A model generated the notes under the pieces. That model made no database searches. It was not told the DNA's origin and was given only the letters and a program-made list of their open reading frames with translations. DNA of 63,099 nucleotides, counting the filler. It is 8 parts of 8 records of this genome, joined end to end, with 100 filler letters (N's around TTAATTAATTAA, not from the genome) between each part and the next. Parts side by side here need not be neighbours in the genome. Positions count along the whole stretch, not along the records: positions 1 to 7,932 come from SRR31156797_19908; 7 more parts are not named here. One strand, 5' to 3'. Both the position numbers and the translations under genes were made by a program. Every line of letters begins with the position of its first letter. Positions within the stretch are counted from its first letter, which is position 1. Shown here in pieces: positions 1 to 63,099 of this stretch.

Positions 1-56
1 ACAAGACATAGTCTCAGAAAAATGGGTTAAGAGTGCTGCATTCATGAAGCAGGCGG

Positions 57-497
57 TCAGCGGTTTTCTTCCCGGAAAATTTCATCCAGAATAACGGCGG
101 CATCTTTTACGATTTTATCGCAGATTCTTCTTTCACGCAGATATTTTTTTTGGCTGGGATCGGCAGGATCGATCCCGTTATGGATCAGGATGGTGCTGCA
201 TCTCGTGGATTGACGTTTTTGCCTGAACCGGTGGCAGAATTCCTGGGTCAAGGTGATGCTCAGGTCTTTTTTGTACGGATCACGGGTCATGCCGGGGCCG
301 TATTTCAGGCCGATGAGCATAATGGCCACGGTGACGGCTCCGCAGGTTTTGCCCTGGGCAAGGCCGCCGGCAAATCCGGTGGCCAGTTTGGCCGCGGTTT
401 GAGATTCTATATTAAAAAGAGGGGCGTAGGCCATCAGAAAGCCCTCCGTGCAGCTGTAGCCGTCAAGCATCAGTTCGACTGCGGTCTGGGGTGTCAT
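57..497 (-). CDS. C-GCAxxG-C-C family putative redox-active protein
   Basis: Family-like Cys pattern: GYSCTEG, GFAGGLAQGKTCGAV, STRC, ICDKIV. AAGGAA RBS upstream. Confidence 0.8.
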   Translation of the reverse strand: MTPQTAVELMLDGYSCTEGFLMAYAPLFNIESQTAAKLATGFAGGLAQGKTCGAVTVAIMLIGLKYGPGMTRDPYKKDLSITLTQEFCHRFRQKRQSTRCSTILIHNGIDPADPSQKKYLRERRICDKIVKDAAVILDEIFREENR

Positions 498-517
498 TTT
501 TGATTCCTTTTGGTTTT

Positions 518-532
518 GTCACCAATGGTGAC
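518..532. promoter_or_regulatory. Putative TetR operator, copy 1 (GTCACC-AAT-GGTGAC)
   Basis: 6-3-6 palindrome upstream of the 57..497 gene. 19/20 identical to 1175-1194. Confidence 0.75.
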
Positions 533-550
533 TTTTTAAATAAAAAAATA

Positions 551-1150
551 TTACCGGGTGAAGATCCCTTTCAGCAACAGGTCGATCGCTCGGTTGATCC
601 GGTCCCATCCAGCCTCGGATTCGAGGTCGATGCCGCTGATGGATGTGGTAATGCGGGATTTGACTATCAGATGGTTCACAGCGCCGGCCATGAGGGCCAC
701 AATGGCAGACAGGTTGTCATCATCCGGCAGTGTTTCAAGTTGTTCAAAGAATTCCAGGATGGTGCGGATACGCCGTTCCTCCATTTGTTTGGACAGTTCA
801 TTCCGCTCCAGAAGTTCCCAGGCCAGGATGTCCTGGGTCACGGGCCGTTCGCGCAGGGCCGCCATGAACGATTTGAAAAAATGGGCCATCTGCATGTCCG
901 GGGCCAGGGATTTCACTACGTCCGGATCCGGGCCCAGGAGTTCTTCAACCGTGGGCCAGAAATCCACGGCCTGGCTATAGGCGGACACCAGGCCGGGCAG
1001 GCCGTTGAAATACCGGTACACCAGAACTTTGTCCACACCTGCGGTTTTGGCCACCTTGTTAACGCCCAGGCCTTTGAAACCGTGTTTGGCCAGGACGGTT
1101 CCCACGGCTTCGATGAGTTTTTGCCGGGTTTGAGTCTGTCTGTCTTCCAT
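551..1150 (-). CDS. TetR/AcrR family transcriptional regulator
   Basis: N-terminal HTH GFKGLGVNKVAKTAGVDKVLVYRYF. AGGAG RBS. Confidence 0.93.
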   Translation of the reverse strand: MEDRQTQTRQKLIEAVGTVLAKHGFKGLGVNKVAKTAGVDKVLVYRYFNGLPGLVSAYSQAVDFWPTVEELLGPDPDVVKSLAPDMQMAHFFKSFMAALRERPVTQDILAWELLERNELSKQMEERRIRTILEFFEQLETLPDDDNLSAIVALMAGAVNHLIVKSRITTSISGIDLESEAGWDRINRAIDLLLKGIFTR

Positions 1151-1176
1151 GAAGACTCCTTTAAAAATTTATTCTT

Positions 1177-1220
1177 GTCACCAGTGGTGACTTTGTAGCT
1201 TCAAATCCCGATTCAGTCAA
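1177..1220 (-). promoter_or_regulatory. tetR promoter with operator copy 2 (GTCACC-AGT-GGTGAC)
   Basis: Minus-strand TTGACT (1220-1215), 17 bp, TACAAA (1197-1192), immediately followed by the palindrome at 1177-1191. Confidence 0.7.
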
Positions 1221-1298
1221 GTGGAAATTGGCATTTAATTCTGTTCAGCAGTGATTTGCTGACCTTTGTTTTACAGCTCGCAGGAATTATGAAAGCGA

Positions 1299-1365
1299 AT
1301 AACCCTGGGTTATGGCAATCATAATATCAAATCATTTTATTAATCATTGGCCCGAGCGGTATAGT
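1299..1365 (+). promoter_or_regulatory. LysR-type activated promoter 1
   Basis: Palindrome ATAACCC-T-GGGTTAT (1299-1313), 7 bp, ATAATATCAAATCAT (1321-1335), then -10 TATAGT (1360-1365). Confidence 0.7.
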
Positions 1366-1452
1366 TAACAAGAAAACGCATCCATTCATAGGGGACAACC
1401 TTTGTGAAACTTTATCAGATGAATTGATAACACGGCTTAAAAGGAGATACTG

Positions 1453-2196
1453 ATGAAATTATCTAGAGCGTCTGAAAATGATTTAATCAGGGTAATCGAG
1501 GCACTGGAACATTCCCGGGGTGTAAGTGCTGTTGAGACAGCAGCCCAAATGTTTACAGATGCGGTCTATACCGCATTCAATGAGTCCGTTGTACTGGTGA
1601 GGCTGTTTTCCTCACTGCCGCTGTCCAGGCTGCCGCCGGGAGATCAACGGCTTGTCCGGGCCAAAGCCGACCAGGCGGGACTCCCGGATAAGGTCAATGA
1701 CGACATGCCGGTTTTAACCCTCCTGGGCAGCCGGGGAGCACAGCCCCAATGGAACCGCAGGTCCGACTCTGAGATGTTTCGATGCATTCCACTGTTTTCA
1801 TCCGGTTATGTATCGTCGCTGTCCATGCTGGCGGCCCAGTTTCAGTCCATGGCCTTTGATCTCATTTTGCTTGATTCGTGGGGCAAGGTGGTCAGCGGCG
1901 GCAGGGCCGATAAATGGGAAGGCATGCTCTATGTCGGTGATTCTGAAAATGACAGGGACGATCAGGGACGCAGGATCGTGGTTAAACAGGATTTCGTTGT
2001 TGAATACGGTGTCAAAACCTCATTGGGGTTCGGCGGGGGATATGCCCACCATCCGACCGTGATCACCCTGTTTCTGTTTGCAGACGAGTTCATCGAACCG
2101 TCGGTTGGCCAGCGATTTATGGAATTGCTGGAGATTTATAAGGGCATAACCCGTTTGGCAGTCGCTGCGGGTTCCTTTTTCGAGGCAGCGCATTGA
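1453..2196 (+). CDS. Hypothetical protein, stand-alone GAF-like sensory domain
   Basis: 247-aa ORF with AAGGAG RBS. Motifs VLVRLF, LTLLGSRG..PQWN.R, IPL and FVVEYGVKTSLGFGG recall a domain I know from the N-termini of kinases. The domain call is from memory. Confidence 0.5.
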   Translation: MKLSRASENDLIRVIEALEHSRGVSAVETAAQMFTDAVYTAFNESVVLVRLFSSLPLSRLPPGDQRLVRAKADQAGLPDKVNDDMPVLTLLGSRGAQPQWNRRSDSEMFRCIPLFSSGYVSSLSMLAAQFQSMAFDLILLDSWGKVVSGGRADKWEGMLYVGDSENDRDDQGRRIVVKQDFVVEYGVKTSLGFGGGYAHHPTVITLFLFADEFIEPSVGQRFMELLEIYKGITRLAVAAGSFFEAAH

Positions 2197-2287
2197 TCCG
2201 GAATGCCCGGATTAACGTCGGATTTCCATATCGTATTCCAGCCGATCAGACACCGGTCTTACGGTATGGTATTCCGGGCTGTAACCT

Positions 2288-3235
2288 ATGAGAAAAGATC
2301 ATATAAATGTCACCGGAAACGGTATTGTTCTTGCGGTAGCCGCCGGTACCGGCTTCGGCCAGTGGTTTGACATGGCGTGGCTGCGGCAGATCATGCCGGT
2401 GTTCCTCTTCATGATGCTCTATCCGGCCATGCTTGATCTGGATGTAAAACAGATCGGACTGACACTGCATAAACCCGGTGTCGTGCTGACCGCTTTGTTT
2501 ATCAATCTGGTCTTTTCTCCTCTTTTGATCTTTGGATTGCTCCGGCTGTTGTGCGCTGAACAGGATCAGGCGCTGATAGTCGGACTCTTTCTTTACGGTT
2601 CAGTGCCCTGTGGCGCCATGGTGCCGGTCTTTACGGGAATACTCAAAGGAGATGTCGGTCTTTCCACGGCAATTTTGACCCTGTCACTCTTCGGAAGTAT
2701 CGCCATCCTGCCCTTGTGGTCGAAATGTCTTTTGGGGACCGTTGTGTCTATGCCCCTGGGTTCCCTTGCCGCATGTCTTTGCTGTATTATTGCGATTCCG
2801 TTTCTCGCGGCAGTGCTGACCCGCTTTTTTCTTTTCAGAAGACTTGAAGAAAAGGATGGTATCCGGTTCCGTAATTATCTTAAACCGGTTGCTGATTCAG
2901 GATTGATCCTGTTCATCTTTACAGTTTTTTGTCTGAACGGCCGTCAGATTGTTGAGCGTCCGGAAATTATGCTGAGGATCGCTTTTCCGGTCCTTTTGTT
3001 TCTTACCCTTCTGGTCCTGACAGCCCGCCTGGCTGCCGGATGGATGAGCGCTTCACGAGAAGACAGCGTCTCCCTTACTCTGTCCGCAACCCCGAAAAAC
3101 AATGTGGTTTCCATGTCCATGGCCTTGTCCGCATTTGGTACGGATGCGGCGCTGGTTATTTCCATTGCCTGCCTGGTACAGCTGCCTTTTATGCTCAGCT
3201 ATATTAAACTAAGGATCGGCTTCAAAATCACTTAA
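2288..3235 (+). CDS. Acr3-like / bile acid:sodium symporter (SBF/BART) family transporter
   Basis: About 10 hydrophobic segments. Motifs LFMMLYPAML, INLVFSPLL, GSVPCGAMV (Acr3-like conserved Cys), KGDVGL and PKNNVVS. Confidence 0.78.
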   Translation: MRKDHINVTGNGIVLAVAAGTGFGQWFDMAWLRQIMPVFLFMMLYPAMLDLDVKQIGLTLHKPGVVLTALFINLVFSPLLIFGLLRLLCAEQDQALIVGLFLYGSVPCGAMVPVFTGILKGDVGLSTAILTLSLFGSIAILPLWSKCLLGTVVSMPLGSLAACLCCIIAIPFLAAVLTRFFLFRRLEEKDGIRFRNYLKPVADSGLILFIFTVFCLNGRQIVERPEIMLRIAFPVLLFLTLLVLTARLAAGWMSASREDSVSLTLSATPKNNVVSMSMALSAFGTDAALVISIACLVQLPFMLSYIKLRIGFKIT

Positions 3236-3368
3236 ATTTTTGCTTTTAAAATACCCAATCTTTTAATGGGTTTTGGAAGTAATTAGTTTATGTTATTTTG
3301 TAACGATTCCTATTCAACCTTCATCACCGAAAAGCATAGTTTTTGTGAATTCTGGTTGTTCTCCTGGT

Positions 3369-4295
3369 TTATCCACGCTTGATTTCATCCGATATCGCGG
3401 GCAGCAATTCCATTAAAGCCGTTACCGCGTGTGTACGGTACTTATCCCGGAGGCGGGCCGTGTAAAAGGTTCGGGACAAAGCATCGCCGGGAACCGGCAG
3501 GGCTTTTAAAGAACCAGCCGCGATTTCGTCCAGAACCGCGATTTTGGAAAGCAGGGAGATCCCCAGCCCGGCTGCCACCGCTTTTTTAACCGCCTCGGTA
3601 TTCCCGAATTCAACACAGTGTTGCATTGTCATGCCGGCTGACTCCAGAGCCTGTGTCACAGCAGAACGCGTGCCGGATCCTTTTTTAGAAAAAATGATCG
3701 CCTGGTCCCCAAGCTCCCCCAATGAAACCGATTTCCGGTTCACCCAGGGATGTTCCGCAGGGAGTATCAATACCAATTCATCCCTGAATATCGGCCGGAT
3801 GGACAGACGGTCATCCGGATACGGGGCTCCGATAAATCCGATGTCCAGTTCATTGACAATGACCTTCTGGGCCACCTCGCGGCTCAGGGCAATATCAAGG
3901 CTGAATTCGATATCCGGATATGCCCGGCTGTACTGCCCCAGAATACCCGGCAGCAGATAGGTGCCGGCCGTGTAACTGGCCCCGATGGTGATACAGCCCC
4001 CTTTGAGCATTTTCAGATCATCAATTTTTGCCTTGGCCTCTGCGATAGACTCAAACATTTCAGCTGTTGTTTCCAGCAGAATCCGGCCGGCCTGTGTCAG
4101 GCTTACTTTCTTGCTCAGCCTGTCAAAGAGCGGCAAACACATATCCGTCTCCAGCTGTTTGATATGTTTGCTGATACCGGGTTGTGTCAGGCCGAGCGCT
4201 TTCGAGGCCCGGGTAAAACTTCCGGTCTTTGCCACTGCGTGGAAAATCCTGAGCTGGTTCAGGTTGATGTTATGCGTTTTATTTATTAAATCCAT
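3369..4295 (-). CDS. LysR family transcriptional regulator (CysL/CbbR-like)
   Basis: HTH LNQLRIF..VAKTGSFTRASKALGLTQPGISKHIKQLE. Substrate domain GSGTR and NTEAVKKAVAAGLGIS. Confidence 0.95.
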   Translation of the reverse strand: MDLINKTHNINLNQLRIFHAVAKTGSFTRASKALGLTQPGISKHIKQLETDMCLPLFDRLSKKVSLTQAGRILLETTAEMFESIAEAKAKIDDLKMLKGGCITIGASYTAGTYLLPGILGQYSRAYPDIEFSLDIALSREVAQKVIVNELDIGFIGAPYPDDRLSIRPIFRDELVLILPAEHPWVNRKSVSLGELGDQAIIFSKKGSGTRSAVTQALESAGMTMQHCVEFGNTEAVKKAVAAGLGISLLSKIAVLDEIAAGSLKALPVPGDALSRTFYTARLRDKYRTHAVTALMELLPAISDEIKRG

Positions 4296-4337
4296 AAAAA
4301 CAAGTCATTTGAGTTATATATGATTCACGCTTATAGT
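4272..4337 (+). promoter_or_regulatory. LysR-type activated promoter 2 (methyltransferase), overlapping the lysR start
   Basis: ATGCGTTTTATTTAT, 7 bp, ATAAAAACAAGTCAT, then TTGAGT (4309-4314), 17 bp, TATAGT (4332-4337). Confidence 0.75.
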
Positions 4338-4378
4338 GCAACTCTGATTTACACCAACACCTGATATGGAGGACTCAG

Positions 4379-5410
4379 ATGACAACCAGACCGCCCGGAA
4401 AGGAATGTGGAAGAACGGATCAGGCAAGACCGGAAATGATCATGGAAAAGGTGTATGGAATTATCCCGGGCCTGGCATTGCTGGCTGGCCTGGAGCTGGA
4501 TATTTTCAGCCTGCTTGGTGAACAGGCAGCGGATGCACAATCCCTGGCCACATCCATGGATGTCAGCCAGAACCGGCTCCTGCCCCTGCTTAATACCCTG
4601 ACTGTATCCGGACTTCTGATCCAAGATGGCGGTAAGTATTCAAATCGGCCTGAAACCATTGATTTCCTCGTGAGGAACAGATCCGGTTATCATTGCCACA
4701 TCCTCCGGCTCATCCTTAAGATACTGGAGGTTGTTCCCCAAACAGCCCAGACCATCCTACAGGACAGTCCTCAGGCAAAAATGGACTGGACCGGTTTAAC
4801 ACACAACCAGAAACAGTCCTTGCAAAAAGGCCAGTATCACGGCAGTGTCCAGGCCGGAAAAGAGCTTGGTACTGAACTGGATTTGTCCTATGCCCGGACG
4901 GTTTTGGACGGTGCCGGGGGAACCGGCGGGCTATCCGTGGGTTTGGTCCGAAAATGGCCTGATCTTCATATCACGGTGACAGACCTGCCCCAAATGGCCC
5001 GGGCCTGTCGCGAACGAATTTCTTCACTTGGGCTGTCCCACCGGATCACAGTCGCGGATACCGATCTTGTTCGACGGCCACCCCCGGGCCGGTTTGACAC
5101 GGCGATCCTGCGGTCTTTTCTCCAGGTACTTTCCCCGGCAGACGTCCAGGCGGTATTGAGGCATATCCGATCTGCCCTGAATCCGGGCGGGCGGGTGTGC
5201 ATCATCGGCTATTTTGTGGATGATACCCGTCTTTTTCCGGCAAATGCAGCCGCCCATAACCTGGTTTTCCTGAACCTGTATGAGCACGGTCGCGCCTACA
5301 CCGAGGGAAAGTACCGGTCATGGCTTTTAGGGGCGGGGTTTTCCGGTATCAAGGTGCGGTATGATGTATTTTCCGACGGCACCGGGATGATTATGGCCTG
5401 CCGGAACTGA
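4379..5410 (+). CDS. Class I SAM-dependent O-methyltransferase (Methyltransf_2 with dimerisation domain)
   Basis: N-terminal AGLELDIFSLL dimerisation helix, motif I VLDGAGGTG, DLPQM and ALNPGGRV. GGAGGA RBS at 4368-4373. Confidence 0.88.
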   Translation: MTTRPPGKECGRTDQARPEMIMEKVYGIIPGLALLAGLELDIFSLLGEQAADAQSLATSMDVSQNRLLPLLNTLTVSGLLIQDGGKYSNRPETIDFLVRNRSGYHCHILRLILKILEVVPQTAQTILQDSPQAKMDWTGLTHNQKQSLQKGQYHGSVQAGKELGTELDLSYARTVLDGAGGTGGLSVGLVRKWPDLHITVTDLPQMARACRERISSLGLSHRITVADTDLVRRPPPGRFDTAILRSFLQVLSPADVQAVLRHIRSALNPGGRVCIIGYFVDDTRLFPANAAAHNLVFLNLYEHGRAYTEGKYRSWLLGAGFSGIKVRYDVFSDGTGMIMACRN

Positions 5411-5483
5411 CGGCGGTGCGGTTTCCCCTGTTTTGAATCCGACCATATCTGCCTGCTGAATATTGAAAGCTGCTCTGTCCGGG

Positions 5484-6083
5484 CTATGGATGTGGAATTT
5501 CGACATTATCCGGATACCGGCCATGTTTCATTCCGTCAAACCAGATTTTTTTCATTTCAGGGGACATGACTTGAAGCTCATCAAAAACGTCCAATGCAAA
5601 TTCAATTGTACCTAATCCACTCGCGGTAACCACGTGCTTGTCACGTGTTGAAAGAGTGCCTGTATAATCGTCATGACCTGAGTAATCGGGCACCTTGGAT
5701 GAAATATAATCCAGTGAATTGCTTGTATGCTTTCGATTGTGTAAGATTCCGGCCTTGGCTGCCACGGTTGTCGCTGCACAGATTACGCCGATTGGAATAC
5801 CGGCCCTTTCCAGTTGAATGAGAAACGCCTCAATTTCAGCGACGGGGTATTCACCTTCCCACATATTTCCGCCCGGTATAAGAAATAATTGAATATCATC
5901 GATATTGACCTGGGACAGAGCCAGGTCAACACAGACCTTTAATCCGCCCATCGAGGCTACCGGACTGTTATCAAAGCCGACAGTAACGATATCTATTTTT
6001 CCAAAACGGCGCAGTTCAGGCAAGACATGGCCGAGTTCCCAGTCAGCATAGCCGTCAAACAGCAGTGTATAAACGTTTTTCAT
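5484..6083 (-). CDS. DJ-1/PfpI family protein
   Basis: YADWE, SMGGL, IPGG and nucleophile motif ICAAT. Confidence 0.88.
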   Translation of the reverse strand: MKNVYTLLFDGYADWELGHVLPELRRFGKIDIVTVGFDNSPVASMGGLKVCVDLALSQVNIDDIQLFLIPGGNMWEGEYPVAEIEAFLIQLERAGIPIGVICAATTVAAKAGILHNRKHTSNSLDYISSKVPDYSGHDDYTGTLSTRDKHVVTASGLGTIEFALDVFDELQVMSPEMKKIWFDGMKHGRYPDNVEIPHP

Positions 6084-6239
6084 TGGTTTCTCCTATTCCT
6101 GAAATATCCGGGCTAAAGGATGCCGCGTAATTGAATTCTGTTCTATGAATGTCAGAAGAGACCGGTTTTTTCAAGCGTCTTTTCAACCAGGGGCGTCATT
6201 TGCTGTTCACCCACTATCATGAGAAATTTAATCGGAACG

Positions 6240-6960
6240 TTAAGTTATTTTGAGAACCATATATCCGCCAATGACGAAGACTGACAGTTCCGACCGAAAA
6301 GGGCTGTCTGTTTTTAACCTGATATGGCCGCTAAACCTCCCGGCATGGTTTGAAATCCCTGTCACATGCAGGGTATAGCCATTTTTATCTGTATCCAGAT
6401 ACACATCAATTTTTTCTGAAAGCCAGGGGTCGACAACCGTACCCACAATTTTGAAAGGAAACCGCAGGTCAGGCGTTATTCTCGAGACGGCATTTATCGG
6501 CCCCTTGGCCGCACTTCGTAAAAGAATATATTGGGGCTCAATCCGTGCAAAACGTACAACCTTGCTTTTTATGATCAGCCCGACATTTTTGTTTTCAGGG
6601 TCATTGGTGCGAATATGGATGGTTTTAAAGAAACTGCGGCCGCCATATCCGGTGGTATTAAACTTTACAAGAATACTTTCCTTTTCACCTGGCATTATAA
6701 CAGCACAGCTGCACGTGGTCTGTACATCCAGTATCGCCAGCTGAGCCTCTCCCGAGTTACCAATGATCAAGCTGTGAGTGGCTATCTGGCCTTCAATGAG
6801 CTCTCCGAAATCAAATTCATTTTCCAGAATCTGCACTTGCGGCAATCCGGTATTCTTGGGCTGGCTGGCTGGCAGAATCGGTCGCTGCTGCACAATTAAA
6901 GAACAACAGTGAAAAAATAATTAAAAAGATCAATTTTATAGACGAGCGGTCCACCCTCAT
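6240..6960 (-). pseudogene. DUF1573 domain secreted protein, frameshifted
   Basis: DUF1573-like FDFGE..H...GN.G...L.I..VQTTCSC and RTNDP in the 6240..6893 frame. The signal peptide (ATG 6960, AAAGGA RBS) is in another frame ending at TGA 6817. A GCCA tandem repeat lies at 6859-6873. Confidence 0.7.
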
Positions 6961-7053
6961 TTTTCGGTTTCCTTTCTTATGTGATCTGGGTTTTCCGAAG
7001 GTCCCGGAAAAGAAAGTTACAAATCCCTGGGACCTTAATGCTTCTTGCAGCTC

Positions 7054-7494
7054 TTACCTGCCTATTGCTGCTTGTTCCTCTAAAATTTCAGCCAGTATGC
7101 CTGCGGTCCGCCCGGAGAGTCTCTTGCACTTTTCCATATTTTCCTGTTCACCCAGCCGTTCCAGAATCGCTGGACAGTGAATTGATCCCACTTCTTTCAC
7201 AAATTGATCCTGCAGTTTTCCGGCAAGCTTGAAACACCTGGTTTTTGCCTCTTTTATACCGGGCACATCTCTGCCATAAATGTAGCTGATGGCCAGAAGG
7301 GCGCCCGTTAACGCGCCGCATGTCCCGTTATACGGTTTAATTGCACCTCCGCCAAAAGCTGAGGCGACCCGTGGAATGTCAGCGCTTGTTTCACCTGCAT
7401 ATAGTTCCGTAATTACTAAGGCAACGGCTTCAGCGCAGTGAAAACCGCCGTTATGATAGTCATAAGCTCTTTGTTCCGCATCGTTTTTTCTCAT
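7054..7494 (-). CDS. C-GCAxxG-C-C family putative redox-active protein
   Basis: GFHCAEAV, AFGGG, GTCGALTGA, GSIHC and EKCKRL. GGAGG RBS. Confidence 0.88.
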   Translation of the reverse strand: MRKNDAEQRAYDYHNGGFHCAEAVALVITELYAGETSADIPRVASAFGGGAIKPYNGTCGALTGALLAISYIYGRDVPGIKEAKTRCFKLAGKLQDQFVKEVGSIHCPAILERLGEQENMEKCKRLSGRTAGILAEILEEQAAIGR

Positions 7495-7578
7495 TGGGAT
7501 TCCTCCGTTCTTCTAAGTGTTTATTTCTCTGTCAGAAAAAGTGAATAGAGCTAATATGTGATTCGGTTTTTGACCAGT

Positions 7579-7644
7579 AATGTATTCGGGGAAGATGTAT
7601 AACTCAAATGATTTGTTTTTATTATAACGATAATTATAAGTTAT
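7579..7644 (-). promoter_or_regulatory. LysR-type activated promoter 3
   Basis: Minus strand ATAACTTATAATTAT, 7 bp, ATAAAAACAAATCAT, TTGAGT, 17 bp, TACATT. 7598-7622 is 24/25 identical to the reverse complement of 4294-4318. Confidence 0.78.
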
Positions 7645-7932
7645 GGTCCAGTATGGATACGACGGAGTCAAGCACTGTCGGCTTGTGAGACCGGCTAAGC
7701 GAGAAACCGACTGTTCTGTCGAATCGTATCAGTCCGGAAACTTCATGACAATTTGAGGAAAGTGACTTGATATCGGCTTGAACACAGTTGATTATAATTT
7801 TGATTATGCCAATTCCAAGGGGCAAAGTGCCGCCCTCCGGTGACGTGTTTGCAGAATTCATTTTCAATTCCTTCACATCGGATGCGGTACATGCGGTTTT
7901 CCGGCTACCGGTTTAAGCCGGGACAGTTTGTA

Positions 7933-8032
7933 NNNNNNNNNNNNNNNNNNNNNNNNNNNNNNNNNNNNNNNNNNNNTTAATTAATTAANNNNNNNNNNNN
8001 NNNNNNNNNNNNNNNNNNNNNNNNNNNNNNNN
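7933..8032. other. Artificial contig linker
   Basis: N-run with central TTAATTAATTAA, which gives stops in all six frames. Confidence 0.99.
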
Positions 8033-8125
8033 TCCTGTTCTCTTAGTTCTCTTAAGTCTCCTAGTCTCTCTTAGTCTCTCCCAACTCCAGACTCAAAACT
8101 CTATACTCAATACTCAAAACTCTAG
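8033..8125 (-). repeat. Degenerate short tandem repeats (7-mer GAGTWTK, then 9-10-mer GAGARACTAA)
   Basis: Minus strand GAGTTTT GAGTATT GAGTATA GAGTTTT GAGTCTG GAGTTGG GAGAGACTAA GAGAGACTAG..., directly after the DUF2147 stop and running to the contig end. Confidence 0.8.
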
Positions 8126-8550
8126 TCTACCTTATGCCACTCTTGTGTAGCGTAGAACCATCCTATATATCCACGAACAATTAATTTATCACCTTCTCTC
8201 CACAACTTGCAGTCATATACTTTCTTACGCGAAGGAGAAATAATTGCATCATCTGCATACCATTCATCACCATCTTTTTCAAGTCCCCGAATAATATCTA
8301 ATCCTAATAGCGGCTTGTCCTTCCATGGTTGCGGACATTCATCGCATTTCAAAGTTTCAGGATTTGGTTTACTCAAAATCTGAATAATTTTACCATAGAC
8401 TTTACCACTTTTCATATAGACTTCCACAATCGATTTTGCCTCACCTGTCTCATGGTCAAAGGTTTTCCATTTTCCTAATACAGATTGTGCTTGTGCAAAT
8501 GCAACAAATAAAAATAATGTTGCGATAAGTGTTACTATTTTTCTCATCAT
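8122..8550 (-). CDS. DUF2147 domain-containing secreted protein
   Basis: Signal peptide, GKWKT.D..TG.AKSIVE, CDEC, PLLGL.I and VRGYIG.FY.TQ.W. Confidence 0.88.
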   Translation of the reverse strand: MMRKIVTLIATLFLFVAFAQAQSVLGKWKTFDHETGEAKSIVEVYMKSGKVYGKIIQILSKPNPETLKCDECPQPWKDKPLLGLDIIRGLEKDGDEWYADDAIISPSRKKVYDCKLWREGDKLIVRGYIGWFYATQEWHKVD

Positions 8551-8650
8551 TGTATATTTTTATGCGTGAAAATAATAATAAAATTTCATTCGTGTGATTT
8601 TTTATTGTTAGATAATTCATTCTCAAAAAATATAGATTTAATACAGACCA

Positions 8651-10027
8651 ATGATATACGCCATTACAGATATTGAAACCACAGGAGGCAATGCAAGAAG
8701 AGAGAAAATAACTGAAATTGCAATTTACAAATACGATGGTGAAAAAATCATTGACCAGCTGGTTACTTTAGTCAATCCTGAGCGAAATATACCGTTGCAA
8801 ATTCAACAATTAACCGGCATTACAAATGAAATGGTGGCTGATGCACCAAAGTTTTATGAAATCGCAAAACAAATAGTTGAAATAACCGAAGATTGCATTT
8901 TTGTAGCTCACAATTCAGCATTTGATTACAATTTTATACAGCAGGAATTCAAATCTTTGGGCTATGATTTTCAACGACAGCAACTGTGTACTGTAAAGCT
9001 TAGTCGCAAACTACTGCCGGGATTACCTTCCTATAGTTTGGGAATATTATCGCAACAATTAGGCATCGAAATTGAAGCACGCCACAGAGCCTCCGGCGAT
9101 GCATTAGCTACTGTTGAGTTGTTCTCAAAGCTATTAAAAACACATGCAGGACACGATATTACAGACGTCGAAATAGCTGAAGTTCTTAAAGGTTTAAATG
9201 AGAACCTTGACAAAAATGTGCTGAAAACTTTGCCTGAATCAACCGGAGTATATTATTTTTTAGATGAAAACCACACTCCCATTTATATTGGAAAAAGTAT
9301 CAACATCAAAAAACGGGTGCACTCCCATTTCTCCAATAAAAAGTCAACGCGTGCCATTGAAATGAAATCGCAAACGGTGCATATTGACTACGAGATTACA
9401 GGTAGTGAAATGATTGCGTTATTGCACGAGTCAGCGGAAGTTAAAACCCATATGCCCCATTTTAACCGGTTACTGAGACGATCAACTTTTAGTTGGGGAT
9501 TATATGCTCAAACTGATAAAGAAGGTTATATCAACCTCTTATTAAAGCGGGTGAACCAAAAAAACGGAACGGCTAATGTGCTGTTTAGCAATAAGAAAGA
9601 AGCTGAAAATTATTTACACCGGCAAATCGAGGATTATCATCTTTGCCAAAAGCTTTGCGGTGTATATAAATCGAATTCCGAATGTTTTCACCATCAAATT
9701 GGGTTATGCGATGGCGCTTGCATTGGAGAAGAATCAGCGAATGCTTATAATGACCGCGTTTTACAATTTCTTGAGAAAACAACCATCCCCAACGATTCAT
9801 TTTTTATTATTGATAAAGGAAGAAAAAGCCATGAGAAATCTGTAGTTAAAATCTCTCATGGCGTATATCAAGGTTTTGGTTTTTTTGAACCTGAATTAAT
9901 TCAAAGTCCGGATGAATTACATGATTGTATAAACCATGCTGGCGATAATAAAGACGCCCGAACCATCATTAATAGCTTTCTAAGTCGCAATAAATACGAA
10001 AAACTCATTTATTTTAATGAATCATAA
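8651..10027 (+). CDS. DEDDh 3'-5' exonuclease (DnaQ-like) fused to GIY-YIG/UvrC-like nuclease
   Basis: DIETTG, VAHNSAFD and HRASGDA, then LPESTGVYYF, YIGKSINIKKRV and a Cys cluster C..LCG...CFHHQIGLCDGAC. Confidence 0.9.
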   Translation: MIYAITDIETTGGNARREKITEIAIYKYDGEKIIDQLVTLVNPERNIPLQIQQLTGITNEMVADAPKFYEIAKQIVEITEDCIFVAHNSAFDYNFIQQEFKSLGYDFQRQQLCTVKLSRKLLPGLPSYSLGILSQQLGIEIEARHRASGDALATVELFSKLLKTHAGHDITDVEIAEVLKGLNENLDKNVLKTLPESTGVYYFLDENHTPIYIGKSINIKKRVHSHFSNKKSTRAIEMKSQTVHIDYEITGSEMIALLHESAEVKTHMPHFNRLLRRSTFSWGLYAQTDKEGYINLLLKRVNQKNGTANVLFSNKKEAENYLHRQIEDYHLCQKLCGVYKSNSECFHHQIGLCDGACIGEESANAYNDRVLQFLEKTTIPNDSFFIIDKGRKSHEKSVVKISHGVYQGFGFFEPELIQSPDELHDCINHAGDNKDARTIINSFLSRNKYEKLIYFNES

Positions 10028-11927
10028 GCTTTTGAACAGTTTTACCTCCATTTTGGGATAATATTTCCACAAAGTATACACCTGTTGGCAACATATGAGA
10101 ATATTGATTTTCACTTAAATAATCAATTCTCATTGCCTTACCTGACATATCAAATACTTTCACTGATGCAATTTCCAGGTTGGATTGTATTGTAAATCGA
10201 TCGAATGATGGATTTGGATAAATGACAACTGCTTCTTCATTCAGCTTACTAATACTTACCAAATCACCTTCCTGAACAGAATTACTTTTTGAAATCATCT
10301 CATGGTGAGGATCAAAGCTCACAGATTCAACCTCATGATCAAATTCAGTGGAAAATAATTGTCCGTTTTCAGTATGATGAAACCAAACAACAGTATCTTC
10401 TCCATTTCCATAGATGAATATTGGAATTTTCATTTCAAAGAAATCAACTGAACTGTGTGATTGCGACTGACTTACCTCAAAATAAACTGTAGAGCCATTT
10501 TGATCCCAAACAATATCGTATTGTGGGTAGCCCTCATTATAAATCCAATCATCAAAAAACTCTGTTAGAGTTGTATCAGCTTCATCTTCAAAGTGTGAAA
10601 CAAGATCAGGTGTTAAAGCAAAATCATTGGCCAATTCACCATCATTTAAATAATTACGAAGTGCTTGAAAAAAATCATTATCACCAATTTGTTTACGCAT
10701 CATGTGCAATACCATAGCTCCTTTTGAGTATGATAATCGACCGCTAAAAATATTCCATACATCTGTAGTATCATACACATAAACTGATCCCCCGGGCTGA
10801 GTTACAACATAGTCAGCTTCATATGAGCGCCAATTTTTAAAAGGTTCCTGACCTTGAGAATATTCCACAAATAATCCCTCACAATAGGTGGCAAATCCTT
10901 CATTTAACCATATATCAGCCCATGATCCACACGTTATAAAATCGCCAAACCACTGGTGAGCCAATTCATGTACAACAAGCGATGAGCTTAGGTTAGCCAT
11001 AAAACTCATGGTTTGATGCTCCATTCCTCCTCCCCAACCAAATTGGGCGTGACCATATTTCTCGTCAGCAAATGGATATTTAATAAACAGATCACTAAAG
11101 AAATTAACTGCTGTTACAGTTACTCCGGCATTGTTTACCCATGAAGTATAATTTTCAGGAAATACGTAATTCAAGATTTCCATCACATCGCCATCTTCAA
11201 ATTCTACCGTATTGGTAAATTCATCATAATTGGTAACAGCAATGGCCACAAGATATGTTACAATTGGATGACGATGTTCCCAATGATAAATATCCCAATC
11301 GCCATTATCTACAACCTCAACAAGTACACCATTAGAAGCAGCTTTATTTCCATCAGGAATGTTTATGCTAATATCAATTGAATCAGCCTTATCAGATAAA
11401 GATTGCTTGCAAGGCCACCAGTCTTTTGCACCATAAGGCTCTGATAATGTCCAAATTATCGGCACACCATTATGAGTACTTTGAGTAAATGCGTCCGTTA
11501 TTTTTGATGGTTCACCATGGTAAAAAACATTCACATTTAAAGCAGTTCCTGCAGATAATTCACTATCAAATGTCACTGTAATAATATCATTTTCGTGAGT
11601 ATATGAAATTGGATCTTCTTCATAAAGAATGGAGTCAACAATCATATTACTGCTTAAATCCAGTGTTATTTCTGAAGTATTTTGAATCACAGAAAAATAA
11701 ACGTCAACATTACCGCCAATTGCATTTATCGCAGGGTCAACATTCCAAAAAATATCGTAATAACTCACATTAATGAGATTTCCTGCTTCTTTGTTCATCA
11801 GGTTATCCCAAATCTTTGAATATTTAGATTGTTTCGCTTTAGCGCACTCATGATCGTGTGTGTGATCGTGGTGTTGTGCATAAATTATAAAAGGTGAGAA
11901 TAACAAAATCAGTAATAGTTTTTTCAT
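10014..11927 (-). CDS. M1 family metallo-aminopeptidase with T9SS C-terminal sorting domain
   Basis: GGMEH, HELAHQWFGD, WLNEGFATY and YSKGA. C-terminal IYPNP...TGVYFV. Signal peptide MKKLLLILL suggests the start is 11927. Confidence 0.92.
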   Translation of the reverse strand: MKKLLLILLFSPFIIYAQHHDHTHDHECAKAKQSKYSKIWDNLMNKEAGNLINVSYYDIFWNVDPAINAIGGNVDVYFSVIQNTSEITLDLSSNMIVDSILYEEDPISYTHENDIITVTFDSELSAGTALNVNVFYHGEPSKITDAFTQSTHNGVPIIWTLSEPYGAKDWWPCKQSLSDKADSIDISINIPDGNKAASNGVLVEVVDNGDWDIYHWEHRHPIVTYLVAIAVTNYDEFTNTVEFEDGDVMEILNYVFPENYTSWVNNAGVTVTAVNFFSDLFIKYPFADEKYGHAQFGWGGGMEHQTMSFMANLSSSLVVHELAHQWFGDFITCGSWADIWLNEGFATYCEGLFVEYSQGQEPFKNWRSYEADYVVTQPGGSVYVYDTTDVWNIFSGRLSYSKGAMVLHMMRKQIGDNDFFQALRNYLNDGELANDFALTPDLVSHFEDEADTTLTEFFDDWIYNEGYPQYDIVWDQNGSTVYFEVSQSQSHSSVDFFEMKIPIFIYGNGEDTVVWFHHTENGQLFSTEFDHEVESVSFDPHHEMISKSNSVQEGDLVSISKLNEEAVVIYPNPSFDRFTIQSNLEIASVKVFDMSGKAMRIDYLSENQYSHMLPTGVYFVEILSQNGGKTVQKLMIH

Positions 11928-12072
11928 AGTTAAAGTTTTTGAATAATTAAATACATAAAGCAAACGAATATAGTTTAAATAAAGTTTACGAGATATTAAT
12001 TAAGTTTTTTTTGGGAAACTTCTTTTATTACATTTGCAAACTAAAACATTAACAAACAGCAGAAGCCTTAAA

Positions 12073-12591
12073 ATGAAGCAATTTGTTTTTATACTGATTA
12101 TATTATCATTGTCACAGTTTTCCCATGGTCAAAAAGGATACTCGCACTATACAAATATTCCGCCGCCCCACTTTAAAAATAGTGTTGATGAAAAAGAATA
12201 TAGAATAAACGGTATTTTGTTAAGTCCCGAAGGTAAGTTTTTAGTAATTGATTACGGAAGGAAAGCATCTACACTCGCAATTTTTTCATTCCCTGATTTT
12301 GGACTTGTAAGTACACATCGAATTGAAAAAACTGTAGAACTCAGTCAAACCTATTTTGACAATGCAGATAGTTCACTGTACGTAAAAGAAGACAGGTATG
12401 CTCCTGACTACCTGGTAATTAACACATACAACCAGCGCGTAATGAACATTACTTGTGATCGCACTCCAAGAGGTTGTCCATCGCAACAAGCAGGATTTGC
12501 TAAAATAAGAACTTATAGTTCTGACAAATTGTATTTGATACAAAGATCAAAAGATAATAAGTCGATGCTGGAGGTATACAAGAAAGAATAG
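12073..12591 (+). CDS. Hypothetical secreted protein (possible beta-propeller fragment)
   Basis: Signal peptide from ATG 12073. Bacteroidota -7 element TACATTTG at 12029-12036. LSPEGKFL is WD40-like. Confidence 0.6.
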   Translation: MKQFVFILIILSLSQFSHGQKGYSHYTNIPPPHFKNSVDEKEYRINGILLSPEGKFLVIDYGRKASTLAIFSFPDFGLVSTHRIEKTVELSQTYFDNADSSLYVKEDRYAPDYLVINTYNQRVMNITCDRTPRGCPSQQAGFAKIRTYSSDKLYLIQRSKDNKSMLEVYKKE

Positions 12592-12635
12592 TTTATTAAA
12601 TTATTGACTACAACATTCCAGGACTTTCGAAAAAA

Positions 12636-13907
12636 CTATTGAGATTTAGTGCGGTGCTTCAGAGAATAAAGCATAATGGCAATTCCGATTAGCAAGGCTA
12701 CCACCCCCAGCATAAAAGTATTGAAATACCCCATTGTTTCATAAGCAAATACACCCACAATTGGCGCAAATAATGCTCTAAAGCCTGTTAGCGATAGATG
12801 AATAGCCTGATAATCCCCTGCATCCTCATTTCGGGCAAAATAGGCTGAACCAATATTCCAAAGTAAGGCCATGGTTGCAGCAAAAACACCATAGAAAAGA
12901 TATGCCACACCTACTGAATAATACAGTTTAAAAGTGCCTATCATGATCCAGTTTTCCCAATAATAGGTAATTCCCAAAAAAGCAATAAACATCATTAATG
13001 ATCCAAAAGTATAAATGGCAAAGGTACGTGGGTCAACCTTTCCAATCAGTTTTCCGAAAAAAGGTAAAATCAAAATAGCAAGTATGTTATATGCGTTTTT
13101 ATAGGTGGCCACACTGGTATAATTCAAATGCAGTTCTCTTTCGAAAAAGATGGTCAATACTGCTGCGCTTCCCATAAATGCAAAGCCATAAAACATAAAA
13201 CCTATTTCAAAATCACGATATGCTTTATGCTTGAGTATAATTCGGTTCATTCTTCTGATAGAGAGCCTGATAGATACCCAAAACCCTTTTTTAAAATGGC
13301 TTTGGCGCGGTACAAATTCTATTTTGGTGAGCAGATATACCGATAGAATTCCCAACAACCCCAGCACCGGATAAATCCAACGAAAAATATAAGGATCATG
13401 ATCGAGCCATATTCCAAAGGCAAAGGTGGCCAGCAGCATCACCACTTTATTGACCGAAGTAGCATAACTGTAGTATTTCCCAAAATTCTGATGAGAATAG
13501 CTGTTTTTGAGAAGCAAGTTTATGGTTGGAAAAACAATTGGATTCGCCATAAAATAAACCAGGAACACCAATAGGAAAATCCAGTGATAAACCGGAGGTA
13601 AGCCTTCTGTCATTGATGGAAAAAACACAAAAACAATCAGCGGTAACCTGGTTAATATAGAAACAGAATTCAGCATTTTACGCTTTTTCACTGTCCTATT
13701 CAAAAACTCATTCATGAATACAGCAAGGATGAGCACCATATGCTGAAACTGGAGTAAAAAACCTATCTGATAGTTTGATCCATCAAGGCTTTTGATGAGC
13801 ACAAATTCATTTAAAATTAACACACCACGTATGATGCCTTCAATAACAGAATAAGCAAAATGCAGGAAAAAAGTTTTACGCTCTTTATGTGTTAAGTCTT
13901 TCACCAT
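12636..13907 (-). CDS. MFS transporter
   Basis: 423 aa with about 12 hydrophobic helices and GKLIGKVDPR loop. Upstream TATCTTTG -7 element. Confidence 0.8.
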   Translation of the reverse strand: MVKDLTHKERKTFFLHFAYSVIEGIIRGVLILNEFVLIKSLDGSNYQIGFLLQFQHMVLILAVFMNEFLNRTVKKRKMLNSVSILTRLPLIVFVFFPSMTEGLPPVYHWIFLLVFLVYFMANPIVFPTINLLLKNSYSHQNFGKYYSYATSVNKVVMLLATFAFGIWLDHDPYIFRWIYPVLGLLGILSVYLLTKIEFVPRQSHFKKGFWVSIRLSIRRMNRIILKHKAYRDFEIGFMFYGFAFMGSAAVLTIFFERELHLNYTSVATYKNAYNILAILILPFFGKLIGKVDPRTFAIYTFGSLMMFIAFLGITYYWENWIMIGTFKLYYSVGVAYLFYGVFAATMALLWNIGSAYFARNEDAGDYQAIHLSLTGFRALFAPIVGVFAYETMGYFNTFMLGVVALLIGIAIMLYSLKHRTKSQ

Positions 13908-14077
13908 GATGTTTCGGCCGCAAAGATAAGTAAACTAGTGAGAGTTTATATTAATATTTATGGCGACTTTCTAAGCTTTTGAAAGCCTCTGGTTCGTAAG
14001 AAGATAATAGACAATTTGAATTATGATTAAAAATACTATCTAGTTAGGGAAAATCAGAAACCTACAATTGATCTAAC

Positions 14078-14746
14078 CTACAATTTTATCTCAACTAATT
14101 GTTCAATTACCTGATCAATTGGTTCTGAATCAATTATAATATCTGCACTGCTCCTAACCTCCTCCTTACCAGGAAATATAGCAATGGAATAAGTTGATAA
14201 CTTAAACATTTGGGTATCTGCAAATCCATCGCCAAAGGAGATAATTTTGCCGTTTTCGATATTATACTTTTTCAATACTGTTTTTAGTACTTCTGCTTTT
14301 GTATGCTCCTGTACATTTATTATAACTTCACCGGTGCATACATCATTGTCAAACAATATTTCATTTGATATAACTTCATCTAAGTTGAGTTCTCTTGCGG
14401 TAATATCATTCAGAAATGCTGTTCCAGTGCTAATCCCCACACATGGTATTTGCCTCTTTTTAAACCAGTCAATTAAATTCACAGCACCCTTTCTTATGGC
14501 GTTTAATTCTAAAACCTTTAGCATTTCACTTTTACGCATTCCCTTCCAAAGTGCTGCATCAAGCCTTGTCATTTCCTCGTAGGATATTTCATTATTTACC
14601 CATGCCTTGTAGTATGCTGCGCCTTGTTTACCAGTTCCTAAATGATTATGAAGCAACATCCAGGGATCTATTGTTCTTCTTAACGTACCATCAATATCGA
14701 ATATGGCAATGGAATTTTTGACACGGTTATTGTTTTTTGGTTGCAT
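14078..14746 (-). CDS. HAD-superfamily (phosphoserine phosphatase-like) hydrolase
   Basis: FDIDGTL, ISTG, K and GDGFAD motifs. Confidence 0.85.
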   Translation of the reverse strand: MQPKNNNRVKNSIAIFDIDGTLRRTIDPWMLLHNHLGTGKQGAAYYKAWVNNEISYEEMTRLDAALWKGMRKSEMLKVLELNAIRKGAVNLIDWFKKRQIPCVGISTGTAFLNDITARELNLDEVISNEILFDNDVCTGEVIINVQEHTKAEVLKTVLKKYNIENGKIISFGDGFADTQMFKLSTYSIAIFPGKEEVRSSADIIIDSEPIDQVIEQLVEIKL

Positions 14747-14857
14747 AGATACAAATTTAATTAGAATTAGTGCATAAGAAAAACATCAACATGCAATGCA
14801 TATTAAATATTTCAATAAGATTAGAAGATCTTTGAAAGCACTGAAAAATAAATCCAT

Positions 14858-14891
14858 AAAAAAATGGCTGCCAGTTTTCACTAGCAGCCAT
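14858..14891 (-). terminator. Rho-independent terminator
   Basis: Minus strand ATGGCTGCTAG-TGAAAA-CTGGCAGCCAT followed by a T-run, downstream of 14913..19031. Confidence 0.8.
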
Positions 14892-14912
14892 GTATATATT
14901 AATCAATTCGTT

Positions 14913-17900
14913 TTATTCAATCACCATTCTTGTTGAGAATAGTTTATCATTGGCACTTACTTGCAATAAATACATACCATTTTCAAGGTTATCTAGCTGC
15001 AAATTAAGCTTTTGGTCAACAATTGTAACGTTTCCGGCATACATTATTCGTCCATCAGGAGCAATGATTGAGATTTCAGCATCTCCATTAAACTCTTCGT
15101 TAAACTGCACATCAAAATGCCCATTTGATGGATTCGGATATATGGTTAAGTTTTGTGAGTAAACATCACTTAAACCAACAAAAGCCGTTTGCTCCATCAA
15201 TGATTCACCACATAAATTGTAGGCTGTTAAAGTGATAGGCTTCTCTCCTTCACTTGTGAATACAAACACAGGATTTTCTTCAGTTGAGGTAAATCCACCC
15301 CATGCAGTCCAATAATAACTATCAGCATCTGTTGATAAATTCGTGGTTTCCAGTGTCAAATCATCAATTGTAAAAGTAAAATCAGCCACAGGAAGTGGTT
15401 CCAGATTAATTGTAATTGCACTGCTGGTTTCTGAAAAACACTCATTGGAAACAGTACAAGTATATTCACCTAAATCACTCTCGGATGCTTCAGTTATTGA
15501 ATAAGAAAAATCTGCTGCGCCTGGTATTTCAACACCATCTTTATACCACTGGTATTCCAACATCTCTCCTTCTGCGGCAACACTTAGTGAAATAATTGAT
15601 CCGGCACATCCAGAAACTGTGGATGCAGTTGGCGCTACTGAAATACCATCAGGTACTACAATATGTACTTCGTTGGTTGCAGAACAACCATTTGTTGTAC
15701 CGGTTACAAAATAAGATGTGGATACTGTTGGCGAAACAGTCACCTCATTTGAGGTACCTAAACCACCTGACCAACTGTAAGAATCTGCGCCTGATGCTGT
15801 TAAAGTTGCTGATTCTCCTGAACATAATACTGCATCATCCACAACCACTACGAGGTCCGGATTACTATTTACAGTAACTGCAGCTACTGTGGTAGTTGCA
15901 CTACCAGCAGGATTGCTTACTTCACAAGTATAATCTCCGGTCATTTCAATGGTCCCATTAGTAACGGTATAATATGGCTGGGTTGCTCCTGCAATAATTT
16001 CTCCATCTAATAACCATTGGAATTGAAGATCATCGCCAGTTGCATCAACTGTCATTAGCAGATCTTCACCTTCACAAATAGTTCCACCTACAGGATTCTC
16101 TATTACAATAGGCTCAACATAAACTGTTACATATTCAATTTTTGATTCAATAATATTGTTAGTACCTGATGTCACAGATAAGGCAATATTTTTTCTTCCA
16201 CCATCGCTATAGGATACATCGTGAGGTCCTTCTCCAGTTGCAGTAGCCGGAGTTGCATTATCTCCAAAATACCAATTGTAGCTATCAACAGTCCCATCGA
16301 TATTTGCTGTAAATGTTACTGTTTCTGAAACTAATACTGCTGTTGAAGAAGCAGCAAAATCAACAGTTGGTAATCCGGCACCACCATCTACCATAAAAGT
16401 ATAACTATAGGCATTATTTCCAGGATCTTCATCTGTTGAACCATCAGTTACTTCAACGCTTACTTTAATCATATTTTCACCAACATAATCTAATGTAACA
16501 CCAGCAAATGTAATTACCTCTTCACCGCCGGCAGCTAATGTTCCTGTCCAGCTTTCAGTTACTGTACTACCATCATTTAATTGATAGGTCACATCAAATG
16601 AAGTAAAAGTAGTGGTACCCATATTAGATACGGTAATCTCAGGTGCAAATTCGTCAATAACAAAAGCATCTGTTGGAATATTCACTTCACTGATTCTTAT
16701 ATCTGTATCAAATCCTGTTCTGTATAATGGTGATTCCCATAGTCCGCGTCCATATGTTCCTGCTCTAATCCTGCTTTCGCTTGGATTGGCTTCGTTATAA
16801 TAAATCTCCAGTTCTGTTACAAAAGCAGATAATGGAAAACCTTGTGCAAAGTATTGCCAGCCGTTGGTGTATCTGTCTTTATAAAAAATACCCATATCAG
16901 AACCCACATATAAACCTTCTTCAGTTTGTTTATCAAATGCAATTGAAGTATAACTCACATCAGGTAAATTACCTGTGATATCTTCCCAGTTAGCACCCAA
17001 ATCAGTAGTTTTATATACCGAATTATTAAAACAAGCATAGAATGTATTTTTATCTCTCGGATGTGCCTCAAGATCAACAATTTCTGCACCAGCAAATCCA
17101 TAAACCTGTGTCCATGTTGGATTAGCACTATTCACATCAGTACTTACAAATACATTTTTACCTTCTGTAGCAAACCAAAATGTGTTTTCATCAGCAGGTG
17201 AAGCCTCAACTAATTTAATCATGCCGGGAACAGTAGTATTACTTGTTATATTCTCCCATCCTACATAATAAGAATTATTTCCACTTTGCATATAATCTGC
17301 TCTCCATAAATCACTATATCCGGCATAAAAATATTCAGGATCAAATTCATTGATTGCAAAAGGTGTACTCCATAATCCCATATAATCACCTGTGCTTGGG
17401 TCATACATTGCTGTTGGTGCAATAGATCCAAAACTAGAATTACCAAATCTTGAGCGTCTTATATCACCATAATATAATTCGCCATAGCGAATATCAGAAT
17501 CTGTATAATCAATAAGACATTCAAAACCATCGCCGCCAATAGATTGGAGCCAACCGCTACTTGTAAAGGTTGATGTTCCACAATCCTGATAACCCGCCAT
17601 AACCAGGTTAGCTGATTGTGCAGCTTGTCCAATTTTATACATTTGAGATATAGCTAGGGTATTACTATGGTCAATCCATGTATCTTTAGTTGATCCATTC
17701 TCATAAATACCACCATCATTACCCACGAATAGTTTTCCATTTAATGGGTTGTATTCCATAATATGCTGGTCAGCGTGAATATTTGAAGTCCAGTGGCCTT
17801 CAATATTCCAGGTTTGACCGCCGTTTGAGCTACTCCATACATTAATTCCACCTACATAAACGGTATTCTCATCGTTTGGATCAGCAGCCATACAGAGGTC

Positions 17901-19031
17901 ATACCAGGCCTGACCTCTATCATCATTTCCGGCCCAATCATATCCTAAAATATTTGGTTCAGTTGACTGTAAATCAAACGATTCACCACTGTTACTTGAT
18001 TTTACAAAACCGGCAAAATAATCACCAGACGATAGTACACCATATACTACATTAGGATTAGCAGGTGTTACCGCAATAGCTGTTCTTGATGAACTAATGG
18101 GTAAGCTACTGCTATTCCAGGTTAATCCACCATCTATTGAACGAAAGAAACTACCTCCCAATGCACCATATACGGTTGTTGTATCTCCTGGTTTATATTC
18201 CATATCCCAAAAATTTCCACTTTTTGTTCTTGTCCAGTTTTCACCACCATCATGAGTAACATAAATTCCAAGGTTCGTACCGGCAATAAGTGTCTGTGGA
18301 TTTTTCCAATTAATAAGCAAATCATTCACAATTCGATTTCCCATACCTTCATTCATGTGAATCCATGTATGACCGCCATCTTCACTTTTAAATACACCTA
18401 CTCCAGGAGCATCATCTGCATCTCTATCTCCTGTTCCAATGTATATAATATTCGGATTCAAAGGATTTACAGCAATCGCAGAAACTCCTAAGGATGGTAA
18501 ATTATCAGTGGTGGTTGTCCATGTATCTCCACCATCAGTAGTCATCCACATACCTCCACTTGGAGCCCCGATGTAATAAATATCTGGATCTGTTGGATGA
18601 AATTCTAAAGCATTTATACGGCCTAAACCTGAAACAAAACTACCTCCTGTAGGTAAATTCACAGGTCCAATTACACTCCAGTTTCCATTGGGAGCTTTAC
18701 CCTTATTTTTAATTTTAAAATCTTCATAAGCTTTTAAAGTGCGATCTTCCGGATAAAAATCTCCATTTTCATCCACAAAATACTGAGCTCTGTGAGCCCA
18801 TCTTTCAAAAGCTTTCCAACCTCCTATTTTTTTCTTATCGCGATCTTCTGTATATAACCTAAAAGCTTCTTTTGCCTTATGCAAATTCACATCCGGTTGT
18901 TTAATCATTTCTTTCCAACGAGGATTATCTTTAAAATCCTGTTTTTCAGCTTCTGTCAAATTTTGAGCAAATGAAATATTTGTCAAAATAAGAAGTGTGA
19001 CGAGTAGTGTTCCTAAAAACTTCATAAGCAA
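14913..19031 (-). CDS. Large T9SS-secreted protein: BNR/Asp-box beta-propeller (VPS10/GH74-like), CARDB-like, PKD and Ig-like domains
   Basis: Repeated Asp boxes (TTDGGDTW, SEDGGHTW, SIDGGLTW, TTDLGANW), GTYGRGLW, PKD YNWYFGD, Ig QWYKDG..GEYTC and C-terminal IYPNPSNG. Confidence 0.85.
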   Translation of the reverse strand: MLMKFLGTLLVTLLILTNISFAQNLTEAEKQDFKDNPRWKEMIKQPDVNLHKAKEAFRLYTEDRDKKKIGGWKAFERWAHRAQYFVDENGDFYPEDRTLKAYEDFKIKNKGKAPNGNWSVIGPVNLPTGGSFVSGLGRINALEFHPTDPDIYYIGAPSGGMWMTTDGGDTWTTTTDNLPSLGVSAIAVNPLNPNIIYIGTGDRDADDAPGVGVFKSEDGGHTWIHMNEGMGNRIVNDLLINWKNPQTLIAGTNLGIYVTHDGGENWTRTKSGNFWDMEYKPGDTTTVYGALGGSFFRSIDGGLTWNSSSLPISSSRTAIAVTPANPNVVYGVLSSGDYFAGFVKSSNSGESFDLQSTEPNILGYDWAGNDDRGQAWYDLCMAADPNDENTVYVGGINVWSSSNGGQTWNIEGHWTSNIHADQHIMEYNPLNGKLFVGNDGGIYENGSTKDTWIDHSNTLAISQMYKIGQAAQSANLVMAGYQDCGTSTFTSSGWLQSIGGDGFECLIDYTDSDIRYGELYYGDIRRSRFGNSSFGSIAPTAMYDPSTGDYMGLWSTPFAINEFDPEYFYAGYSDLWRADYMQSGNNSYYVGWENITSNTTVPGMIKLVEASPADENTFWFATEGKNVFVSTDVNSANPTWTQVYGFAGAEIVDLEAHPRDKNTFYACFNNSVYKTTDLGANWEDITGNLPDVSYTSIAFDKQTEEGLYVGSDMGIFYKDRYTNGWQYFAQGFPLSAFVTELEIYYNEANPSESRIRAGTYGRGLWESPLYRTGFDTDIRISEVNIPTDAFVIDEFAPEITVSNMGTTTFTSFDVTYQLNDGSTVTESWTGTLAAGGEEVITFAGVTLDYVGENMIKVSVEVTDGSTDEDPGNNAYSYTFMVDGGAGLPTVDFAASSTAVLVSETVTFTANIDGTVDSYNWYFGDNATPATATGEGPHDVSYSDGGRKNIALSVTSGTNNIIESKIEYVTVYVEPIVIENPVGGTICEGEDLLMTVDATGDDLQFQWLLDGEIIAGATQPYYTVTNGTIEMTGDYTCEVSNPAGSATTTVAAVTVNSNPDLVVVVDDAVLCSGESATLTASGADSYSWSGGLGTSNEVTVSPTVSTSYFVTGTTNGCSATNEVHIVVPDGISVAPTASTVSGCAGSIISLSVAAEGEMLEYQWYKDGVEIPGAADFSYSITEASESDLGEYTCTVSNECFSETSSAITINLEPLPVADFTFTIDDLTLETTNLSTDADSYYWTAWGGFTSTEENPVFVFTSEGEKPITLTAYNLCGESLMEQTAFVGLSDVYSQNLTIYPNPSNGHFDVQFNEEFNGDAEISIIAPDGRIMYAGNVTIVDQKLNLQLDNLENGMYLLQVSANDKLFSTRMVIE

Positions 19032-19186
19032 CTATTTGATTTATTTATATTTTATCAATTGATTTTCAGAAAGTGGTCCTATATTACTACGGAATTAATA
19101 TATATTTTGTTGTAAAAATGATTTCTAAAAAACGCTACAAATTAATGAAATGCATGGAAAAATAGTAATTTTGCATAAAAATTCTC

Positions 19187-19477
19187 ATGCAACCAAAACA
19201 TAAAGCCCAGGCGGGCACATTTGAATCCAGCGATATCATGATATTAATTGAGCCTCTTGAAACAGGCCAGGAGAATCTTATTGAACTCTCATCCAGCGTT
19301 GGAAAGCAATTCAAAAATCAAATTTTAAGCGATATTCATGAAATACTAGAAAAGTATAAAATTTCAGGTGCCAGAGTAATCGCAAAAGACAAAGGCGCAC
19401 TTACTCCCACCATCAAAGCCAGAATGGAAACAGCTGTTTTACGATCAATAGATAAACAAAAAGGAACACTTCAATAG
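19187..19477 (+). CDS. citD: Citrate lyase acyl carrier protein (gamma subunit)
   Basis: AGTFESSD with Ser14 as prosthetic-group site, SSVGKQF and DKGAL..TI.AR. -7 element TAATTTTG at 19166. Confidence 0.92.
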   Translation: MQPKHKAQAGTFESSDIMILIEPLETGQENLIELSSSVGKQFKNQILSDIHEILEKYKISGARVIAKDKGALTPTIKARMETAVLRSIDKQKGTLQ

Positions 19478-19486
19478 TGTAGCAAT

Positions 19487-20380
19487 ATGAATCAAAAAAG
19501 AATAAATAAACGCCGGAGCATGCTGTATATTCCCGGGAATAATCCGGCTATGCTTCAGCAAGCTGGCGTATATGGCGCCGATAGTGTTTTACTAGATTTA
19601 GAAGATGCTGTGGCACTCAATCAGAAAGATGCAGCAAGAATATTGGTTAGAAATATGCTCGAAACCAATGATTTTTATAATTGTGAAATAACAATAAGAC
19701 TAAATCATATAGAAACACCATTTGGGTTAAGTGATTTAGAAGAAACAATACCACTTCAGCCTGATGCAGTTCGATTGCCGAAGACAGAAACTGTTGAAGA
19801 ACTCAAGAAAGTCCTTGAAATCATTGAAAAAATTGAAAATAAACATGGTCTTCCCCACACCAAGACAAAAGTTCATGTAATGATTGAATCTGCACTAGGT
19901 GTCCAAAACGTGTATGAATTGGCTTCCTTCTCTCCTAGAATCGATGCTATTACTATTGGTGGGCAAGATCTTACGGCTGATATGCAAATTGAAAAATCGA
20001 AAGATAATTACGGTATTGACTATGCCCGTAAACGAATTGTAATGGCCGCAAAAGCAACCAAAATTGATGCGATGGATACTGTTTTTGTCGATGTGGAAGA
20101 TGAAGAAGGATTACGTGAGGAAACAATTTACATCAAGAAACTTGGTTTTACTGGAAAAGCTGTTATCAATCCACGTCAGATAGGTGTTGTAAATGAGGTA
20201 TTTACCCCAACAGAAACTGAAATCAGAAAAGCATATCGAATAGTAAAAGCTTATTATGAAAATAAAGCTAAAGATATAGGTGTTTTTGCAGTAGATGGAA
20301 AAATGGTCGATGCTCCTGTAGTAACGCGGGCTATGCATACCCTTACTTTAGCTGATATTGACCCTGAAGGTATTAAGTAG
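19487..20380 (+). CDS. citE: Citrate lyase beta subunit (citryl-ACP lyase)
   Basis: RRSMLYIPGNNP, LDLEDAV..QKDAAR, IESALG, GFTGK.VINPRQI and DGKMVDAPV. Lies directly after citD. Confidence 0.92.
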   Translation: MNQKRINKRRSMLYIPGNNPAMLQQAGVYGADSVLLDLEDAVALNQKDAARILVRNMLETNDFYNCEITIRLNHIETPFGLSDLEETIPLQPDAVRLPKTETVEELKKVLEIIEKIENKHGLPHTKTKVHVMIESALGVQNVYELASFSPRIDAITIGGQDLTADMQIEKSKDNYGIDYARKRIVMAAKATKIDAMDTVFVDVEDEEGLREETIYIKKLGFTGKAVINPRQIGVVNEVFTPTETEIRKAYRIVKAYYENKAKDIGVFAVDGKMVDAPVVTRAMHTLTLADIDPEGIK

Positions 20381-20434
20381 AGGACAGAATATAGAAGACA
20401 GAAGATAGAAGACAGAATACAGAATACAGAATAC
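20381..20434 (+). repeat. Heptamer tandem repeat AGAAKAY
   Basis: AGAATAT AGAAGAC AGAAGAT AGAAGAC AGAATAC AGAATAC AGAATAC, from just after the citE stop to the contig end. Confidence 0.88.
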
Positions 20435-20534
20435 NNNNNNNNNNNNNNNNNNNNNNNNNNNNNNNNNNNNNNNNNNNNTTAATTAATTAANNNNNNNNNN
20501 NNNNNNNNNNNNNNNNNNNNNNNNNNNNNNNNNN
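20435..20534. other. Artificial contig linker
   Basis: N44-TTAATTAATTAA-N44. Confidence 0.99.
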
Positions 20535-20539
20535 TTTCT

Positions 20540-20588
20540 TTTGACGCAAATATACGTCAAATATTTAAATGACGTATATATACGTTTG
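20540..20588 (-). promoter_or_regulatory. ArsR-like inverted repeat over a Bacteroidota promoter for an off-contig gene
   Basis: TTTGACG-CAAATATA-CGTCAAA (20540-20561) contains the minus-strand -7 element TATATTTG. A second degenerate copy TGACGTATATATACGTT lies near 20570. Confidence 0.6.
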
Positions 20589-20612
20589 ATTTTCTTTACA
20601 AATAAATAATAA

Positions 20613-21074
20613 TTAAATTTTTGTAGTTTCAGCGAAAAGATCCTGTGCAGAAATAAAACCATAATGACGATAAAATTCTTTCCCCTGTTTATCGAGAAGA
20701 ATTTGCATCGGTACCGCAGAAATACCGTAGAATTTCATTAGATCCTGATTTTCAGGTTTCATAATATGTAAAAATACAACCTTCATTTTTACCTGTTCTG
20801 AGATTCTTATTTCATCTAAAACCGGTTCCATTTGTTTACATATTGCACACCCGGAAGAGCTGAATTCCAGAAGAGTATATTCAAAATCTTCCCCATTTTT
20901 AAGAAAATTATATTCTTTCTGAATTGTCTCTTCTACAGTAAGTAAAGTAATTTCAGAATTTTGTTCCTGCATTTTTGTGGAAATAAATTCGTTCAGCTTA
21001 TTTTTAAAGGCAAATCCCAACACAAGAATCAACACCAATAATCCTGATAAAAAAAGATACAAATACTTTTTCAT
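20613..21074 (-). CDS. Membrane-anchored thioredoxin-like protein
   Basis: N-terminal TM, LEFSSSGCAICKQM (CxxC), ISAVP cis-Pro and RHYGF. Confidence 0.85.
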   Translation of the reverse strand: MKKYLYLFLSGLLVLILVLGFAFKNKLNEFISTKMQEQNSEITLLTVEETIQKEYNFLKNGEDFEYTLLEFSSSGCAICKQMEPVLDEIRISEQVKMKVVFLHIMKPENQDLMKFYGISAVPMQILLDKQGKEFYRHYGFISAQDLFAETTKI

Positions 21075-21242
21075 TCTGTAAATTTTATGCTAAGATAGAA
21101 AATTGAAAAATAAAAAAACAAGTTTCAAAATTCAGTTCATCTTACTTAAAGTACTATTTGTCTTATATAAACCGCGATAAGCAATAATTCGCTTTTTCGA
21201 AGAAATTATATTAGTAAATTGCCTTTCCACAACAGAAAATTA

Positions 21243-22061
21243 ATGAGATTTAAAAGGGAATTTATTGGTGAAATACTGGGTACTTTTATTTTAGTTTTAT
21301 TCGGATGCGGTTCGGTTGCTGTTTCCATTCTTTTTAATGCACACCAGGGATTAATGCAAATTGCGTTAGCTTGGGGAATTGGAGTTTCGCTTGCAATTTA
21401 TTTAACAAGGCACTTATCTTGTGCACACCTGAATCCGGCTGTAAGTATTGCCATGGTTATCAGTCGAAGAATGAATATAAAAAAACTGCCCGTTTATTTG
21501 GTTGCTCAATTTTCAGGAGCATTTTTAGCCGGGCTGACTTTGTACATCCTCTTTTCTGCCTCTATTTACGAATTTGAGCAAGCCAATAAAATTATTCGCG
21601 GAACACCCGAATCTGTTAAAACTGCCATGATGTTTGGTGAATTTTATCCAAATCCGGGAAATACAGCTATCGTAAGTTTTCCGTTGGCAATGGCAGCCGA
21701 AGCTTTTGGAACATTTATTTTGGTATTAATGATATTTGCTTTAACAGAGGGATGTAACGTTGGACGCCCGGAAGATGCAATTGCACCCGTTTTTATCGGA
21801 TTAACAGTTTCGTCGGTAATCGGATTAATTGCGCCATTAACACAAGCCGGATTAAATCCTGCCCGCGATTTCGGACCGCGCCTGATATCGTGGATGATGG
21901 GTTGGAAAAATGCCGCTTTTCCCGACACTTCCGGAGGATTTTTCTTTATTTATATTTTAAGCCCTGTAATTGGTGCTGCAATTGCTGCCTTATTTTTTGT
22001 AAAAGTTCTGGAACCCGCAATGAAAAAGAGCAGTATAAAATGTGATTGTGAATCAAATTAA
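21243..22061 (+). CDS. MIP family aquaglyceroporin (GlpF-like)
   Basis: GEILGTFILVLFGCG, SCAHLNPAVS and GLNPARDFGPR. Asp after NPAR marks the aquaglyceroporin type. Confidence 0.92.
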   Translation: MRFKREFIGEILGTFILVLFGCGSVAVSILFNAHQGLMQIALAWGIGVSLAIYLTRHLSCAHLNPAVSIAMVISRRMNIKKLPVYLVAQFSGAFLAGLTLYILFSASIYEFEQANKIIRGTPESVKTAMMFGEFYPNPGNTAIVSFPLAMAAEAFGTFILVLMIFALTEGCNVGRPEDAIAPVFIGLTVSSVIGLIAPLTQAGLNPARDFGPRLISWMMGWKNAAFPDTSGGFFFIYILSPVIGAAIAALFFVKVLEPAMKKSSIKCDCESN

Positions 22062-22081
22062 ACAATAATATTTTTTCGACA

Positions 22082-23200
22082 ATGAAAACAACAAGACTAA
22101 TTTTAGTAGGAGGATTTTTAGGTGCAGGAAAAACAACTTTACTTTGGGAAACAGCAGCAAGATTAATAAAACGAGGTAAAAAAACCGGACTCGTCACCAA
22201 CGATCAGGCACCTGAGCTGGTAGATACAGCCCTTCTCACAAAAAAGGAAATGAAAGTTGCAGAAGTTAGTGGTAGTTGTTTCTGTTGTAATTTTAACGGT
22301 TTGTTGAATGCCTTAAACGAAGTAAGAACAGAAGCTGACGCCGACATTATTATAGCTGAACCCGTTGGCAGTTGTACCGATTTGTCGGCAACAATTATTC
22401 AGCCACTAAAGAAAAATATGAACCGCGAATTAATTATTAGTCCGCTTTCTGTTTTAGCAGATCCTGTAAAACTTTCCAATATTCTAAAAAACGAAACTGC
22501 AGGAATGCATTCAAGCGCGGCTTATATTTTAGAAAAACAACTTGAAGAAAGTGATATAATTGTAATTACTAAAACCGATTTAACAGATTCTGTAGAATTG
22601 GAAAATCTAATCACTAAAACCAAAGAGAGATTTCCGAACTCGGACGTAATGAGTATAAGTACACAATCCGGTAAAGGATTGGAAGAATGGCTGAATGAAG
22701 TACTTACACGAACCGATGCCGGCAAACAAATTGCGGAAGTTGATTATGAAATTTATGCGGAAGGTGAAGCAGTTATGGGCTGGTTAAATACAACACTCAT
22801 ATTAAAAGGGGAAAACATAGACTGGGATAATTTTAGCCGGCAATTTATACAGGGACTAAGCAAAAAATTCGATGATTTGAAAGCCGCTGTTGGACATGTA
22901 AAATTAATATTGGAAAATAACACCAATTACCTGACAGCCAATTTAACAGGAACCGGTGAAACATTAAATATTACAGGCTCTGCAGGCATTTCAAACAATG
23001 CAAGTTTAACCTTGAATGTTCGTGTTGAAATGCCCCCGGAAAAATTGGAAACTATAACACGTAAAATAATTGCCAAAAAAATTGCCAAAAAAATTTCGAT
23101 AAAAGAAAAAGCCTGGCAATGTTTAAGTCCGGGAAAACCGGAACCTACTTTCCGTTATAATTATATAGTTCCGGATAAATTCCTTCCAAACAATAATTAA
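22082..23200 (+). CDS. CobW/COG0523-like G3E P-loop GTPase (putative metallochaperone)
   Basis: GGFLGAGKTT, VTNDQ, GSCFCC (CxCC), AEPVGSC and ITKTD. Confidence 0.88.
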   Translation: MKTTRLILVGGFLGAGKTTLLWETAARLIKRGKKTGLVTNDQAPELVDTALLTKKEMKVAEVSGSCFCCNFNGLLNALNEVRTEADADIIIAEPVGSCTDLSATIIQPLKKNMNRELIISPLSVLADPVKLSNILKNETAGMHSSAAYILEKQLEESDIIVITKTDLTDSVELENLITKTKERFPNSDVMSISTQSGKGLEEWLNEVLTRTDAGKQIAEVDYEIYAEGEAVMGWLNTTLILKGENIDWDNFSRQFIQGLSKKFDDLKAAVGHVKLILENNTNYLTANLTGTGETLNITGSAGISNNASLTLNVRVEMPPEKLETITRKIIAKKIAKKISIKEKAWQCLSPGKPEPTFRYNYIVPDKFLPNNN

Positions 23201-23210
23201 AATATCAAAT

Positions 23211-23582
23211 TTAAACAAGGAAAATAGCTTCCTCATACATTTTGTCAACTACTTCTTCGGTTGGCGGAGTTTTTCCTTTTTCGTATCCCAAATCCGTTAA
23301 CCGAAGATGAATAAAATTATCTAATCCGTTTTTTTCAAAGGTTTTTTTTCCACAATCAAGGCTGCAACCATCAATTACCAACATGTTTGTGTCCTTTACC
23401 GAATCAATCATTTCAGTAATTCCTGCACTAACAAATGCCAGGCATTTCATTTGCCTTGCATTATTTTTATGCAATTTTCTTGCTAATAAATCACTGGCCT
23501 GTCCTAAGTCGGCTGCTCCCGAACAGGCAAAAACAGTGCAATTTTCAAACGAACCACAACTACAACTTAAATTTTTTTCCAT
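23211..23582 (-). CDS. DGC-domain putative zinc-binding protein
   Basis: FACSGAADLGQ, KCLA, VIDGCSLDCG and N-terminal SCSCG. Confidence 0.88.
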   Translation of the reverse strand: MEKNLSCSCGSFENCTVFACSGAADLGQASDLLARKLHKNNARQMKCLAFVSAGITEMIDSVKDTNMLVIDGCSLDCGKKTFEKNGLDNFIHLRLTDLGYEKGKTPPTEEVVDKMYEEAIFLV

Positions 23583-23697
23583 GACTATTGTTTTAAGGTT
23601 AGATATTGATAAAGTTAAAAAATATGCAACAGGTATAATCTATATAAAACCCACTCCTCCAATAAAAATTACTTTCTCATTAATTTACTTCTAATCC

Positions 23698-24471
23698 TTA
23701 GGGTTTTATTTTCTCAAAAAGTCCCAACAACTTAGTATGATAAATTTCAGTAATCTGTTCTTCTGCTTCGCCAATTGGTTTTACAGGAATTAAATCTTTT
23801 ACTTCATCAACTGTTAATCCTGAATTATAAAAAATCGAAATTGACTTTTTTAATGTTGCTTTAATCGTTTTTTGAGCTTCATCTTCATTCAGCCCCATTT
23901 TCAAAGCTAACTTCTGCATCTCTTCCCACTGAAACCAGAAATACGTAGGTAACATGGCTGAAACAAGGGCATAACCTTCCAGTTTATTCTCGTCAACTTC
24001 AAAATTATTGCCCAAAACTTTCATCATTTTCATAAACTGTTTTTTCTCTTTTTCATCAGTTTCAGGATGAAAAGAAACCGGATTATAACCTTTATTTATG
24101 AATGAAGTTGCATTTGGGATCATTCGAATAATCTTGTTTGTTCCCAATACATTTGCTATTTTTTCAATATTAATTTTTGGAGCCACCGAAAGCACTTGTG
24201 TTTCATTGGAAATGAAATCCTTAATTTTGCTTAGTGTCTCTCCCATCACAGGAGGATGAACAGCAAGAATTACAATTTCCTGACCGGCCGGTTCTTCAGC
24301 CGATTGTACCATTTCAATTTCGGGAAATGAAGTTTTCAGAACACTCAGCGTATCGCTGTTTGGATCGAATACTTTAACGTTTTTAAAAACTACTGATTTG
24401 TTTTGAAACGCCTGCAAAAAGATTTTTGTAATCCTTCCGCCTCCTATAAAGCCTAATGTTTTTGATTTCAT
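23698..24471 (-). CDS. Pyrroline-5-carboxylate reductase-like NAD(P)-binding oxidoreductase
   Basis: GFIGGGRI Rossmann motif, LAVHPP, RMIPNA and AMLPTYFWFQ. The C-terminus is unlike canonical ProC. Confidence 0.75.
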   Translation of the reverse strand: MKSKTLGFIGGGRITKIFLQAFQNKSVVFKNVKVFDPNSDTLSVLKTSFPEIEMVQSAEEPAGQEIVILAVHPPVMGETLSKIKDFISNETQVLSVAPKINIEKIANVLGTNKIIRMIPNATSFINKGYNPVSFHPETDEKEKKQFMKMMKVLGNNFEVDENKLEGYALVSAMLPTYFWFQWEEMQKLALKMGLNEDEAQKTIKATLKKSISIFYNSGLTVDEVKDLIPVKPIGEAEEQITEIYHTKLLGLFEKIKP

Positions 24472-24500
24472 TTTGATAAAATTAGTTGTTCTTGATTTTT

Positions 24501-24632
24501 TTAAAAAAATGCATTAATTACTATTAAAACAGCTGCAACTATAGATGTAAGAGCAAAAATATATTTCAGGCTCTTTGGTTAAAACTTCAAGGTTAATTTT
24601 TTGAACCAATTATTCCGCCAACTAAACCAACT
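24501..24632 (-). pseudogene. Remnant of the 3' end of a TauE/SafE (TSUP) family exporter
   Basis: Joining frames gives VGLVGGIIGSK/INLEVLT/KSLKYIFALTSIVAAVLIVINAFF-stop, with two frameshifts and no start. Confidence 0.5.
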
Positions 24633-24700
24633 TCTGTTTTTCAATTAACCCAACAAAAAATTCTGTTCATTTATCGCATAAAAATTTAAAATATTTTAGT

Positions 24701-25537
24701 CTATCTATTATCCATAAATTTGTGATGAGAATCGGCAAATACTTTGTGTGCCAGCGACTCATCGTGACAAGATGTACAGCTCATCTTACCTGAGGTATTA
24801 TCCAGTTTACCATCGCTGCCATGGCATGTCATGCAGGTTCTAACCGTTTCATTGTCATGTGTGTTTGCAATAAAAATATTATTATGATAATTATTTAGGA
24901 TAGTTACGGTTTGAGCGGCTATATCACCGGTCAGGCGACGGCATCTTTCTTTGCGCTCTTTGCTGCTTAAAGTATAACCGGCTTCTTTAGCCCATCTTGT
25001 AGTTGAAACATGACAAAGCACTGATTTGGCCACTGTTTTAGGAGGATCGAATTCCATTCCGGGATTTTCTGGTTTGAAAGAAGGAAGCGGAGACTCCTCA
25101 TACAAACGAAACAATTTTTCCACCAGGGCATCTTGTATTTCCCTTTCTTCAACTAATAATCCGATAACGGCTGCAGCCCCGTTTAACGCCCCGCAAATAG
25201 TTCCTGAGCCATTTACTCCGCCGTGCCCGTATTTCATCATTTGAGTAGGAAAAGAGACAAATGGCTCACCTAATTTTTCAGCTAATTGAGAAATGACACT
25301 GTTAAATACTCCGTACATACAACTGCCATTGGGGTAATCGTTATAGGCCCTTTCTGCTGTAACTACGTGATCTAACGAGATATACTTCCAGATAGAATTG
25401 CCGGCTTTGAAATCCAGATTTTTTGGTTCAGCCGCTGGTTTCACATCAGGTTTGAAAGCTGTTGTAAGAGTTAGCATACCAATACTACCGACTGCCATTG
25501 CACCAGCTGCCAATTTAATAGCTTTTCGTCTTTCCAT
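24701..25537 (-). CDS. Split-Soret cytochrome c-like protein (Tat signal, C-GCAxxG-C-C domain, two CxxCH)
   Basis: MERRKAIK twin-Arg signal, GSCMYGVF, GTICGALNGA, SVLCHVS and ERCRRL. Heme motifs CMTCH and CTSCH. Confidence 0.82.
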   Translation of the reverse strand: MERRKAIKLAAGAMAVGSIGMLTLTTAFKPDVKPAAEPKNLDFKAGNSIWKYISLDHVVTAERAYNDYPNGSCMYGVFNSVISQLAEKLGEPFVSFPTQMMKYGHGGVNGSGTICGALNGAAAVIGLLVEEREIQDALVEKLFRLYEESPLPSFKPENPGMEFDPPKTVAKSVLCHVSTTRWAKEAGYTLSSKERKERCRRLTGDIAAQTVTILNNYHNNIFIANTHDNETVRTCMTCHGSDGKLDNTSGKMSCTSCHDESLAHKVFADSHHKFMDNR

Positions 25538-25586
25538 TTTTTGATTTTTCGGTAATGTTTTTTATTCAAGTTGATTAATTTTCAAA

Positions 25587-26717
25587 CTATAATATTATAT
25601 TGAATAGGTAGCCCAACAGAATAATAAATAACGTAATTGTTCCAAAGAAAATCCCAATGAGTTTCCATTTCATTACTTTTTTTAATAAAGTAGCTTCAGG
25701 TAGCGACAGCCCCACAACGGCCATCATAAAAGCAATGGCAGTACCGAGCGGTACACCTTTGGCCACAAAAACCTGGATTACCGGCACAATTCCGGCAGCG
25801 TTAGCATACATTGGCACGGCCAAAATTACAGCCAGTGGCACTGCATACCATTTGTCAGCCGACAGGAATTCAGTAAAGAAATCTTCAGGAACAAAACCAT
25901 GCATAGCAGCACCAATAGCAATTCCGATGATTACGTAAAGCAGAACTTTACGTACAATTCCCCAGCCATCATTAATAATCGAAGGCAGGCGGTCGATGAA
26001 CGGAGTTTTTTCACCTTCCCATCTTTGATTCTCACGTGCTGCATTTGCCTGAACTTCCCGTACCCAATCGCTGAGATATTTATCTAATTTCAATTTTCCG
26101 AGAATGTAACCGCCAACCATTCCTAACAAAATTCCGCTTCCGGCGTAAATCAAGGTAGATTTTATTCCAAATAATCCCAGGAACATGGCCACAGCCACCT
26201 CGTTTACCAATGGCGAAGTAATCAGGTACGAAAAAGTTACTCCCAATGGTATTCCACCTTGAACAAACCCAATAAAAAGCGGGATTGATGAGCAAGAACA
26301 AAAAGGAGTTACCCCCCCAAAAAATGAGGCGAAGAAATATTCCAGCCCATACATTTTTTTAGTAGTCAGATAAATACGTAAACGTTCCACCGGAAAATAG
26401 GCATTCACCACTCCCATTAATGTACTAATAAGAAAAAGAAGAATAAGAATCTTTACCGTATCGTAGAAAAAGAAGTTAATGGCTTCTCCAAAATGCGACT
26501 CAGCATTTAAACCAAATAAATCAAAAGTAAGGTAATCAACTAAATCTGGAAGAAAATGGTATAATAAAAGTAAAGCTGGTAATACTATTACAACTGAGGC
26601 CAATAAACCTGCTCTCTTCTTTCTTTCCTGTTTTAATTTCGTTTCTGAATTTTCGACAGGGTATACAGCACATTCACCTCCTCCTTGTTTTTCTGTCGAT
26701 ATTTTGTATGTTTTCAT
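25587..26717 (-). CDS. arsP: ArsP-like permease (DUF318)
   Basis: FFFYDTVKI, TPFCSCSSIPLF, SPLVNEV, PMYANAAG and GTAIAFMMAVVGLSLPE. Confidence 0.85.
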   Translation of the reverse strand: MKTYKISTEKQGGGECAVYPVENSETKLKQERKKRAGLLASVVIVLPALLLLYHFLPDLVDYLTFDLFGLNAESHFGEAINFFFYDTVKILILLFLISTLMGVVNAYFPVERLRIYLTTKKMYGLEYFFASFFGGVTPFCSCSSIPLFIGFVQGGIPLGVTFSYLITSPLVNEVAVAMFLGLFGIKSTLIYAGSGILLGMVGGYILGKLKLDKYLSDWVREVQANAARENQRWEGEKTPFIDRLPSIINDGWGIVRKVLLYVIIGIAIGAAMHGFVPEDFFTEFLSADKWYAVPLAVILAVPMYANAAGIVPVIQVFVAKGVPLGTAIAFMMAVVGLSLPEATLLKKVMKWKLIGIFFGTITLFIILLGYLFNIIL

Positions 26718-26800
26718 TTTATTCAGTTATTTAGGCTACAATCATTAGTCTGCAATAGAACTTTTTCGCCTAAAGTAATCTGTCTGCTTTCTTATTTCAA

Positions 26801-26830
26801 TTCGTTGTTCGTAAAATCACGAACATTATT
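26801..26830 (-). promoter_or_regulatory. ArsR-like box upstream of arsP
   Basis: TGTTCG-TAAAATCA-CGAACA inverted repeat. The 30-bp context is nearly identical to 28255-28284. Confidence 0.72.
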
Positions 26831-26878
26831 TTCAAAAAAAATTTAACTTCCCCTTTGACGTTCAGCCCATTTCAATTT

Positions 26879-27580
26879 TTAAAAGAACATTACTACACAA
26901 TAATAAACCCCAACGCCAATAAACAACACAGCTACAACACGACGAAACCAAATTTCGAAAGTTTTTATTTTGTTGTATAAGCTGCCGATTGAACCAACAC
27001 TAAATGCCAGCAACCAGGCAATTATTATGACTGGAATTCCGGTTGCAAAGGCAAAAACCAAAGGCAAAAACAATCCTTTTGCTGAAACGATTGACATGGG
27101 AATTAACATTCCGAAATATAAAACACCACTGTACGGACAAAAAGCCAGTGCAAAAATAATTCCCAGCAAAAGTACATTCCAGAAATTCCAACGGTTTTTT
27201 TGTTCCAGTTTTTGAGAAAACCTGTTAAGTCCGGGGAGATTTATCTGAATTACTCCCAACATAAAAATACCAATAACAACGAGCAATGGTCCAAGAATTT
27301 TTTCTCCGTTACTTTGAAAAAAAGTGGCAATTTTAAAATGGTCGGCACCAATATAAAGTATTACTGCCAATATAAAATATGAAAAAGCTCTGCCTAACGT
27401 ATAAATTAATCCATTATAAAAAACCCTGCTTCTGACATTTAAATCTTTTCCAATAAACCCAATAGCTGTAATGTTTGTAGCCATCGGACAAGGACTGATT
27501 GCAGTAAGGAGTCCTAATAAAAATGCCGATAGAACAGGAATACTTGATTTTTCGTACAGGCCGGTAATTATCTGTTCCAT
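26879..27580 (-). CDS. arsG: ArsG-like / CcdA-DsbD-type membrane protein (aromatic arsenical efflux family)
   Basis: AISPCPMATNITA, YTLGR and LAFCPYSGVLYFG. Lies next to arsF-like and arsE-like genes. Confidence 0.75.
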   Translation of the reverse strand: MEQIITGLYEKSSIPVLSAFLLGLLTAISPCPMATNITAIGFIGKDLNVRSRVFYNGLIYTLGRAFSYFILAVILYIGADHFKIATFFQSNGEKILGPLLVVIGIFMLGVIQINLPGLNRFSQKLEQKNRWNFWNVLLLGIIFALAFCPYSGVLYFGMLIPMSIVSAKGLFLPLVFAFATGIPVIIIAWLLAFSVGSIGSLYNKIKTFEIWFRRVVAVLFIGVGVYYCVVMFF

Positions 27581-27589
27581 TTTACAGAA

Positions 27590-27994
27590 TTAATCAACCA
27601 AAATCTCCCACAACGCTTCTCGTAATTTCTCGGGTTGTTTCAATGCATACATAAAACCCTTACTGGTAAGGTCAAACTTTTCGCCTTCTTTAACCACCAT
27701 TAAGGCAGAACCGGTAACATTCATCTTTTTCACCAGCTCTTTATTGGAATCTTCTTCGGCATTAAAAGCCTTGAATAATATATCTCCATTTTCAACTTCT
27801 TCGGCAAACGAATCTTCCAATACCTTTTTTGCTTCTTTCTCAATAGCTATACATGTTGCACATCGCCTTGTATTATGAAAATAATAGACCGTGGTTTTTT
27901 CGCCATCTTTATTGATGTCAAAAGATTTTGCATTTCCGGTAAAACTTAATGAAAAAACAAAAATGAGGAGTAATAATGATTTTAAAGTTTTCAT
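27590..27994 (-). CDS. arsF: ArsF-like secreted thioredoxin-fold protein
   Basis: Signal peptide and VYYFHNTRRCATCIAIE. Confidence 0.72.
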   Translation of the reverse strand: MKTLKSLLLLIFVFSLSFTGNAKSFDINKDGEKTTVYYFHNTRRCATCIAIEKEAKKVLEDSFAEEVENGDILFKAFNAEEDSNKELVKKMNVTGSALMVVKEGEKFDLTSKGFMYALKQPEKLREALWEILVD

Positions 27995-28004
27995 TGATTT
28001 TATT

Positions 28005-28238
28005 TTATGCGGTTAACAACGCTTTTAATTCATCTGATTTTGGCAATCTACCTGTTAATACTACTTTACCATCAACAACCAATCCCGGAGTTTGCATTAC
28101 TCCAAATTGCATAATTTTATATATATCCTCTACTTTTTCGATGGTCGCATCCAGGTTTAATTCTATTACTACTTTTTCGGTTAGTTGCTCTAATTTTTTG
28201 CATTTTGCACAACCTGTTCCTAATACTATAATTTCCAT
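28005..28238 (-). CDS. Small redox-active disulfide protein 2 (thioredoxin_3, ArsE-like)
   Basis: MEIIVLGTGCAKCKKL, KVED, GVMQTPGLVVDG. Start ATG 28238. Confidence 0.9.
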   Translation of the reverse strand: MEIIVLGTGCAKCKKLEQLTEKVVIELNLDATIEKVEDIYKIMQFGVMQTPGLVVDGKVVLTGRLPKSDELKALLTA

Positions 28239-28254
28239 TTTCGATAACTTATTG

Positions 28255-28284
28255 TTCGTTGTTCGCAAAATTACGAACAATATT
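28255..28284 (-). promoter_or_regulatory. ArsR-like box overlapping a Bacteroidota -7 promoter element
   Basis: TTGTTCG-CAAAATTA-CGAACAA (28259-28280). The minus strand reads TAATTTTG (TAnnTTTG) inside it. Confidence 0.75.
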
Positions 28285-28294
28285 CTAAAAAAAA

Positions 28295-28421
28295 CTATTC
28301 GGGGAACATATTTTTAAACAGAATTCTTGCCCGTTCCCAATTTGCACGATTAATACAATACTTAATTTTAGGCGATTCAATTTCACCCTGGATTAAACCG
28401 GCATCTTTTAATTCTTTTAAA
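28295..28421 (-). CDS. arsR: ArsR/SmtB family regulator, 3' fragment cut by the contig edge (missed by the ORF track)
   Basis: My translation: LKELKDAGLIQGEIESPKIKYCINRANWERARILFKNMFPE-stop. Confidence 0.85.
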
Positions 28422-28521
28422 NNNNNNNNNNNNNNNNNNNNNNNNNNNNNNNNNNNNNNNNNNNNTTAATTAATTAANNNNNNNNNNNNNNNNNNNNNNN
28501 NNNNNNNNNNNNNNNNNNNNN
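28422..28521. other. Artificial contig linker
   Basis: N44-TTAATTAATTAA-N44. Confidence 0.99.
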
Positions 28522-28728
28522 GATTTATTTTTCTATTTGTCAACAGGTCCTTATTATCCTTGTATTCTTCACCGAGCTTGTTTCTCAGTTTTTCTTGTTT
28601 CTCTTTTCTTCGGAGCAGTTCTTCTTTTAGTGGATTACTAATAAAAATCTTTCGTATACTTGAACGTGTCTTTGGGTTTTTAGGGTTAATGTGCTTTTTG
28701 CATTGGGGTCAATATTACCGAATACGTG
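28522..28728 (-). pseudogene. Tyrosine integrase remnant (frameshifted)
   Basis: HVFGNIDPNAKSTLTLK / PKTRSSIRKIFISNPLKEELLRRKEKQEKLRNKLGEEYKD resembles the K-PKT-SS-RKI catalytic-Lys region of Firmicutes ICE/phage integrases. Confidence 0.6.
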
Positions 28729-29065
28729 AGTGATTTAGGTTCAAAGTCCAAAAATTAATGACACAAGGCACTTCACGGTATTTTTTTCCATGTATCAAAC
28801 TCGCAACTCTTAACGTTTTTACAGTACAATAGTGGATTTGATATAATTGAAAAAAAGGCATATACGTTTGAAAAAAAATTACTTTGTAAAGCTGATAAAA
28901 CACACAAATAATGTTTACCATATAGACAAGCGAAAAAAATATATTACAGATGAGAGATTGAATCCAACTTACAAAACCTTATAAATAATCTCATTAGTTT
29001 AAGCAATAAAAGGACTCCACGAATTAATATTTAGATATGGGATAAATGCCTTAAATAAAGTAAAG

Positions 29066-29109
29066 AGCAATTCCGCCACCAGAGTTTACTGAGTAAAAGC
29101 GGAATTGCT
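29066..29109 (-). terminator. Inverted repeat, probable terminator of the ABC operon
   Basis: AGCAATTCCGC...GCGGAATTGCT (11-bp arms), about 50 bp downstream of the permease stop. Confidence 0.5.
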
Positions 29110-29156
29110 AATGGTATTTGAATTTTATCAAGTTAATACTAATTTATTAGTTTGAA

Positions 29157-31745
29157 TCAAGTCATATCATCCCGAAGTGCGTCAATAATATTTTCTTCTT
29201 TTATCTTGCTTATGGCATATAGCATTGTAATGAATACCACAAAGAATACGCCAAACATGCTGATTCCAATACTTTTCCATGGAAATATGAAACCGATGTC
29301 AGCTCCGCCCATTATTAATCCTTTGTAAATCAGCCAAGAAAGAATTCCCACTATTGGAAGTCCGAAAAGCAATGTCCTCATGCCATAAAAGGCACACTCG
29401 AAATTCATCATCTTTTGGAAATCACGGTCAGACATTCCTACGGACCGGAGCATGGCAAGTTCTCGTCTGCGCAGCCTGATATTTGTGGAAATGGTGTTGA
29501 ATACATTGGCAATTGCAATCAACGAAATCATAAGGGTAAAGACATATGTGAACACATCAACTACGAAAATGATATTACGATTCTGTTCAAGCATTTTGTG
29601 TACATTGTACAGGGTATACTGAGATGTAATTCCAGCACTTTGAATCATCGTTTCCATTTCTGATACTGATTGCGAAGGGTTATTTGACATAAAAGTTAAT
29701 CCCAGCTCCTCCTTGGCATCGGAAGCTTCAAACTTTTCTTTTAGCTGATAGGGAGCAACCACCATAAATACATATTGCTTCACCGTTGAAGAGTTCCTTG
29801 GAAGAGTATCAACAGGTATTGTATCAACAAATGTAATGTCTATATTTTGCTCTTGTTCCGTATTTGGCTCGCCATTTACAACAGGAGTGATAGTGAAATT
29901 CATTGAACGATTTGAAAACATATTAATTAGCTCAATCTTTCCATCTTCTGTACTGTCAACTTTTTTTGCTTTGTCAACGCCAATCATTTTTGCATTTTGA
30001 CCTGTATATTCCTCAGCAGATAAGCCTAGACTTTCGATAAAACTTAGATAAACGCTCTCCTCGACAAACTGGATGTCCATTGACAGATTAGTAGTTTCGT
30101 TTATTAAATCATAACCCAAGTATTCCCGGTAGTCATCTGAAAAATCACTTGCTTTTACTGCACATGAATACGTCAAAATCGCTTGATAGGAACTTTCGTA
30201 AATCCCTTCGGCAGATTTTAATTCATCATAAAGCCTGAACATTTCGTCTTCATTCATGTCTTGAGTGTAGAAACAGATGTCATAGTCATTTTGCACTACT
30301 GAACGTTCCGCTGCCTGTTTGAGATGTGTTCCGAAAGCACTTGCTGATACAAACAGTACCACGCTTAAAGTGAGTGATAATATGATGCTGCGGTAGCGTT
30401 TTTTGTTTCTTTTGAAGTTCTTTAGTGCCAGAATACCCTCCAAGCCATAAATTCTCTCTGTGAGCTTTGAAGTTTTTACTGCTTTGGACTCGATTTTGAC
30501 CTCTTTTGTCTGACGAATACTCTCCATCACGGGAGTGTTTGCAGCTTTTTTAGCTGGAATATAGGCTGAAATTAAAATCGTAATCATACTTACCGCTGCC
30601 GCAATGATAATTGAAGGGATGGACACTGTCATAGTTAAGGGCACAGTGCTGTAAAGAAGATTCCCAAAATTTCTGGCGACAACGGAAATTACTAGTCTGA
30701 TATTGCCAATGCCGACAATAATACCAATCGGCACACCGATAGCACTAATGCAAAGTCCCTCGAATAGTACCGAATTTCGCAGCTGCTTTGCTGTGGCTCC
30801 TACAGATGAAAGAATTCCAAACTGACGTGTACGCTCATTCAGCGATATGTTGAATGAATTATAAATCAGAAAAATCGAACCTATCATGATTAAAGCAACT
30901 AAAACACCGCCAACTGAATATAGAAGTGCGTTGAACATATTATCGTTTGAAAGACCCATAAAGCGAAGCACGTCATCATTAAATACATATGCATGGTCTT
31001 CTTCTGCTTTGCTTGCGTAAGTATGGACTTTCCGTGGATTTGTAAGTGTGACAAATATACTGAAGTTATCCTCTTGAGTCGATGGGGCTGAAGCTGTTAT
31101 CAAGGTATATCCGGGGGCTGAGTATTCCTCAAAAGCTGGTCTTTGACAAATTCCGACAACTGTGTAAGTTCTTTCGGTTTTTGACATTAAAGTTTCTTTG
31201 TTCTCACCAGATTCCACATCGGGAACAAAGGGATCATGCTGACCAAGATTTTCACTGGACCTCATACGACTTCCAACTGAAAGCGACAGAGTGTCACCGA
31301 CAGATATTTTTACACCGCCGTTTGCTGCAACGTGTGCTGGTATAAGAATCTCTCCGCTGTTTTGGGGAAGTCTGCCTGAAATCAGTGTTATGGGCAAGGT
31401 ATCAAAGGCTTCCTCGCTGAATCCAGCTATAAAAAGATATGGTTTGTTAGGGTTCTTTCCGCCTTCAAGCATTGCATAACCTATATTTTCAAGTACTGTG
31501 GTTTCTGTAACATTATCGTCGTTGGTTATTTTCTGTACGAAAGAAGAATCGACATCCAAAAACTCGACGTGCCAAGCACCATGCTGCACAATTGCACCGT
31601 TTACCATATAATTTTGCAGGGAAATGGCAAAGGTAGCGACTGCCGAAATCATGGCTGCGGATAAGATTACTCCGATAACCGTAACTATTGTCCGTGTACG
31701 GCTTTTTTTCATTCCCTGCAGGGTAATTTTGTTGAAAATGTTCAT
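29157..31745 (-). CDS. ABC transporter permease with two FtsX-like domains (SalY/antimicrobial-peptide type)
   Basis: RTIVTVIGVILS, ERTRQFGILSSVGAT, ALKNFKRNKKRYR and RRRELAMLRSVGM. ATGA overlap with the ATPase. Confidence 0.92.
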   Translation of the reverse strand: MNIFNKITLQGMKKSRTRTIVTVIGVILSAAMISAVATFAISLQNYMVNGAIVQHGAWHVEFLDVDSSFVQKITNDDNVTETTVLENIGYAMLEGGKNPNKPYLFIAGFSEEAFDTLPITLISGRLPQNSGEILIPAHVAANGGVKISVGDTLSLSVGSRMRSSENLGQHDPFVPDVESGENKETLMSKTERTYTVVGICQRPAFEEYSAPGYTLITASAPSTQEDNFSIFVTLTNPRKVHTYASKAEEDHAYVFNDDVLRFMGLSNDNMFNALLYSVGGVLVALIMIGSIFLIYNSFNISLNERTRQFGILSSVGATAKQLRNSVLFEGLCISAIGVPIGIIVGIGNIRLVISVVARNFGNLLYSTVPLTMTVSIPSIIIAAAVSMITILISAYIPAKKAANTPVMESIRQTKEVKIESKAVKTSKLTERIYGLEGILALKNFKRNKKRYRSIILSLTLSVVLFVSASAFGTHLKQAAERSVVQNDYDICFYTQDMNEDEMFRLYDELKSAEGIYESSYQAILTYSCAVKASDFSDDYREYLGYDLINETTNLSMDIQFVEESVYLSFIESLGLSAEEYTGQNAKMIGVDKAKKVDSTEDGKIELINMFSNRSMNFTITPVVNGEPNTEQEQNIDITFVDTIPVDTLPRNSSTVKQYVFMVVAPYQLKEKFEASDAKEELGLTFMSNNPSQSVSEMETMIQSAGITSQYTLYNVHKMLEQNRNIIFVVDVFTYVFTLMISLIAIANVFNTISTNIRLRRRELAMLRSVGMSDRDFQKMMNFECAFYGMRTLLFGLPIVGILSWLIYKGLIMGGADIGFIFPWKSIGISMFGVFFVVFITMLYAISKIKEENIIDALRDDMT

Positions 31746-32425
31746 GGTCGCACCCTCTCGTCCCGTACTACTTTTCCGTCTGATATGCCGATAATACGGT
31801 CTGCCTGCAGTGCGATATTTTCGTCATGGGTGACGAGGAGCAGGGTTTGTTGGTATTTTTGATTGCTTAGTTTCAACAGATTGATTATTTCATGTCCATT
31901 TCGGCTGTCCAAACTTCCCGTGGGTTCATCAGCAAGCATGACTGCCGGTGCATTCATCAAAGCACGTCCTATGGAGACACGTTGTTGCTGACCGCCTGAA
32001 AGCTGATTGGGTAAATGTGTTTTACGATTTTGCAACCCAAGCATTTTGAGCAGGTCATTCAGCCTTTCCTCATTAACCTTGCGCTTGTCCATTAGGATAG
32101 GTAATGTAATGTTTTCCACCACGTTTAAAGTAGGGATTAGGTTGTGGAACTGGTAAATCAGTCCAACTTGCCTTCTGCGGAAAATGGCGAGATTTTCATT
32201 GCTTTTTGAATATACATCCTGTCCGTCCAAATACACCTTTCCGCTTGTCGGTATGTCCACGCCGCCTATCATGTGAAGCAATGTGGATTTACCGGAGCCG
32301 GAAGCACCGATAATCGCAGTGAATTCCCCTCTTTTAATAGTAAGCGAAACATTGTCAAGCGCAACAACCTGATTTTTGCCTTCGCCGTAGTACTTGCATA
32401 TATTTTCAATTCTTAAGAAATCCAT
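31742..32425 (-). CDS. ABC transporter ATP-binding protein (LolD/SalX type)
   Basis: GASGSGKST, LSGGQQQR, LADEPTG and VTHD. AAGGAG RBS before ATG 32425. Confidence 0.95.
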   Translation of the reverse strand: MDFLRIENICKYYGEGKNQVVALDNVSLTIKRGEFTAIIGASGSGKSTLLHMIGGVDIPTSGKVYLDGQDVYSKSNENLAIFRRRQVGLIYQFHNLIPTLNVVENITLPILMDKRKVNEERLNDLLKMLGLQNRKTHLPNQLSGGQQQRVSIGRALMNAPAVMLADEPTGSLDSRNGHEIINLLKLSNQKYQQTLLLVTHDENIALQADRIIGISDGKVVRDERVRP

Positions 32426-32473
32426 TATGTAAGTCTCCTTTCTCATGTTTTACCCATATAATAAAACCTTCAA

Positions 32474-32500
32474 CTTACATCTACGTGACTTTCAGGTGAG
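32474..32500 (-). promoter_or_regulatory. Putative response-regulator binding site for the ABC operon
   Basis: Minus strand CTCAC-ctgaaa-GTCAC-gtagat-GTAAG: 11-bp periodic half-sites resembling BceR/OmpR-type boxes. Confidence 0.45.
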
Positions 32501-32507
32501 AGATATA

Positions 32508-33497
32508 TCACTTTGGGAAACGAATGAAGAAGACTGCACCGCCCTGAGGGTGATTTTTTGCGGTAATCGTTCCGCCTTGTCGTGTAATAATCATTTTGCA
32601 TAGAGCTAATCCAATACCGTATCCTGCAGCATTAGAATTTTTTCCACGATAATACCTGTCAAATAGGCAGGGGAAATCTTCTTTTTTAAAGCCTGCACCA
32701 TTGTCGTGGATGGCAATCTCGGTAAACAGAGGGTTGTATTCACAAATAATCTCAATCTTTCCGTTATCGCCTGCGCTTTCTATGCAATTTTTCAGGATGT
32801 TTTGAAGTGCTTGTGAAAGCCAATTAGAATCTCCATTAATAATCATTCCTTCTGGTGCATCTATCTGTACATAAATATTATGCAGTTCCATTGAGATTAG
32901 AAACGGGTGAAGTGAGGTGTGTATTAAGTTGTTTACATCTATCTGTTCACTTTGGAACGCCACAATTTCTGCATCAAGGCGTGATAATTTCAACAGAGAA
33001 GTAAGCAGCCAATCCATCTGTGCAAACAAATTCTCCGTTTCCCGCATTAAGGCTTTCCTTTCGTTTTCGTTAGGGGTATTCTCTAACAATGATAGAATAA
33101 GGTTTACAGATGTGAGAGGAGTGCGGAGCTGATGAGCTATGTCAGCCAGCGAATCGGCAAGATGTTTTTTTTCTTTTTTTAGTGCATTGTTTTGCTCTCG
33201 AATACGCAGCGTCATTTTCGTTATTTCACTTTGCAGAATAGAGAGTTCTCCCTCATTTGATTCACCAATATACAGATGGTCAGCGTTATGAAGCACGAGA
33301 TTGATTTGATCAGAAATTTGCGCAATGTTTTTATATCGGGCTTTGGTAAATATAAAAAATAGTGTGCCCAAAGCTACAGTAAAGGCAATAGCAAGGATGC
33401 CAGCCTCTGTATTTATTACAAATCCTAGTGTTACAGCGACGACAGCTATTAAAGAAAATGAAATGGCAAACTGCCGAAATTCTCTATTTCGAAGCAT
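32508..33497 (-). CDS. Intramembrane-sensing histidine kinase
   Basis: Two N-terminal TMs with a very short loop, DIAHQLRTPL, NILKNC, DNGAG and GIGLAL. Confidence 0.93.
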   Translation of the reverse strand: MLRNREFRQFAISFSLIAVVAVTLGFVINTEAGILAIAFTVALGTLFFIFTKARYKNIAQISDQINLVLHNADHLYIGESNEGELSILQSEITKMTLRIREQNNALKKEKKHLADSLADIAHQLRTPLTSVNLILSLLENTPNENERKALMRETENLFAQMDWLLTSLLKLSRLDAEIVAFQSEQIDVNNLIHTSLHPFLISMELHNIYVQIDAPEGMIINGDSNWLSQALQNILKNCIESAGDNGKIEIICEYNPLFTEIAIHDNGAGFKKEDFPCLFDRYYRGKNSNAAGYGIGLALCKMIITRQGGTITAKNHPQGGAVFFIRFPK

Positions 33498-34170
33498 TCC
33501 CGTCCCCCAATCTATATCCTGTTCCTCGAACTGTCAGGATGATTTGCGGATTTGCAGGAGTGTTCTCAATCTTTTCCCGCAGGCGTTTAATATACACGGT
33601 TAATGTATTGTCATTGACAAACTCGCCTGCAGCGTCCCACAATTCGTCGAGCAGTCTGCTCCTTGTTATAATACTATTGGGATTGTTAATAAATATCAGC
33701 AGCAAGCGATATTCTAAGGCTGAAAGAAAAATCTCACTGCCGTTCTTTTTCACTATGCCGTTAGCCATATCGATATGAAGCCCGGAGATTTCAAAGGCTG
33801 ATGGCACACGTCCGCTTTTTCGAAGGGCAGTTTCAATTCGTGCAATTAGTTCACGTGGACGAAATGGCTTGGTGATATAGTCGTCAGCTCCCATATTCAG
33901 CCCAGTAACGACACTAGCTTCATCGCCAGAAGCTGTCAGAAAGATAACAGGAATATCTTGCGCAGCTTTGATTTCTGTACAAACAGTAAAACCGTTTCCG
34001 TCAGGCAGAGAAATGTCAATTAATGCCAGGTCAAATTTATTTTCTGAAAGCATGGTGAGAGCTTCACATCTTGTAGATGAGTGGGTAACTGTAAATCCCT
34101 CTGTGCGAAGCAAAAGTATAAGGTTTTTTGCAATTGCTTTATCGTCCTCAACCAAAAATATCCGTTTCAT
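33484..34170 (-). CDS. OmpR-family response regulator
   Basis: LVEDD, DISLPDGNG, GADDYITKPF and winged helix LTVYIKRLREKIE..TVRGTGY. Confidence 0.96.
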   Translation of the reverse strand: MKRIFLVEDDKAIAKNLILLLRTEGFTVTHSSTRCEALTMLSENKFDLALIDISLPDGNGFTVCTEIKAAQDIPVIFLTASGDEASVVTGLNMGADDYITKPFRPRELIARIETALRKSGRVPSAFEISGLHIDMANGIVKKNGSEIFLSALEYRLLLIFINNPNSIITRSRLLDELWDAAGEFVNDNTLTVYIKRLREKIENTPANPQIILTVRGTGYRLGDGNASK

Positions 34171-35232
34171 TTATTTTCACCATCCTTTACTTCTTATATA
34201 TTATCTGCCATTAGTCTTTTTAGAACCAGAAGAAACAAGCTATATAATGCTTATAAGTTTTATCAGTTTGCTCCATAGAGCAATGGTATACTATTATTTT
34301 GTCTGTGATACTCTATTTTTTACAGTATCTTTTGTTGATATATATTCTGCGTATAACAAATCTATAGCTCTATTGTATTTCTTTTGACGAAAATATACAA
34401 GTCGAGTAGAATAATATGCGGATAGATGAGAATCAGATAGTGTGGAAGTATAATATAAGATATATGATTTTTATCGTTTAACTATACTTGCTTATTTTGC
34501 TTATTTAGTAATTTTCGGTAATAGCATTTTACTGTTTTGTAGGTTTTCAATAAATGCAAGTACAACTTCTAGCAAAGAATTAAATTGCTATACATTATGG
34601 GGAGTTATTATGCCTTTCTGTGATTCTTGCTTCTGTAAATAAATATATTAACATTTAATTAATATATTTGTTTATAAATAGTGAATTATATACCAAGGCA
34701 TTATATCCAGTAAAATCTAATAATGTATAAGGGCTTAAAGAGTTGTTGAAAAACAGTTTGTAATGCTGGTTTGAGGAATTCAAGTAAAACTACTCGTTAA
34801 AATTTTGCTTTTGAAAGAATAATTTCTAATACTTATTGTATTTAGTTAGCATAGAATATATTGTAACAATAGATACAAATATATCGATTAGCATGCTAAA
34901 CAAATAAAAATAAGACAAGAACATGAATTAAAGATTAATAATATATGAATATAGGATTATTAGATTGTCATATATTACGGAATTTAATGTATTATTTTAA
35001 TATAGTGTGGCAATATTAATTAATTGTTGTAAAATATTACTATGCAAGCGTAATCGGTTTAGGTATACTTATTTATGTGAAAATTACCATGTGTAGATTG
35101 TAAATAATGTAATTACTATGCAGAATGTACGCAATTATACAATTTGGAAAGAATAGTTAGGTACAGTTTTGATTAAACTGTTTGTTTTCATGTTTTGACA
35201 TATTGAAAAATAGAAAAGGAAATTTCCGCTAT

Positions 35233-36320
35233 ATGAAAAAAGGAGAATCATTTATTAAAGGTTTACGATTTGTTTATTTACGAAAAATCTTAATAAGTAT
35301 TTTAATAACTGCTATAGTACTTACTGGGCAATTATCTAACACGGCTTTAGCTGTGGTACCTGATGTTGTGCCAATTACAAGCAGTAATACATATGAAAAT
35401 TCAGTTTATAATAATAATTCGCCATTAGGTACTGCTGGCGGATTCCATTTATTTGCATTTAACTCGGTCACTACTAATTCTCATGTAAATGGTAATATTG
35501 CAACAAGAGAATTAGATTATAATAGTAACTTTGGTACTGGTGGTTACGATGAAATATCATACTTTCATGATATTGGTCCAGGTTATTCAAGCTATATGTG
35601 CGGTCCTACTACCAGTTCAGTTGTGGCTGTGGGTACGGGGATAACCGTAACAAAAGTTGATGGTGGTAATCATTATGCTTTAGATGGAACCAAAATGGAC
35701 AGACCGGAAAATGCCTGGCAGGACACTTCCACTGATGTCTTTTTGGATTTTAATGATGTTTATAATGAAACTGTTAGTATAAGTAATAGTATGGCCGCAT
35801 CGACGGACTGTACATCAAATGTAGACTTCTCTGATATGAATGATCGCAGAATAAATGTTACTGATTCAACTGGATTGAGTGTCTGTACACTTACACCTGC
35901 ACAAATCCAGTCAGTAAGTACACAAATTAAAGTTTATGGATATAATAATGATAGTACAGATGGTGCATTAATAATAAATGTTGATATGAATGGAGCATCA
36001 TCATTACAAATACCTGGCTCAAGAATTTGGTATTCGGATGGTTCTGTATCATCAATACAGGAAATTACTGTTTGGGAAACTGCAAATGTGGTATGGAATA
36101 TTTATGACTCAACAGAGGCGGATAACCTATACAGAGGTACTATATCAAATAATTCAGCAGTAACGGGACATATTCTTGCACCAGAAGCTACAGTAACTAT
36201 AAATCAAAACCTAAACGGTACAGTAATAGCAAAGGATATTATTGTAAATGCTGAGTCACACAGAAATGACTTTGTTGGTGGTATTACATTTACAGGCAGC
36301 ATTAGCTTTACAAAAACTGA
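35233..36320 (+). CDS. Choice-of-anchor A domain surface protein (collagen-binding adhesin-like), 3' truncated
   Basis: Signal peptide from ATG 35233, PLGTAGGFHLFAF..HVNGNIA, VVWN, GHILAPEATV, NLNGTVIA and AESHRNDF. Confidence 0.78.
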
Positions 36321-36420
36321 NNNNNNNNNNNNNNNNNNNNNNNNNNNNNNNNNNNNNNNNNNNNTTAATTAATTAANNNNNNNNNNNNNNNNNNNNNNNN
36401 NNNNNNNNNNNNNNNNNNNN
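36321..36420. other. Artificial contig linker
   Basis: N44-TTAATTAATTAA-N44. Confidence 0.99.
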
Positions 36421-36583
36421 CTTTATAGGGAGTGGAAAGCAAAGGAGTAAAAACTCTACACTTTTATTTTTTTCTTTTTCCAAGAAAAGCTCTTTATAAT
36501 AGTTTCTAAAGTTATTTACACTATACTTATAATTATTTCTTATAAATTATAATGAAAGTAAATAACTATTATAAAGGATCTCT

Positions 36584-39244
36584 ATGCAAAAACTACTTGG
36601 TAACCTTTCTCTTAGAACAAAGCTTCAAATCTTAACTTTTATTCCATTAGCTGGACTTCTTTATTTTATAATCACTACAGTTGTCCACTCTTATCATCAA
36701 ACATTAGTAATGGACAAACTTACTCCTTTAGTAAAAGTCACAAACAATATAGCAACTTTAGTCAATGAACAAGAGATAGAAAGAAGTTATACCGCAGGCT
36801 TTATCACTAGTGAAGCAGAGATGTTTGAAAATGAATTGATGACACAAAGGACTAAAGTAACAGATCTTTATAATAATACCTTAAACTATATACAAAGTAT
36901 GGATACAGAAGAGGAGATACGTACACGTCTATTAAAGCAGATACAAGAGATCACCGATCGGCTAAGCAACGTTCGAAAACAGATCAGCAAAGAGAATATC
37001 GCAAGTACAAAAGCATCAAATGCTCTTAACTTCTATACCTCTTTAAATAATACTCTTTTAGAAACTCTATTACTTCTTACACATTATAGTGAACACTCAA
37101 ATATCACCTCTGCGATCATAGCTTATTATAATATACTAGCTACAAAAGATGATACAGAACTTATTAGATCATATGGTCTAAATACAATTAGTGAACTTGA
37201 TAAGATCACAGATGATTTTGATAACTCAAAAAATATTCTTTATGGTCAGATCAAACTCAAATCAATTCTCTCTTCAGAAGAGCTAAAATTGACTGTATTT
37301 TTAAAAGTTGTAGATGAAGATACTTTAAAGTTTTATGATGAGATAACAAAAAAAACCAAACTTAATGATTATAATGAGTTTGTAAGATCATTGGCAAATG
37401 ATGAAGATCTTGAACTTTATCAAGGTGAGGGAGAGTATTTTTTTGAGCTTGCTACTAAAAAAATTACTATGATGCAAAAAATAGAAGAACATGTAGCTAA
37501 AAACTTACAAAACTCTATTAACAAACTCAAAACTAAGGCACAAGCAACTTTTATCAGCAATGCAATACTTGGTATTATTGTTTTAACGATCACTATGCTT
37601 CTAGGGTTTTTGATCTATAAAAGAATCGATTCTGATATGCATCTTTTAAAAACAAACCTTCTTAATTTTTTTGATTTTATCTCTAAAAAAACTGATGATA
37701 TACAAATCAAAGATGTAAAGGGTAGTGACGAGTTTGCAACACTTATCAATACGATCAATAAAGAGGTAACAAAAACAAAAGAGATAGCGTATAAAGATAA
37801 TATTGTTTTAAAAGAGATTGATGAAACTATCACAAGAGTAGAAAATGGATTTTTCTCTTATAATATAAAAGCAGAAGCTGGAAGTGATGGGGTTAGACTT
37901 TTAAAGAACAATGTCAATAATATGATCAATACCACAAAAGATAAGCTTGATACCTTAAGAGTTATCTTAGAAGCTTTTGGTCAATACCAATATGATTTTA
38001 AACTCACAAGTGAACAACAAAAAGGGATGGCTGGAGATATTGGAACGCTTAGTACTTCACTCCTTGCTCTTGGAGAGGATATCTCTATCTTTATGGCTAC
38101 GTTTAGTAATGTAATTGACAAACTCAACTCAAATACAAATATCCTTTTAAGTACCTCTTCCTCTTTATCTAATTCATCTAACCAACAAGCTGCCTCACTA
38201 GAAGAAACTGCAGCTTCAGTTGAAGAGGTTACTTCTATTATCCAATCAAATGCAAGTAATATAAAGAGAATGGGATCTTTATCAGATAATTTAAAACAAA
38301 AAGCAAATACAGGAAATACTCTTGCTCATGATACATCAAATGCAATGAAAGAGATCAATGACAAGATACAACAAATCACAGATGCTATCAGTGTTATTGA
38401 TCAAATAGCATTTCAAACCAATATTCTCTCACTCAATGCCGCGGTTGAAGCTGCTACTGCAGGGGAAGCTGGAAAAGGGTTTGCCGTGGTTGCTGGGGAA
38501 GTGAGAAACTTAGCAAGTAGATCTGCTGAAGCTGCCAATGAGATCAAAAATATCGTTGAGAGTGCTACCACAAAAGCGATAGAGGGTCAAAAAGTATCTT
38601 CTAATATGATCGAGGGATATGATGAACTAAATACAACCATTGGAGAGACAAAAGAGATCATTGATACGGTTGCTACTTCATCTGAAAACCAAAGAAATAA
38701 GATCGTTCAGATCAATGAAGCAATTTCACAACTTGATCATATGACACAAGAAAATGCAAAAAGTGCAGCAAATCTTAATGGAATCTCTAATGAAGTGGAA
38801 AAACTCTCAAATGAGATAGAAGTAACCATATCTCAAGCAAAATTTGATCAAAATTATAAAAAAATCGTTTGTGATGCCAATCTAGCACACACCGCTTCAA
38901 AATATAAAAGAGATCATATCTCTTTTAAAAATGAAAACTTTAAAAGACTCAATGAGTTTAAATCATTTCCAGTAACTGATCATAATACTTGTAAAATGGG
39001 ACAATGGATCAAGGAACAAGAGCAGCAAGGAAGTACACTTACTACATTAAGCGCTTGGAGTGAATTAAAACAGATCCATGAAAAAGTCCATAAAGATGTA
39101 CAAAGCTATATTGATGATAATGCCAATAAGGTCTCCCAAAAAGAGCTGGAACAAAAAGCACTCCATATTGAAAGTGATACTTTAGAAGTATTTCATAAAC
39201 TTAATCAAGTGCTTCAATCAAATTGTGAAAAGAGTAAAAAATAA
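36584..39244 (+). CDS. Methyl-accepting chemotaxis protein with NIT-like periplasmic domain and C-terminal CZB domain
   Basis: Two TMs, LVNEQEIERSYTAGF (NIT-like), IAFQTNILSLNAAVEAATAGEAGKGFAVVA and CZB H..FK, CKMGQW, HEKVH. Confidence 0.9.
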   Translation: MQKLLGNLSLRTKLQILTFIPLAGLLYFIITTVVHSYHQTLVMDKLTPLVKVTNNIATLVNEQEIERSYTAGFITSEAEMFENELMTQRTKVTDLYNNTLNYIQSMDTEEEIRTRLLKQIQEITDRLSNVRKQISKENIASTKASNALNFYTSLNNTLLETLLLLTHYSEHSNITSAIIAYYNILATKDDTELIRSYGLNTISELDKITDDFDNSKNILYGQIKLKSILSSEELKLTVFLKVVDEDTLKFYDEITKKTKLNDYNEFVRSLANDEDLELYQGEGEYFFELATKKITMMQKIEEHVAKNLQNSINKLKTKAQATFISNAILGIIVLTITMLLGFLIYKRIDSDMHLLKTNLLNFFDFISKKTDDIQIKDVKGSDEFATLINTINKEVTKTKEIAYKDNIVLKEIDETITRVENGFFSYNIKAEAGSDGVRLLKNNVNNMINTTKDKLDTLRVILEAFGQYQYDFKLTSEQQKGMAGDIGTLSTSLLALGEDISIFMATFSNVIDKLNSNTNILLSTSSSLSNSSNQQAASLEETAASVEEVTSIIQSNASNIKRMGSLSDNLKQKANTGNTLAHDTSNAMKEINDKIQQITDAISVIDQIAFQTNILSLNAAVEAATAGEAGKGFAVVAGEVRNLASRSAEAANEIKNIVESATTKAIEGQKVSSNMIEGYDELNTTIGETKEIIDTVATSSENQRNKIVQINEAISQLDHMTQENAKSAANLNGISNEVEKLSNEIEVTISQAKFDQNYKKIVCDANLAHTASKYKRDHISFKNENFKRLNEFKSFPVTDHNTCKMGQWIKEQEQQGSTLTTLSAWSELKQIHEKVHKDVQSYIDDNANKVSQKELEQKALHIESDTLEVFHKLNQVLQSNCEKSKK

Positions 39245-39315
39245 ACTATTTTATTTTTATTTAGTTTATACAAAGAAAAAGCTACAATAGTCCTATACAA
39301 ACAAAAGGATCTATT

Positions 39316-40047
39316 ATGAAAAAAATACTTCTAAGTTTTTTTATTCTCTTTGCAGTTTTTGCACTTGCTGATAATAAAAGATACGATATAAAATCAGGGA
39401 TCATCAAATACTCAGTGGAAACTAAAGGAAATAGTTTTGGTGTTAATACCCAAATGAAAGGGACACGGACTGTTTATTTTAAAGATTGGGGAGCAGTTGA
39501 ACTTCGAGATGAAAATACTACAGAAAATATTATGGGTCAAATCAATAAAACTAACTCTTTAGTAAAACTAGAAAATGAAAATGCTTATAGTGTTGATTTT
39601 GAACAAAATGTTATTATCAAAATGGATATTGGACAATTTAATCAAAATACAAAACTCAATAGTGAAAAGATGTTAAAAACACTAAATGGACAAAAAATAG
39701 GTACAGAAAAAGTTTTAGGCTATAAATGTGATATTTGGGAAGTATTGGGTTCTAAAGTTTGGGTCTATAAAGGTGTCCCTTTAAAAGTTGAAAGTACTAT
39801 GATGGGAATCAAAACCATTGAGATCGCAAGTTCTGCTAAGTTTAATACCTCAATCCCTTCAAATAAATTTGATCTACCTAATTTTCCTGTAAAATCGTTT
39901 GCTCAAATGATGAATGAAGAGATGGGTGGAGAGATGCAAGAAGAATCAGATGAAACAGAAAGTTTCCAAATGCCTCCAAATATGCCTTCTCAAGAGGAGA
40001 TGATGAAGATGTTGCAAAACTTTCAAAAAAATATGAATACAAACTAA
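39316..40047 (+). CDS. Secreted DUF4412-like protein
   Basis: Signal peptide, YDIKSGIIKY, VYFKDWG, GTEKVLGYKCDIW and VWVYKGVPLK. Confidence 0.6.
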   Translation: MKKILLSFFILFAVFALADNKRYDIKSGIIKYSVETKGNSFGVNTQMKGTRTVYFKDWGAVELRDENTTENIMGQINKTNSLVKLENENAYSVDFEQNVIIKMDIGQFNQNTKLNSEKMLKTLNGQKIGTEKVLGYKCDIWEVLGSKVWVYKGVPLKVESTMMGIKTIEIASSAKFNTSIPSNKFDLPNFPVKSFAQMMNEEMGGEMQEESDETESFQMPPNMPSQEEMMKMLQNFQKNMNTN

Positions 40048-40049
40048 AA

Positions 40050-40079
40050 AAGAGGATCGTCTATTAAGATGATCCTCTT
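40050..40079. terminator. Bidirectional hairpin terminator between convergent genes
   Basis: AAGAGGATCGTC-TATTAA-GATGATCCTCTT preceded by an A-run. Confidence 0.7.
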
Positions 40080-40455
40080 AAATAATACCTAACCATTTTT
40101 TAGCTTTCTTTTCCTCTTCAAAATACTCCATTTGTACATGGGTAAACCAATTAGCAACCTTGATACCATATTCATAAAAAGTACTATTTCCAACAACTGC
40201 AATCTGTGTAAACTCAAAGTTATGTTTCAAACCAAACTTTAGATCATCCCACATCGCTTGAAGCTCAAAGCCATCAAGTTCAGTAATATCGACTAACATT
40301 TTCACTTTAGGCTCTTTTACACATTGTAACTCTTGTTCAAACATTGGAACAAACTGTTCATAATCTTTATGAGTAAGTTTTCCAACAATTTTAAGGTATC
40401 CGTAAAATTGCTCACCTAATCCTTGAAACTCAAAATAAAATCTTTTTTCTTCCAT
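40078..40455 (-). CDS. SpoIIAA-like (STAS/SEC14) domain protein
   Basis: GKLTHKDY, MWDDLKFGLKH, IAVVG and AKKWL. Confidence 0.85.
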   Translation of the reverse strand: MEEKRFYFEFQGLGEQFYGYLKIVGKLTHKDYEQFVPMFEQELQCVKEPKVKMLVDITELDGFELQAMWDDLKFGLKHNFEFTQIAVVGNSTFYEYGIKVANWFTHVQMEYFEEEKKAKKWLGII

Positions 40456-40648
40456 TGTAGACCCCTTTTAAATTAGGATGTTAGTTTATAATATCTAATT
40501 ATACATCCTATTTATTAAGTAGATGAAAAATTTAAAAACTAATTGAAGATCCCAAACTATTCATCTAAAACTATATTTTTAACTCTAAAAGTAAAATATT
40601 TTATGATATAATAAAGTTTATGTAAAAATTATAAAAATAAGGTTTCAT

Positions 40649-43389
40649 TTGATAAATAGATTTTTTCAATTATTATCACTTATCATTATCCTTTTTTCCT
40701 CTTTACATGGGAAAGAAACTGATGTAAAAAATATTATTCAAATGACAAAACAACAGGTGTTTGAGCTTAATATTGATAATATTAAAAGTTCAATAATCCC
40801 ATATATCAAAGACAAACCCTATATACAACAAATCGTAATAAAAGACACCCTTACCCAAGAGATCATCTTTGGCTTAGAGCAAAAAAATACAAAAATAAAT
40901 ATAGATAACGATCTAGCTTTTATCTGTCCTAATAATACCACTCAATTTATTTCTAATATAGTATATGAGGGGGACACTATCGGCGAAATATCATTATGTA
41001 CCATTACTCAAACAAATAATTTTTCTCAACTCAATTTAACACAAAAAGAGAAAAAATGGCTTAAAGATCATCCAACAATTAGAGTACACAATGAAAAAAA
41101 CTGGGCTCCAATGAACTTTAATAAACATGGTATCCCAGCTGGATTTTCAATCGATTTTATGAATCTGCTTGCACAAAAAGTAGGATTAAATATTGAATAT
41201 ATCACTGGTGAATGGAATGATCTTTATAATCAAGCCTTAAATAAAAAACTTGATGTAATGCTTAATATTGCAAAAAATGTTGATCGAGAAAAATACTTTT
41301 TATTTACAACTCCATATCAAAGTAATGTGACAGCAATATATGGAAAAAAAGATGATAGTTCTATCTCCTCAATTCAGTCACTTTATGGAAGAAAAGTAGC
41401 AATTGTTGATGGCTTTTATCATGAAAACTATATCAAAGAAGAGTTTCCTTTAGTTCAAGTGATCATAAAGAAAAATGTAAAAGAGTCTTTACAAAGTGTG
41501 TGTTCAGGGGAAACCGATGCTACAATAGGAGCCTTTATTGTAAACAATCACCTTATTAATGAGATAGTTTGTAATAATGTAGAGTTTAAAAATGAGTTAC
41601 AAACACAAGATACACTTGATCTGCATATTGGGATAAGAAATGATTATCCAGAACTCCATTCTATTTTACAAAAAGCTATAGCAAGTGTAGGTTCAAATGA
41701 GCTAAATAATATGAGAAGAAAATGGATATCACTTGATACAAATACTCAAAAGATCTCCCTCACTGAAAATGAGAGAGAATGGATACAAAAACACCCTGTA
41801 ATTGATATAGGTGGGGAGATGGACTGGGCACCATTTGATTTTGTAGATGAATCTGGACAATATAATGGTCTGACCAAAGATTATCTTGATCTTATCTCTT
41901 CCCTTACAGGCTTAGAATTTAAAGTGCATACAGGAGAAACATGGGGTCAACTCCTTAACTCTTTTAAACAAGGCAAATATGCCATGCTTCCTGCAATCTA
42001 TTTTTCAAAAGAGAGAGAATACTTTATGAATTTTTCCAATCCTTATTTAAAAATAAGCGATTATTATATCACTAAAAATGGATATGAACAAATAGATGAT
42101 ATAAAACAACTCTTTGGAAAAAAGGTTGCTGCTATCAAAGGGTATGAGATAACTTCGTGGTTAAAAAAGAATTACCCACAAATCAAACTAATAGAATACG
42201 ACACCTTATTAGAAACCTTACGTGCTGTTGAATCTGGTACAGCTGTAGCTACAATACAAGATAATCCATCTTCAACATATATTATGGAGAAAAACTTTAT
42301 CACCTCTTTAAAGATAAATAATCTTTTGAAAAATAGAAAACCAGTAAGTCTTCATATGGGAATTCAAAAAGAGTATCCAATACTCCTCACTATAATTAAT
42401 AAAGCATTAAAGAATATTACAAGAGAAGAGAAAAAAAAGATCTCTAATAGATGGATGAGTGAAATTGATACAAAGTCTACTATTTTAAACCTATCACTTG
42501 AAGAGATAGAATGGCTTAGCACAAAACCTGTTATCAAATTTGCAGTTGATCCAAACTGGCTTCCTATTGAAGCTATTAATAAAGATTCTCATACCTATGA
42601 GGGGATGATGGCAGATTATTTAGAAAAAATCAAACTACTCTCAGGCATAGAGTTTGAGCTTGTTCCAACACAAAAATGGACTGATTCAGTTGAGTTAGCA
42701 AAAGCTGGTAAAATAGATATGTTAGCAGCTGCTAGTATGACTCCTGAACGACAAGAGTTTCTAAACTTTACAAATACCACTTTAAAATTAACTGATGGTG
42801 TTATTATGAGAAGTGATGGAAGTTTTATCTCAGACCTCACTGATCTAAATGGTAAAAAAGTAGGCGTATCAGATGGTACTTCTTTACATAATCTTTTAAA
42901 AACTAATTATCCAAAGATCATAATAGTTCCAATAAAAGGAACCCAAAATGGTATTAATGCACTTGCAAAAGGGGATATAGATGCCTTTGTAGGAAACTTG
43001 GAAGTTGTAAGTTATATTATTTTTTCTAAAAACTTACTCAACTTAAAAGTTGTTTTAAAACTAGATACAAGTAGACAACTCCATATAGCACTCAAAAAAG
43101 AATATTCAAACTTTGCACTATCAATTATAAATAAATCGATCCAAGCAATCTCAAATGAAGAGATAAATCTTATTCGCCAAAAATGGGTAGGATTAAAAGT
43201 GCATGATGAGACTGATTATATGCTTTTACTAAAAATCTCCATAGTGATAGTGATCGTTTTTCTTCTCCTTGCTTACTATAATAGAAAACTAAAAAAAATG
43301 GTAGAGCATAAAACAAAAGATATCCAAGAACAAAAACAAGAGCTAGAAACCTTAGTAGGACAATTTGATAAAAATGTGATCTTTTCAAA
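40649..43389 (+). CDS. BvgS/EvgS-like sensor with three tandem family-3 solute-binding modules, 3' truncated
   Basis: Three repeats: LTQKEKKWL..WAPMNF, LTENEREWI..WAPFDF and LSLEEIEWL..WLPIE. Then a TM and the start of a cytoplasmic PAS-like segment. Confidence 0.85.
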
Positions 43390-43489
43390 NNNNNNNNNNN
43401 NNNNNNNNNNNNNNNNNNNNNNNNNNNNNNNNNTTAATTAATTAANNNNNNNNNNNNNNNNNNNNNNNNNNNNNNNNNNNNNNNNNNNN
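43390..43489. other. Artificial contig linker
   Basis: N44-TTAATTAATTAA-N44. Confidence 0.99.
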
Positions 43490-44379
43490 CAACTGAAGAG
43501 TCAGTAATGACCTTCTCTCCATACTGTGTTGACACAGAACTCAATAATAAGATCGTTAAGGTTAAATATCCTATCAACTATCTTACAAACTTCGGTGCTG
43601 TACCTTCATTCTGGCCTGGATCTTCAGAAGATAAAGGCTACTATGATCCAGCTGTAAACATCTGTTCAACAGTTGACCCAAGTAATCCTGGAAGATATGT
43701 ACCTCTTCACGCTGGCTGGATCTACTTTGATAAGATGTGGCCTAACTACTGGGCAATGGGTAACATGGCTAACGTATCTGCTGATACATCAGTTCTTAGA
43801 AGATGGCTCACTAACGTGATCCCTGTTCATGAGATCAGCCTCTACCCGACTGCTGATATCAATGAGGTTCAGTTCCTTAATCAGGATGAGAACCACTACT
43901 ACAGAGCTGGTATTCCGTTGAGTGCAATGGATAATGCTGATGCTTCTGGTTACAGATCTTGGAGAGCATGTAGAACTACTCTTCTTGAAAACGGTGTTAA
44001 GGACCATACTCCTTGTCTTGCTGACTTCGTATGGCCTGAATGGCATCTTACTGAAACTGTTACTGCTGCTAATCCTGACTGGACAACTGAAGAAGTTGCT
44101 ACAGAGGTTGCTAGAATACAGACTGATGGTGAAGATGTTAGATTCGCTACAATTGATGATGCGTCTAAGTATCTTGGTGACAAGTATGCTAGATATGCAC
44201 CATCATACAGAGTTGTAAGAGATGCTAAAATCCTCAAAGAAAAGGAACTGTTCGATGCAGCTTCCGGTTCTGTTGAGCCTTACAGCCGTCTTGTTATCAT
44301 GGAGACAACTCTTGACCAGCTCAATGAGTTCGTTAAAGATCAGTTTGGAACAGCTCCATTCTACGTATCAAATTACTAG
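43490..44379 (+). CDS. Hypothetical protein, C-terminal part (5' truncated)
   Basis: Frame is open from the contig edge, with strongly biased codon use and a strong terminator. No family recognised. Confidence 0.7.
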
Positions 44380-44400
44380 TTGATACAGATCTCAATTTAT

Positions 44401-44429
44401 AAGGGAGGCTTCGGCCTCCCTTTTTTTTT
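44401..44429 (+). terminator. Rho-independent terminator
   Basis: AAGGGAGGC-TTCG-GCCTCCCTT plus a T-run. Confidence 0.95.
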
Positions 44430-44506
44430 CATTACATTTCCTGAAACAGGTCGCATTTAAAAAGATGAAAAAAATGACACCTGAGTTCAAAAAAGTCTAT
44501 AACGTC

Positions 44507-44535
44507 TTGACAGAGATGAGGATTTCTGCTATAGG
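44507..44535 (+). promoter_or_regulatory. Sigma70-type promoter
   Basis: TTGACA, 17 bp, TATAGG, with TG extended -10. Confidence 0.6.
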
Positions 44536-44571
44536 ATAACGGTGGTTTTTGGAATTTAATCAGGTAGTAAA

Positions 44572-47344
<2,773 letters not shown>

Positions 47345-47479
47345 GCTTTAACCAACCAGCATATCCTTGATTTAAAACTCCTTTAATGTTAGTGTCTTGA
47401 GTAAAAGGATGTGTGTCTTCTCAAAAGTTTGCAGAAGTGAAGAAAATTTGTGAAAAATTTACTATAGTGAAGAGAAAAG

Positions 47480-48070
47480 GTGTATAGGAAAAGAATTAAA
47501 GAGGTTAGAAGACTTTTAAAAATTAAGCAAAAAGATATGGCACAAAAGCTGGACGTATCAGCTTCATATCTTAGTTCTATTGAGTCTGAGACCAGAGGGG
47601 CTAATGGAAAATTGATAATCAGGTTTCTCAATGAGTTTGATGTGAGTTCTTCATGGCTTTATAAGGGGATAGGTCCTGTTTTTAATGATTTTGATTCCTG
47701 TGTTTATGTAAGTCCTGCTGTTGTTCATGAAAAAGAATCCGGTTATAGCATTCCTGTTCCTAAGAATTATATCGAAAAGGAGTTTAGTTTTTTGAGCGAG
47801 AAGCTTCTTTATTACACGATAGAAAATAACAATATGGCTCCTACTTTGAATATGGGGGATATTGTACTTGTTGATACCACTGAGAATAATATTAAAGCAG
47901 AGGGAATCTATCTTGTTAAAATTAATGGTGTAAAGACTCTGCGAAGGTTGCTTTTTACTCCGGAATTGAATCTTCAGTTTGATAACGAAACTTTAAAAAA
48001 TGGTATGATCCTTGTGGACTCAACTGTTGAATTTGTTGGAAAAGTTGTCTGGTTCGGAAGAAAAATCTAA
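47480..48070 (+). CDS. XRE-HTH plus S24-like (CI/LexA-type) repressor with altered catalytic residues
   Basis: HTH IKQKDMAQKLDVSASYLSSIE, WLYKGIG, NNNMAPTLNMGDIVLVD, GIYLV and VGKVVWFGR. Confidence 0.82.
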   Translation: MYRKRIKEVRRLLKIKQKDMAQKLDVSASYLSSIESETRGANGKLIIRFLNEFDVSSSWLYKGIGPVFNDFDSCVYVSPAVVHEKESGYSIPVPKNYIEKEFSFLSEKLLYYTIENNNMAPTLNMGDIVLVDTTENNIKAEGIYLVKINGVKTLRRLLFTPELNLQFDNETLKNGMILVDSTVEFVGKVVWFGRKI

Positions 48071-48079
48071 TAATTCATC

Positions 48080-48108
48080 TTGACAAATTAGCCTAGGCTA
48101 ACTATCAT
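48080..48108 (+). promoter_or_regulatory. feoAB promoter with DtxR/IdeR-like palindrome
   Basis: TTGACA (48080), 17 bp, TATCAT (48103). The perfect palindrome TTAGCCTAGGCTAA (48088-48101) fills the spacer. Confidence 0.82.
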
Positions 48109-48137
48109 CGTTTCGTTTGTTGTAACGGAGCTTTGAT

Positions 48138-48362
48138 ATGAATCTTTCTGATGTTCAAAACGGCAAAAAAGGCCAAATCCTAGAGATGGATGCCGGCAAA
48201 AGATTATTTAACAGACTTGTGTCTATGGGCATCAATGAAGGCAATGAATTCATAGTTGTAAGAAATAATCGAAATGGTCCGGTCGTAATAGATGTTGACG
48301 GCAGTAGATTCGCTATCGGAAGAGGAATGGCTGAAAAGATCCTTGTTAAGGAAGCTGACTGA
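48138..48362 (+). CDS. feoA: Ferrous iron transport protein A
   Basis: RLVSMGI, GPVVI and SRFAIGRGMAEKILV. Directly upstream of feoB. Confidence 0.93.
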   Translation: MNLSDVQNGKKGQILEMDAGKRLFNRLVSMGINEGNEFIVVRNNRNGPVVIDVDGSRFAIGRGMAEKILVKEAD

Positions 48363-49135
48363 TGACAAAGAAAATAAAACTCGCTATAGCTGGCAATCCG
48401 AACGTTGGTAAAAGCACACTTTTTAATATGCTTGTCGGCTCTAATCAGCATGTAGGAAACTACTCAGGTGTAACGGTCGAGCACAAGGAAGGTTGTGTTA
48501 ACTGTGATGGTTATGAGTTTGTGGCTACTGATCTTCCAGGTATTTATTCAATGAATGCTTTTTCTCCGGAAGAAGTGGTAACAAGAAACTACATTGCTAA
48601 TGAGAACCCTGACCTTATCATTAATATAATTGATGCGTCTAACCTCATTAAAAATCTATATCTAACATTGCAGATCCTGGAAATGAAGGTGCCGGTAATT
48701 ATTTTTCTTAACATGATGGATAGTGTTGAGAAAAAAGGATATGACATTTATCCTGATGTTCTTGAGCGTGAAATAGAAACTCCTGTTGTCTCCGGAGTAG
48801 CAAGGGCAGGAAAAGGGATAGATGAGCTTAAACAGAAATGTATCGAGGTTTTTGAGAATAAGCCTGAACCTACGACAGTTCCATATTCAGAAAACATAAA
48901 GGGATATATCAAGGAAATTAAGAATGTTTTTTCAAAACACAATCACGATGGTCATCACGGGCCTGATTTTGCCGAAGATTGGAGAGCAATAAGGCTTATT
49001 GAGGGAAGTGACACAGATCTCAATGAGGTTCTTCCTGAGGATGTTTTGGAGATCCATAATATTATACAGAGGCTTAACAAGGAATCAGGGCACAAGGTTC
49101 ATTCAATGGTCATGGTTCAGGAAAGATACGGATTA
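48362..49135 (+). CDS. feoB: Ferrous iron transport protein B, N-terminal GTPase part (3' truncated)
   Basis: GNPNVGKSTLFN, VGNYSGVTVE, DLPGIYS and LNMMD. Confidence 0.95.
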
Positions 49136-49235
49136 NNNNNNNNNNNNNNNNNNNNNNNNNNNNNNNNNNNNNNNNNNNNTTAATTAATTAANNNNNNNNN
49201 NNNNNNNNNNNNNNNNNNNNNNNNNNNNNNNNNNN
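49136..49235. other. Artificial contig linker
   Basis: N44-TTAATTAATTAA-N44. Confidence 0.99.
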
Positions 49236-51310
49236 AAACCGAACTCAGAAGGTCTTGCAATAACAGGGTCTTCACTGTATCCAGTACAGACAAAAGCAAT
49301 GACGTTACTGTCTATTTCTCGAATCTTTTTAATTGCTTCAATTCCTCCCATCCCATCCTGGATCGTAAGGTCAAAGAGAATAATATCAAATGGAGTTTCT
49401 GATTTGTGTGCTTCAAAGAACTCATTTACTGCTTCTTGACCGTTAGATACTGCGGTAGTTTGAAAACCAAGTTGCTGCACTATCTTTTCTGTCACTTTTT
49501 TTACAATTGGATCGTCATCCATAATTAGAAAGTTTCCGTTTCCTATCAATAATGATGTGTCGCTTTTATTATTAGATTTCTGGCAAACTCTGTTTGAAGC
49601 AGGAAGAAGTATTGTGAATATTGAACCTTTTTCCAACTGTGTATCAACACTAATTACACCATTATGTTTTTTAATAATTGAATAACACATTGCAAGTCCA
49701 AGTCCCTGACCGTTCTTTTTCGTAGTGAAAAAAGGATCAAAAATATTGGCAACATGCTTTTGTGAAATTCCAGGACCGTTATCACCAATAGAAATCTTTA
49801 TATAATTTCCAGGTTCAAGAGAGACGGGATCCTTTTGATTTATAACTTTATTTTCAGCTGTGACTATAATTCTTCCACCTTTAGGCATTGCTTGAACCGC
49901 ATTCAAAATTATATTGTCAATAACTTGAGAGATCTGATTTTTATCGTACTCGATCATGTTCAGATCATCGGATATGGAAAACGAGCTGGAAATATTTGAA
50001 CCACTTAAAGAAAATTTTACGAAGTCAGTGAGAAAAACATCGATACTTTGAAGTTTCTTTACAGGAACTCCACCTTTGGCAAATGTAAGTAGCTGGTGCG
50101 AAAGTGACCTGGCTCTGTCTATAGTTTCGCCTGCTTCAGAAAGCATTCTTTTAACATTTTCTTTATCTGATTCCTCCTTAGCAAACCCGATCATTCCGTA
50201 AATGCCGGTCAGCAGATTGTTGAAATCATGAGCAATTCCACCAGCTAAAGTTCCCAAAGATTGCAGTTTCTGAGATTTTTGTGCAGTATCAATGAGTTTC
50301 TGTTTTTCTGTCATATCCCTAAATACAAGAACAACACCAATTGTTTTTCCGATAGAATTTCTTATAGGAGAACCGCTGTCGGCAATTATCCTTTCATTTC
50401 CGTTTCTAGATATTAGAACTGTGTAGTTAGAAAATTCATGAATTTTCCCGGATTGAAGAACTTTTTCAACTGGATCTTTACATCTTTCTCCAGTTGTTTT
50501 ATTAACGATCCTGAACACAGCGGAAAGAGGCTGGTTGAAAGCTTCAGTTTGAGACCATCCTGTTAGCTTCTGGGCTATTTTATTGATTATGATGACATTC
50601 CCGTCAGTGTCAGTTGTAATAACTCCATCACCGATACTTTGAAGTGTAACCTGTAGCCTTTCTTTTTCAGACAATATTACTTCTTCTGCATTCTTAAGTT
50701 TCTGTATTTCTGTTCTTGCTTTTTTTAGAAGAGAGTTCTTAATGCTTAAGATATGGTATGATGTTACTGATATCAGTAGGATAGATATTGTTGAGTCAAC
50801 GAAGAAATCGGTAATTTCTTCAGTGAATTCGGAATGAAAAAGCCATGTGTAAAGAAAGAGAAGAAGAAGGTTTGTACAAGAGTATCGACAGATAGTTTTC
50901 CATTTGTCAAAAAAAAGTGGAAGCGTAGCTATTATTGCCAATAGGTATGTAACCGTATCAAGACGAATTACAAGACTTGATTTGTCTAGGCACATTACAA
51001 ACCAGAAAATCGAAAACCCTGAGATAAATATTAGATGGGAGGCTAACCTGAAATAACCTTTGGATAAAATGTAAAGACAGATTGTAAAAAAGAAGGCCAT
51101 CAGGAATTCAGAGATAATAATAATTGAGTTTGAGAATACATTCTTAGAGAAGTGATCAAAAATAAAAATGGTATAGATAATTACCGGAATCATTAGAAAA
51201 ATCATTGAAACACAGAGATAATATGCAAAGCGCACTTTCAGGTTTGTTTCATAATCAAAATGGGAATACTTATCAATAACATTTTTTAATTTAAAATCTT
51301 TTAAACTCAT
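49236..51310 (-). CDS. Membrane PAS-domain hybrid histidine kinase with receiver, 3' truncated
   Basis: N-terminal TMs, PAS SIGDGVITTD..VFRD, GIAHDFNNLL, NAVQAM, FDPFFTTK, GLGL and receiver IMDDD..DLT. Confidence 0.92.
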
Positions 51311-51455
51311 TTCTCTACCAATTGGATTACACAAGGTGAAAATAGCTGGATTAAGAAAAAAATCAAGCGTATTTATAATAATATTAATATTTTTGCCTTA
51401 TGAATGATTTTTATTAACATAAACAGGAAATTTACTGTTTTTTAAGGAGAATAAA

Positions 51456-52571
51456 ATGAAAGATCCTCGTGTTAAAAGGCTTGCAGAATTGTTGATAAAC
51501 TACTCAACAAAGGTGAAAAAAGACGAAAAAGTTATGATAAGTTCTCTTGATTCAGCGGCTGATCCGCTTGTAGAAGATCTTCTTGATCTGGTTGCCCAGA
51601 AAGAAGCTCATCCTTTTGTTTCTCTTATGTCTCAGACTGTGCTTAGAAAACTCTATACTCATGCAACTGATACCACGCTTGAGTTCATGAAAAAACAGGA
51701 GCTGGAAAGAGCAAAACACATGGATGTTTATATCGGCATAAGAGCGCTGGAAAATAAGTTTGAAATGAATGATATTCCTCAAGCTCAGATGATGAAGGTC
51801 ATGAAGGATTACCGTATGGAAGTTAGCAATGAGATAATGTCTAAGAAATGGGTTACACTTATGTTTCCGACACCTGCATTCGCTCAGTCTTCAGGAATGT
51901 CAATGGAAGCTTTTGAAGAGTTCTTTTTTAATGTGACAACTCTTGATTATGCTAAAATGGACAAAGCGATGGACCCAATGAAAGAGCTTATGGAGCGTAC
52001 TGATAAAGTTCATATTAAAGGTCCGGGAAAGACAGATCTTAAGTTCTCAATAAAGAACCTTCCTGCAATAAAATGTGCTGGAGAATACAACATTCCTGAT
52101 GGTGAGATATTTACAGCTCCTGTTAAAGGTTCAGTAAATGGCGTGATCGAATATAACACTCCTACTACTTATCTTGGAACAAAGTTCGATAAAGTAATTC
52201 TGACTTTTAAAGATGGAAAGATAGTTGATGTTCAGGGAAGTAATCCTGAAAAGCTTGAAGAGATCTTTAATTCAGATGAAGGTGCCAGATATGTTGGCGA
52301 ATTCGCTTTCGGTGTTAATCCATATATTAAGGATCCAATGGTTAACATTCTTTTTGACGAAAAGATCAGCGGATCAATTCACTTTACTCCGGGAAGAGCT
52401 TATGAAGAATGTGACAACGGCAACAAGTCATCTATTCACTGGGATCTCGTAATGATACAGACCCCGCAGTACGGTGGTGGCGAAATATTCTTTGATGATG
52501 TTCTTATCAGAAAAGACGGAAGATTCGTACTTCCACAGCTTGAAGGTCTCAATCCGGAAAACCTTAAATAA
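51456..52571 (+). CDS. M29 family (AmpS/AmpT thermophilic metalloprotease-like) aminopeptidase
   Basis: DPRVKRLAELLINYS, NIPDGEIFTAP, GEFAFG, LFDEKI.GSIHF and NKSSIHWD. Confidence 0.92.
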   Translation: MKDPRVKRLAELLINYSTKVKKDEKVMISSLDSAADPLVEDLLDLVAQKEAHPFVSLMSQTVLRKLYTHATDTTLEFMKKQELERAKHMDVYIGIRALENKFEMNDIPQAQMMKVMKDYRMEVSNEIMSKKWVTLMFPTPAFAQSSGMSMEAFEEFFFNVTTLDYAKMDKAMDPMKELMERTDKVHIKGPGKTDLKFSIKNLPAIKCAGEYNIPDGEIFTAPVKGSVNGVIEYNTPTTYLGTKFDKVILTFKDGKIVDVQGSNPEKLEEIFNSDEGARYVGEFAFGVNPYIKDPMVNILFDEKISGSIHFTPGRAYEECDNGNKSSIHWDLVMIQTPQYGGGEIFFDDVLIRKDGRFVLPQLEGLNPENLK

Positions 52572-52746
52572 TATTGAATCTTTCCTTGCTTAAGTTCAAA
52601 AAATAACAGATACTTCTATCTGCGGTGTTACTCAGTAAATTCAATTGCTTACAAGGACCGCGCATTCTAGTTTGAATATTGTCTTTTTCTTAAAGATTTC
52701 GTGATGTTGTTGTAGTCGATTTTGAGATTTTTTTCAGGAGAAAAGT

Positions 52747-54030
52747 ATGAAGTTTAGCGTTTTTGAGAAAGAGAGTCTTGTGCGTTCAAACGAAGCTGAT
52801 CTAGGCAGGTTCAGTTCATTTCTTAGTTGGGCGGATCAAAATGAGAATGATGAAACTGCAAAGCTTAGAGACCGTATTCTTGATGAAATTGAGAACCTTG
52901 GAGGAGCATTTGATTTTCTGGGCTCAAAAACAGATACAAATTACTTGTCACCCGGATGCAGAATATGTGGTGAAGGAGCCTGGTCTTGTCTTTTTATTAA
53001 TGGAATGTGCAATGCAAAGTGTTTTTACTGTCCCAGTAGACAGGATGAGATTCTTGATCCAATAACAAACTCATTTGTTTTTAATTCTCCTGAGAACTAT
53101 GCTGACTATGTTGATTCTTTTGGCTTTAAAGGTGTTAGTTTTAGCGGTGGGGAACCTTTTCTTACTTTTGAACTTATGCTTGATTATTTAAAAGCTATCA
53201 GGAAAAAGTGTGATAGCAGTGTTTATGTCTGGGCATATACAAATGGTGCCATGGTTAATGAGAAAATGCTGAAGAAATTAAAAGCTGAAGGTTTAAATGA
53301 GCTGAGATTTGATATTGGTGCTTTTGACTATTCTTTAAAAAAGGCAGAGCTTGCCGCAAAGATCATTGATACGGTAACAGTTGAGATCCCGATGGTTCCG
53401 GATAAATACGAGTTGGTTAAAAGTCTTTTGAAACCTATGAAGGATATTGGTGTAAAGCACCTTAATCTTCATCAGTTAAGAACAAATTCCTATAATCTTT
53501 CAAATATGGTCGAGCGGGACTATAAATTTCTACATGGACGAAAAGTTACTGTTTTCCAAAGTGAGCTATCAGCTCTAAAGATTCTTCTTCACTCATTGAA
53601 AACAGATAGCGTTCCAGTTAATTACTGCTCATTCGTTTTTAAAGAAAGTTTTCAATCCAGCGCCACAAGAAAAAGGTATGCGGATATCTGTGTAGAACCA
53701 AATGAACATATTACTCAAAATGGGTATATTCGTCGGGTGGAGGAAAGTTCACCACAAGATATGAAAGTAACATATTATAATCCTATAACTCGAAGTGATG
53801 AGCTTAATATCGAGAAAAAGAAGATGATGAGCTACCAGGTTAAGCAAGTTGACTTCAATTTGATCTTTGATCTTATCGGTAGAAACTTAAATGTTGAAAG
53901 ATCAAGGTCAGGACGAGTAATAGAGATGGTGCCAGATTTTGATAAAAACATAAAAAGTTTATCAGCCAGACAGTTTTACGAAATATTTAACTTTGAGGTT
54001 CTTAGAGGAGGATTTGCCGATTACTTTTAA
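52747..54030 (+). CDS. Radical SAM protein (COG2108-like)
   Basis: LSPGCRIC, CNAKCFYC (CxxxCxxC), SGGEP, YTNG, ELRFD and VNYCS. Confidence 0.85.
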   Translation: MKFSVFEKESLVRSNEADLGRFSSFLSWADQNENDETAKLRDRILDEIENLGGAFDFLGSKTDTNYLSPGCRICGEGAWSCLFINGMCNAKCFYCPSRQDEILDPITNSFVFNSPENYADYVDSFGFKGVSFSGGEPFLTFELMLDYLKAIRKKCDSSVYVWAYTNGAMVNEKMLKKLKAEGLNELRFDIGAFDYSLKKAELAAKIIDTVTVEIPMVPDKYELVKSLLKPMKDIGVKHLNLHQLRTNSYNLSNMVERDYKFLHGRKVTVFQSELSALKILLHSLKTDSVPVNYCSFVFKESFQSSATRKRYADICVEPNEHITQNGYIRRVEESSPQDMKVTYYNPITRSDELNIEKKKMMSYQVKQVDFNLIFDLIGRNLNVERSRSGRVIEMVPDFDKNIKSLSARQFYEIFNFEVLRGGFADYF

Positions 54031-54036
54031 GTCTTG

Positions 54037-55866
54037 TTAGATCTTATTTCGTCTTTGAGTTTTTCTTTTTACAGCTGGTAGATCAACTTTTCTTAATCTA
54101 AGTGACTTTGGAGTTACTTCAACAAGCTCATCATCATTTATAAAGTGGATGGCCTTTTCAAGAGTCATTGGTTTAACAGGAGTCAGCTGAACGGTGTCGT
54201 CCTTGCCTGATGCTCTCATATTTGTAAGTTTTTTCATTTTGCAAGGGTTAACATCAATATCAAGGTCCTTTGCATGTTCTCCAACGATCATTCCCTCATA
54301 AACAGGAGATCCCGGCACTACGAACATATGCCCTCTGGGTTCAAGATTGAAAAGTGCATAGGCTACTGCTTCTCCCTGTCTATCTGAAACTATTGAGCCG
54401 GTAAATCTTACAGGAAAAGTTCCTCTGAACTCTTCATAACCATCAAAGATAGAGTTCATTATACCGGTTCCCTTTGTGTCGGTAAGAAAATGGTCTCTAT
54501 AACCGATAAGTCCACGTGAAGGAATAGAAAATTCCATATAAGCTCTATCTGAGGAGCTATTAACAAGGTTGAGCATTCTTCCTTTTCTTATAGAAAGTTT
54601 TTCAGTAATAACACCAGTGAACATCTGGTTACATTCAATATATACGTGTTCAATAGGTTCGTGTGTTTTTCCATCAACTTCTTTAAGGATAACACGAGGT
54701 CTTCCAACACACATTTCATATCCTTCACGTCTCATCTGCTCAATAAGGATCGCCATCTGAAGCTCTCCACGTCCTTTAACTATAACGCAGTCATTTTCCG
54801 GTGGCTCTTCAATTCTGATAGATACGTTAAGAAGTGTTTCCTTGTGAAGTCTTTCCTTGATCTTTCTAAGCTGAACGTGTTTGCCGTCTCTTCCAACAAA
54901 CGGTCCGTTATTTATATTAAAGACCATGCTGACAGTCGGTTCATCAACTGTAATTCTCGGAAGTGCCTCAGGAGCTTCAATTGTTGCAACAGTATCGCCA
55001 ATATGAACATCCTCAATGCCTGAAAGAACAATAAGGTCTCCGGAGTAAACTCTTTCTGCTGCCTGAAGCTTCAGCCCATCATAAACCTGAAGTTTTGAAA
55101 CTTTCAGTCTTTGCTGCAGTCCGTCTTTTTTTATACATACAAGATTGTCATTAAATGAAGCTTCGCCATTAACAACTTTTCCTATTGCTAGTCTTCCAAG
55201 ATAGTCGTTATAACTGAGGTCAGTAACAAGCATCTGAAAAGGTTTTTTCTCGTCAAATCTCGGACCGGTAGTTTCATTAATTATTGTATCCATGAGAATA
55301 TGCAGGTTTTCGCCTTTTTCTTCCAGAGTCGTCTGAGCAATTCCATCTCTACCGATAGCATAGAGAACAGGGAATTCAAGCTGGTCTTCATCTGCTCCAA
55401 GATCAATAAAAAGACTGTATATTTCATCAAGAACTTCATCAGGTCTTGCATCGTGGCGATCGATCTTATTTATCACTACCATGAGCTGAAGTTTTGCTTC
55501 GAGTGCTTTTTTAAGAACAAAACGGGTCTGAGGAAGAGGGCCTTCAGATGCATCCACAAGAAGAATGGCAGAATCCGCCATAAATAGAGCTCTTTCAACT
55601 TCACCGCCAAAATCCGCATGGCCTGGAGTATCGATAATATTTATTTTTACATCTTTCCAAGTAACAGAACAATTCTTTGCTGCAATTGTGATGCCTCTTT
55701 CTCTTTCAAGGTCCATACTGTCCATGATCCTTTCATCAACAACCTGTCCCTGTCTGAAAATTCCACTCTGTTTAAACATGGCGTCAACAAGTGTTGTTTT
55801 ACCGTGATCAACATGTGCAATAATGGCTACGTTTCTGATCTTTTCGTTTATTGTTCTGTGTGGCAT
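54037..55866 (-). CDS. typA: Translational GTPase TypA/BipA
   Basis: AIIAHVDHGKTTLVD, ERGITIAAK, DTPGHADFGGEVER, GRGELQ and KKLTNMRASG. Confidence 0.97.
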   Translation of the reverse strand: MPHRTINEKIRNVAIIAHVDHGKTTLVDAMFKQSGIFRQGQVVDERIMDSMDLERERGITIAAKNCSVTWKDVKINIIDTPGHADFGGEVERALFMADSAILLVDASEGPLPQTRFVLKKALEAKLQLMVVINKIDRHDARPDEVLDEIYSLFIDLGADEDQLEFPVLYAIGRDGIAQTTLEEKGENLHILMDTIINETTGPRFDEKKPFQMLVTDLSYNDYLGRLAIGKVVNGEASFNDNLVCIKKDGLQQRLKVSKLQVYDGLKLQAAERVYSGDLIVLSGIEDVHIGDTVATIEAPEALPRITVDEPTVSMVFNINNGPFVGRDGKHVQLRKIKERLHKETLLNVSIRIEEPPENDCVIVKGRGELQMAILIEQMRREGYEMCVGRPRVILKEVDGKTHEPIEHVYIECNQMFTGVITEKLSIRKGRMLNLVNSSSDRAYMEFSIPSRGLIGYRDHFLTDTKGTGIMNSIFDGYEEFRGTFPVRFTGSIVSDRQGEAVAYALFNLEPRGHMFVVPGSPVYEGMIVGEHAKDLDIDVNPCKMKKLTNMRASGKDDTVQLTPVKPMTLEKAIHFINDDELVEVTPKSLRLRKVDLPAVKRKTQRRNKI

Positions 55867-55956
55867 GAGTAAATCCTGATAAGATATTAAAAAACCGTCG
55901 AAACTATAGTGAGTGTGTTATGAAAAGCAAGGAGTTTTATTGAAAGAAACTTCAGT

Positions 55957-57641
55957 TTACTGTTCAAACTTCACGACTGTGACCGAATCTCCACCTTCTT
56001 CCGCTGTTCCGGCCCCTGAAGTATAGCGATATCGGCCCTGATATTTCTCAAGGAAGCTCCTCACGAAATTTCTGAGCTTTCCCGAGCCTATTCCGTGTAC
56101 AATGGTCAAAGACACCGCGCCACCGCCATAAGCATTATCAAGTGCTTTTTCTATTGTCTCAGCGGCATCTTCAGTGAACTGGCCTCTGACATCACATTTT
56201 TCTAGGAATTTAGTTTCCATCTGTGATTTTTGAGAGACTGCTTTTTTCTTTTGCTTTATCTTTGTAACAATAAGTCTATCTATAGGAGCAACAAGTCTTT
56301 TTCCTTTACAGGTATATTCGACATTTTTGCCCTTTACACTTTGAAAAAGTCCTTCAAGTTTAAGCAGTTTATCATAGACAACGGATTTTCCCGGGATCAC
56401 TTTTTCAATAGCATCCGCAAGTTTTTCGCCTTTAGTGTCATCAAGCTGCACTTTCTGTCTATTTATAGCATCCTTTACAGTTTCTTTTTCTTTTTTGATC
56501 AGTGCAATATTTTTTGTGGCTTTAGAAGCATCAAGTTTTTTGATCTTTTTCTTCATCTCAGCTTCTTCAATATCCATAAGCTTTTTTAATGACTGAAGAC
56601 GCTCTTTTTCAAAAGTCTTTTCTTTTGTTTCAAGACTCTTTTTGAGCTTTTCTATCTCATTCTGTTCATTTTTGATGGCCTCTTTTGATTCCATTATCTC
56701 TTTTCTTAACCCATCAAGCTCGTCCTCTTTTTTTCTAAGTCTATTGATAAGAGGCTCAATATTTTCCTCTTTAGAAAGAAGAAGCTTCTCCAGTTTTTTG
56801 ATAAATTCTCTTGGAAATCCGATCTCTTTAACAAGTGCCATCGCATTTGAACTGCCGACAAGATTATACATGAATCTATATGTCGGCTTGCTAGTTTTAG
56901 TGTCAAAACCCATAGCGACCGGAATAAAATGCTTATCTTCAAGTGCAATTGTTTTAACTTCAGCAAGATGACTTGTAACTACTGCGTAACATTTTTTCTC
57001 AGCAAGAAATTCAAGATAGGCTCTAGATATTGCTCCACCTTGGAGAGGATCTGTGCCTGTTCCGATCTCATCAATGAGCACAAGGCTTGATCTATCCGCT
57101 TTTTTTGCAGTGTCATTTAGTAGTTTCAAGTGAGAGGAGAAACTTGATTCTCCCGCAGCTGCGCTTTGATTATCACCAAGCACCATAAAAATATCTTTGA
57201 AGTAGGGGAGTTCAGCACTTTGAGCAGGAACTGGAAATCCGCGTATCGCAAGATATGCACAAGTTGCAACTGTTTTTAGAGAAACTGTTTTTCCTCCAGC
57301 ATTTGGTCCACTCACAACCATTATTTTTTCATAAGTATCAAAATGGAAGTCATTTTTTACGGTCTTTTCTTTTTCGCTAATAAATACAGGTGGATACCAT
57401 GCTTTTTTAAGGTCCATTCTGCTGTCAGAGAATTCAGGAATAGAACATTTAAACTTTTTCATCCATTTATATTTTGTATATAGAATTTCAAGGTTAAGGG
57501 CTCTTGAAATACACTTTCTTACATAATCATATTCTCTGTGAAGCAGTCCGCGAAGCTCCTTTAATACTTTTATTATTTCCTCAAGTTCACGCCCGGCAAG
57601 AAGTGAAAGAGAATTGTTAAGTTCAATGAGAGGTAAAGGCT
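55957..57641 (-). CDS. mutS2: Endonuclease MutS2 with Smr domain, 5' truncated
   Basis: Frame is open to the contig edge (PLPLIELNN). SGPNAGGKT, SSFSSH, IDEIGTGTDP, coiled coil and Smr DVRG..VHGIGSGKLR..GGDSVT. Confidence 0.92.
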
Positions 57642-57741
57642 NNNNNNNNNNNNNNNNNNNNNNNNNNNNNNNNNNNNNNNNNNNNTTAATTAATTAANNN
57701 NNNNNNNNNNNNNNNNNNNNNNNNNNNNNNNNNNNNNNNNN
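57642..57741. other. Artificial contig linker
   Basis: N44-TTAATTAATTAA-N44. Confidence 0.99.
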
Positions 57742-58148
57742 CCGATAACCGCGTCCTTCCATAAATCGATAGACTGCAGAGCGAGCTTAAGAAATTCCGG
57801 ATTAGTATCGTCAGCTTCCACCAATGTATTTACAATAGGACATCCTCCAATGGCGGCCATTGAATCATATATCTTTTTGTAAAATCTTGGATAGACCATC
57901 AATTTATTGATGGCTCCGTTGGCTGCCTCCATTTCCCTGATTATGACGCCAACGGCCGAATCAAGATTCTTGCGGAAGGCGCAGAGAGCCAGCTCTTCCT
58001 TGTTTTTAAAATTGCCGTAGATACTGCCCTTGGTCAAGCCCGCGGCCTTGGTGATATCGGAGAGAGAGGCGCCCGCATAGCCCTTTTTGTTGAAAACTGG
58101 GGCTGATTTTTCAATGATGAATTCCCTGGTTCTTTCGGCCTTGCTCAC
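57742..58148 (-). CDS. TetR/AcrR family regulator (LmrA/YxaF-like), 3' truncated
   Basis: KGYAGASLSDITKAAGLTKGSIYGNFKNKEEL and GGCPI. AGGAG RBS favours GTG 58148. Confidence 0.9.
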
Positions 58149-58170
58149 CACGATCTCCTGTTTCAATTAA

Positions 58171-58198
58171 AATATACCGTTCGGTATTTTTATGTCAA
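58171..58198 (-). promoter_or_regulatory. tetR promoter with operator ATACCG-TT-CGGTAT
   Basis: Minus-strand TTGACA (58198-58193), 16 bp, TATATT. Palindrome at 58174-58187. Confidence 0.75.
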
Positions 58199-58419
58199 GA
58201 AGATTTACGCGCAAGTACCTGAGCTACATCTACAGTATAGCTTACATATTGAATGAACAAAGCTTTTAGGATGTCACCCGCCACCGAGTCAATCTTTGTT
58301 CTTTGGGAGAAAAAAACAGCCTGCATCTTTTGAAATACGGACGCCCGGTAATTTCAAAAAGTTTAATGCGGGCGTCCGTTTTCACCAGGCGCTCTGTCGG
58401 CGTCAGGTTCTTTTTATTA

Positions 58420-60099
58420 CTACTTGTAATCCTCCACACCGGGCCCGAAACGACCAGAGACAGGATTGTATGTCGCAAATCCGCCGTTCAAATTAACGGC
58501 GTTGAATCCTTTTTGAACCATCATCCGGTATGCGTAATAAGCCCGCTGTCCGGCCGCGCAGTAAAACAGATAACGCTTGGACCGATCGAGATCTTGCATC
58601 CAACTTCTTAATTCATTCATTTGAACGTTAATTGAGCCGTGAAGCCGGCCGTGAAGCCTCAATTCAGGCTTGGTTCGCACGTCGACAATCACGTCGCGGG
58701 CTGGGTCATATCCTTCCCAATCATGATGGTATGCATTTTCAACATCACCTTTGAGTGTGTTTACAGCCACGTATCCGGCCAAATTGACAGGATCTTTGGC
58801 GGCGCCGTAAGGCGGAGCGTAAGCGAGTTCAAGTTCCTCAAGATCGAATACCGTCATTCCAGCCCTGATGGCCGTGGCCAGCACATCAATCCTCTTGTCC
58901 GTCCCTTGACCGCCAAAAACCTGCGCCCCCAATATTTTACCGCTGCCGGGAGCGAATATTACTTTTATTGATATTGGATCGGCGCCCGGGTAGTAAGTGA
59001 CGTGAGATTCGGCGTGAATGAAGCTGATCAGGTAATCCAGGCCGGAATCCTCAAGCTGTTTTTCGCTGGCGCCTGCGGCTGCGGCGGTCATATCAAAAAC
59101 CTTGACTGCGCTCGTGCCTAATGTTCCACGATAAAGCGACAACCTGCCCATGGCGTTGTCGGCTGCAATGCGTGCCTGGCGATTGGCCGGTCCGGCCAGG
59201 GGAACCGGGCGACGAACGCCTGTAATGAAATCTCTGACAACTATTGCGTCGCCCACGGCGAAGATATCGGAATCCGAAGTTCTGAGGGCGTCGTCCACCA
59301 TTATGTAACCCTTGTCGTCCACAGCCAGGCCGGCCTCCCGGGCCAGTTTGCTCTCCGGACGAACCCCCATGGCCAGCATAATCATGTCGCACATTATTTC
59401 CCGGCCCTGGTCAGTGTTCGCTTTCAAACGTCCATCCACCTGCTCAATCGAGGCCAATCCTTGCCCAAGCCTCAGGTCAAGCCCTTTGTTTTTCAAATGG
59501 TCCTCCACCAACGCTGCCATTTCATAATCCAGGGCGGTCATTACCTGGTCCATCTTTTCCAATAGAACAACCTTTAAACCCAGGTGCGAAAGGTTCTCGG
59601 CCATTTCCAAACCAATAAACCCGCCGCCGACTACAACCGCCTCTTTGGGAGCTCTTTCATCCAAATGGAGTTTTACCAGGTCGGTGTCAGGCACGTTTCG
59701 CAGTGTATAAACGCCTTCCAGGTCAATACCCGGAATATCGGGCCGGATAGGGGCGGCGCCGGGCGCCATAATCAGTTTGTTATAGGATTCCTTTTTAGTC
59801 AGGCCGGTTTCCAGTTCGTGGATAGTCACAGTTTTATCTGCAGGATCAATAGCTGTAACTTCAGTCATTACCCGGACTTCAATGTTTCTATTCTCATCAA
59901 AGGCTTCCGGGCTGCCAAGCAGCAGCGATTCCCGGTTTTTAATAATGCCGCCGAGATAGTACGGAAGTCCGCAATTGGCGAAAGAAACGTAAGGGCCTCG
60001 TTCGAATACGATGATTTCAGCATGCTCGTCCAGGCGGCGCAAGCGGGTCGCTGCCGTGGCGCCGCCGGCTACTCCGCCTATAATTAATATTCTGGCCAT
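58420..60099 (-). CDS. cdr: CoA-disulfide reductase-rhodanese fusion (Cdr/Npsr-like)
   Basis: GGVAGG, SFANCGLPY, GGGFIGLE, DKRID, LAYAPPY and rhodanese DVRT..YCAAGQR. Confidence 0.9.
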   Translation of the reverse strand: MARILIIGGVAGGATAATRLRRLDEHAEIIVFERGPYVSFANCGLPYYLGGIIKNRESLLLGSPEAFDENRNIEVRVMTEVTAIDPADKTVTIHELETGLTKKESYNKLIMAPGAAPIRPDIPGIDLEGVYTLRNVPDTDLVKLHLDERAPKEAVVVGGGFIGLEMAENLSHLGLKVVLLEKMDQVMTALDYEMAALVEDHLKNKGLDLRLGQGLASIEQVDGRLKANTDQGREIMCDMIMLAMGVRPESKLAREAGLAVDDKGYIMVDDALRTSDSDIFAVGDAIVVRDFITGVRRPVPLAGPANRQARIAADNAMGRLSLYRGTLGTSAVKVFDMTAAAAGASEKQLEDSGLDYLISFIHAESHVTYYPGADPISIKVIFAPGSGKILGAQVFGGQGTDKRIDVLATAIRAGMTVFDLEELELAYAPPYGAAKDPVNLAGYVAVNTLKGDVENAYHHDWEGYDPARDVIVDVRTKPELRLHGRLHGSINVQMNELRSWMQDLDRSKRYLFYCAAGQRAYYAYRMMVQKGFNAVNLNGGFATYNPVSGRFGPGVEDYK

Positions 60100-60405
60100 A
60101 AAATTACTGCTCCTTTAAATATTTAAATTATGCGGCCGACGCCGCTTTTTATCGTCCAGGGAATTCCAGCCCGCTCTTCGTCAACTTGGCGTGCATAGAT
60201 TCGTGCGGGAGGGTATATACATAACCGGCGTGAGAGGATTCACGCCGATTTCTCTGAAATTATTTCGTTTTCTCTATTTGTGAACATAGTAACCATTGGG
60301 GTTCACCCGGTCAAGCCAAAATCATTCTATAAGCCTTACCCCGGCGTTGCTTGAGAAATGAAGCCGCCGGGAAAAACTCGCCCGTAAGCCGTCCGATTTT
60401 TGATC

Positions 60406-60448
60406 TTGACATATTAGAATGCATATTCTAATATACTGATTCTAATAT
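60406..60448 (+). promoter_or_regulatory. tetR promoter/operator
   Basis: TTGACA (60406), 17 bp, TAATAT. Inverted repeat ATATTAGAAT-GCAT-ATTCTAATAT (60411-60434) plus a third half-site at 60439-60448. Confidence 0.8.
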
Positions 60449-61028
60449 GGGCAGGAAACCTGTTTTTGATAAAGGGCAGCTCGTGCGGGCGGCCATGGAA
60501 ATACTGGCGAAAGGCGGTCCCGGAGAGGTCGCCATGAAGGCGGTGGCTGATCGGGTCGGCTGCCCGATCGGGTCTTTGTATCACCGTTTTCCGTCCCGGG
60601 ACAAACTGATGGCCGAGATGTGGATTACGGTTGTGGAGGAATTTCAGGCCGGGTTTTTAGAACGGCTTGAGGCTGACGATTTTATAGGCGCCGCCCTTCA
60701 CACGCCTAGATGGGTTCGGCGGCATACAACCGAGGCAAGGGTATTGTTCCTTTACCGGCGGGAAGACCTTTTGACCGGAGATTGGCCGGAAGACCTGAAA
60801 AACAGGGCCGCCCATCTGGCCGCGGAACTGGATGACGGAATAAGATCATTTATCAGACGTTATTACGGGGAGATTAATTCGGAAAAGAGATTAAGGGTCG
60901 GTTTTGCACTCATTGATGCCCCTTTGGGATCCGTGCGGCGATACCTGGAAGAAGGCCGCAAGCCGCCCAAAATGGTGGACGACCTGTTGCTTGAGACGGT
61001 TAACGTTATTTTAAGGAAAGAAAAATGA
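60447..61028 (+). CDS. TetR/AcrR family regulator
   Basis: MGRKP, VAMKAVADRVGCPIGSLYHRFPSRDKL. Confidence 0.92.
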   Translation: MGRKPVFDKGQLVRAAMEILAKGGPGEVAMKAVADRVGCPIGSLYHRFPSRDKLMAEMWITVVEEFQAGFLERLEADDFIGAALHTPRWVRRHTTEARVLFLYRREDLLTGDWPEDLKNRAAHLAAELDDGIRSFIRRYYGEINSEKRLRVGFALIDAPLGSVRRYLEEGRKPPKMVDDLLLETVNVILRKEK

Positions 61029-61531
61029 AAATATATAACGTGCACGAACGGCGGCTGAATGCGTCGCCGGAAACAGTGGGAGCATTGATCGACGGTTTGG
61101 CCGGTCCTGACGAACGTCTTTGGCCTGTCGGGCCGTGGCCGGCCATGGAAATGTCCCCGGATCTTCGGCCGGGCGCCAGCGGGGGGCATGGTCCGGTTCG
61201 GTATCGGGTGACCGAATACATACCTAGGCGTAGGGCCGCTTTCGAATTTGAAGAAAAGGGAATAACCGCCGGATTGGACGGCCGGCATTTTTTCGAAGCG
61301 GCGCCGCGCCGCAAGGGCGTGGTGCTCAGGCATGTAATAGATGCGGATTGTAATTTCAAGGATTGGTTGAATTGGTTTATCACAATCCGGCCCATGCATA
61401 ACGCCCTGCTGGAAGATGCGCTGGACCTGGCCCAGAAGGAGACGGAGGGTTCTGTTCCCAAACCGGCTCGCTGGGGATTATGGGTTCGGTGCCTTCGCTG
61501 GATGGTTTACAGGAAGGCGCCGAAGGAATGA
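61025..61531 (+). CDS. SRPBCC (polyketide cyclase/START-like) family protein
   Basis: NVHER..VGALID..LWP..WP, GGHGPVRYRV and IRPMHNALLEDALD. ATGA overlap with tetR. Confidence 0.7.
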   Translation: MKIYNVHERRLNASPETVGALIDGLAGPDERLWPVGPWPAMEMSPDLRPGASGGHGPVRYRVTEYIPRRRAAFEFEEKGITAGLDGRHFFEAAPRRKGVVLRHVIDADCNFKDWLNWFITIRPMHNALLEDALDLAQKETEGSVPKPARWGLWVRCLRWMVYRKAPKE

Positions 61532-61594
61532 GTAAGTTTTCGAAATCACCTTTTGGGGAGTCCCCGGCCGGTTTTGACAATATACAGTAGAGAC

Positions 61595-62389
61595 TTATCG
61601 CTGCAGCCCGCCGCGCGCACTGTCATAGATCATTTCCTGTTCGCTTTCCTTGTGCCTGGCGGAGGCTTTCCATGAGTGTTTATCCGCCTTCAAAATGTTT
61701 ATTACTATATCCGGGTTCTCTGGAAAATTAGGTTTTAAAACAGTCATATCGCTGGTATAGGCGCCACTTTTAGCGTGGTGGCCTTCCTGGGCGACAGCCA
61801 GATTTTTCAAACACGATTTTGCCGCTGAATTATAAATCTTTCTATTAATGGTTAAATGTCCGCCCTGTTTCTCCAATCTGTTTAAATTGATATACCGGGC
61901 TATCTTGCCGAGACGTTCCGAGCGCGTTTCTATCTTTTCCAGGGATTCCGCCACCATTTGCTCTGCTTCCGTTGGGGGTAGTATACCGTCTTCCGCCATG
62001 GTGACTGCAGCCGCGGTTATTCCTAATTCCCATACTATTTCCTTAAAATCCCCTGCTCTATTAACCAAATCCTGTTGAGCCTTTCTGGACTCTTCCATAC
62101 TTTTGACCAATTCATCCATGAACAAGCCGCCCGAATTAACCATGGGCCCGATGGAAGCGGACAGAGAGTCAATAGAATTGACCATTTTTATTTGAGCATT
62201 TTTTGTTTCTTCAACTGCATTTCTTGCCTCGTCAATCAGGTCCTTTCCTGAATCAATCAGCGGCAGGGCGGTAATGAGCAGAACAACCAGGCATGTTGAA
62301 CACACAAGAAGAAAAATCGCCAATGATGCTTCACAGGCTTTTTTTGAAAATGACGATCCCTTCTCTTTCACAACCATTTCATTTTCCAT
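61595..62389 (-). CDS. Membrane protein with coiled coil and C-terminal type IV pilin-like head
   Basis: N-terminal TM, helical middle and YNSAAKSCLKNLAVAQE....SGAYT...W.ASARH......YDS..GG. AAGGAG RBS. Confidence 0.55.
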   Translation of the reverse strand: MENEMVVKEKGSSFSKKACEASLAIFLLVCSTCLVVLLITALPLIDSGKDLIDEARNAVEETKNAQIKMVNSIDSLSASIGPMVNSGGLFMDELVKSMEESRKAQQDLVNRAGDFKEIVWELGITAAAVTMAEDGILPPTEAEQMVAESLEKIETRSERLGKIARYINLNRLEKQGGHLTINRKIYNSAAKSCLKNLAVAQEGHHAKSGAYTSDMTVLKPNFPENPDIVINILKADKHSWKASARHKESEQEMIYDSARGGLQR

Positions 62390-62567
62390 TCTTATACTCC
62401 TTTGGCAATTGCGGTAAAGTGATTCAGCGTTAATGTAATTGGAAAATCAAACAATTATTGCAACAACACTTATCTGTTGTTTACTTGTCAAACAATATTT
62501 GATCACGGCGGCAAATAAACTGCTGCTTAAAAGAAAAAACTCATTTAACGAAGAACATCTTTAAGTG

Positions 62568-62825
62568 TTATTCCTTCCCGTCAAGATCAGGGCCTAGCGT
62601 TCTACCAAAGATTTTTAAAAATATCCCCTGCCAACCGCCTTCGCCGTATTTAAAAGCATATCGTTTAAGCCGTTCGTGCAATTCGGCGTCAAGTTCCATA
62701 TGGCCTGATTCCATGTCCACGCAACTTCTTAAATCACTAACAAGACCTTGGAAACCACCCCGCCCCTTAATCAAGTGCTCATCGAACAATACATCCATTT
62801 CGTCTTTATTCAGCTTTATATGCAT
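62568..62825 (-). CDS. Small conserved hypothetical protein (85 aa)
   Basis: GGAGG RBS before ATG 62825. GGFQGLV and RYAFKYGEGGWQ..IFGRTLG. Confidence 0.6.
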   Translation of the reverse strand: MHIKLNKDEMDVLFDEHLIKGRGGFQGLVSDLRSCVDMESGHMELDAELHERLKRYAFKYGEGGWQGIFLKIFGRTLGPDLDGKE

Positions 62826-63061
62826 GCCCCCTCCGAGATAATGTAATTTTATTTCATGGAGTTTCATACAGCTATCAAATTGTATTATGATGTGGCAAAA
62901 AAGCCCCCTTTGCTTATTTGTCATTTTAGTTAACATTTATCGTTGTGTCTATTATAAATTATATGCACTTCGGGGTCTCTTTTATTATGAAAATAGGAGC
63001 CTTGTCTTATTTAATGGATTTTTTCCAATCGTTTTCCGTATACAAAGCAAAACGTCAGCCC

Positions 63062-63090
63062 TTGACAAATTCATTACAATATGGTATTTA
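63062..63090 (+). promoter_or_regulatory. Sigma70-type promoter for an off-window gene
   Basis: TTGACA, 17 bp, TATTTA, with TG extended -10. Confidence 0.4.
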
Positions 63091-63099
63091 ACTTATTAA

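Follow-up and report, generated by a model that had tools for sequence, protein, structure and literature searches.

Three separated control regions on a single contig carry the same arrangement of two sequence boxes followed by a promoter, which raises the question of whether one regulator acts on all of them. The first-pass annotation had read these regions as the promoters of a local regulon governed by a LysR-type regulator encoded beside one of them. The window, meaning the whole stretch of DNA that was analysed (63,099 nucleotides), consists of 8 contigs joined by N linkers, and the finding is confined to its positions 1..7932.

Three control regions and their proposed regulator

Checking each feature in the sequence confirmed that the three annotated elements are present (Table 1). 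All three occupy intergenic positions and are oriented toward the downstream gene, and the three copies, serving three units, span 6.3 kb. The -10 element starts 38 nt after the start of box 2 at sites 2 and 3, where TTGAGT was also seen as the -35 element as annotated, and 39 nt after it at site 1. The near-identity claimed for 4294-4318 and the reverse complement of 7598-7622 likewise held, with 1 difference in 25 positions. The longer inverted pair to which these segments belong, 4294-4321 / 7595-7622 (28 nt, 93%), is repeat I2; no other inverted repeat of the contig is as long as I1 and I2, and the three sites are its strongest repeats. The IUPAC pattern of the annotation had 3 exact matches in the window, a number that is built in, the pattern having been drawn from these same three sites. 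An Rfam scan of the contig gave 0 matches, so that the long leaders are not accounted for by a known RNA element.

Table 1. Control elements and genes of the locus, in window coordinates.
Feature	Coordinates	Strand	Remarks
LysR-type regulator	3369..4295	-	308 aa; proposed binder of the three sites
Site 1	1299..1365	+	5' of GAF-like gene; predicted TSS ~1372
Site 1, box 1	1299-1313	+	15 bp, near-perfect dyad; followed by 7-bp spacer
Site 1, box 2	1321-1337	+	17 bp
Site 1, promoter	-35 1336-1341; -10 1360-1365	+	weak -35 TTTATT, -10 TATAGT; 18-bp spacing
Site 2	4272..4337	+	divergent lysR / O-methyltransferase control region; predicted TSS ~4344
Site 2, box 1	4272-4286	+	degenerate; within lysR codons 4-8
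Site 2, box 2	4294-4310	+	overlaps lysR ATG (4295-4293)
Site 2, promoter	-35 4309-4314; -10 4332-4337	+	-35 TTGAGT, -10 TATAGT; also in promoter listing
Site 3	7579..7644	-	5' of C_GCAxxG_C_C gene; predicted TSS ~7572
Site 3, boxes	box 1 7644-7630; box 2 7622-7606	-	
Site 3, promoter	-35 7607-7602; -10 7584-7579	-	-35 TTGAGT, -10 TACATT
GAF-like protein	1453..2196	+	247 aa, stand-alone; first gene behind site 1
SBF/BASS-type transporter	2288..3235	+	315 aa, distantly ACR3-like; Pfam SBF 5.2e-32
O-methyltransferase	4379..5410	+	343 aa; behind site 2; Methyltransf_2 and Dimerisation domains
DJ-1/PfpI protein	5484..6083	-	156 bp beyond DUF1573 gene, same orientation
DUF1573 / OS_HP2-like gene	6240..6960	-	94 bp downstream of C_GCAxxG_C_C gene, same orientation
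C_GCAxxG_C_C protein	7054..7494	-	146 aa, all-Cys form; first gene behind site 3

The protein encoded at 3369..4295 is of the LysR type, with an HTH_1 domain (PF00126, 2.1e-22, residues 12-71) and a LysR_substrate domain (PF03466, 2.3e-52, residues 100-298) in its 308 residues. Its top NCBIfam match was NF040786, the selenium metabolism-associated LysR, at 249.6 bits with a cut-off of 250, and the second-best model, YeiE (NF040889), scored 211 bits. Orthologue segments from Desulfobacterota and Syntrophales scored 235-268 bits with NF040786; its cut-off was reached by 16 of the 79 orthologue segments scanned, compared with 72 of 80 loci that carry the operator described below. Close relatives of the regulator bear NCBI's selenium metabolism-associated LysR name. 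No Sec-machinery (sel) genes were found on the 7.9-kb contig using Pfam and NCBIfam, and the suggested link to selenium rests on the family name and one comparative paper. The closest relatives of the regulator and of the GAF-like protein are P0003 (83%) and P0123 (77%), respectively. The recognition-helix stretch LTQPG[IV]SKH was kept in 32 of 32 aligned relatives, an invariance that matches the conserved DNA motif.

The element upstream of regulator orthologues

The annotation had named motif discovery upstream of orthologues as a check of its proposal, and this located the element directly 5' of the regulator in most loci. With up to two mismatches, the annotated box-2 pattern matched in 53 of 80 LysR-orthologue loci, always on the strand opposite the regulator and within ~50 bp of the regulator start, with no match elsewhere in the 1,162,333 bases of these loci. 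A 46-nt matrix placed a site directly upstream of the regulator in 72 of the 80 loci, from several phyla, with scores of 20.3-64.4 bits (median 53.6) against 13.7 bits for the best match elsewhere in the loci. Of the 8 loci without an operator call, 3 are records that lack upstream DNA and 5 show a diverged version in register. Box 1 lies over the regulator ATG in 64 of the 72 sites, and the regulator start is the usual location of an autoregulatory LTTR site. A second site was absent from all 72 operator loci within the fetched flanks (≤8 kb each side), so the multi-promoter arrangement was seen only in this window.

Only sequence upstream of LysR orthologues from other genomes, with 53 seed sites, went into the matrix. 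Because these seeds were found with the window-derived pattern, the box-2 columns depend partly on the window; the columns for box 1, the spacer, the -35 and the -10 are independent of it. When the matrix was applied to the 63-kb window, its top three matches were the three sites, with site 3 the best. The two-box matrix gave 50.8 bits for site 3, 39.5 for site 2 and 35.9 for site 1; the next match, at 13.4 bits, came from the palindromic overlap within site 3, and unrelated background reached at most 10.5. With the -35 included, the scores were 59.9, 48.7 and 40.4 bits for sites 3, 2 and 1, against at most 8.5 elsewhere in the 63 kb. Site 2 shares the register of the family operator. Site 3 is identical to the operator of a Desulfosarcinaceae locus (L004) over 25 consecutive bases covering box 2 and the -35, although the two regulators are only ~51% identical, which argues for constraint and not recent copying.

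Along the matrix, information content was highest in the two boxes and in the TTGAnT and TAnnnT motifs and dropped to about zero in between, a profile expected of selection on contacts rather than of common descent of the entire stretch. Box 1 reads ATnA-N5-AGTTAT (T-N11-A), with its centre near -65 from the start that the conserved -10 predicts. Box 2, ATnAAAACAAnTCATTT, shows less symmetry; its centre falls near -43, and its end reaches into the -35 hexamer. It fills matrix positions 22-38 and shares bases with TTGAnT (positions 37-42) across the family as well as in sites 2 and 3; site 1 has TTTATT at the same -35 position. The -10 sits 17-18 bp past the -35. Another 22 bp past box 2, matrix positions 44-45 hold a conserved AT that could represent a weak third site; BenM has three sites spaced ~21 bp. 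Collectively, these sequence comparisons indicate that the element is a conserved operator of this LysR clade, with binding itself predicted. The operator motif appears to be unpublished.

Genes behind the proposed operators

The first gene behind site 1 encodes a protein that matched no Pfam or NCBIfam family, including no sequence match to Pfam GAF. Its predicted structure had a pLDDT of 90, and the top PDB matches of this model in Foldseek were almost all GAF or phytochrome GAF domains (E 3.6e-5 and weaker, TM ~0.45), so that the GAF-like call made in the annotation is supported at the level of the fold only. There were 749 representative relatives of this protein, some fused to kinases, receivers or cyclases. 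Among 10 relatives longer than 400 aa that were scanned, 9 had histidine-kinase, receiver, Hpt, PAS, cyclase or globin domains and 1 had a BTAD domain. The SBF transporter gene, which scored 103 bits with the acr3 model against a cut-off of 282.8, is probably cotranscribed with the GAF-like gene because it lies only 91 bp downstream.

Behind site 2, a GGAGG is placed 7 nt ahead of the ATG of the O-methyltransferase gene. In the DUF1573 gene, the signal peptide and the domain lie in different reading frames. Judged by position, this gene possibly belongs to the site-3 operon, and the DJ-1 gene is possibly the last gene of the site-3 transcript. DJ-1, DUF1573 and TetR had no counterpart in the other LysR-orthologue loci.

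The remaining target families recurred in those loci. Pfam was run on 29 of 68 first-gene ORFs, the other 39 being mostly acidobacterial, short or doubtful; 4 peptides from these 39 were compared with NCBIfam and matched no family. Of the 29 scanned, 14 were C_GCAxxG_C_C genes, each the first divergent gene of its locus. The window protein of this family is 52% identical to that encoded in L004, where the gene is followed by a methyltransferase gene. In four loci (L007, L010, L015 and L051), C_GCAxxG_C_C and then SBF stand behind a single operator, and the LysR-divergent operon of L007 comprises C_GCAxxG_C_C, SBF and a homologue of the GAF-like gene. In Desulfosudis oleivorans (L026), the first divergent gene encodes a homologue of the O-methyltransferase (40% identical) and is followed by C_GCAxxG_C_C. 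Taken with the operator upstream of 72 of 80 orthologues, these recurring families support the local LysR regulon of the first-pass annotation.

Selenoproteins were also considered. Among the first target genes, reading through TGA placed 'U' only at real stops, followed by noise, and this candidate was rejected. The acidobacterial ORFs of ~60 aa were likewise rejected as truncated selenoproteins, as 22 of 23 end in TAA or TAG.

A proposed LysR regulon and its meaning

We consider it very probable that the LysR at 3369..4295 uses the three elements as its operators, which unite three transcription units in one regulon: GAF-like and SBF; the O-methyltransferase, divergent from lysR; and C_GCAxxG_C_C, possibly with DUF1573 and DJ-1. 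The regulator would sit as a tetramer (a dimer of dimers) on both boxes, which are 22 bp, or about two helical turns, apart. Once a small effector is bound, the tetramer would activate the moderately weak sigma-70 promoters, and at site 2 the same complex would cover the start of its own gene and limit its own synthesis. It is the geometry that leads us to assume activation and not repression. As for the effector, the name of the family and the types of target genes, among them those for thiol redox proteins (from families with selenoprotein members), methyltransferases and exporters, point to selenium or a reactive sulfur/selenium species. As read from the DNA, the regulon is real, and binding, control and transcription starts are predicted.

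The mechanism itself is ordinary LTTR biology. In the classical model (PMC11495319), a recognition site with T-N11-A dyads lies at about -65 and an activation site overlaps the -35. The present layout resembles that of the classical LTTRs (BenM, CbnR, DntR and OccR; the 'sliding dimer'): a T-N11-A dyad precedes the predicted start by ~65 nt, a second site of lower symmetry extends to the -35, and the regulator is divergent from a target with a site over its own start, predicting autoregulation. Unlike in those systems, the box sequences are clade-specific, box 1 covers the regulator start codon in most members, the lysR ORF of the window runs through box 1, and three copies serve three units. 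The E. coli regulator YeiE, the nearest relative with a name, shares the divergent regulator-membrane protein layout (yeiE-yeiH) but differs in its recognition helix. In the yeiE-yeiH spacer the two-box matrix gave only 7.7 bits, so that YeiE was judged to have a different operator; this low score indicates clade specificity.

LysR_Se was proposed in 2015 from gene neighbourhoods (PMC5322559). Selenium-related genes have been put forward as the targets of this family, and Cys-type isogenes are under the control of HrsM (PMC5322559, PMC9312934, PMC11097638). LysR_Se is described as occurring only in SelD-containing, mostly Sec-decoding organisms and often beside selA/selB/selD (Lin et al. 2015, PMC5322559); the accessible text of these papers contains no operator motif, and in Lin et al. 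2015 'binding site' occurs 0 times. The present regulator resembles this group in that NF040786 is its best family match, 0.4 bits below the cut-off. It differs in its targets, which are C_GCAxxG_C_C, SBF, GAF-like and O-methyltransferase genes and not sel genes or hydrogenases.

Other explanations of the shared stretch carry little weight. That the three regions are alike by chance, as A/T-rich intergenic DNA, is hardly credible: although a shuffled window is expected to yield 0.67 matches to the degenerate pattern (2 mismatches) and 4 of 100 shuffles gave at least three matches, the real matches are exact, are co-oriented with the downstream genes and extend over ~45 nt, and a matrix from other genomes gives them 40-60 bits against at most 8.5 for the rest of the 63 kb. 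Scarcely more plausible is an origin of the repeats from a mobile element, as termini or remnants of an IS or MITE, with sites 2 and 3 bracketing a 3.3-kb cassette. The 28-nt inverted pair (93%) does flank four genes, but the element occurs at one fixed place, the LysR gene start, in 72 of 80 genomes of several phyla and never elsewhere in the flanks. Neither a transposase nor an integrase was detected on the contig with Pfam or NCBIfam, a distant-mode search of 72,556 plasmid records with site 3 gave no match, and the 25-nt identity with L004 also speaks against mobility. It is somewhat less improbable, yet still unlikely, that the stretch is a promoter/UP-element module or the site of another factor for which lysR is just one target. 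TTGAnT, TAnnnT and A/T-rich upstream DNA are partly ordinary promoter signal, but the tight linkage to one regulator clade and the ATG overlap in 64 of 72 sites are the hallmark of an autoregulated factor. The 22-bp spacing of two T-N11-A-type boxes, at ~-65 and ~-43, also fits an LTTR tetramer, and the low score at yeiE-yeiH counts against a general promoter module.

A more serious, though less favoured, alternative retains the same sites and regulator with the opposite sign, such that LysR represses when the effector is present, as HrsM does for Cys-type hydrogenase genes at selenium sufficiency. According to PMC11097638 and PMC5322559, HrsM is a repressor found on the frc-vhc intergenic region when selenium is adequate. 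Repression would also suit the overlap of box 2 with the first -35 bases and targets that are Cys forms of families also having Sec members. Box centres near -65 and -43 instead correspond to the activating geometry of classical LTTRs, and imperfect -35s (TTGAGT, TTTATT) are as expected of activator-dependent promoters, with neither point being decisive.

The operator of this LysR clade provides exact DNA probes for binding and effector screens, and the 46-nt matrix, which splits sites (20-64 bits) from background (<14), can be used on any genome to list the regulon. Because they are linked to one signal, several common proteins whose function is unknown, namely C_GCAxxG_C_C, the SBF/ACR3-like transporter, the new stand-alone GAF-like family and the O-methyltransferase, become open to functional tests. 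No operator motif or defined bacterial regulon for LysR_Se was found in the searchable literature. We tentatively raise the possibility, which we hold with low confidence, that the two-box element is an undescribed operator of a bacterial LysR_Se-like clade and runs a selenium-responsive (or reactive sulfur/selenium-responsive) programme, which the conserved co-regulated genes would then reveal. If true, the programme would cover Cys-type members of selenoprotein-containing families (C_GCAxxG_C_C, DUF1573/OS_HP2, DUF3179, AhpC/Prx-like and CMD/AhpD-like), together with methyltransferases and SBF/TauE/LysE exporters. The CMD/AhpD-like family also has selenoprotein members. Such a selenium programme would be a bacterial counterpart of the Sec/Cys switch exerted by HrsM in methanogens, and would for the first time place C_GCAxxG_C_C and the new GAF-like family in a physiological context.

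Three operator-like elements on contig 1

The first-pass annotation had described three regions of contig 1 with a shared two-box promoter architecture as probable operators of a LysR-type regulator, and a check of the sequence recovered all of their described features at its coordinates. Each site comprises a 15-bp AT...AT box (box 1, a T-N11-A dyad), a 7-bp spacer, and a 17-bp box (box 2) that fits the proposed pattern, with a -10-like hexamer beginning 38-39 nt after the start of box 2. At sites 2 and 3, TTGAGT lies 17 bp upstream of the -10, and the site-2 promoter also appears in the promoter listing. The reported 24/25 identity between 4294-4318 and 7598-7622 was correct, and the two longest inverted repeats of contig 1 are these same elements (I1, 35 nt, 74%; I2, 28 nt, 93%). 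The only exact matches to the box-2 pattern in the window are at the three sites; because the pattern was derived from them, these matches alone are no proof. Shuffled windows gave a mean of 0.67 pattern matches with up to two mismatches allowed.

Features of contig 1 and joins between the contigs of the window
Feature	Position	Strand
C_GCAxxG_C_C protein (first)	57-497	-
TetR regulator	551-1150	-
Site 1	1299-1365	+
Site 1, box 2	1321-1337	+
Site 1, -10-like TATAGT	1360-1365	+
247-aa protein without family (GAF-like)	1453-2196	+
SBF/BASS transporter, weak ACR3 similarity	2288-3235	+
LysR-type regulator (308 aa)	3369-4295	-
Site 2	4272-4337	+
Site 2, box 2	4294-4310	+
Site 2, -10-like TATAGT	4332-4337	+
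O-methyltransferase	4379-5410	+
DJ-1/PfpI protein	5484-6083	-
DUF1573/OS_HP2-like protein	6240-6893	-
C_GCAxxG_C_C protein (second)	7054-7494	-
Site 3	7579-7644	-
Site 3, box 2	7606-7622	-
Site 3, -10-like TACATT	7584-7579	-
Joins between contigs	7933-8032, 20435-20534, 28422-28521, 36321-36420, 43390-43489, 49136-49235, 57642-57741	

The eight contigs of the 63,099-base window are joined by N44, a 12-base all-frame stop linker, and N44. GC content is 0.49 in contig 1 (1..7932), 0.30-0.39 in six of the other seven, and 0.48 in the last; given this range of 0.30-0.49, adjoining segments need not share one organism. Contig 1 also carries a 30-nt direct repeat (83%) at 509-538 and 1168-1197, a second operator-like element that has the 15-bp palindrome GTCACCAnTGGTGAC as its core and is unrelated to the LysR sites. 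One copy lies just upstream of tetR and the other between tetR and the first C_GCAxxG_C_C gene, and the repeat probably marks a separate TetR-controlled unit that includes a LysR-target paralogue. A frameshift seems to split the DUF1573 gene within 6817-6960, where a signal-peptide-like ORF runs from an ATG at 6960 to a stop at 6817 and the domain occupies a different frame, open from 6920. This break is either a sequencing error or the mark of a pseudogene.

Conservation of the element and its promoter geometry

Relatives of the regulator number in the thousands; the closest share 83, 70, and 67% identity with it, and a large group falls at 45-57%. From an alignment of 32 relatives we obtained 80 loci (L001-L080) in species-representative genomes, each taken with as much as 8 kb of sequence to either side (1,162,333 bases in all). 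The first-pass annotation had proposed looking for the motif upstream of orthologues, and there the box-2 pattern (up to two mismatches) gave 53 matches, one per locus, all on the strand opposite to the regulator and within ~50 bp of its start, with none elsewhere in those bases. A weighted matrix built from these 53 sites concentrates its information in four segments and has almost none in the gaps: ATnA-N5-AGTTAT at positions 0-14, ATnAAAACAAnTCATTT then GAnTyAT at 22-45, TTGAnT at 37-42, and TAnnnT at 60-65. Conserved positions within the boxes are AT...AGTTAT in box 1 and AAAACAA and TCATTT in box 2. Since the seed sites were chosen with the window-derived pattern, only the columns outside box 2 are fully independent.

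With the 46-nt matrix, 72/80 loci have a site at the regulator start (20.3-64.4 bits, median 53.6), and the best score elsewhere in all 80 loci is 13.7 bits. Cultivable carriers include Desulfosudis oleivorans and a Geomonas strain (L026, L075, L078). The eight loci without such a score comprise three with no upstream DNA in the record and five with a diverged version in the same register. In the window, the matrix scored site 3 at 59.9 bits, site 2 at 48.7, and site 1 at 40.4, and everything else at 8.5 or below. Together, the locus and window scores indicate a genuine element, maintained by selection and specific to the clade of this regulator. All 32 aligned relatives keep LTQPG[IV]SKH in the recognition helix, consistent with a conserved DNA target. 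In contrast, YeiE, the nearest named E. coli relative, has a different recognition helix, and the E. coli yeiE-yeiH spacer scores only 7.7 bits, which argues that the motif is clade-specific. At L063 (8001-8834), the LysR copy has two in-frame stops and is probably a pseudogene, yet its operator is kept at 56.5 bits. At L019 and L036 (8001-8051), the tblastn match runs upstream through stop codons, so the real regulator start is later.

We placed the predicted transcription start ~7 nt past the conserved TAnnnT, taken as the -10, at matrix position 72. The starts predicted in the window are near 1372, 4344, and 7572. Relative to the predicted start, the centres of boxes 1 and 2 fall at -65 and -43, and box 2 reaches into the -35. 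On this prediction, the element is arranged like a classical LysR-type control region, with a recognition site and an activation site; sites of this kind are T-N11-A with imperfect dyad symmetry (PMC11495319). A weak third site is possible at the conserved AT of matrix positions 44-45, 22 bp past box 2. BenM, for comparison, has three sites.

Box 1 overlaps the ATG at the regulator start in 64/72 family sites, and a box over the regulator's own ATG is the usual position for negative autoregulation. Compared with the start in L001, the locus of a Desulfobacula relative, the lysR ORF of the window has an 8-codon N-terminal extension running through box 1 (4272-4295); where L001 has its ATG (within 877-882), the window reads ACG. 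The extension is shared with the 83%-identical relative P0003. With the ORF starting 8 codons upstream, codons 4-8 contain box 1, so that the lysR promoter has to lie deeper in the spacer; a weak candidate is the minus-strand TTGGTG-17-TATAAG at ~4358-4330.

Genes behind the operator

The genes behind the three sites of the window recur behind a single operator in other loci. Of the 68 ORFs identified as first divergent genes in the 72 loci, 29 were searched against Pfam. C_GCAxxG_C_C proteins led (14 loci), followed by LysE exporters (6 loci, Geobacterales), CMD (AhpD-like) and TauE (2 loci each), and a Methyltransf_2 O-methyltransferase (L026), AhpC/TSA, and DUF6125 at one locus each; two genes were without a family. 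Operon structures were read by tblastn with the window's proteins and ORF inspection. In L007 (Syntrophales), the operator is followed by C_GCAxxG_C_C, the SBF transporter, and a homologue of the GAF-like protein (47% identity). C_GCAxxG_C_C precedes SBF in L010, L015, and L051, and the SBF ORF of L015 also has a DsrC-like domain. L026 (Desulfosudis oleivorans) has an O-methyltransferase (40% identity) and then C_GCAxxG_C_C, while L004 has C_GCAxxG_C_C (52% identity) and then a small methyltransferase. This recurrence places four gene families of the window in a conserved, putatively co-regulated set.

In the window, the set is divided among three units with an operator copy for each; the 46-nt matrix found no second operator site in the flanks of the 72 other operator-carrying loci. 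Despite their distance from any LysR gene, sites 1 and 3 retain the two boxes with their spacer and keep the promoter in register, so the element is a cis-module that is portable between genes rather than just the leader of the regulator. For DJ-1, DUF1573, and TetR, tblastn found no counterpart in the other loci, and orientation and short gaps make them no more than candidate members of the regulon.

The 'GAF-like' label of the first-pass annotation holds at the level of fold for the 247-aa protein (P0001). Its structure model (pLDDT 90) has GAF domains as best fold matches (E 3.6e-5 and weaker, TM ~0.45). Of its 749 representative relatives, we scanned ten that exceed 400 aa: nine carry histidine kinase, receiver, Hpt, PAS-cyclase, or globin modules as fusions, and the other is a BTAD fusion. 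The protein is probably a small-ligand-binding module. The family has a near-invariant Cys in FRCIPL (8/9 aligned, with I-P-L after the Cys invariant), a possible ligand or cofactor attachment point.

Several other loci had features of their own. In the C_GCAxxG_C_C gene adjoining the Desulfobacula LysR (L001, 590-790), a tandem duplication of ~100 bp covers the ribosome-binding region and first codons, so that the ORF repeats its N-terminus and reaches 181 aa. At two Syntrophales loci (L011, 4203-7478; L015, 3990-7462), the genes behind the operator-linked C_GCAxxG_C_C gene encode a DsrC-like domain (part of the SBF ORF in L015), a membrane subunit resembling HmcE/TmcC, and a CCG/4Fe-4S protein of DsrK/HdrD-like type, and L011 has TauE as well; this group resembles a relay module for sulfur or selenium. 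A first ORF of only 60-75 aa lies ~50-100 nt beyond the operator in 23 loci, most of them Acidobacteriaceae MAGs (L019, L020, L024, L027, L028, L031, L036, L038, L039, L041-L043, L049, L050, L052, L054, L057, L059, L063, L067, L069, L071, and L073). Their C-termini are conserved and close with G-x-[ML]-P-[AT]; 22/23 have a TAA/TAG stop, and four peptides scanned matched no NCBIfam family. We take them as a predicted, as yet unnamed small-protein family under the same regulator.

Mode of regulation and the selenium link

Our computational data establish the anatomy of the element, its conservation, and a conserved set of putatively co-regulated genes. We propose that a regulator tetramer would bind tightly at box 1 and less so at box 2, and would contact RNA polymerase at the imperfect -35. 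With effector bound, it would activate the three promoters, and at site 2 the same complex, lying over the lysR start, would damp lysR synthesis. Provided that the regulator binds, we consider activation somewhat more probable than not; the main rival is a repressor mode like that of HrsM, in place of activation.

Other readings of the three elements fare less well. Chance resemblance is excluded by the pattern matches, the matrix, and the scores from the orthologue loci and the window. That the elements are ends of a mobile element is contradicted by their fixed single-copy position at the regulator start across phyla, a lack of transposase genes on contig 1, and an L004 operator identical to site 3 although the two regulators share only ~51% identity. 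Nor was there a match among the plasmids searched; this copy-number evidence covers the window, locus flanks, and plasmids. The clade-specific linkage and a geometry typical of LTTRs make a site for another factor, or a bare promoter module, less likely than an operator of this regulator.

The best NCBIfam match of the regulator is NF040786, 'selenium metabolism-associated LysR' (249.6 bits against a cut-off of 250), the name that NCBI gives several of its relatives. Of 79 orthologue segments, 26 match NF040786 with an E of at most 1e-68, and 16 score at least 250 bits; acidobacterial segments stay under that cut-off. As segments below the cut-off are nonetheless operator-linked, the operator spans a clade wider than the curated family. 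LysR_Se was proposed from selA/selB/selD neighbourhoods, and its characterised member is the archaeal HrsM (PMC5322559, PMC9312934, PMC11097638). Of the target families, C_GCAxxG_C_C, DUF1573, DUF3179, and AhpC/TSA appear among families with selenoprotein members (PMC9312934 and NCBIfam family names). No in-frame Sec codon was found in the targets; all targets here are Cys forms. GSGTR and GASxTxG stretches, invariant in the aligned relatives (n=32), suggest an anionic ligand.

As a kind of system, this is textbook LysR regulation. In open-access full text, 'LysR_Se' occurs only in the 2015 paper that proposed it, two reviews, and two unrelated papers, 'GCAxxG' together with 'LysR' only in one review, and 'selenium metabolism-associated LysR' only as a gene label in one unrelated paper; LysR, selenite, and T-N11-A are nowhere combined. 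For this clade, both the operator motif and the conserved co-regulated gene set seem to be new.

Follow-up and report, generated by a model that had tools for sequence, protein, structure and literature searches.

Positions 20535-28421 of the window, by which we mean the whole stretch of 63,099 nucleotides that was analysed, carry what we take, with a probability of roughly 60%, to be an ArsR-controlled arsR-arsE-arsF-arsG-arsP-type cluster, enlarged by accessory genes which in relatives are part of that system. The cluster type itself is common in this bacterial order, and genes encoding a DGC-domain protein, a P5CR-like oxidoreductase, a split-Soret-type protein (SSC) and an anchored thioredoxin are repeatedly linked to ars clusters.

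Gene content and origin of the contig

The span is a single complete contig of 7.9 kb bounded by artificial N linkers (N44-TTAATTAATTAA-N44), so that no window sequence beyond it is linked to the cluster, and the G+C content of the remaining window contigs is very different. Its closest relatives are Draconibacterium MAGs and Maribellus comscasis, whose DGC protein is 89% identical to that of the window, and it fits a Bacteroidota source. The minus strand carries, in order, the 3′ fragment of arsR, arsE, arsF, arsG, the ArsP_1 permease gene, the SSC gene, a TauE remnant, the P5CR-like gene and the DGC gene; a GlpF-like channel and a CobW-like GTPase are encoded on the plus strand, and the gene for the anchored thioredoxin comes after this pair (Table 1).

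All of these genes had been listed by the first-pass annotation, and reading frames and profile searches confirmed each of them in its place. Its remark that most members carry Cys motifs is correct for most, the P5CR-like protein having zero cysteines. It had also listed an opposite-strand channel-CobW pair followed by another thioredoxin gene; the pair is on the plus strand and this thioredoxin gene on the minus strand.

Table 1. Features of the contig, with positions counted from the first letter of the window
Feature	Position	Strand	Basis
arsR, last 41 codons only, remainder lost at contig end	28298..28421	-	reading frame
palindromic operator-like element (TGTTCGT-N-ATTTT-N-CGAACAACGAA) before arsE	28255..28279	-	25-nt pattern search
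arsE, small cytoplasmic thioredoxin-like protein, CAKC	28005..28238	-	TIGR00412 112.1 bits (cut-off 62), PF13192
arsF, thioredoxin-like protein, N-terminal hydrophobic signal/anchor, CATC	27590..27994	-	NF040494 101.1 bits (cut-off 60)
arsG, DsbD_2/CcdA-type polytopic membrane protein	26879..27580	-	NF040495 307.4 bits (cut-off 200), PF13386
second palindromic operator-like element, before permease gene	26801..26825	-	25-nt pattern search
ArsP_1-family permease, TPFCSCS motif	25587..26717	-	PF03773 223.9 bits (gathering cut-off 32.3)
split-Soret-type dihaem protein (SSC)	24701..25537	-	NF047622 209.7 bits; PDB 1H21 137.7 bits
TauE/SafE remnant, last 32 codons, in-frame stop	24504..24599	-	comparison with TauE of locus L001
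P5CR-like NAD(P)H oxidoreductase	23698..24471	-	PF03807; TIGR00112 101.8 bits
DGC-domain Cys-rich protein, N-terminal CxC	23211..23582	-	PF08859 85.8 bits (cut-off 27)
CobW/COG0523-like GTPase, CFCC motif	22082..23200	+	PF02492 83.7 bits
GlpF-like aquaglyceroporin	21219..22061	+	TIGR00861 180.3 bits (cut-off 171.25)
membrane-anchored or exported thioredoxin, 153 aa, CAIC	20613..21074	-	PF13098, PF00085

The arsEFG trio, the permease and the operator-like palindrome

Over 39 residues, the ArsR fragment shares 72-77% identity with the C-terminus encoded by the complete arsR genes of two loci (L005 and L006); the 41-residue piece alone gave zero Pfam matches, HTH_5 being matched by the ArsR genes of locus L020. 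ArsE is likely to start at the ATG at 28238, the TTG open reading frame from 28280 running over the operator-like element; the protein has no hydrophobic segment, contains a CxxC and scores above the cut-off of TIGR00412, the MTH895/ArsE thioredoxin-like family. ArsF, a member of the NF040494 family, has a hydrophobic segment at residues 4-22 and its CATC motif at residue 45. ArsG spans positions 2-224 of the 225 in the NF040495 profile, above a cut-off that is also passed by this family in 151 of the 251 genomes of the order. It falls in DsbD_2 in Pfam (62.8 bits) and has two Pro-Cys motifs, at Cys31 (SPCP) and Cys148 (FCPY), features that would suit a carrier of thiol electrons no less than a pump.

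As in the published ArsEFG, three adjacent genes of the same families, all above curated cut-offs, stand in the order E-F-G behind arsR; unlike in that system, an ArsP_1 permease gene follows arsG, both here and in 31 fetched loci, with further genes behind it. In Shewanella putrefaciens, ArsF is said to be a nitroreductase subunit and ArsG an efflux permease for aromatic amino-arsenicals. Judged by the families to which its proteins belong, the trio in the window looks like a thioredoxin-CcdA-thioredoxin relay rather than a setting for ArsG's published efflux role.

The TPFCSCS columns of the permease are invariant across 34 homologues, and the protein stays below every curated equivalog cut-off, including those for SaoE (NF040736, 118.8 versus 325 bits) and SO_0444 (NF033936, 75.6 versus 300 bits). 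With ArsP of Campylobacter jejuni, reportedly a methylarsenite efflux permease (described by Chen et al. in 2015), it shares membership of ArsP_1 and an ArsR-linked cluster, a likeness at the level of the Pfam family; clusters of the window type differ in holding at least three diverged permease types, namely that of the window, one that is about 45% identical and one of 438 residues.

An 18-nt palindrome lies at the arsE and arsP promoters in the window and at the arsR, arsE and arsP promoters in relatives. The 25-nt palindrome pattern matches twice in the 63 kb window, where 0.00 matches would be expected, and 63 sites were found in relatives (154 fetched loci, 1.68 Mb) versus 0.85 in shuffles. 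They include sites before arsR (15, plus nine at its 5′ edge), before arsP (13, plus two at its 5′ edge) and before arsE, between arsR and arsE (17). Among the fetched loci, none was present upstream of channel genes (0/17), and the sole match upstream of CobW-like genes (1/27) belongs to a divergently oriented arsR.

Accessory genes in relatives and how their linkage may be read

Seven columns of the DGC-domain family are invariant among 27 sequences (C20, S21, G22, C47, D71, G72 and C77), the window protein being a member of the family, and its predicted model (pLDDT 85.3) has a generic alpha/beta fold. The window's subfamily is accompanied by the arsR-E-F-G-P core in 16 of 17 family-level loci, with a permease gene directly upstream in 11 of these 16. 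At the level of the phylum, two of seven DGC genes are in ars clusters; the other five belong to a different subfamily with other contexts, and none of them (0/5) is beside ars genes. An N-terminal CxC is found in 21 of the 22 aligned members of the window's subfamily versus 0/5 of the other one. In Pseudodesulfovibrio mercurii ND132, a preprint reports an arsenic-induced operon, arsR5-arsP-arsE-DGC, and assigns no role to the DGC protein (bioRxiv 10.1101/2022.10.17.512643). Like the window, this operon encodes an ArsR, a permease of the ArsP family, a thioredoxin of the ArsE type and a PF08859 protein, but it comes from another phylum and is without arsF, arsG, the cytochrome, the P5CR-like protein and the anchored thioredoxin.

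The anchored thioredoxin, whose hydrophobic segment covers residues 1-27, was not among the partners named by the first-pass annotation, yet it also recurs in relatives, where its gene follows that of the DGC protein in five adjacencies and the P5CR-like gene in five.

The P5CR-like protein resembles ProC in having a Rossmann domain and a P5CR dimerisation domain, and its best solved relatives are all P5CRs. It differs from ProC in scoring below the cut-off (TIGR00112, 101.8 versus 196.75 bits), in having KPIGEA at the position of SPGGTT in the aligned reductase 3gt0, a stretch that we take to be the substrate site, and in its genetic setting, since the gene occurs in 19 of the 251 genomes of the order and sits within ars clusters in 17 of them (ars genes within 10 kb). 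Its position varies, being after the permease, DGC or arsR gene, before the SSC gene or beside Acr3. The protein lacks a hydrophobic segment and is therefore probably cytoplasmic. Nothing relevant on P5CR together with an ars operon was apparent from the titles and abstract openings of the literature searched.

The SSC has a twin-arginine leader, a C_GCAxxG_C_C domain with four cysteines and two CxxCH haem sites, and the RR pair, the four cysteines and both CxxCH are invariant in seven homologues. Over residues 42-263 it matches the split-Soret cytochrome c of Desulfovibrio desulfuricans ATCC 27774 (PDB 1H21), with which its haem sites and cysteines align; like this cytochrome it keeps both CxxCH and, for the extra iron centre, all four cysteines, but it falls short of the NF047622 equivalog score (209.7 versus 400 bits). 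The mature chain of 1H21 begins near SSC residue 32, one homologue has a type IX secretion tail and another is named 'Tat pathway signal protein' in one source; the SSC is probably exported from the cytoplasm. It is present in six of the 251 genomes of the order. Core ars genes lie within 10 kb in five of seven genome loci and nearby in 15 of the 32 metagenome loci whose flanks reach 4 kb or more; an ars-family gene is within 5 kb in 44 of all 79 metagenome loci and in 17 of those 32. Directly upstream of the SSC gene is a permease gene in 20 of the 79 and arsR in 10. About half of the SSC genes are solitary among unrelated genes, and nine ars-free loci that were scanned (such assignments being made by tblastn with a limited query set) revealed no recurring alternative context. 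Since ars-linked and unlinked SSCs are intermingled on the tree, SSC is not a protein exclusive to ars clusters. The literature searched for split-Soret together with arsenic did not contain a link between SSC and ars clusters.

Next to the SSC gene, the TauE remnant is 66% identical (E 2.6e-9) to the final 32 residues of TauE in locus L001, where an intact SSC-ArsR-rhodanese-TauE-P5CR-like series has the same order as in the window. Such mosaic remnants, which also include fragments of a P5CR-like gene (L006) and of AcrB (L019) as well as a truncated ArsC (L005), would be in keeping with accessory genes that are passengers in recombination-prone ars islands and have no working link to arsenic handling, as would the location of many clusters on short contigs or contig ends and the insertion of unrelated 23S_rRNA_IVP genes in L005 and L029. 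We find this decidedly improbable because linkage of the P5CR-like gene persists through many rearrangements, the accessory genes are co-oriented with short gaps, the N-terminal CxC sets the window's DGC subfamily apart from the one outside ars clusters, and internal controls in the same pipeline were low (0/5 for the other DGC subfamily, 3/20 for the CobW-like genes). The co-occurrence of partners with ars genes that the first-pass annotation had expected is borne out for the P5CR-like gene (17/19) and the DGC gene (16/17) and for the SSC gene in about half of the informative loci, counts that are inflated by shared descent because related genomes are included.

ArsR-family regulators respond to many signals, and the islands of relatives also hold TauE, rhodanese and hgcAB-like genes, with which sulfur or mercury stress would fit as well. 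It is possible, if unlikely, that the response is to a broader thiol-reactive stress (reactive sulfur species, mercury, other soft metals, selenite or tellurite) and that, for the accessory genes, names taken from arsenic are misleading. The ArsR-rhodanese-TauE module that separates the SSC gene from the P5CR-like gene in L001, the retention of the TauE remnant in the window and the hgcAB-like pairs beside or within clusters in L032, L066, L075 and L191 point that way, but the palindrome found at arsR, arsE and arsP is absent upstream of TauE (0/8) and HgcA (0/4) in the fetched loci. Similarly, the closest curated permease models, each sub-cut-off, are SaoE and a Cu/Zn exporter, and NCBIfam names indicate selenoprotein forms in several of these families; on the other hand, ArsC, Acr3 and ArsA genes share islands in most relatives, and the P. 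mercurii DGC operon is reported, in the preprint cited above, to be induced by arsenic.

The channel-CobW pair and a possible course of arsenical handling

The channel is closest, among solved chains, to GlpF (169.9 bits, versus 47.5-53.5 bits for AqpZ) and carries NPAVS and NPARD boxes, as expected from its sequence for a GlpF-type protein. Its partner has a PF02492 domain and shares with COG0523/CobW GTPases (YjiA, ZigA and CobW) a P-loop and a CxCC motif, its CFCC aligning to CiCC of YjiA, but is far under the equivalog cut-offs for CobW (35.7 versus 332.1 bits), ZigA (39.2 versus 600 bits) and a CobW-related selenoprotein (63.6 versus 180 bits); its gene is paired with that of an aquaglyceroporin in 12 of 20 loci, and ars core genes are within the fetched stretch in three of the 20. 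The pair is a separate two-gene module, which in this genome lies between the DGC gene and that of the thioredoxin.

The first-pass annotation had gone further, uniting the cytochrome, P5CR-like, DGC and CobW-like proteins in one electron-supply/metallochaperone arm, with the channel as an arsenite gate and the CobW-like GTPase as a metalloid chaperone. In its full form this is improbable. The window pair does sit between DGC and thioredoxin genes that are themselves neighbours in five relatives, and the CxCC motif is retained, but no palindrome stands in front of the pair, and channel or CobW-like genes occur in 0/79 SSC loci and 0/16 DGC loci. In three of 20 loci the pair is preceded by an ArsR gene, two ars clusters flank it in L196 and L197, and in L044 arsR and a more distant CobW-like gene are divergently oriented; nevertheless, the fetched stretches of 17 of the 20 close CobW-like loci, whose neighbours vary, lack ars core genes, so that co-occurrence with ars genes is not clearly established for this partner. 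Moreover, electrons are unlikely to pass directly between the cytochrome and the P5CR-like protein, given that the former is probably exported whereas the latter probably stays in the cytoplasm.

If the contig does carry an ArsR-controlled cluster enlarged by accessory genes, binding of a trivalent arsenical would release ArsR from the palindromes and switch on arsEFG and a unit comprising the permease gene and the genes behind it. Reducing power could then pass across the membrane from ArsE (cytoplasmic CxxC) through ArsG (CcdA-like, with two Pro-Cys) to ArsF (exported CxxC), the anchored thioredoxin being a possible second acceptor. Through the additional CxC at its N-terminus, the DGC protein might bind the arsenical in the cytoplasm and hand it to the permease, which would export a trivalent and probably organic arsenical, and the exported SSC, with its two haems and four cysteines, may act outside the cytoplasm, either on the relay or on what has been exported. 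The P5CR-like enzyme would draw on NAD(P)H, its substrate being different from pyrroline-5-carboxylate. The distribution of the genes among the 251 genomes (P5CR-like in 19 and SSC in six, compared with ArsG in 151) implies that the accessory genes are optional. Poorly understood genes that recur beside ars genes in relatives are good candidates for new arsenic-handling functions.

Gene content of the contig

The span 20535–28421 corresponds to exactly one contig of 7887 bases, lying in a window where eight contigs are joined by artificial linkers (N44, TTAATTAATTAA, N44), so that linkage to anything outside it cannot be assumed. The G+C content of the remaining contigs varies from about 0.27 to 0.53, and the eight-contig bin (1–63099) may be a mixture of organisms. 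With the queries used, these contigs yielded no further ars gene, except for one Acr3-like match at 26% identity.

The first-pass annotation had described here an enlarged ars cluster, and this observation is confirmed: the families and their order are as listed (see the table), down to the TauE remnant, since the 229-base gap between the split-Soret-type dihaem protein gene (SSC) and the ProC-like oxidoreductase gene (P5CR-like) encodes a TauE C-terminus, i.e. the final 32 codons with an in-frame stop (66% identity with its counterpart in L001, a locus from a Draconibacterium relative; E 2.6e-9). A simple hydropathy scan revealed a single N-terminal hydrophobic segment in ArsF (residues 4–22), the 153-residue thioredoxin (1–27) and SSC (6–24), and none in ArsE, the DGC-domain protein (DGC), the P5CR-like protein, which has zero cysteines, or the CobW-like protein. 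Scanning for sigma-70 promoters found 32 sites (27.4 in shuffles), and scanning for terminators found 10 (5.6 in shuffles), none of these terminators at an informative position.

Genes of the contig, and coordinates of features in the window and in homologous loci (L numbers) fetched from relatives or metagenomes
Feature	Sequence	Position	Strand	Remarks
arsR	window		minus	last 41 codons, truncated at contig end; first in transcription order
arsE	window		minus	TIGR00412, 112.1 bits (cut-off 62)
arsF	window		minus	NF040494, 101.1 bits (cut-off 60)
arsG	window		minus	NF040495, 307.4 bits (cut-off 200); Pfam DsbD_2
ArsP_1-family permease gene	window		minus	PF03773, 223.9 bits
SSC	window		minus	PF09719; NF047622, 209.7 bits, under cut-off of 400
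P5CR-like gene	window		minus	PF03807; TIGR00112, 101.8 bits, under cut-off of 196.75
DGC-domain gene	window		minus	PF08859, 85.8 bits; last of minus-strand run before converging pair
MIP channel gene	window		plus	converges on DGC gene; closest solved chain GlpF, 169.9 bits; AqpZ about 50
CobW/COG0523-like GTPase gene	window		plus	converges on DGC gene; CFCC aligned to CxCC of YjiA
Thioredoxin gene, 153 residues	window		minus	at contig's end
25-nt element before arsE	window	28255–28279
25-nt element before permease gene	window	26801–26825
Acr3-like match	window	2405–3226
Second DGC subfamily	L014–L018	around 9800–10300 in each
368-residue ORF	L019	4505–5611
Distant SSC homologue	L032	987–2132
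ArsR gene and channel–CobW pair	L196	8231–10541
ArsR gene and channel–CobW pair	L197	9440–11747
ArsR gene and channel–CobW pair	L210	363–2895
23S_rRNA_IVP four-helix family gene	L005	10473–10853		reading of ORF
23S_rRNA_IVP four-helix family gene	L029	1053–1418		Pfam match
BFD-like [2Fe-2S] ORF	L044	7142–7405
BFD-like [2Fe-2S] ORF	L073	about 11595–11807
BFD-like [2Fe-2S] ORF	L074	about 11008–11181
hgcAB-like pair	L032	9630–11004
hgcAB-like pair	L066	424–1735
hgcAB-like pair	L075	11950–13201
hgcAB-like pair	L191	3081–4300

Recurrence of the accessory genes in ars clusters

The neighbourhoods of homologues were retrieved and their genes identified by tblastn (E <= 1e-5), using the window's proteins and a few from relatives as queries, together with Pfam spot checks. 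The resulting linkage counts are drawn from related genomes and are inflated by shared descent; controls internal to the pipeline, rather than matched random genes, were low (0/5 for another DGC subfamily and 3/20 for the CobW-like gene). The two Draconibacterium genomes examined supplied three arrangements: arsR-E-F-(inserted IVP gene)-G-permease-DGC (L005), arsR-E-F-G-permease-(P5CR-like fragment)-thioredoxin (L006) and SSC-ArsR-rhodanese-TauE-P5CR-like adjoining arsR-arsC-acr3 (L001), the last being the intact version of the window's order of SSC, remnant and P5CR-like gene. The ArsG family scored above cut-off in 151 of the 251 genomes of the order sample; this is a widespread core to which the partners are optional additions.

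Other genes were also seen in such clusters. Two of them are interrupted by a gene of the 23S_rRNA_IVP four-helix family, in three loci a short ORF of BFD-like [2Fe-2S] type separates arsG from the permease gene, and pairs of hgcA-like (CdhD-type domain) and hgcB-like (two 4Fe-4S) genes adjoin or sit inside ars clusters in four, the pair in L075 lying between arsG and arsC-arsP. These pairs fit the occurrence of hgcAB with ars genes in some methylators, as described in a preprint (bioRxiv 10.1101/2022.10.17.512643).

The P5CR-like gene was found in 19/251 order-sample genomes (E <= 1e-30), with ars genes no more than 10 kb away in 17 of the 19; the two without them are L078, a 38% match lying where its contig ends, and L079, a broken copy lying where its contig begins. 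Ten adjacencies place the gene after that of the permease, and it also occurs behind DGC, behind arsR, before SSC or next to Acr3. All the best solved relatives of its product are pyrroline-5-carboxylate (P5C) reductases (P5CRs; top 3gt0, 62 bits), and KPIGEA in the window's protein is aligned to SPGGTT of 3gt0, a stretch which we take to be the substrate-binding site of P5CR. Look-alikes in the Atlas belong to clusters named 'pyrroline-5-carboxylate reductase family protein', mainly from Bacteroidota. Neither for this gene nor for the split-Soret-type gene was a link to ars clusters found in print, a weak absence with most subscription journals outside the coverage.

DGC was present in 16 of 201 family-sample genomes, amounting to 17 loci, and an arsR-E-F-G-permease core was found at 16 of these, with the permease gene immediately 5′ of DGC in 11 of the 16. 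The DGC protein of Maribellus comscasis is 89% identical to the window's. In the phylum sample, seven of 301 genomes have the gene. Two copies (L019, L020) lie within ars clusters, and five form a distinct subfamily (21–27% identical) with unrelated neighbours. An N-terminal CxC is present in 21/22 aligned members of the window's subfamily versus 0/5 of the other. None of the five genes of this second subfamily lies by ars genes; in three loci they adjoin genes for haem-copper oxidase subunit I, SCO1, ScdA/hemerythrin or DUF2249, and the remaining two have unrelated neighbours. The structural model of DGC is confident (pLDDT 85.3), and its comparison gave no functional lead: Foldseek returned no PDB match at E <= 0.001, only generic three-layer alpha/beta folds emerged, and the top VIA-align match was 3pu6 (Z 7.7, rmsd 3.1, 104 aligned). 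A search for fused, longer DGC proteins produced a single, uninformative match on a 972-base contig. Papers retrieved for the domain together with arsenic all concerned diguanylate cyclases. The same preprint, however found, describes an arsenic up-regulated arsR5-arsP-arsE-DGC (PF08859) operon in Pseudodesulfovibrio mercurii ND132, where the DGC protein is called a protein of unknown function (bioRxiv 10.1101/2022.10.17.512643); the DGC–ars link is thus already in print, in passing and for another phylum.

A 368-residue ORF lies directly 5′ of DGC in L019, L182 and L183, and between arsG and an hgcA-like gene in L075. Its identity as a CobW relative was ruled out (BLASTP E 14); a weak outer-membrane beta-barrel match (E 0.00038) was recorded, and the product may serve the system as an outer-membrane channel.

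SSC was present in 6/251 order-sample genomes, which with the second Draconibacterium genome gives seven loci. By protein similarity, homologues also occur in Puteibacter caeruleilacunae and Saccharicrinis. Core ars genes were found no more than 10 kb away in five (L001, L028, L029, L030, L032), while L031 has just an ArsE-type thioredoxin and TauE, and SSC stands alone in L002. A metagenome scan using the seven-sequence alignment as query gave 79 loci, 44 of which have an ars-family gene no more than 5 kb from SSC; the count was 28/50, 17/32 and 9/18 for flanks of at least 2, 4 and 8 kb, and without ArsR and the small thioredoxin it was 31/79 (15/32 for flanks of at least 4 kb). Immediately 5′ of SSC lies the permease gene in 20 of these loci and arsR in 10, and 11 contain a P5CR-like gene. 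In nine ars-free loci submitted to a Pfam scan, the neighbours were unrelated and mutually different, and a quick tree mixed ars-linked and unlinked sequences, with 14 label changes versus 20.7 in shuffles. Ars clusters are thus the sole recurrent context seen for SSC, about half of the genes being alone.

The protein itself matches the split-Soret cytochrome c 1H21 (137.7 bits), with two CxxCH sites and four further cysteines conserved; these, and an N-terminal RR pair, are invariant in the seven SSC homologues. It is probably exported, as suggested by several features: residue 42 is aligned to residue 11 of the 1H21 chain, which would place the start of the mature chain near residue 32, the RR pair is invariant, one source labels a homologue 'Tat pathway signal protein', and a distant homologue in L032 (32–37% identical) has a type IX secretion C-terminal sorting domain, a tail indicating that this protein type can reach the cell surface.

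The fourth partner behaves differently. Roughly 23 of the 201 family-sample genomes encode close homologues of the CobW-like protein (49–64% identical), and contexts were fetched for the best 20 loci. Among these, the channel gene is immediately 5′ of the CobW-like gene in 12 (two broken), ars core genes occur within the fetched stretch in three (L196, L197, L202) and the neighbours are otherwise diverse; neither gene was found in the 79 SSC loci or 16 DGC loci scanned. Together, these observations argue for a channel–CobW module of its own. In five other loci, the DGC and thioredoxin genes are directly adjacent, and the window's pair, which sits between them, looks inserted. The first-pass annotation had proposed that the cytochrome, DGC, ProC-like and CobW-like proteins form an undescribed electron-supply and metallochaperone arm of organoarsenical or soft-metal handling in anaerobes. 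This interpretation is partly supported: the linkage to ars genes stood for the P5CR-like (17/19), DGC (16/17) and SSC (5/7) genes, but not for the CobW-like gene (3/20). An ArsR-family gene lies directly 5′ of the pair in three of the best 20 loci (L196, L197, L210), where the pair may be under its own metalloid-type regulator, without the palindrome described below. In-frame TGAs in CobW-like matches, considered as selenocysteine codons, were read-through terminal stops in the four loci checked.

A shared operator-like palindrome

A 25-nt element, TGTTCGT-N-ATTTT-N-CGAACAACGAA, precedes arsE and the permease gene and has no further copies in the 63 kb window, for which 0.00 matches are expected. 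Its core, GTTCG-N8-CGAAC, was found at 63 sites in 154 non-redundant fetched loci (1.68 Mb), compared with 0.85 in mononucleotide shuffles. These sites lie upstream of arsR (15, plus nine at the 5′ edge of the arsR match), arsE (17) and the permease gene (13, plus two at its edge). The palindrome precedes 2/87 SSC and 1/39 P5CR-like genes, a broken P5CR-like copy in L079 retaining it, and none of 17 channel, 26 DGC, 14 anchored-thioredoxin, 42 ArsC or 28 Acr3 genes. It is likely to be the operator of this cluster's ArsR, in which case the window would have two regulated units: arsEFG as one, and the permease gene plus those that follow it as the other.

A working model and its implications

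Clusters with this core are of a kind already described; the novelty lies in its enlargement by three or four recurrent accessory genes, together with a shared putative operator. We put at roughly 0.6 the probability that the ars system includes the DGC, P5CR-like, SSC and anchored-thioredoxin genes as functional components; the particular roles given to these proteins are far more doubtful. ArsR would exert control at the palindromes. ArsE (cytoplasmic CxxC), ArsG (DsbD_2/CcdA-type, with Cys31 and Cys148 each beside a proline) and ArsF (exported CxxC) would, by family, form a relay moving reducing power out of the cytoplasm, with the anchored thioredoxin as a possible second acceptor. This thiol relay differs from the NCBIfam names 'nitroreductase subunit ArsF' and 'efflux permease ArsG', which reportedly derive from the published ArsEFG study. 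The permease would export a trivalent arsenical, and the DGC protein could be a cytoplasmic binding or hand-off partner, since its gene is nearly always directly behind that of the permease and it carries the extra CxC. Exported SSC would carry out redox chemistry outside the cytoplasm, and the P5CR-like enzyme would use NAD(P)H on a substrate other than P5C.

A bolder and rather improbable reading is that DGC, P5CR-like and SSC are undescribed ars genes that, with ArsE-ArsG-ArsF, give anaerobic Bacteroidota an oxygen-independent organoarsenical redox system acting on both sides of the membrane, through cytoplasmic binding and hand-off to the permease, then haem and iron-sulfur chemistry on the exported species. 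If true, this system would replace the oxygen-dependent ArsH, ArsI and ArsV of aerobes, and ArsG would be an electron carrier, not a pump.

Unexplained neighbours in arsenic-resistance operons have, once tested, repeatedly proved to be new enzymes. There are good grounds for regarding the P5CR-like, DGC and SSC genes as candidates for new ars functions; the evidence so far does not extend this to the CobW-like gene. The palindrome provides a direct handle on regulation and on defining the regulon, and the published role of ArsG is placed in testable doubt. Three unexplained genes show strong, repeated ars linkage in sediment and gut-related Bacteroidota and, if they act on arsenicals, they would reveal oxygen-free handling of methylated and aromatic arsenicals by strict or facultative anaerobes, with relevance to how arsenic cycles in sediments, paddy soils and guts.
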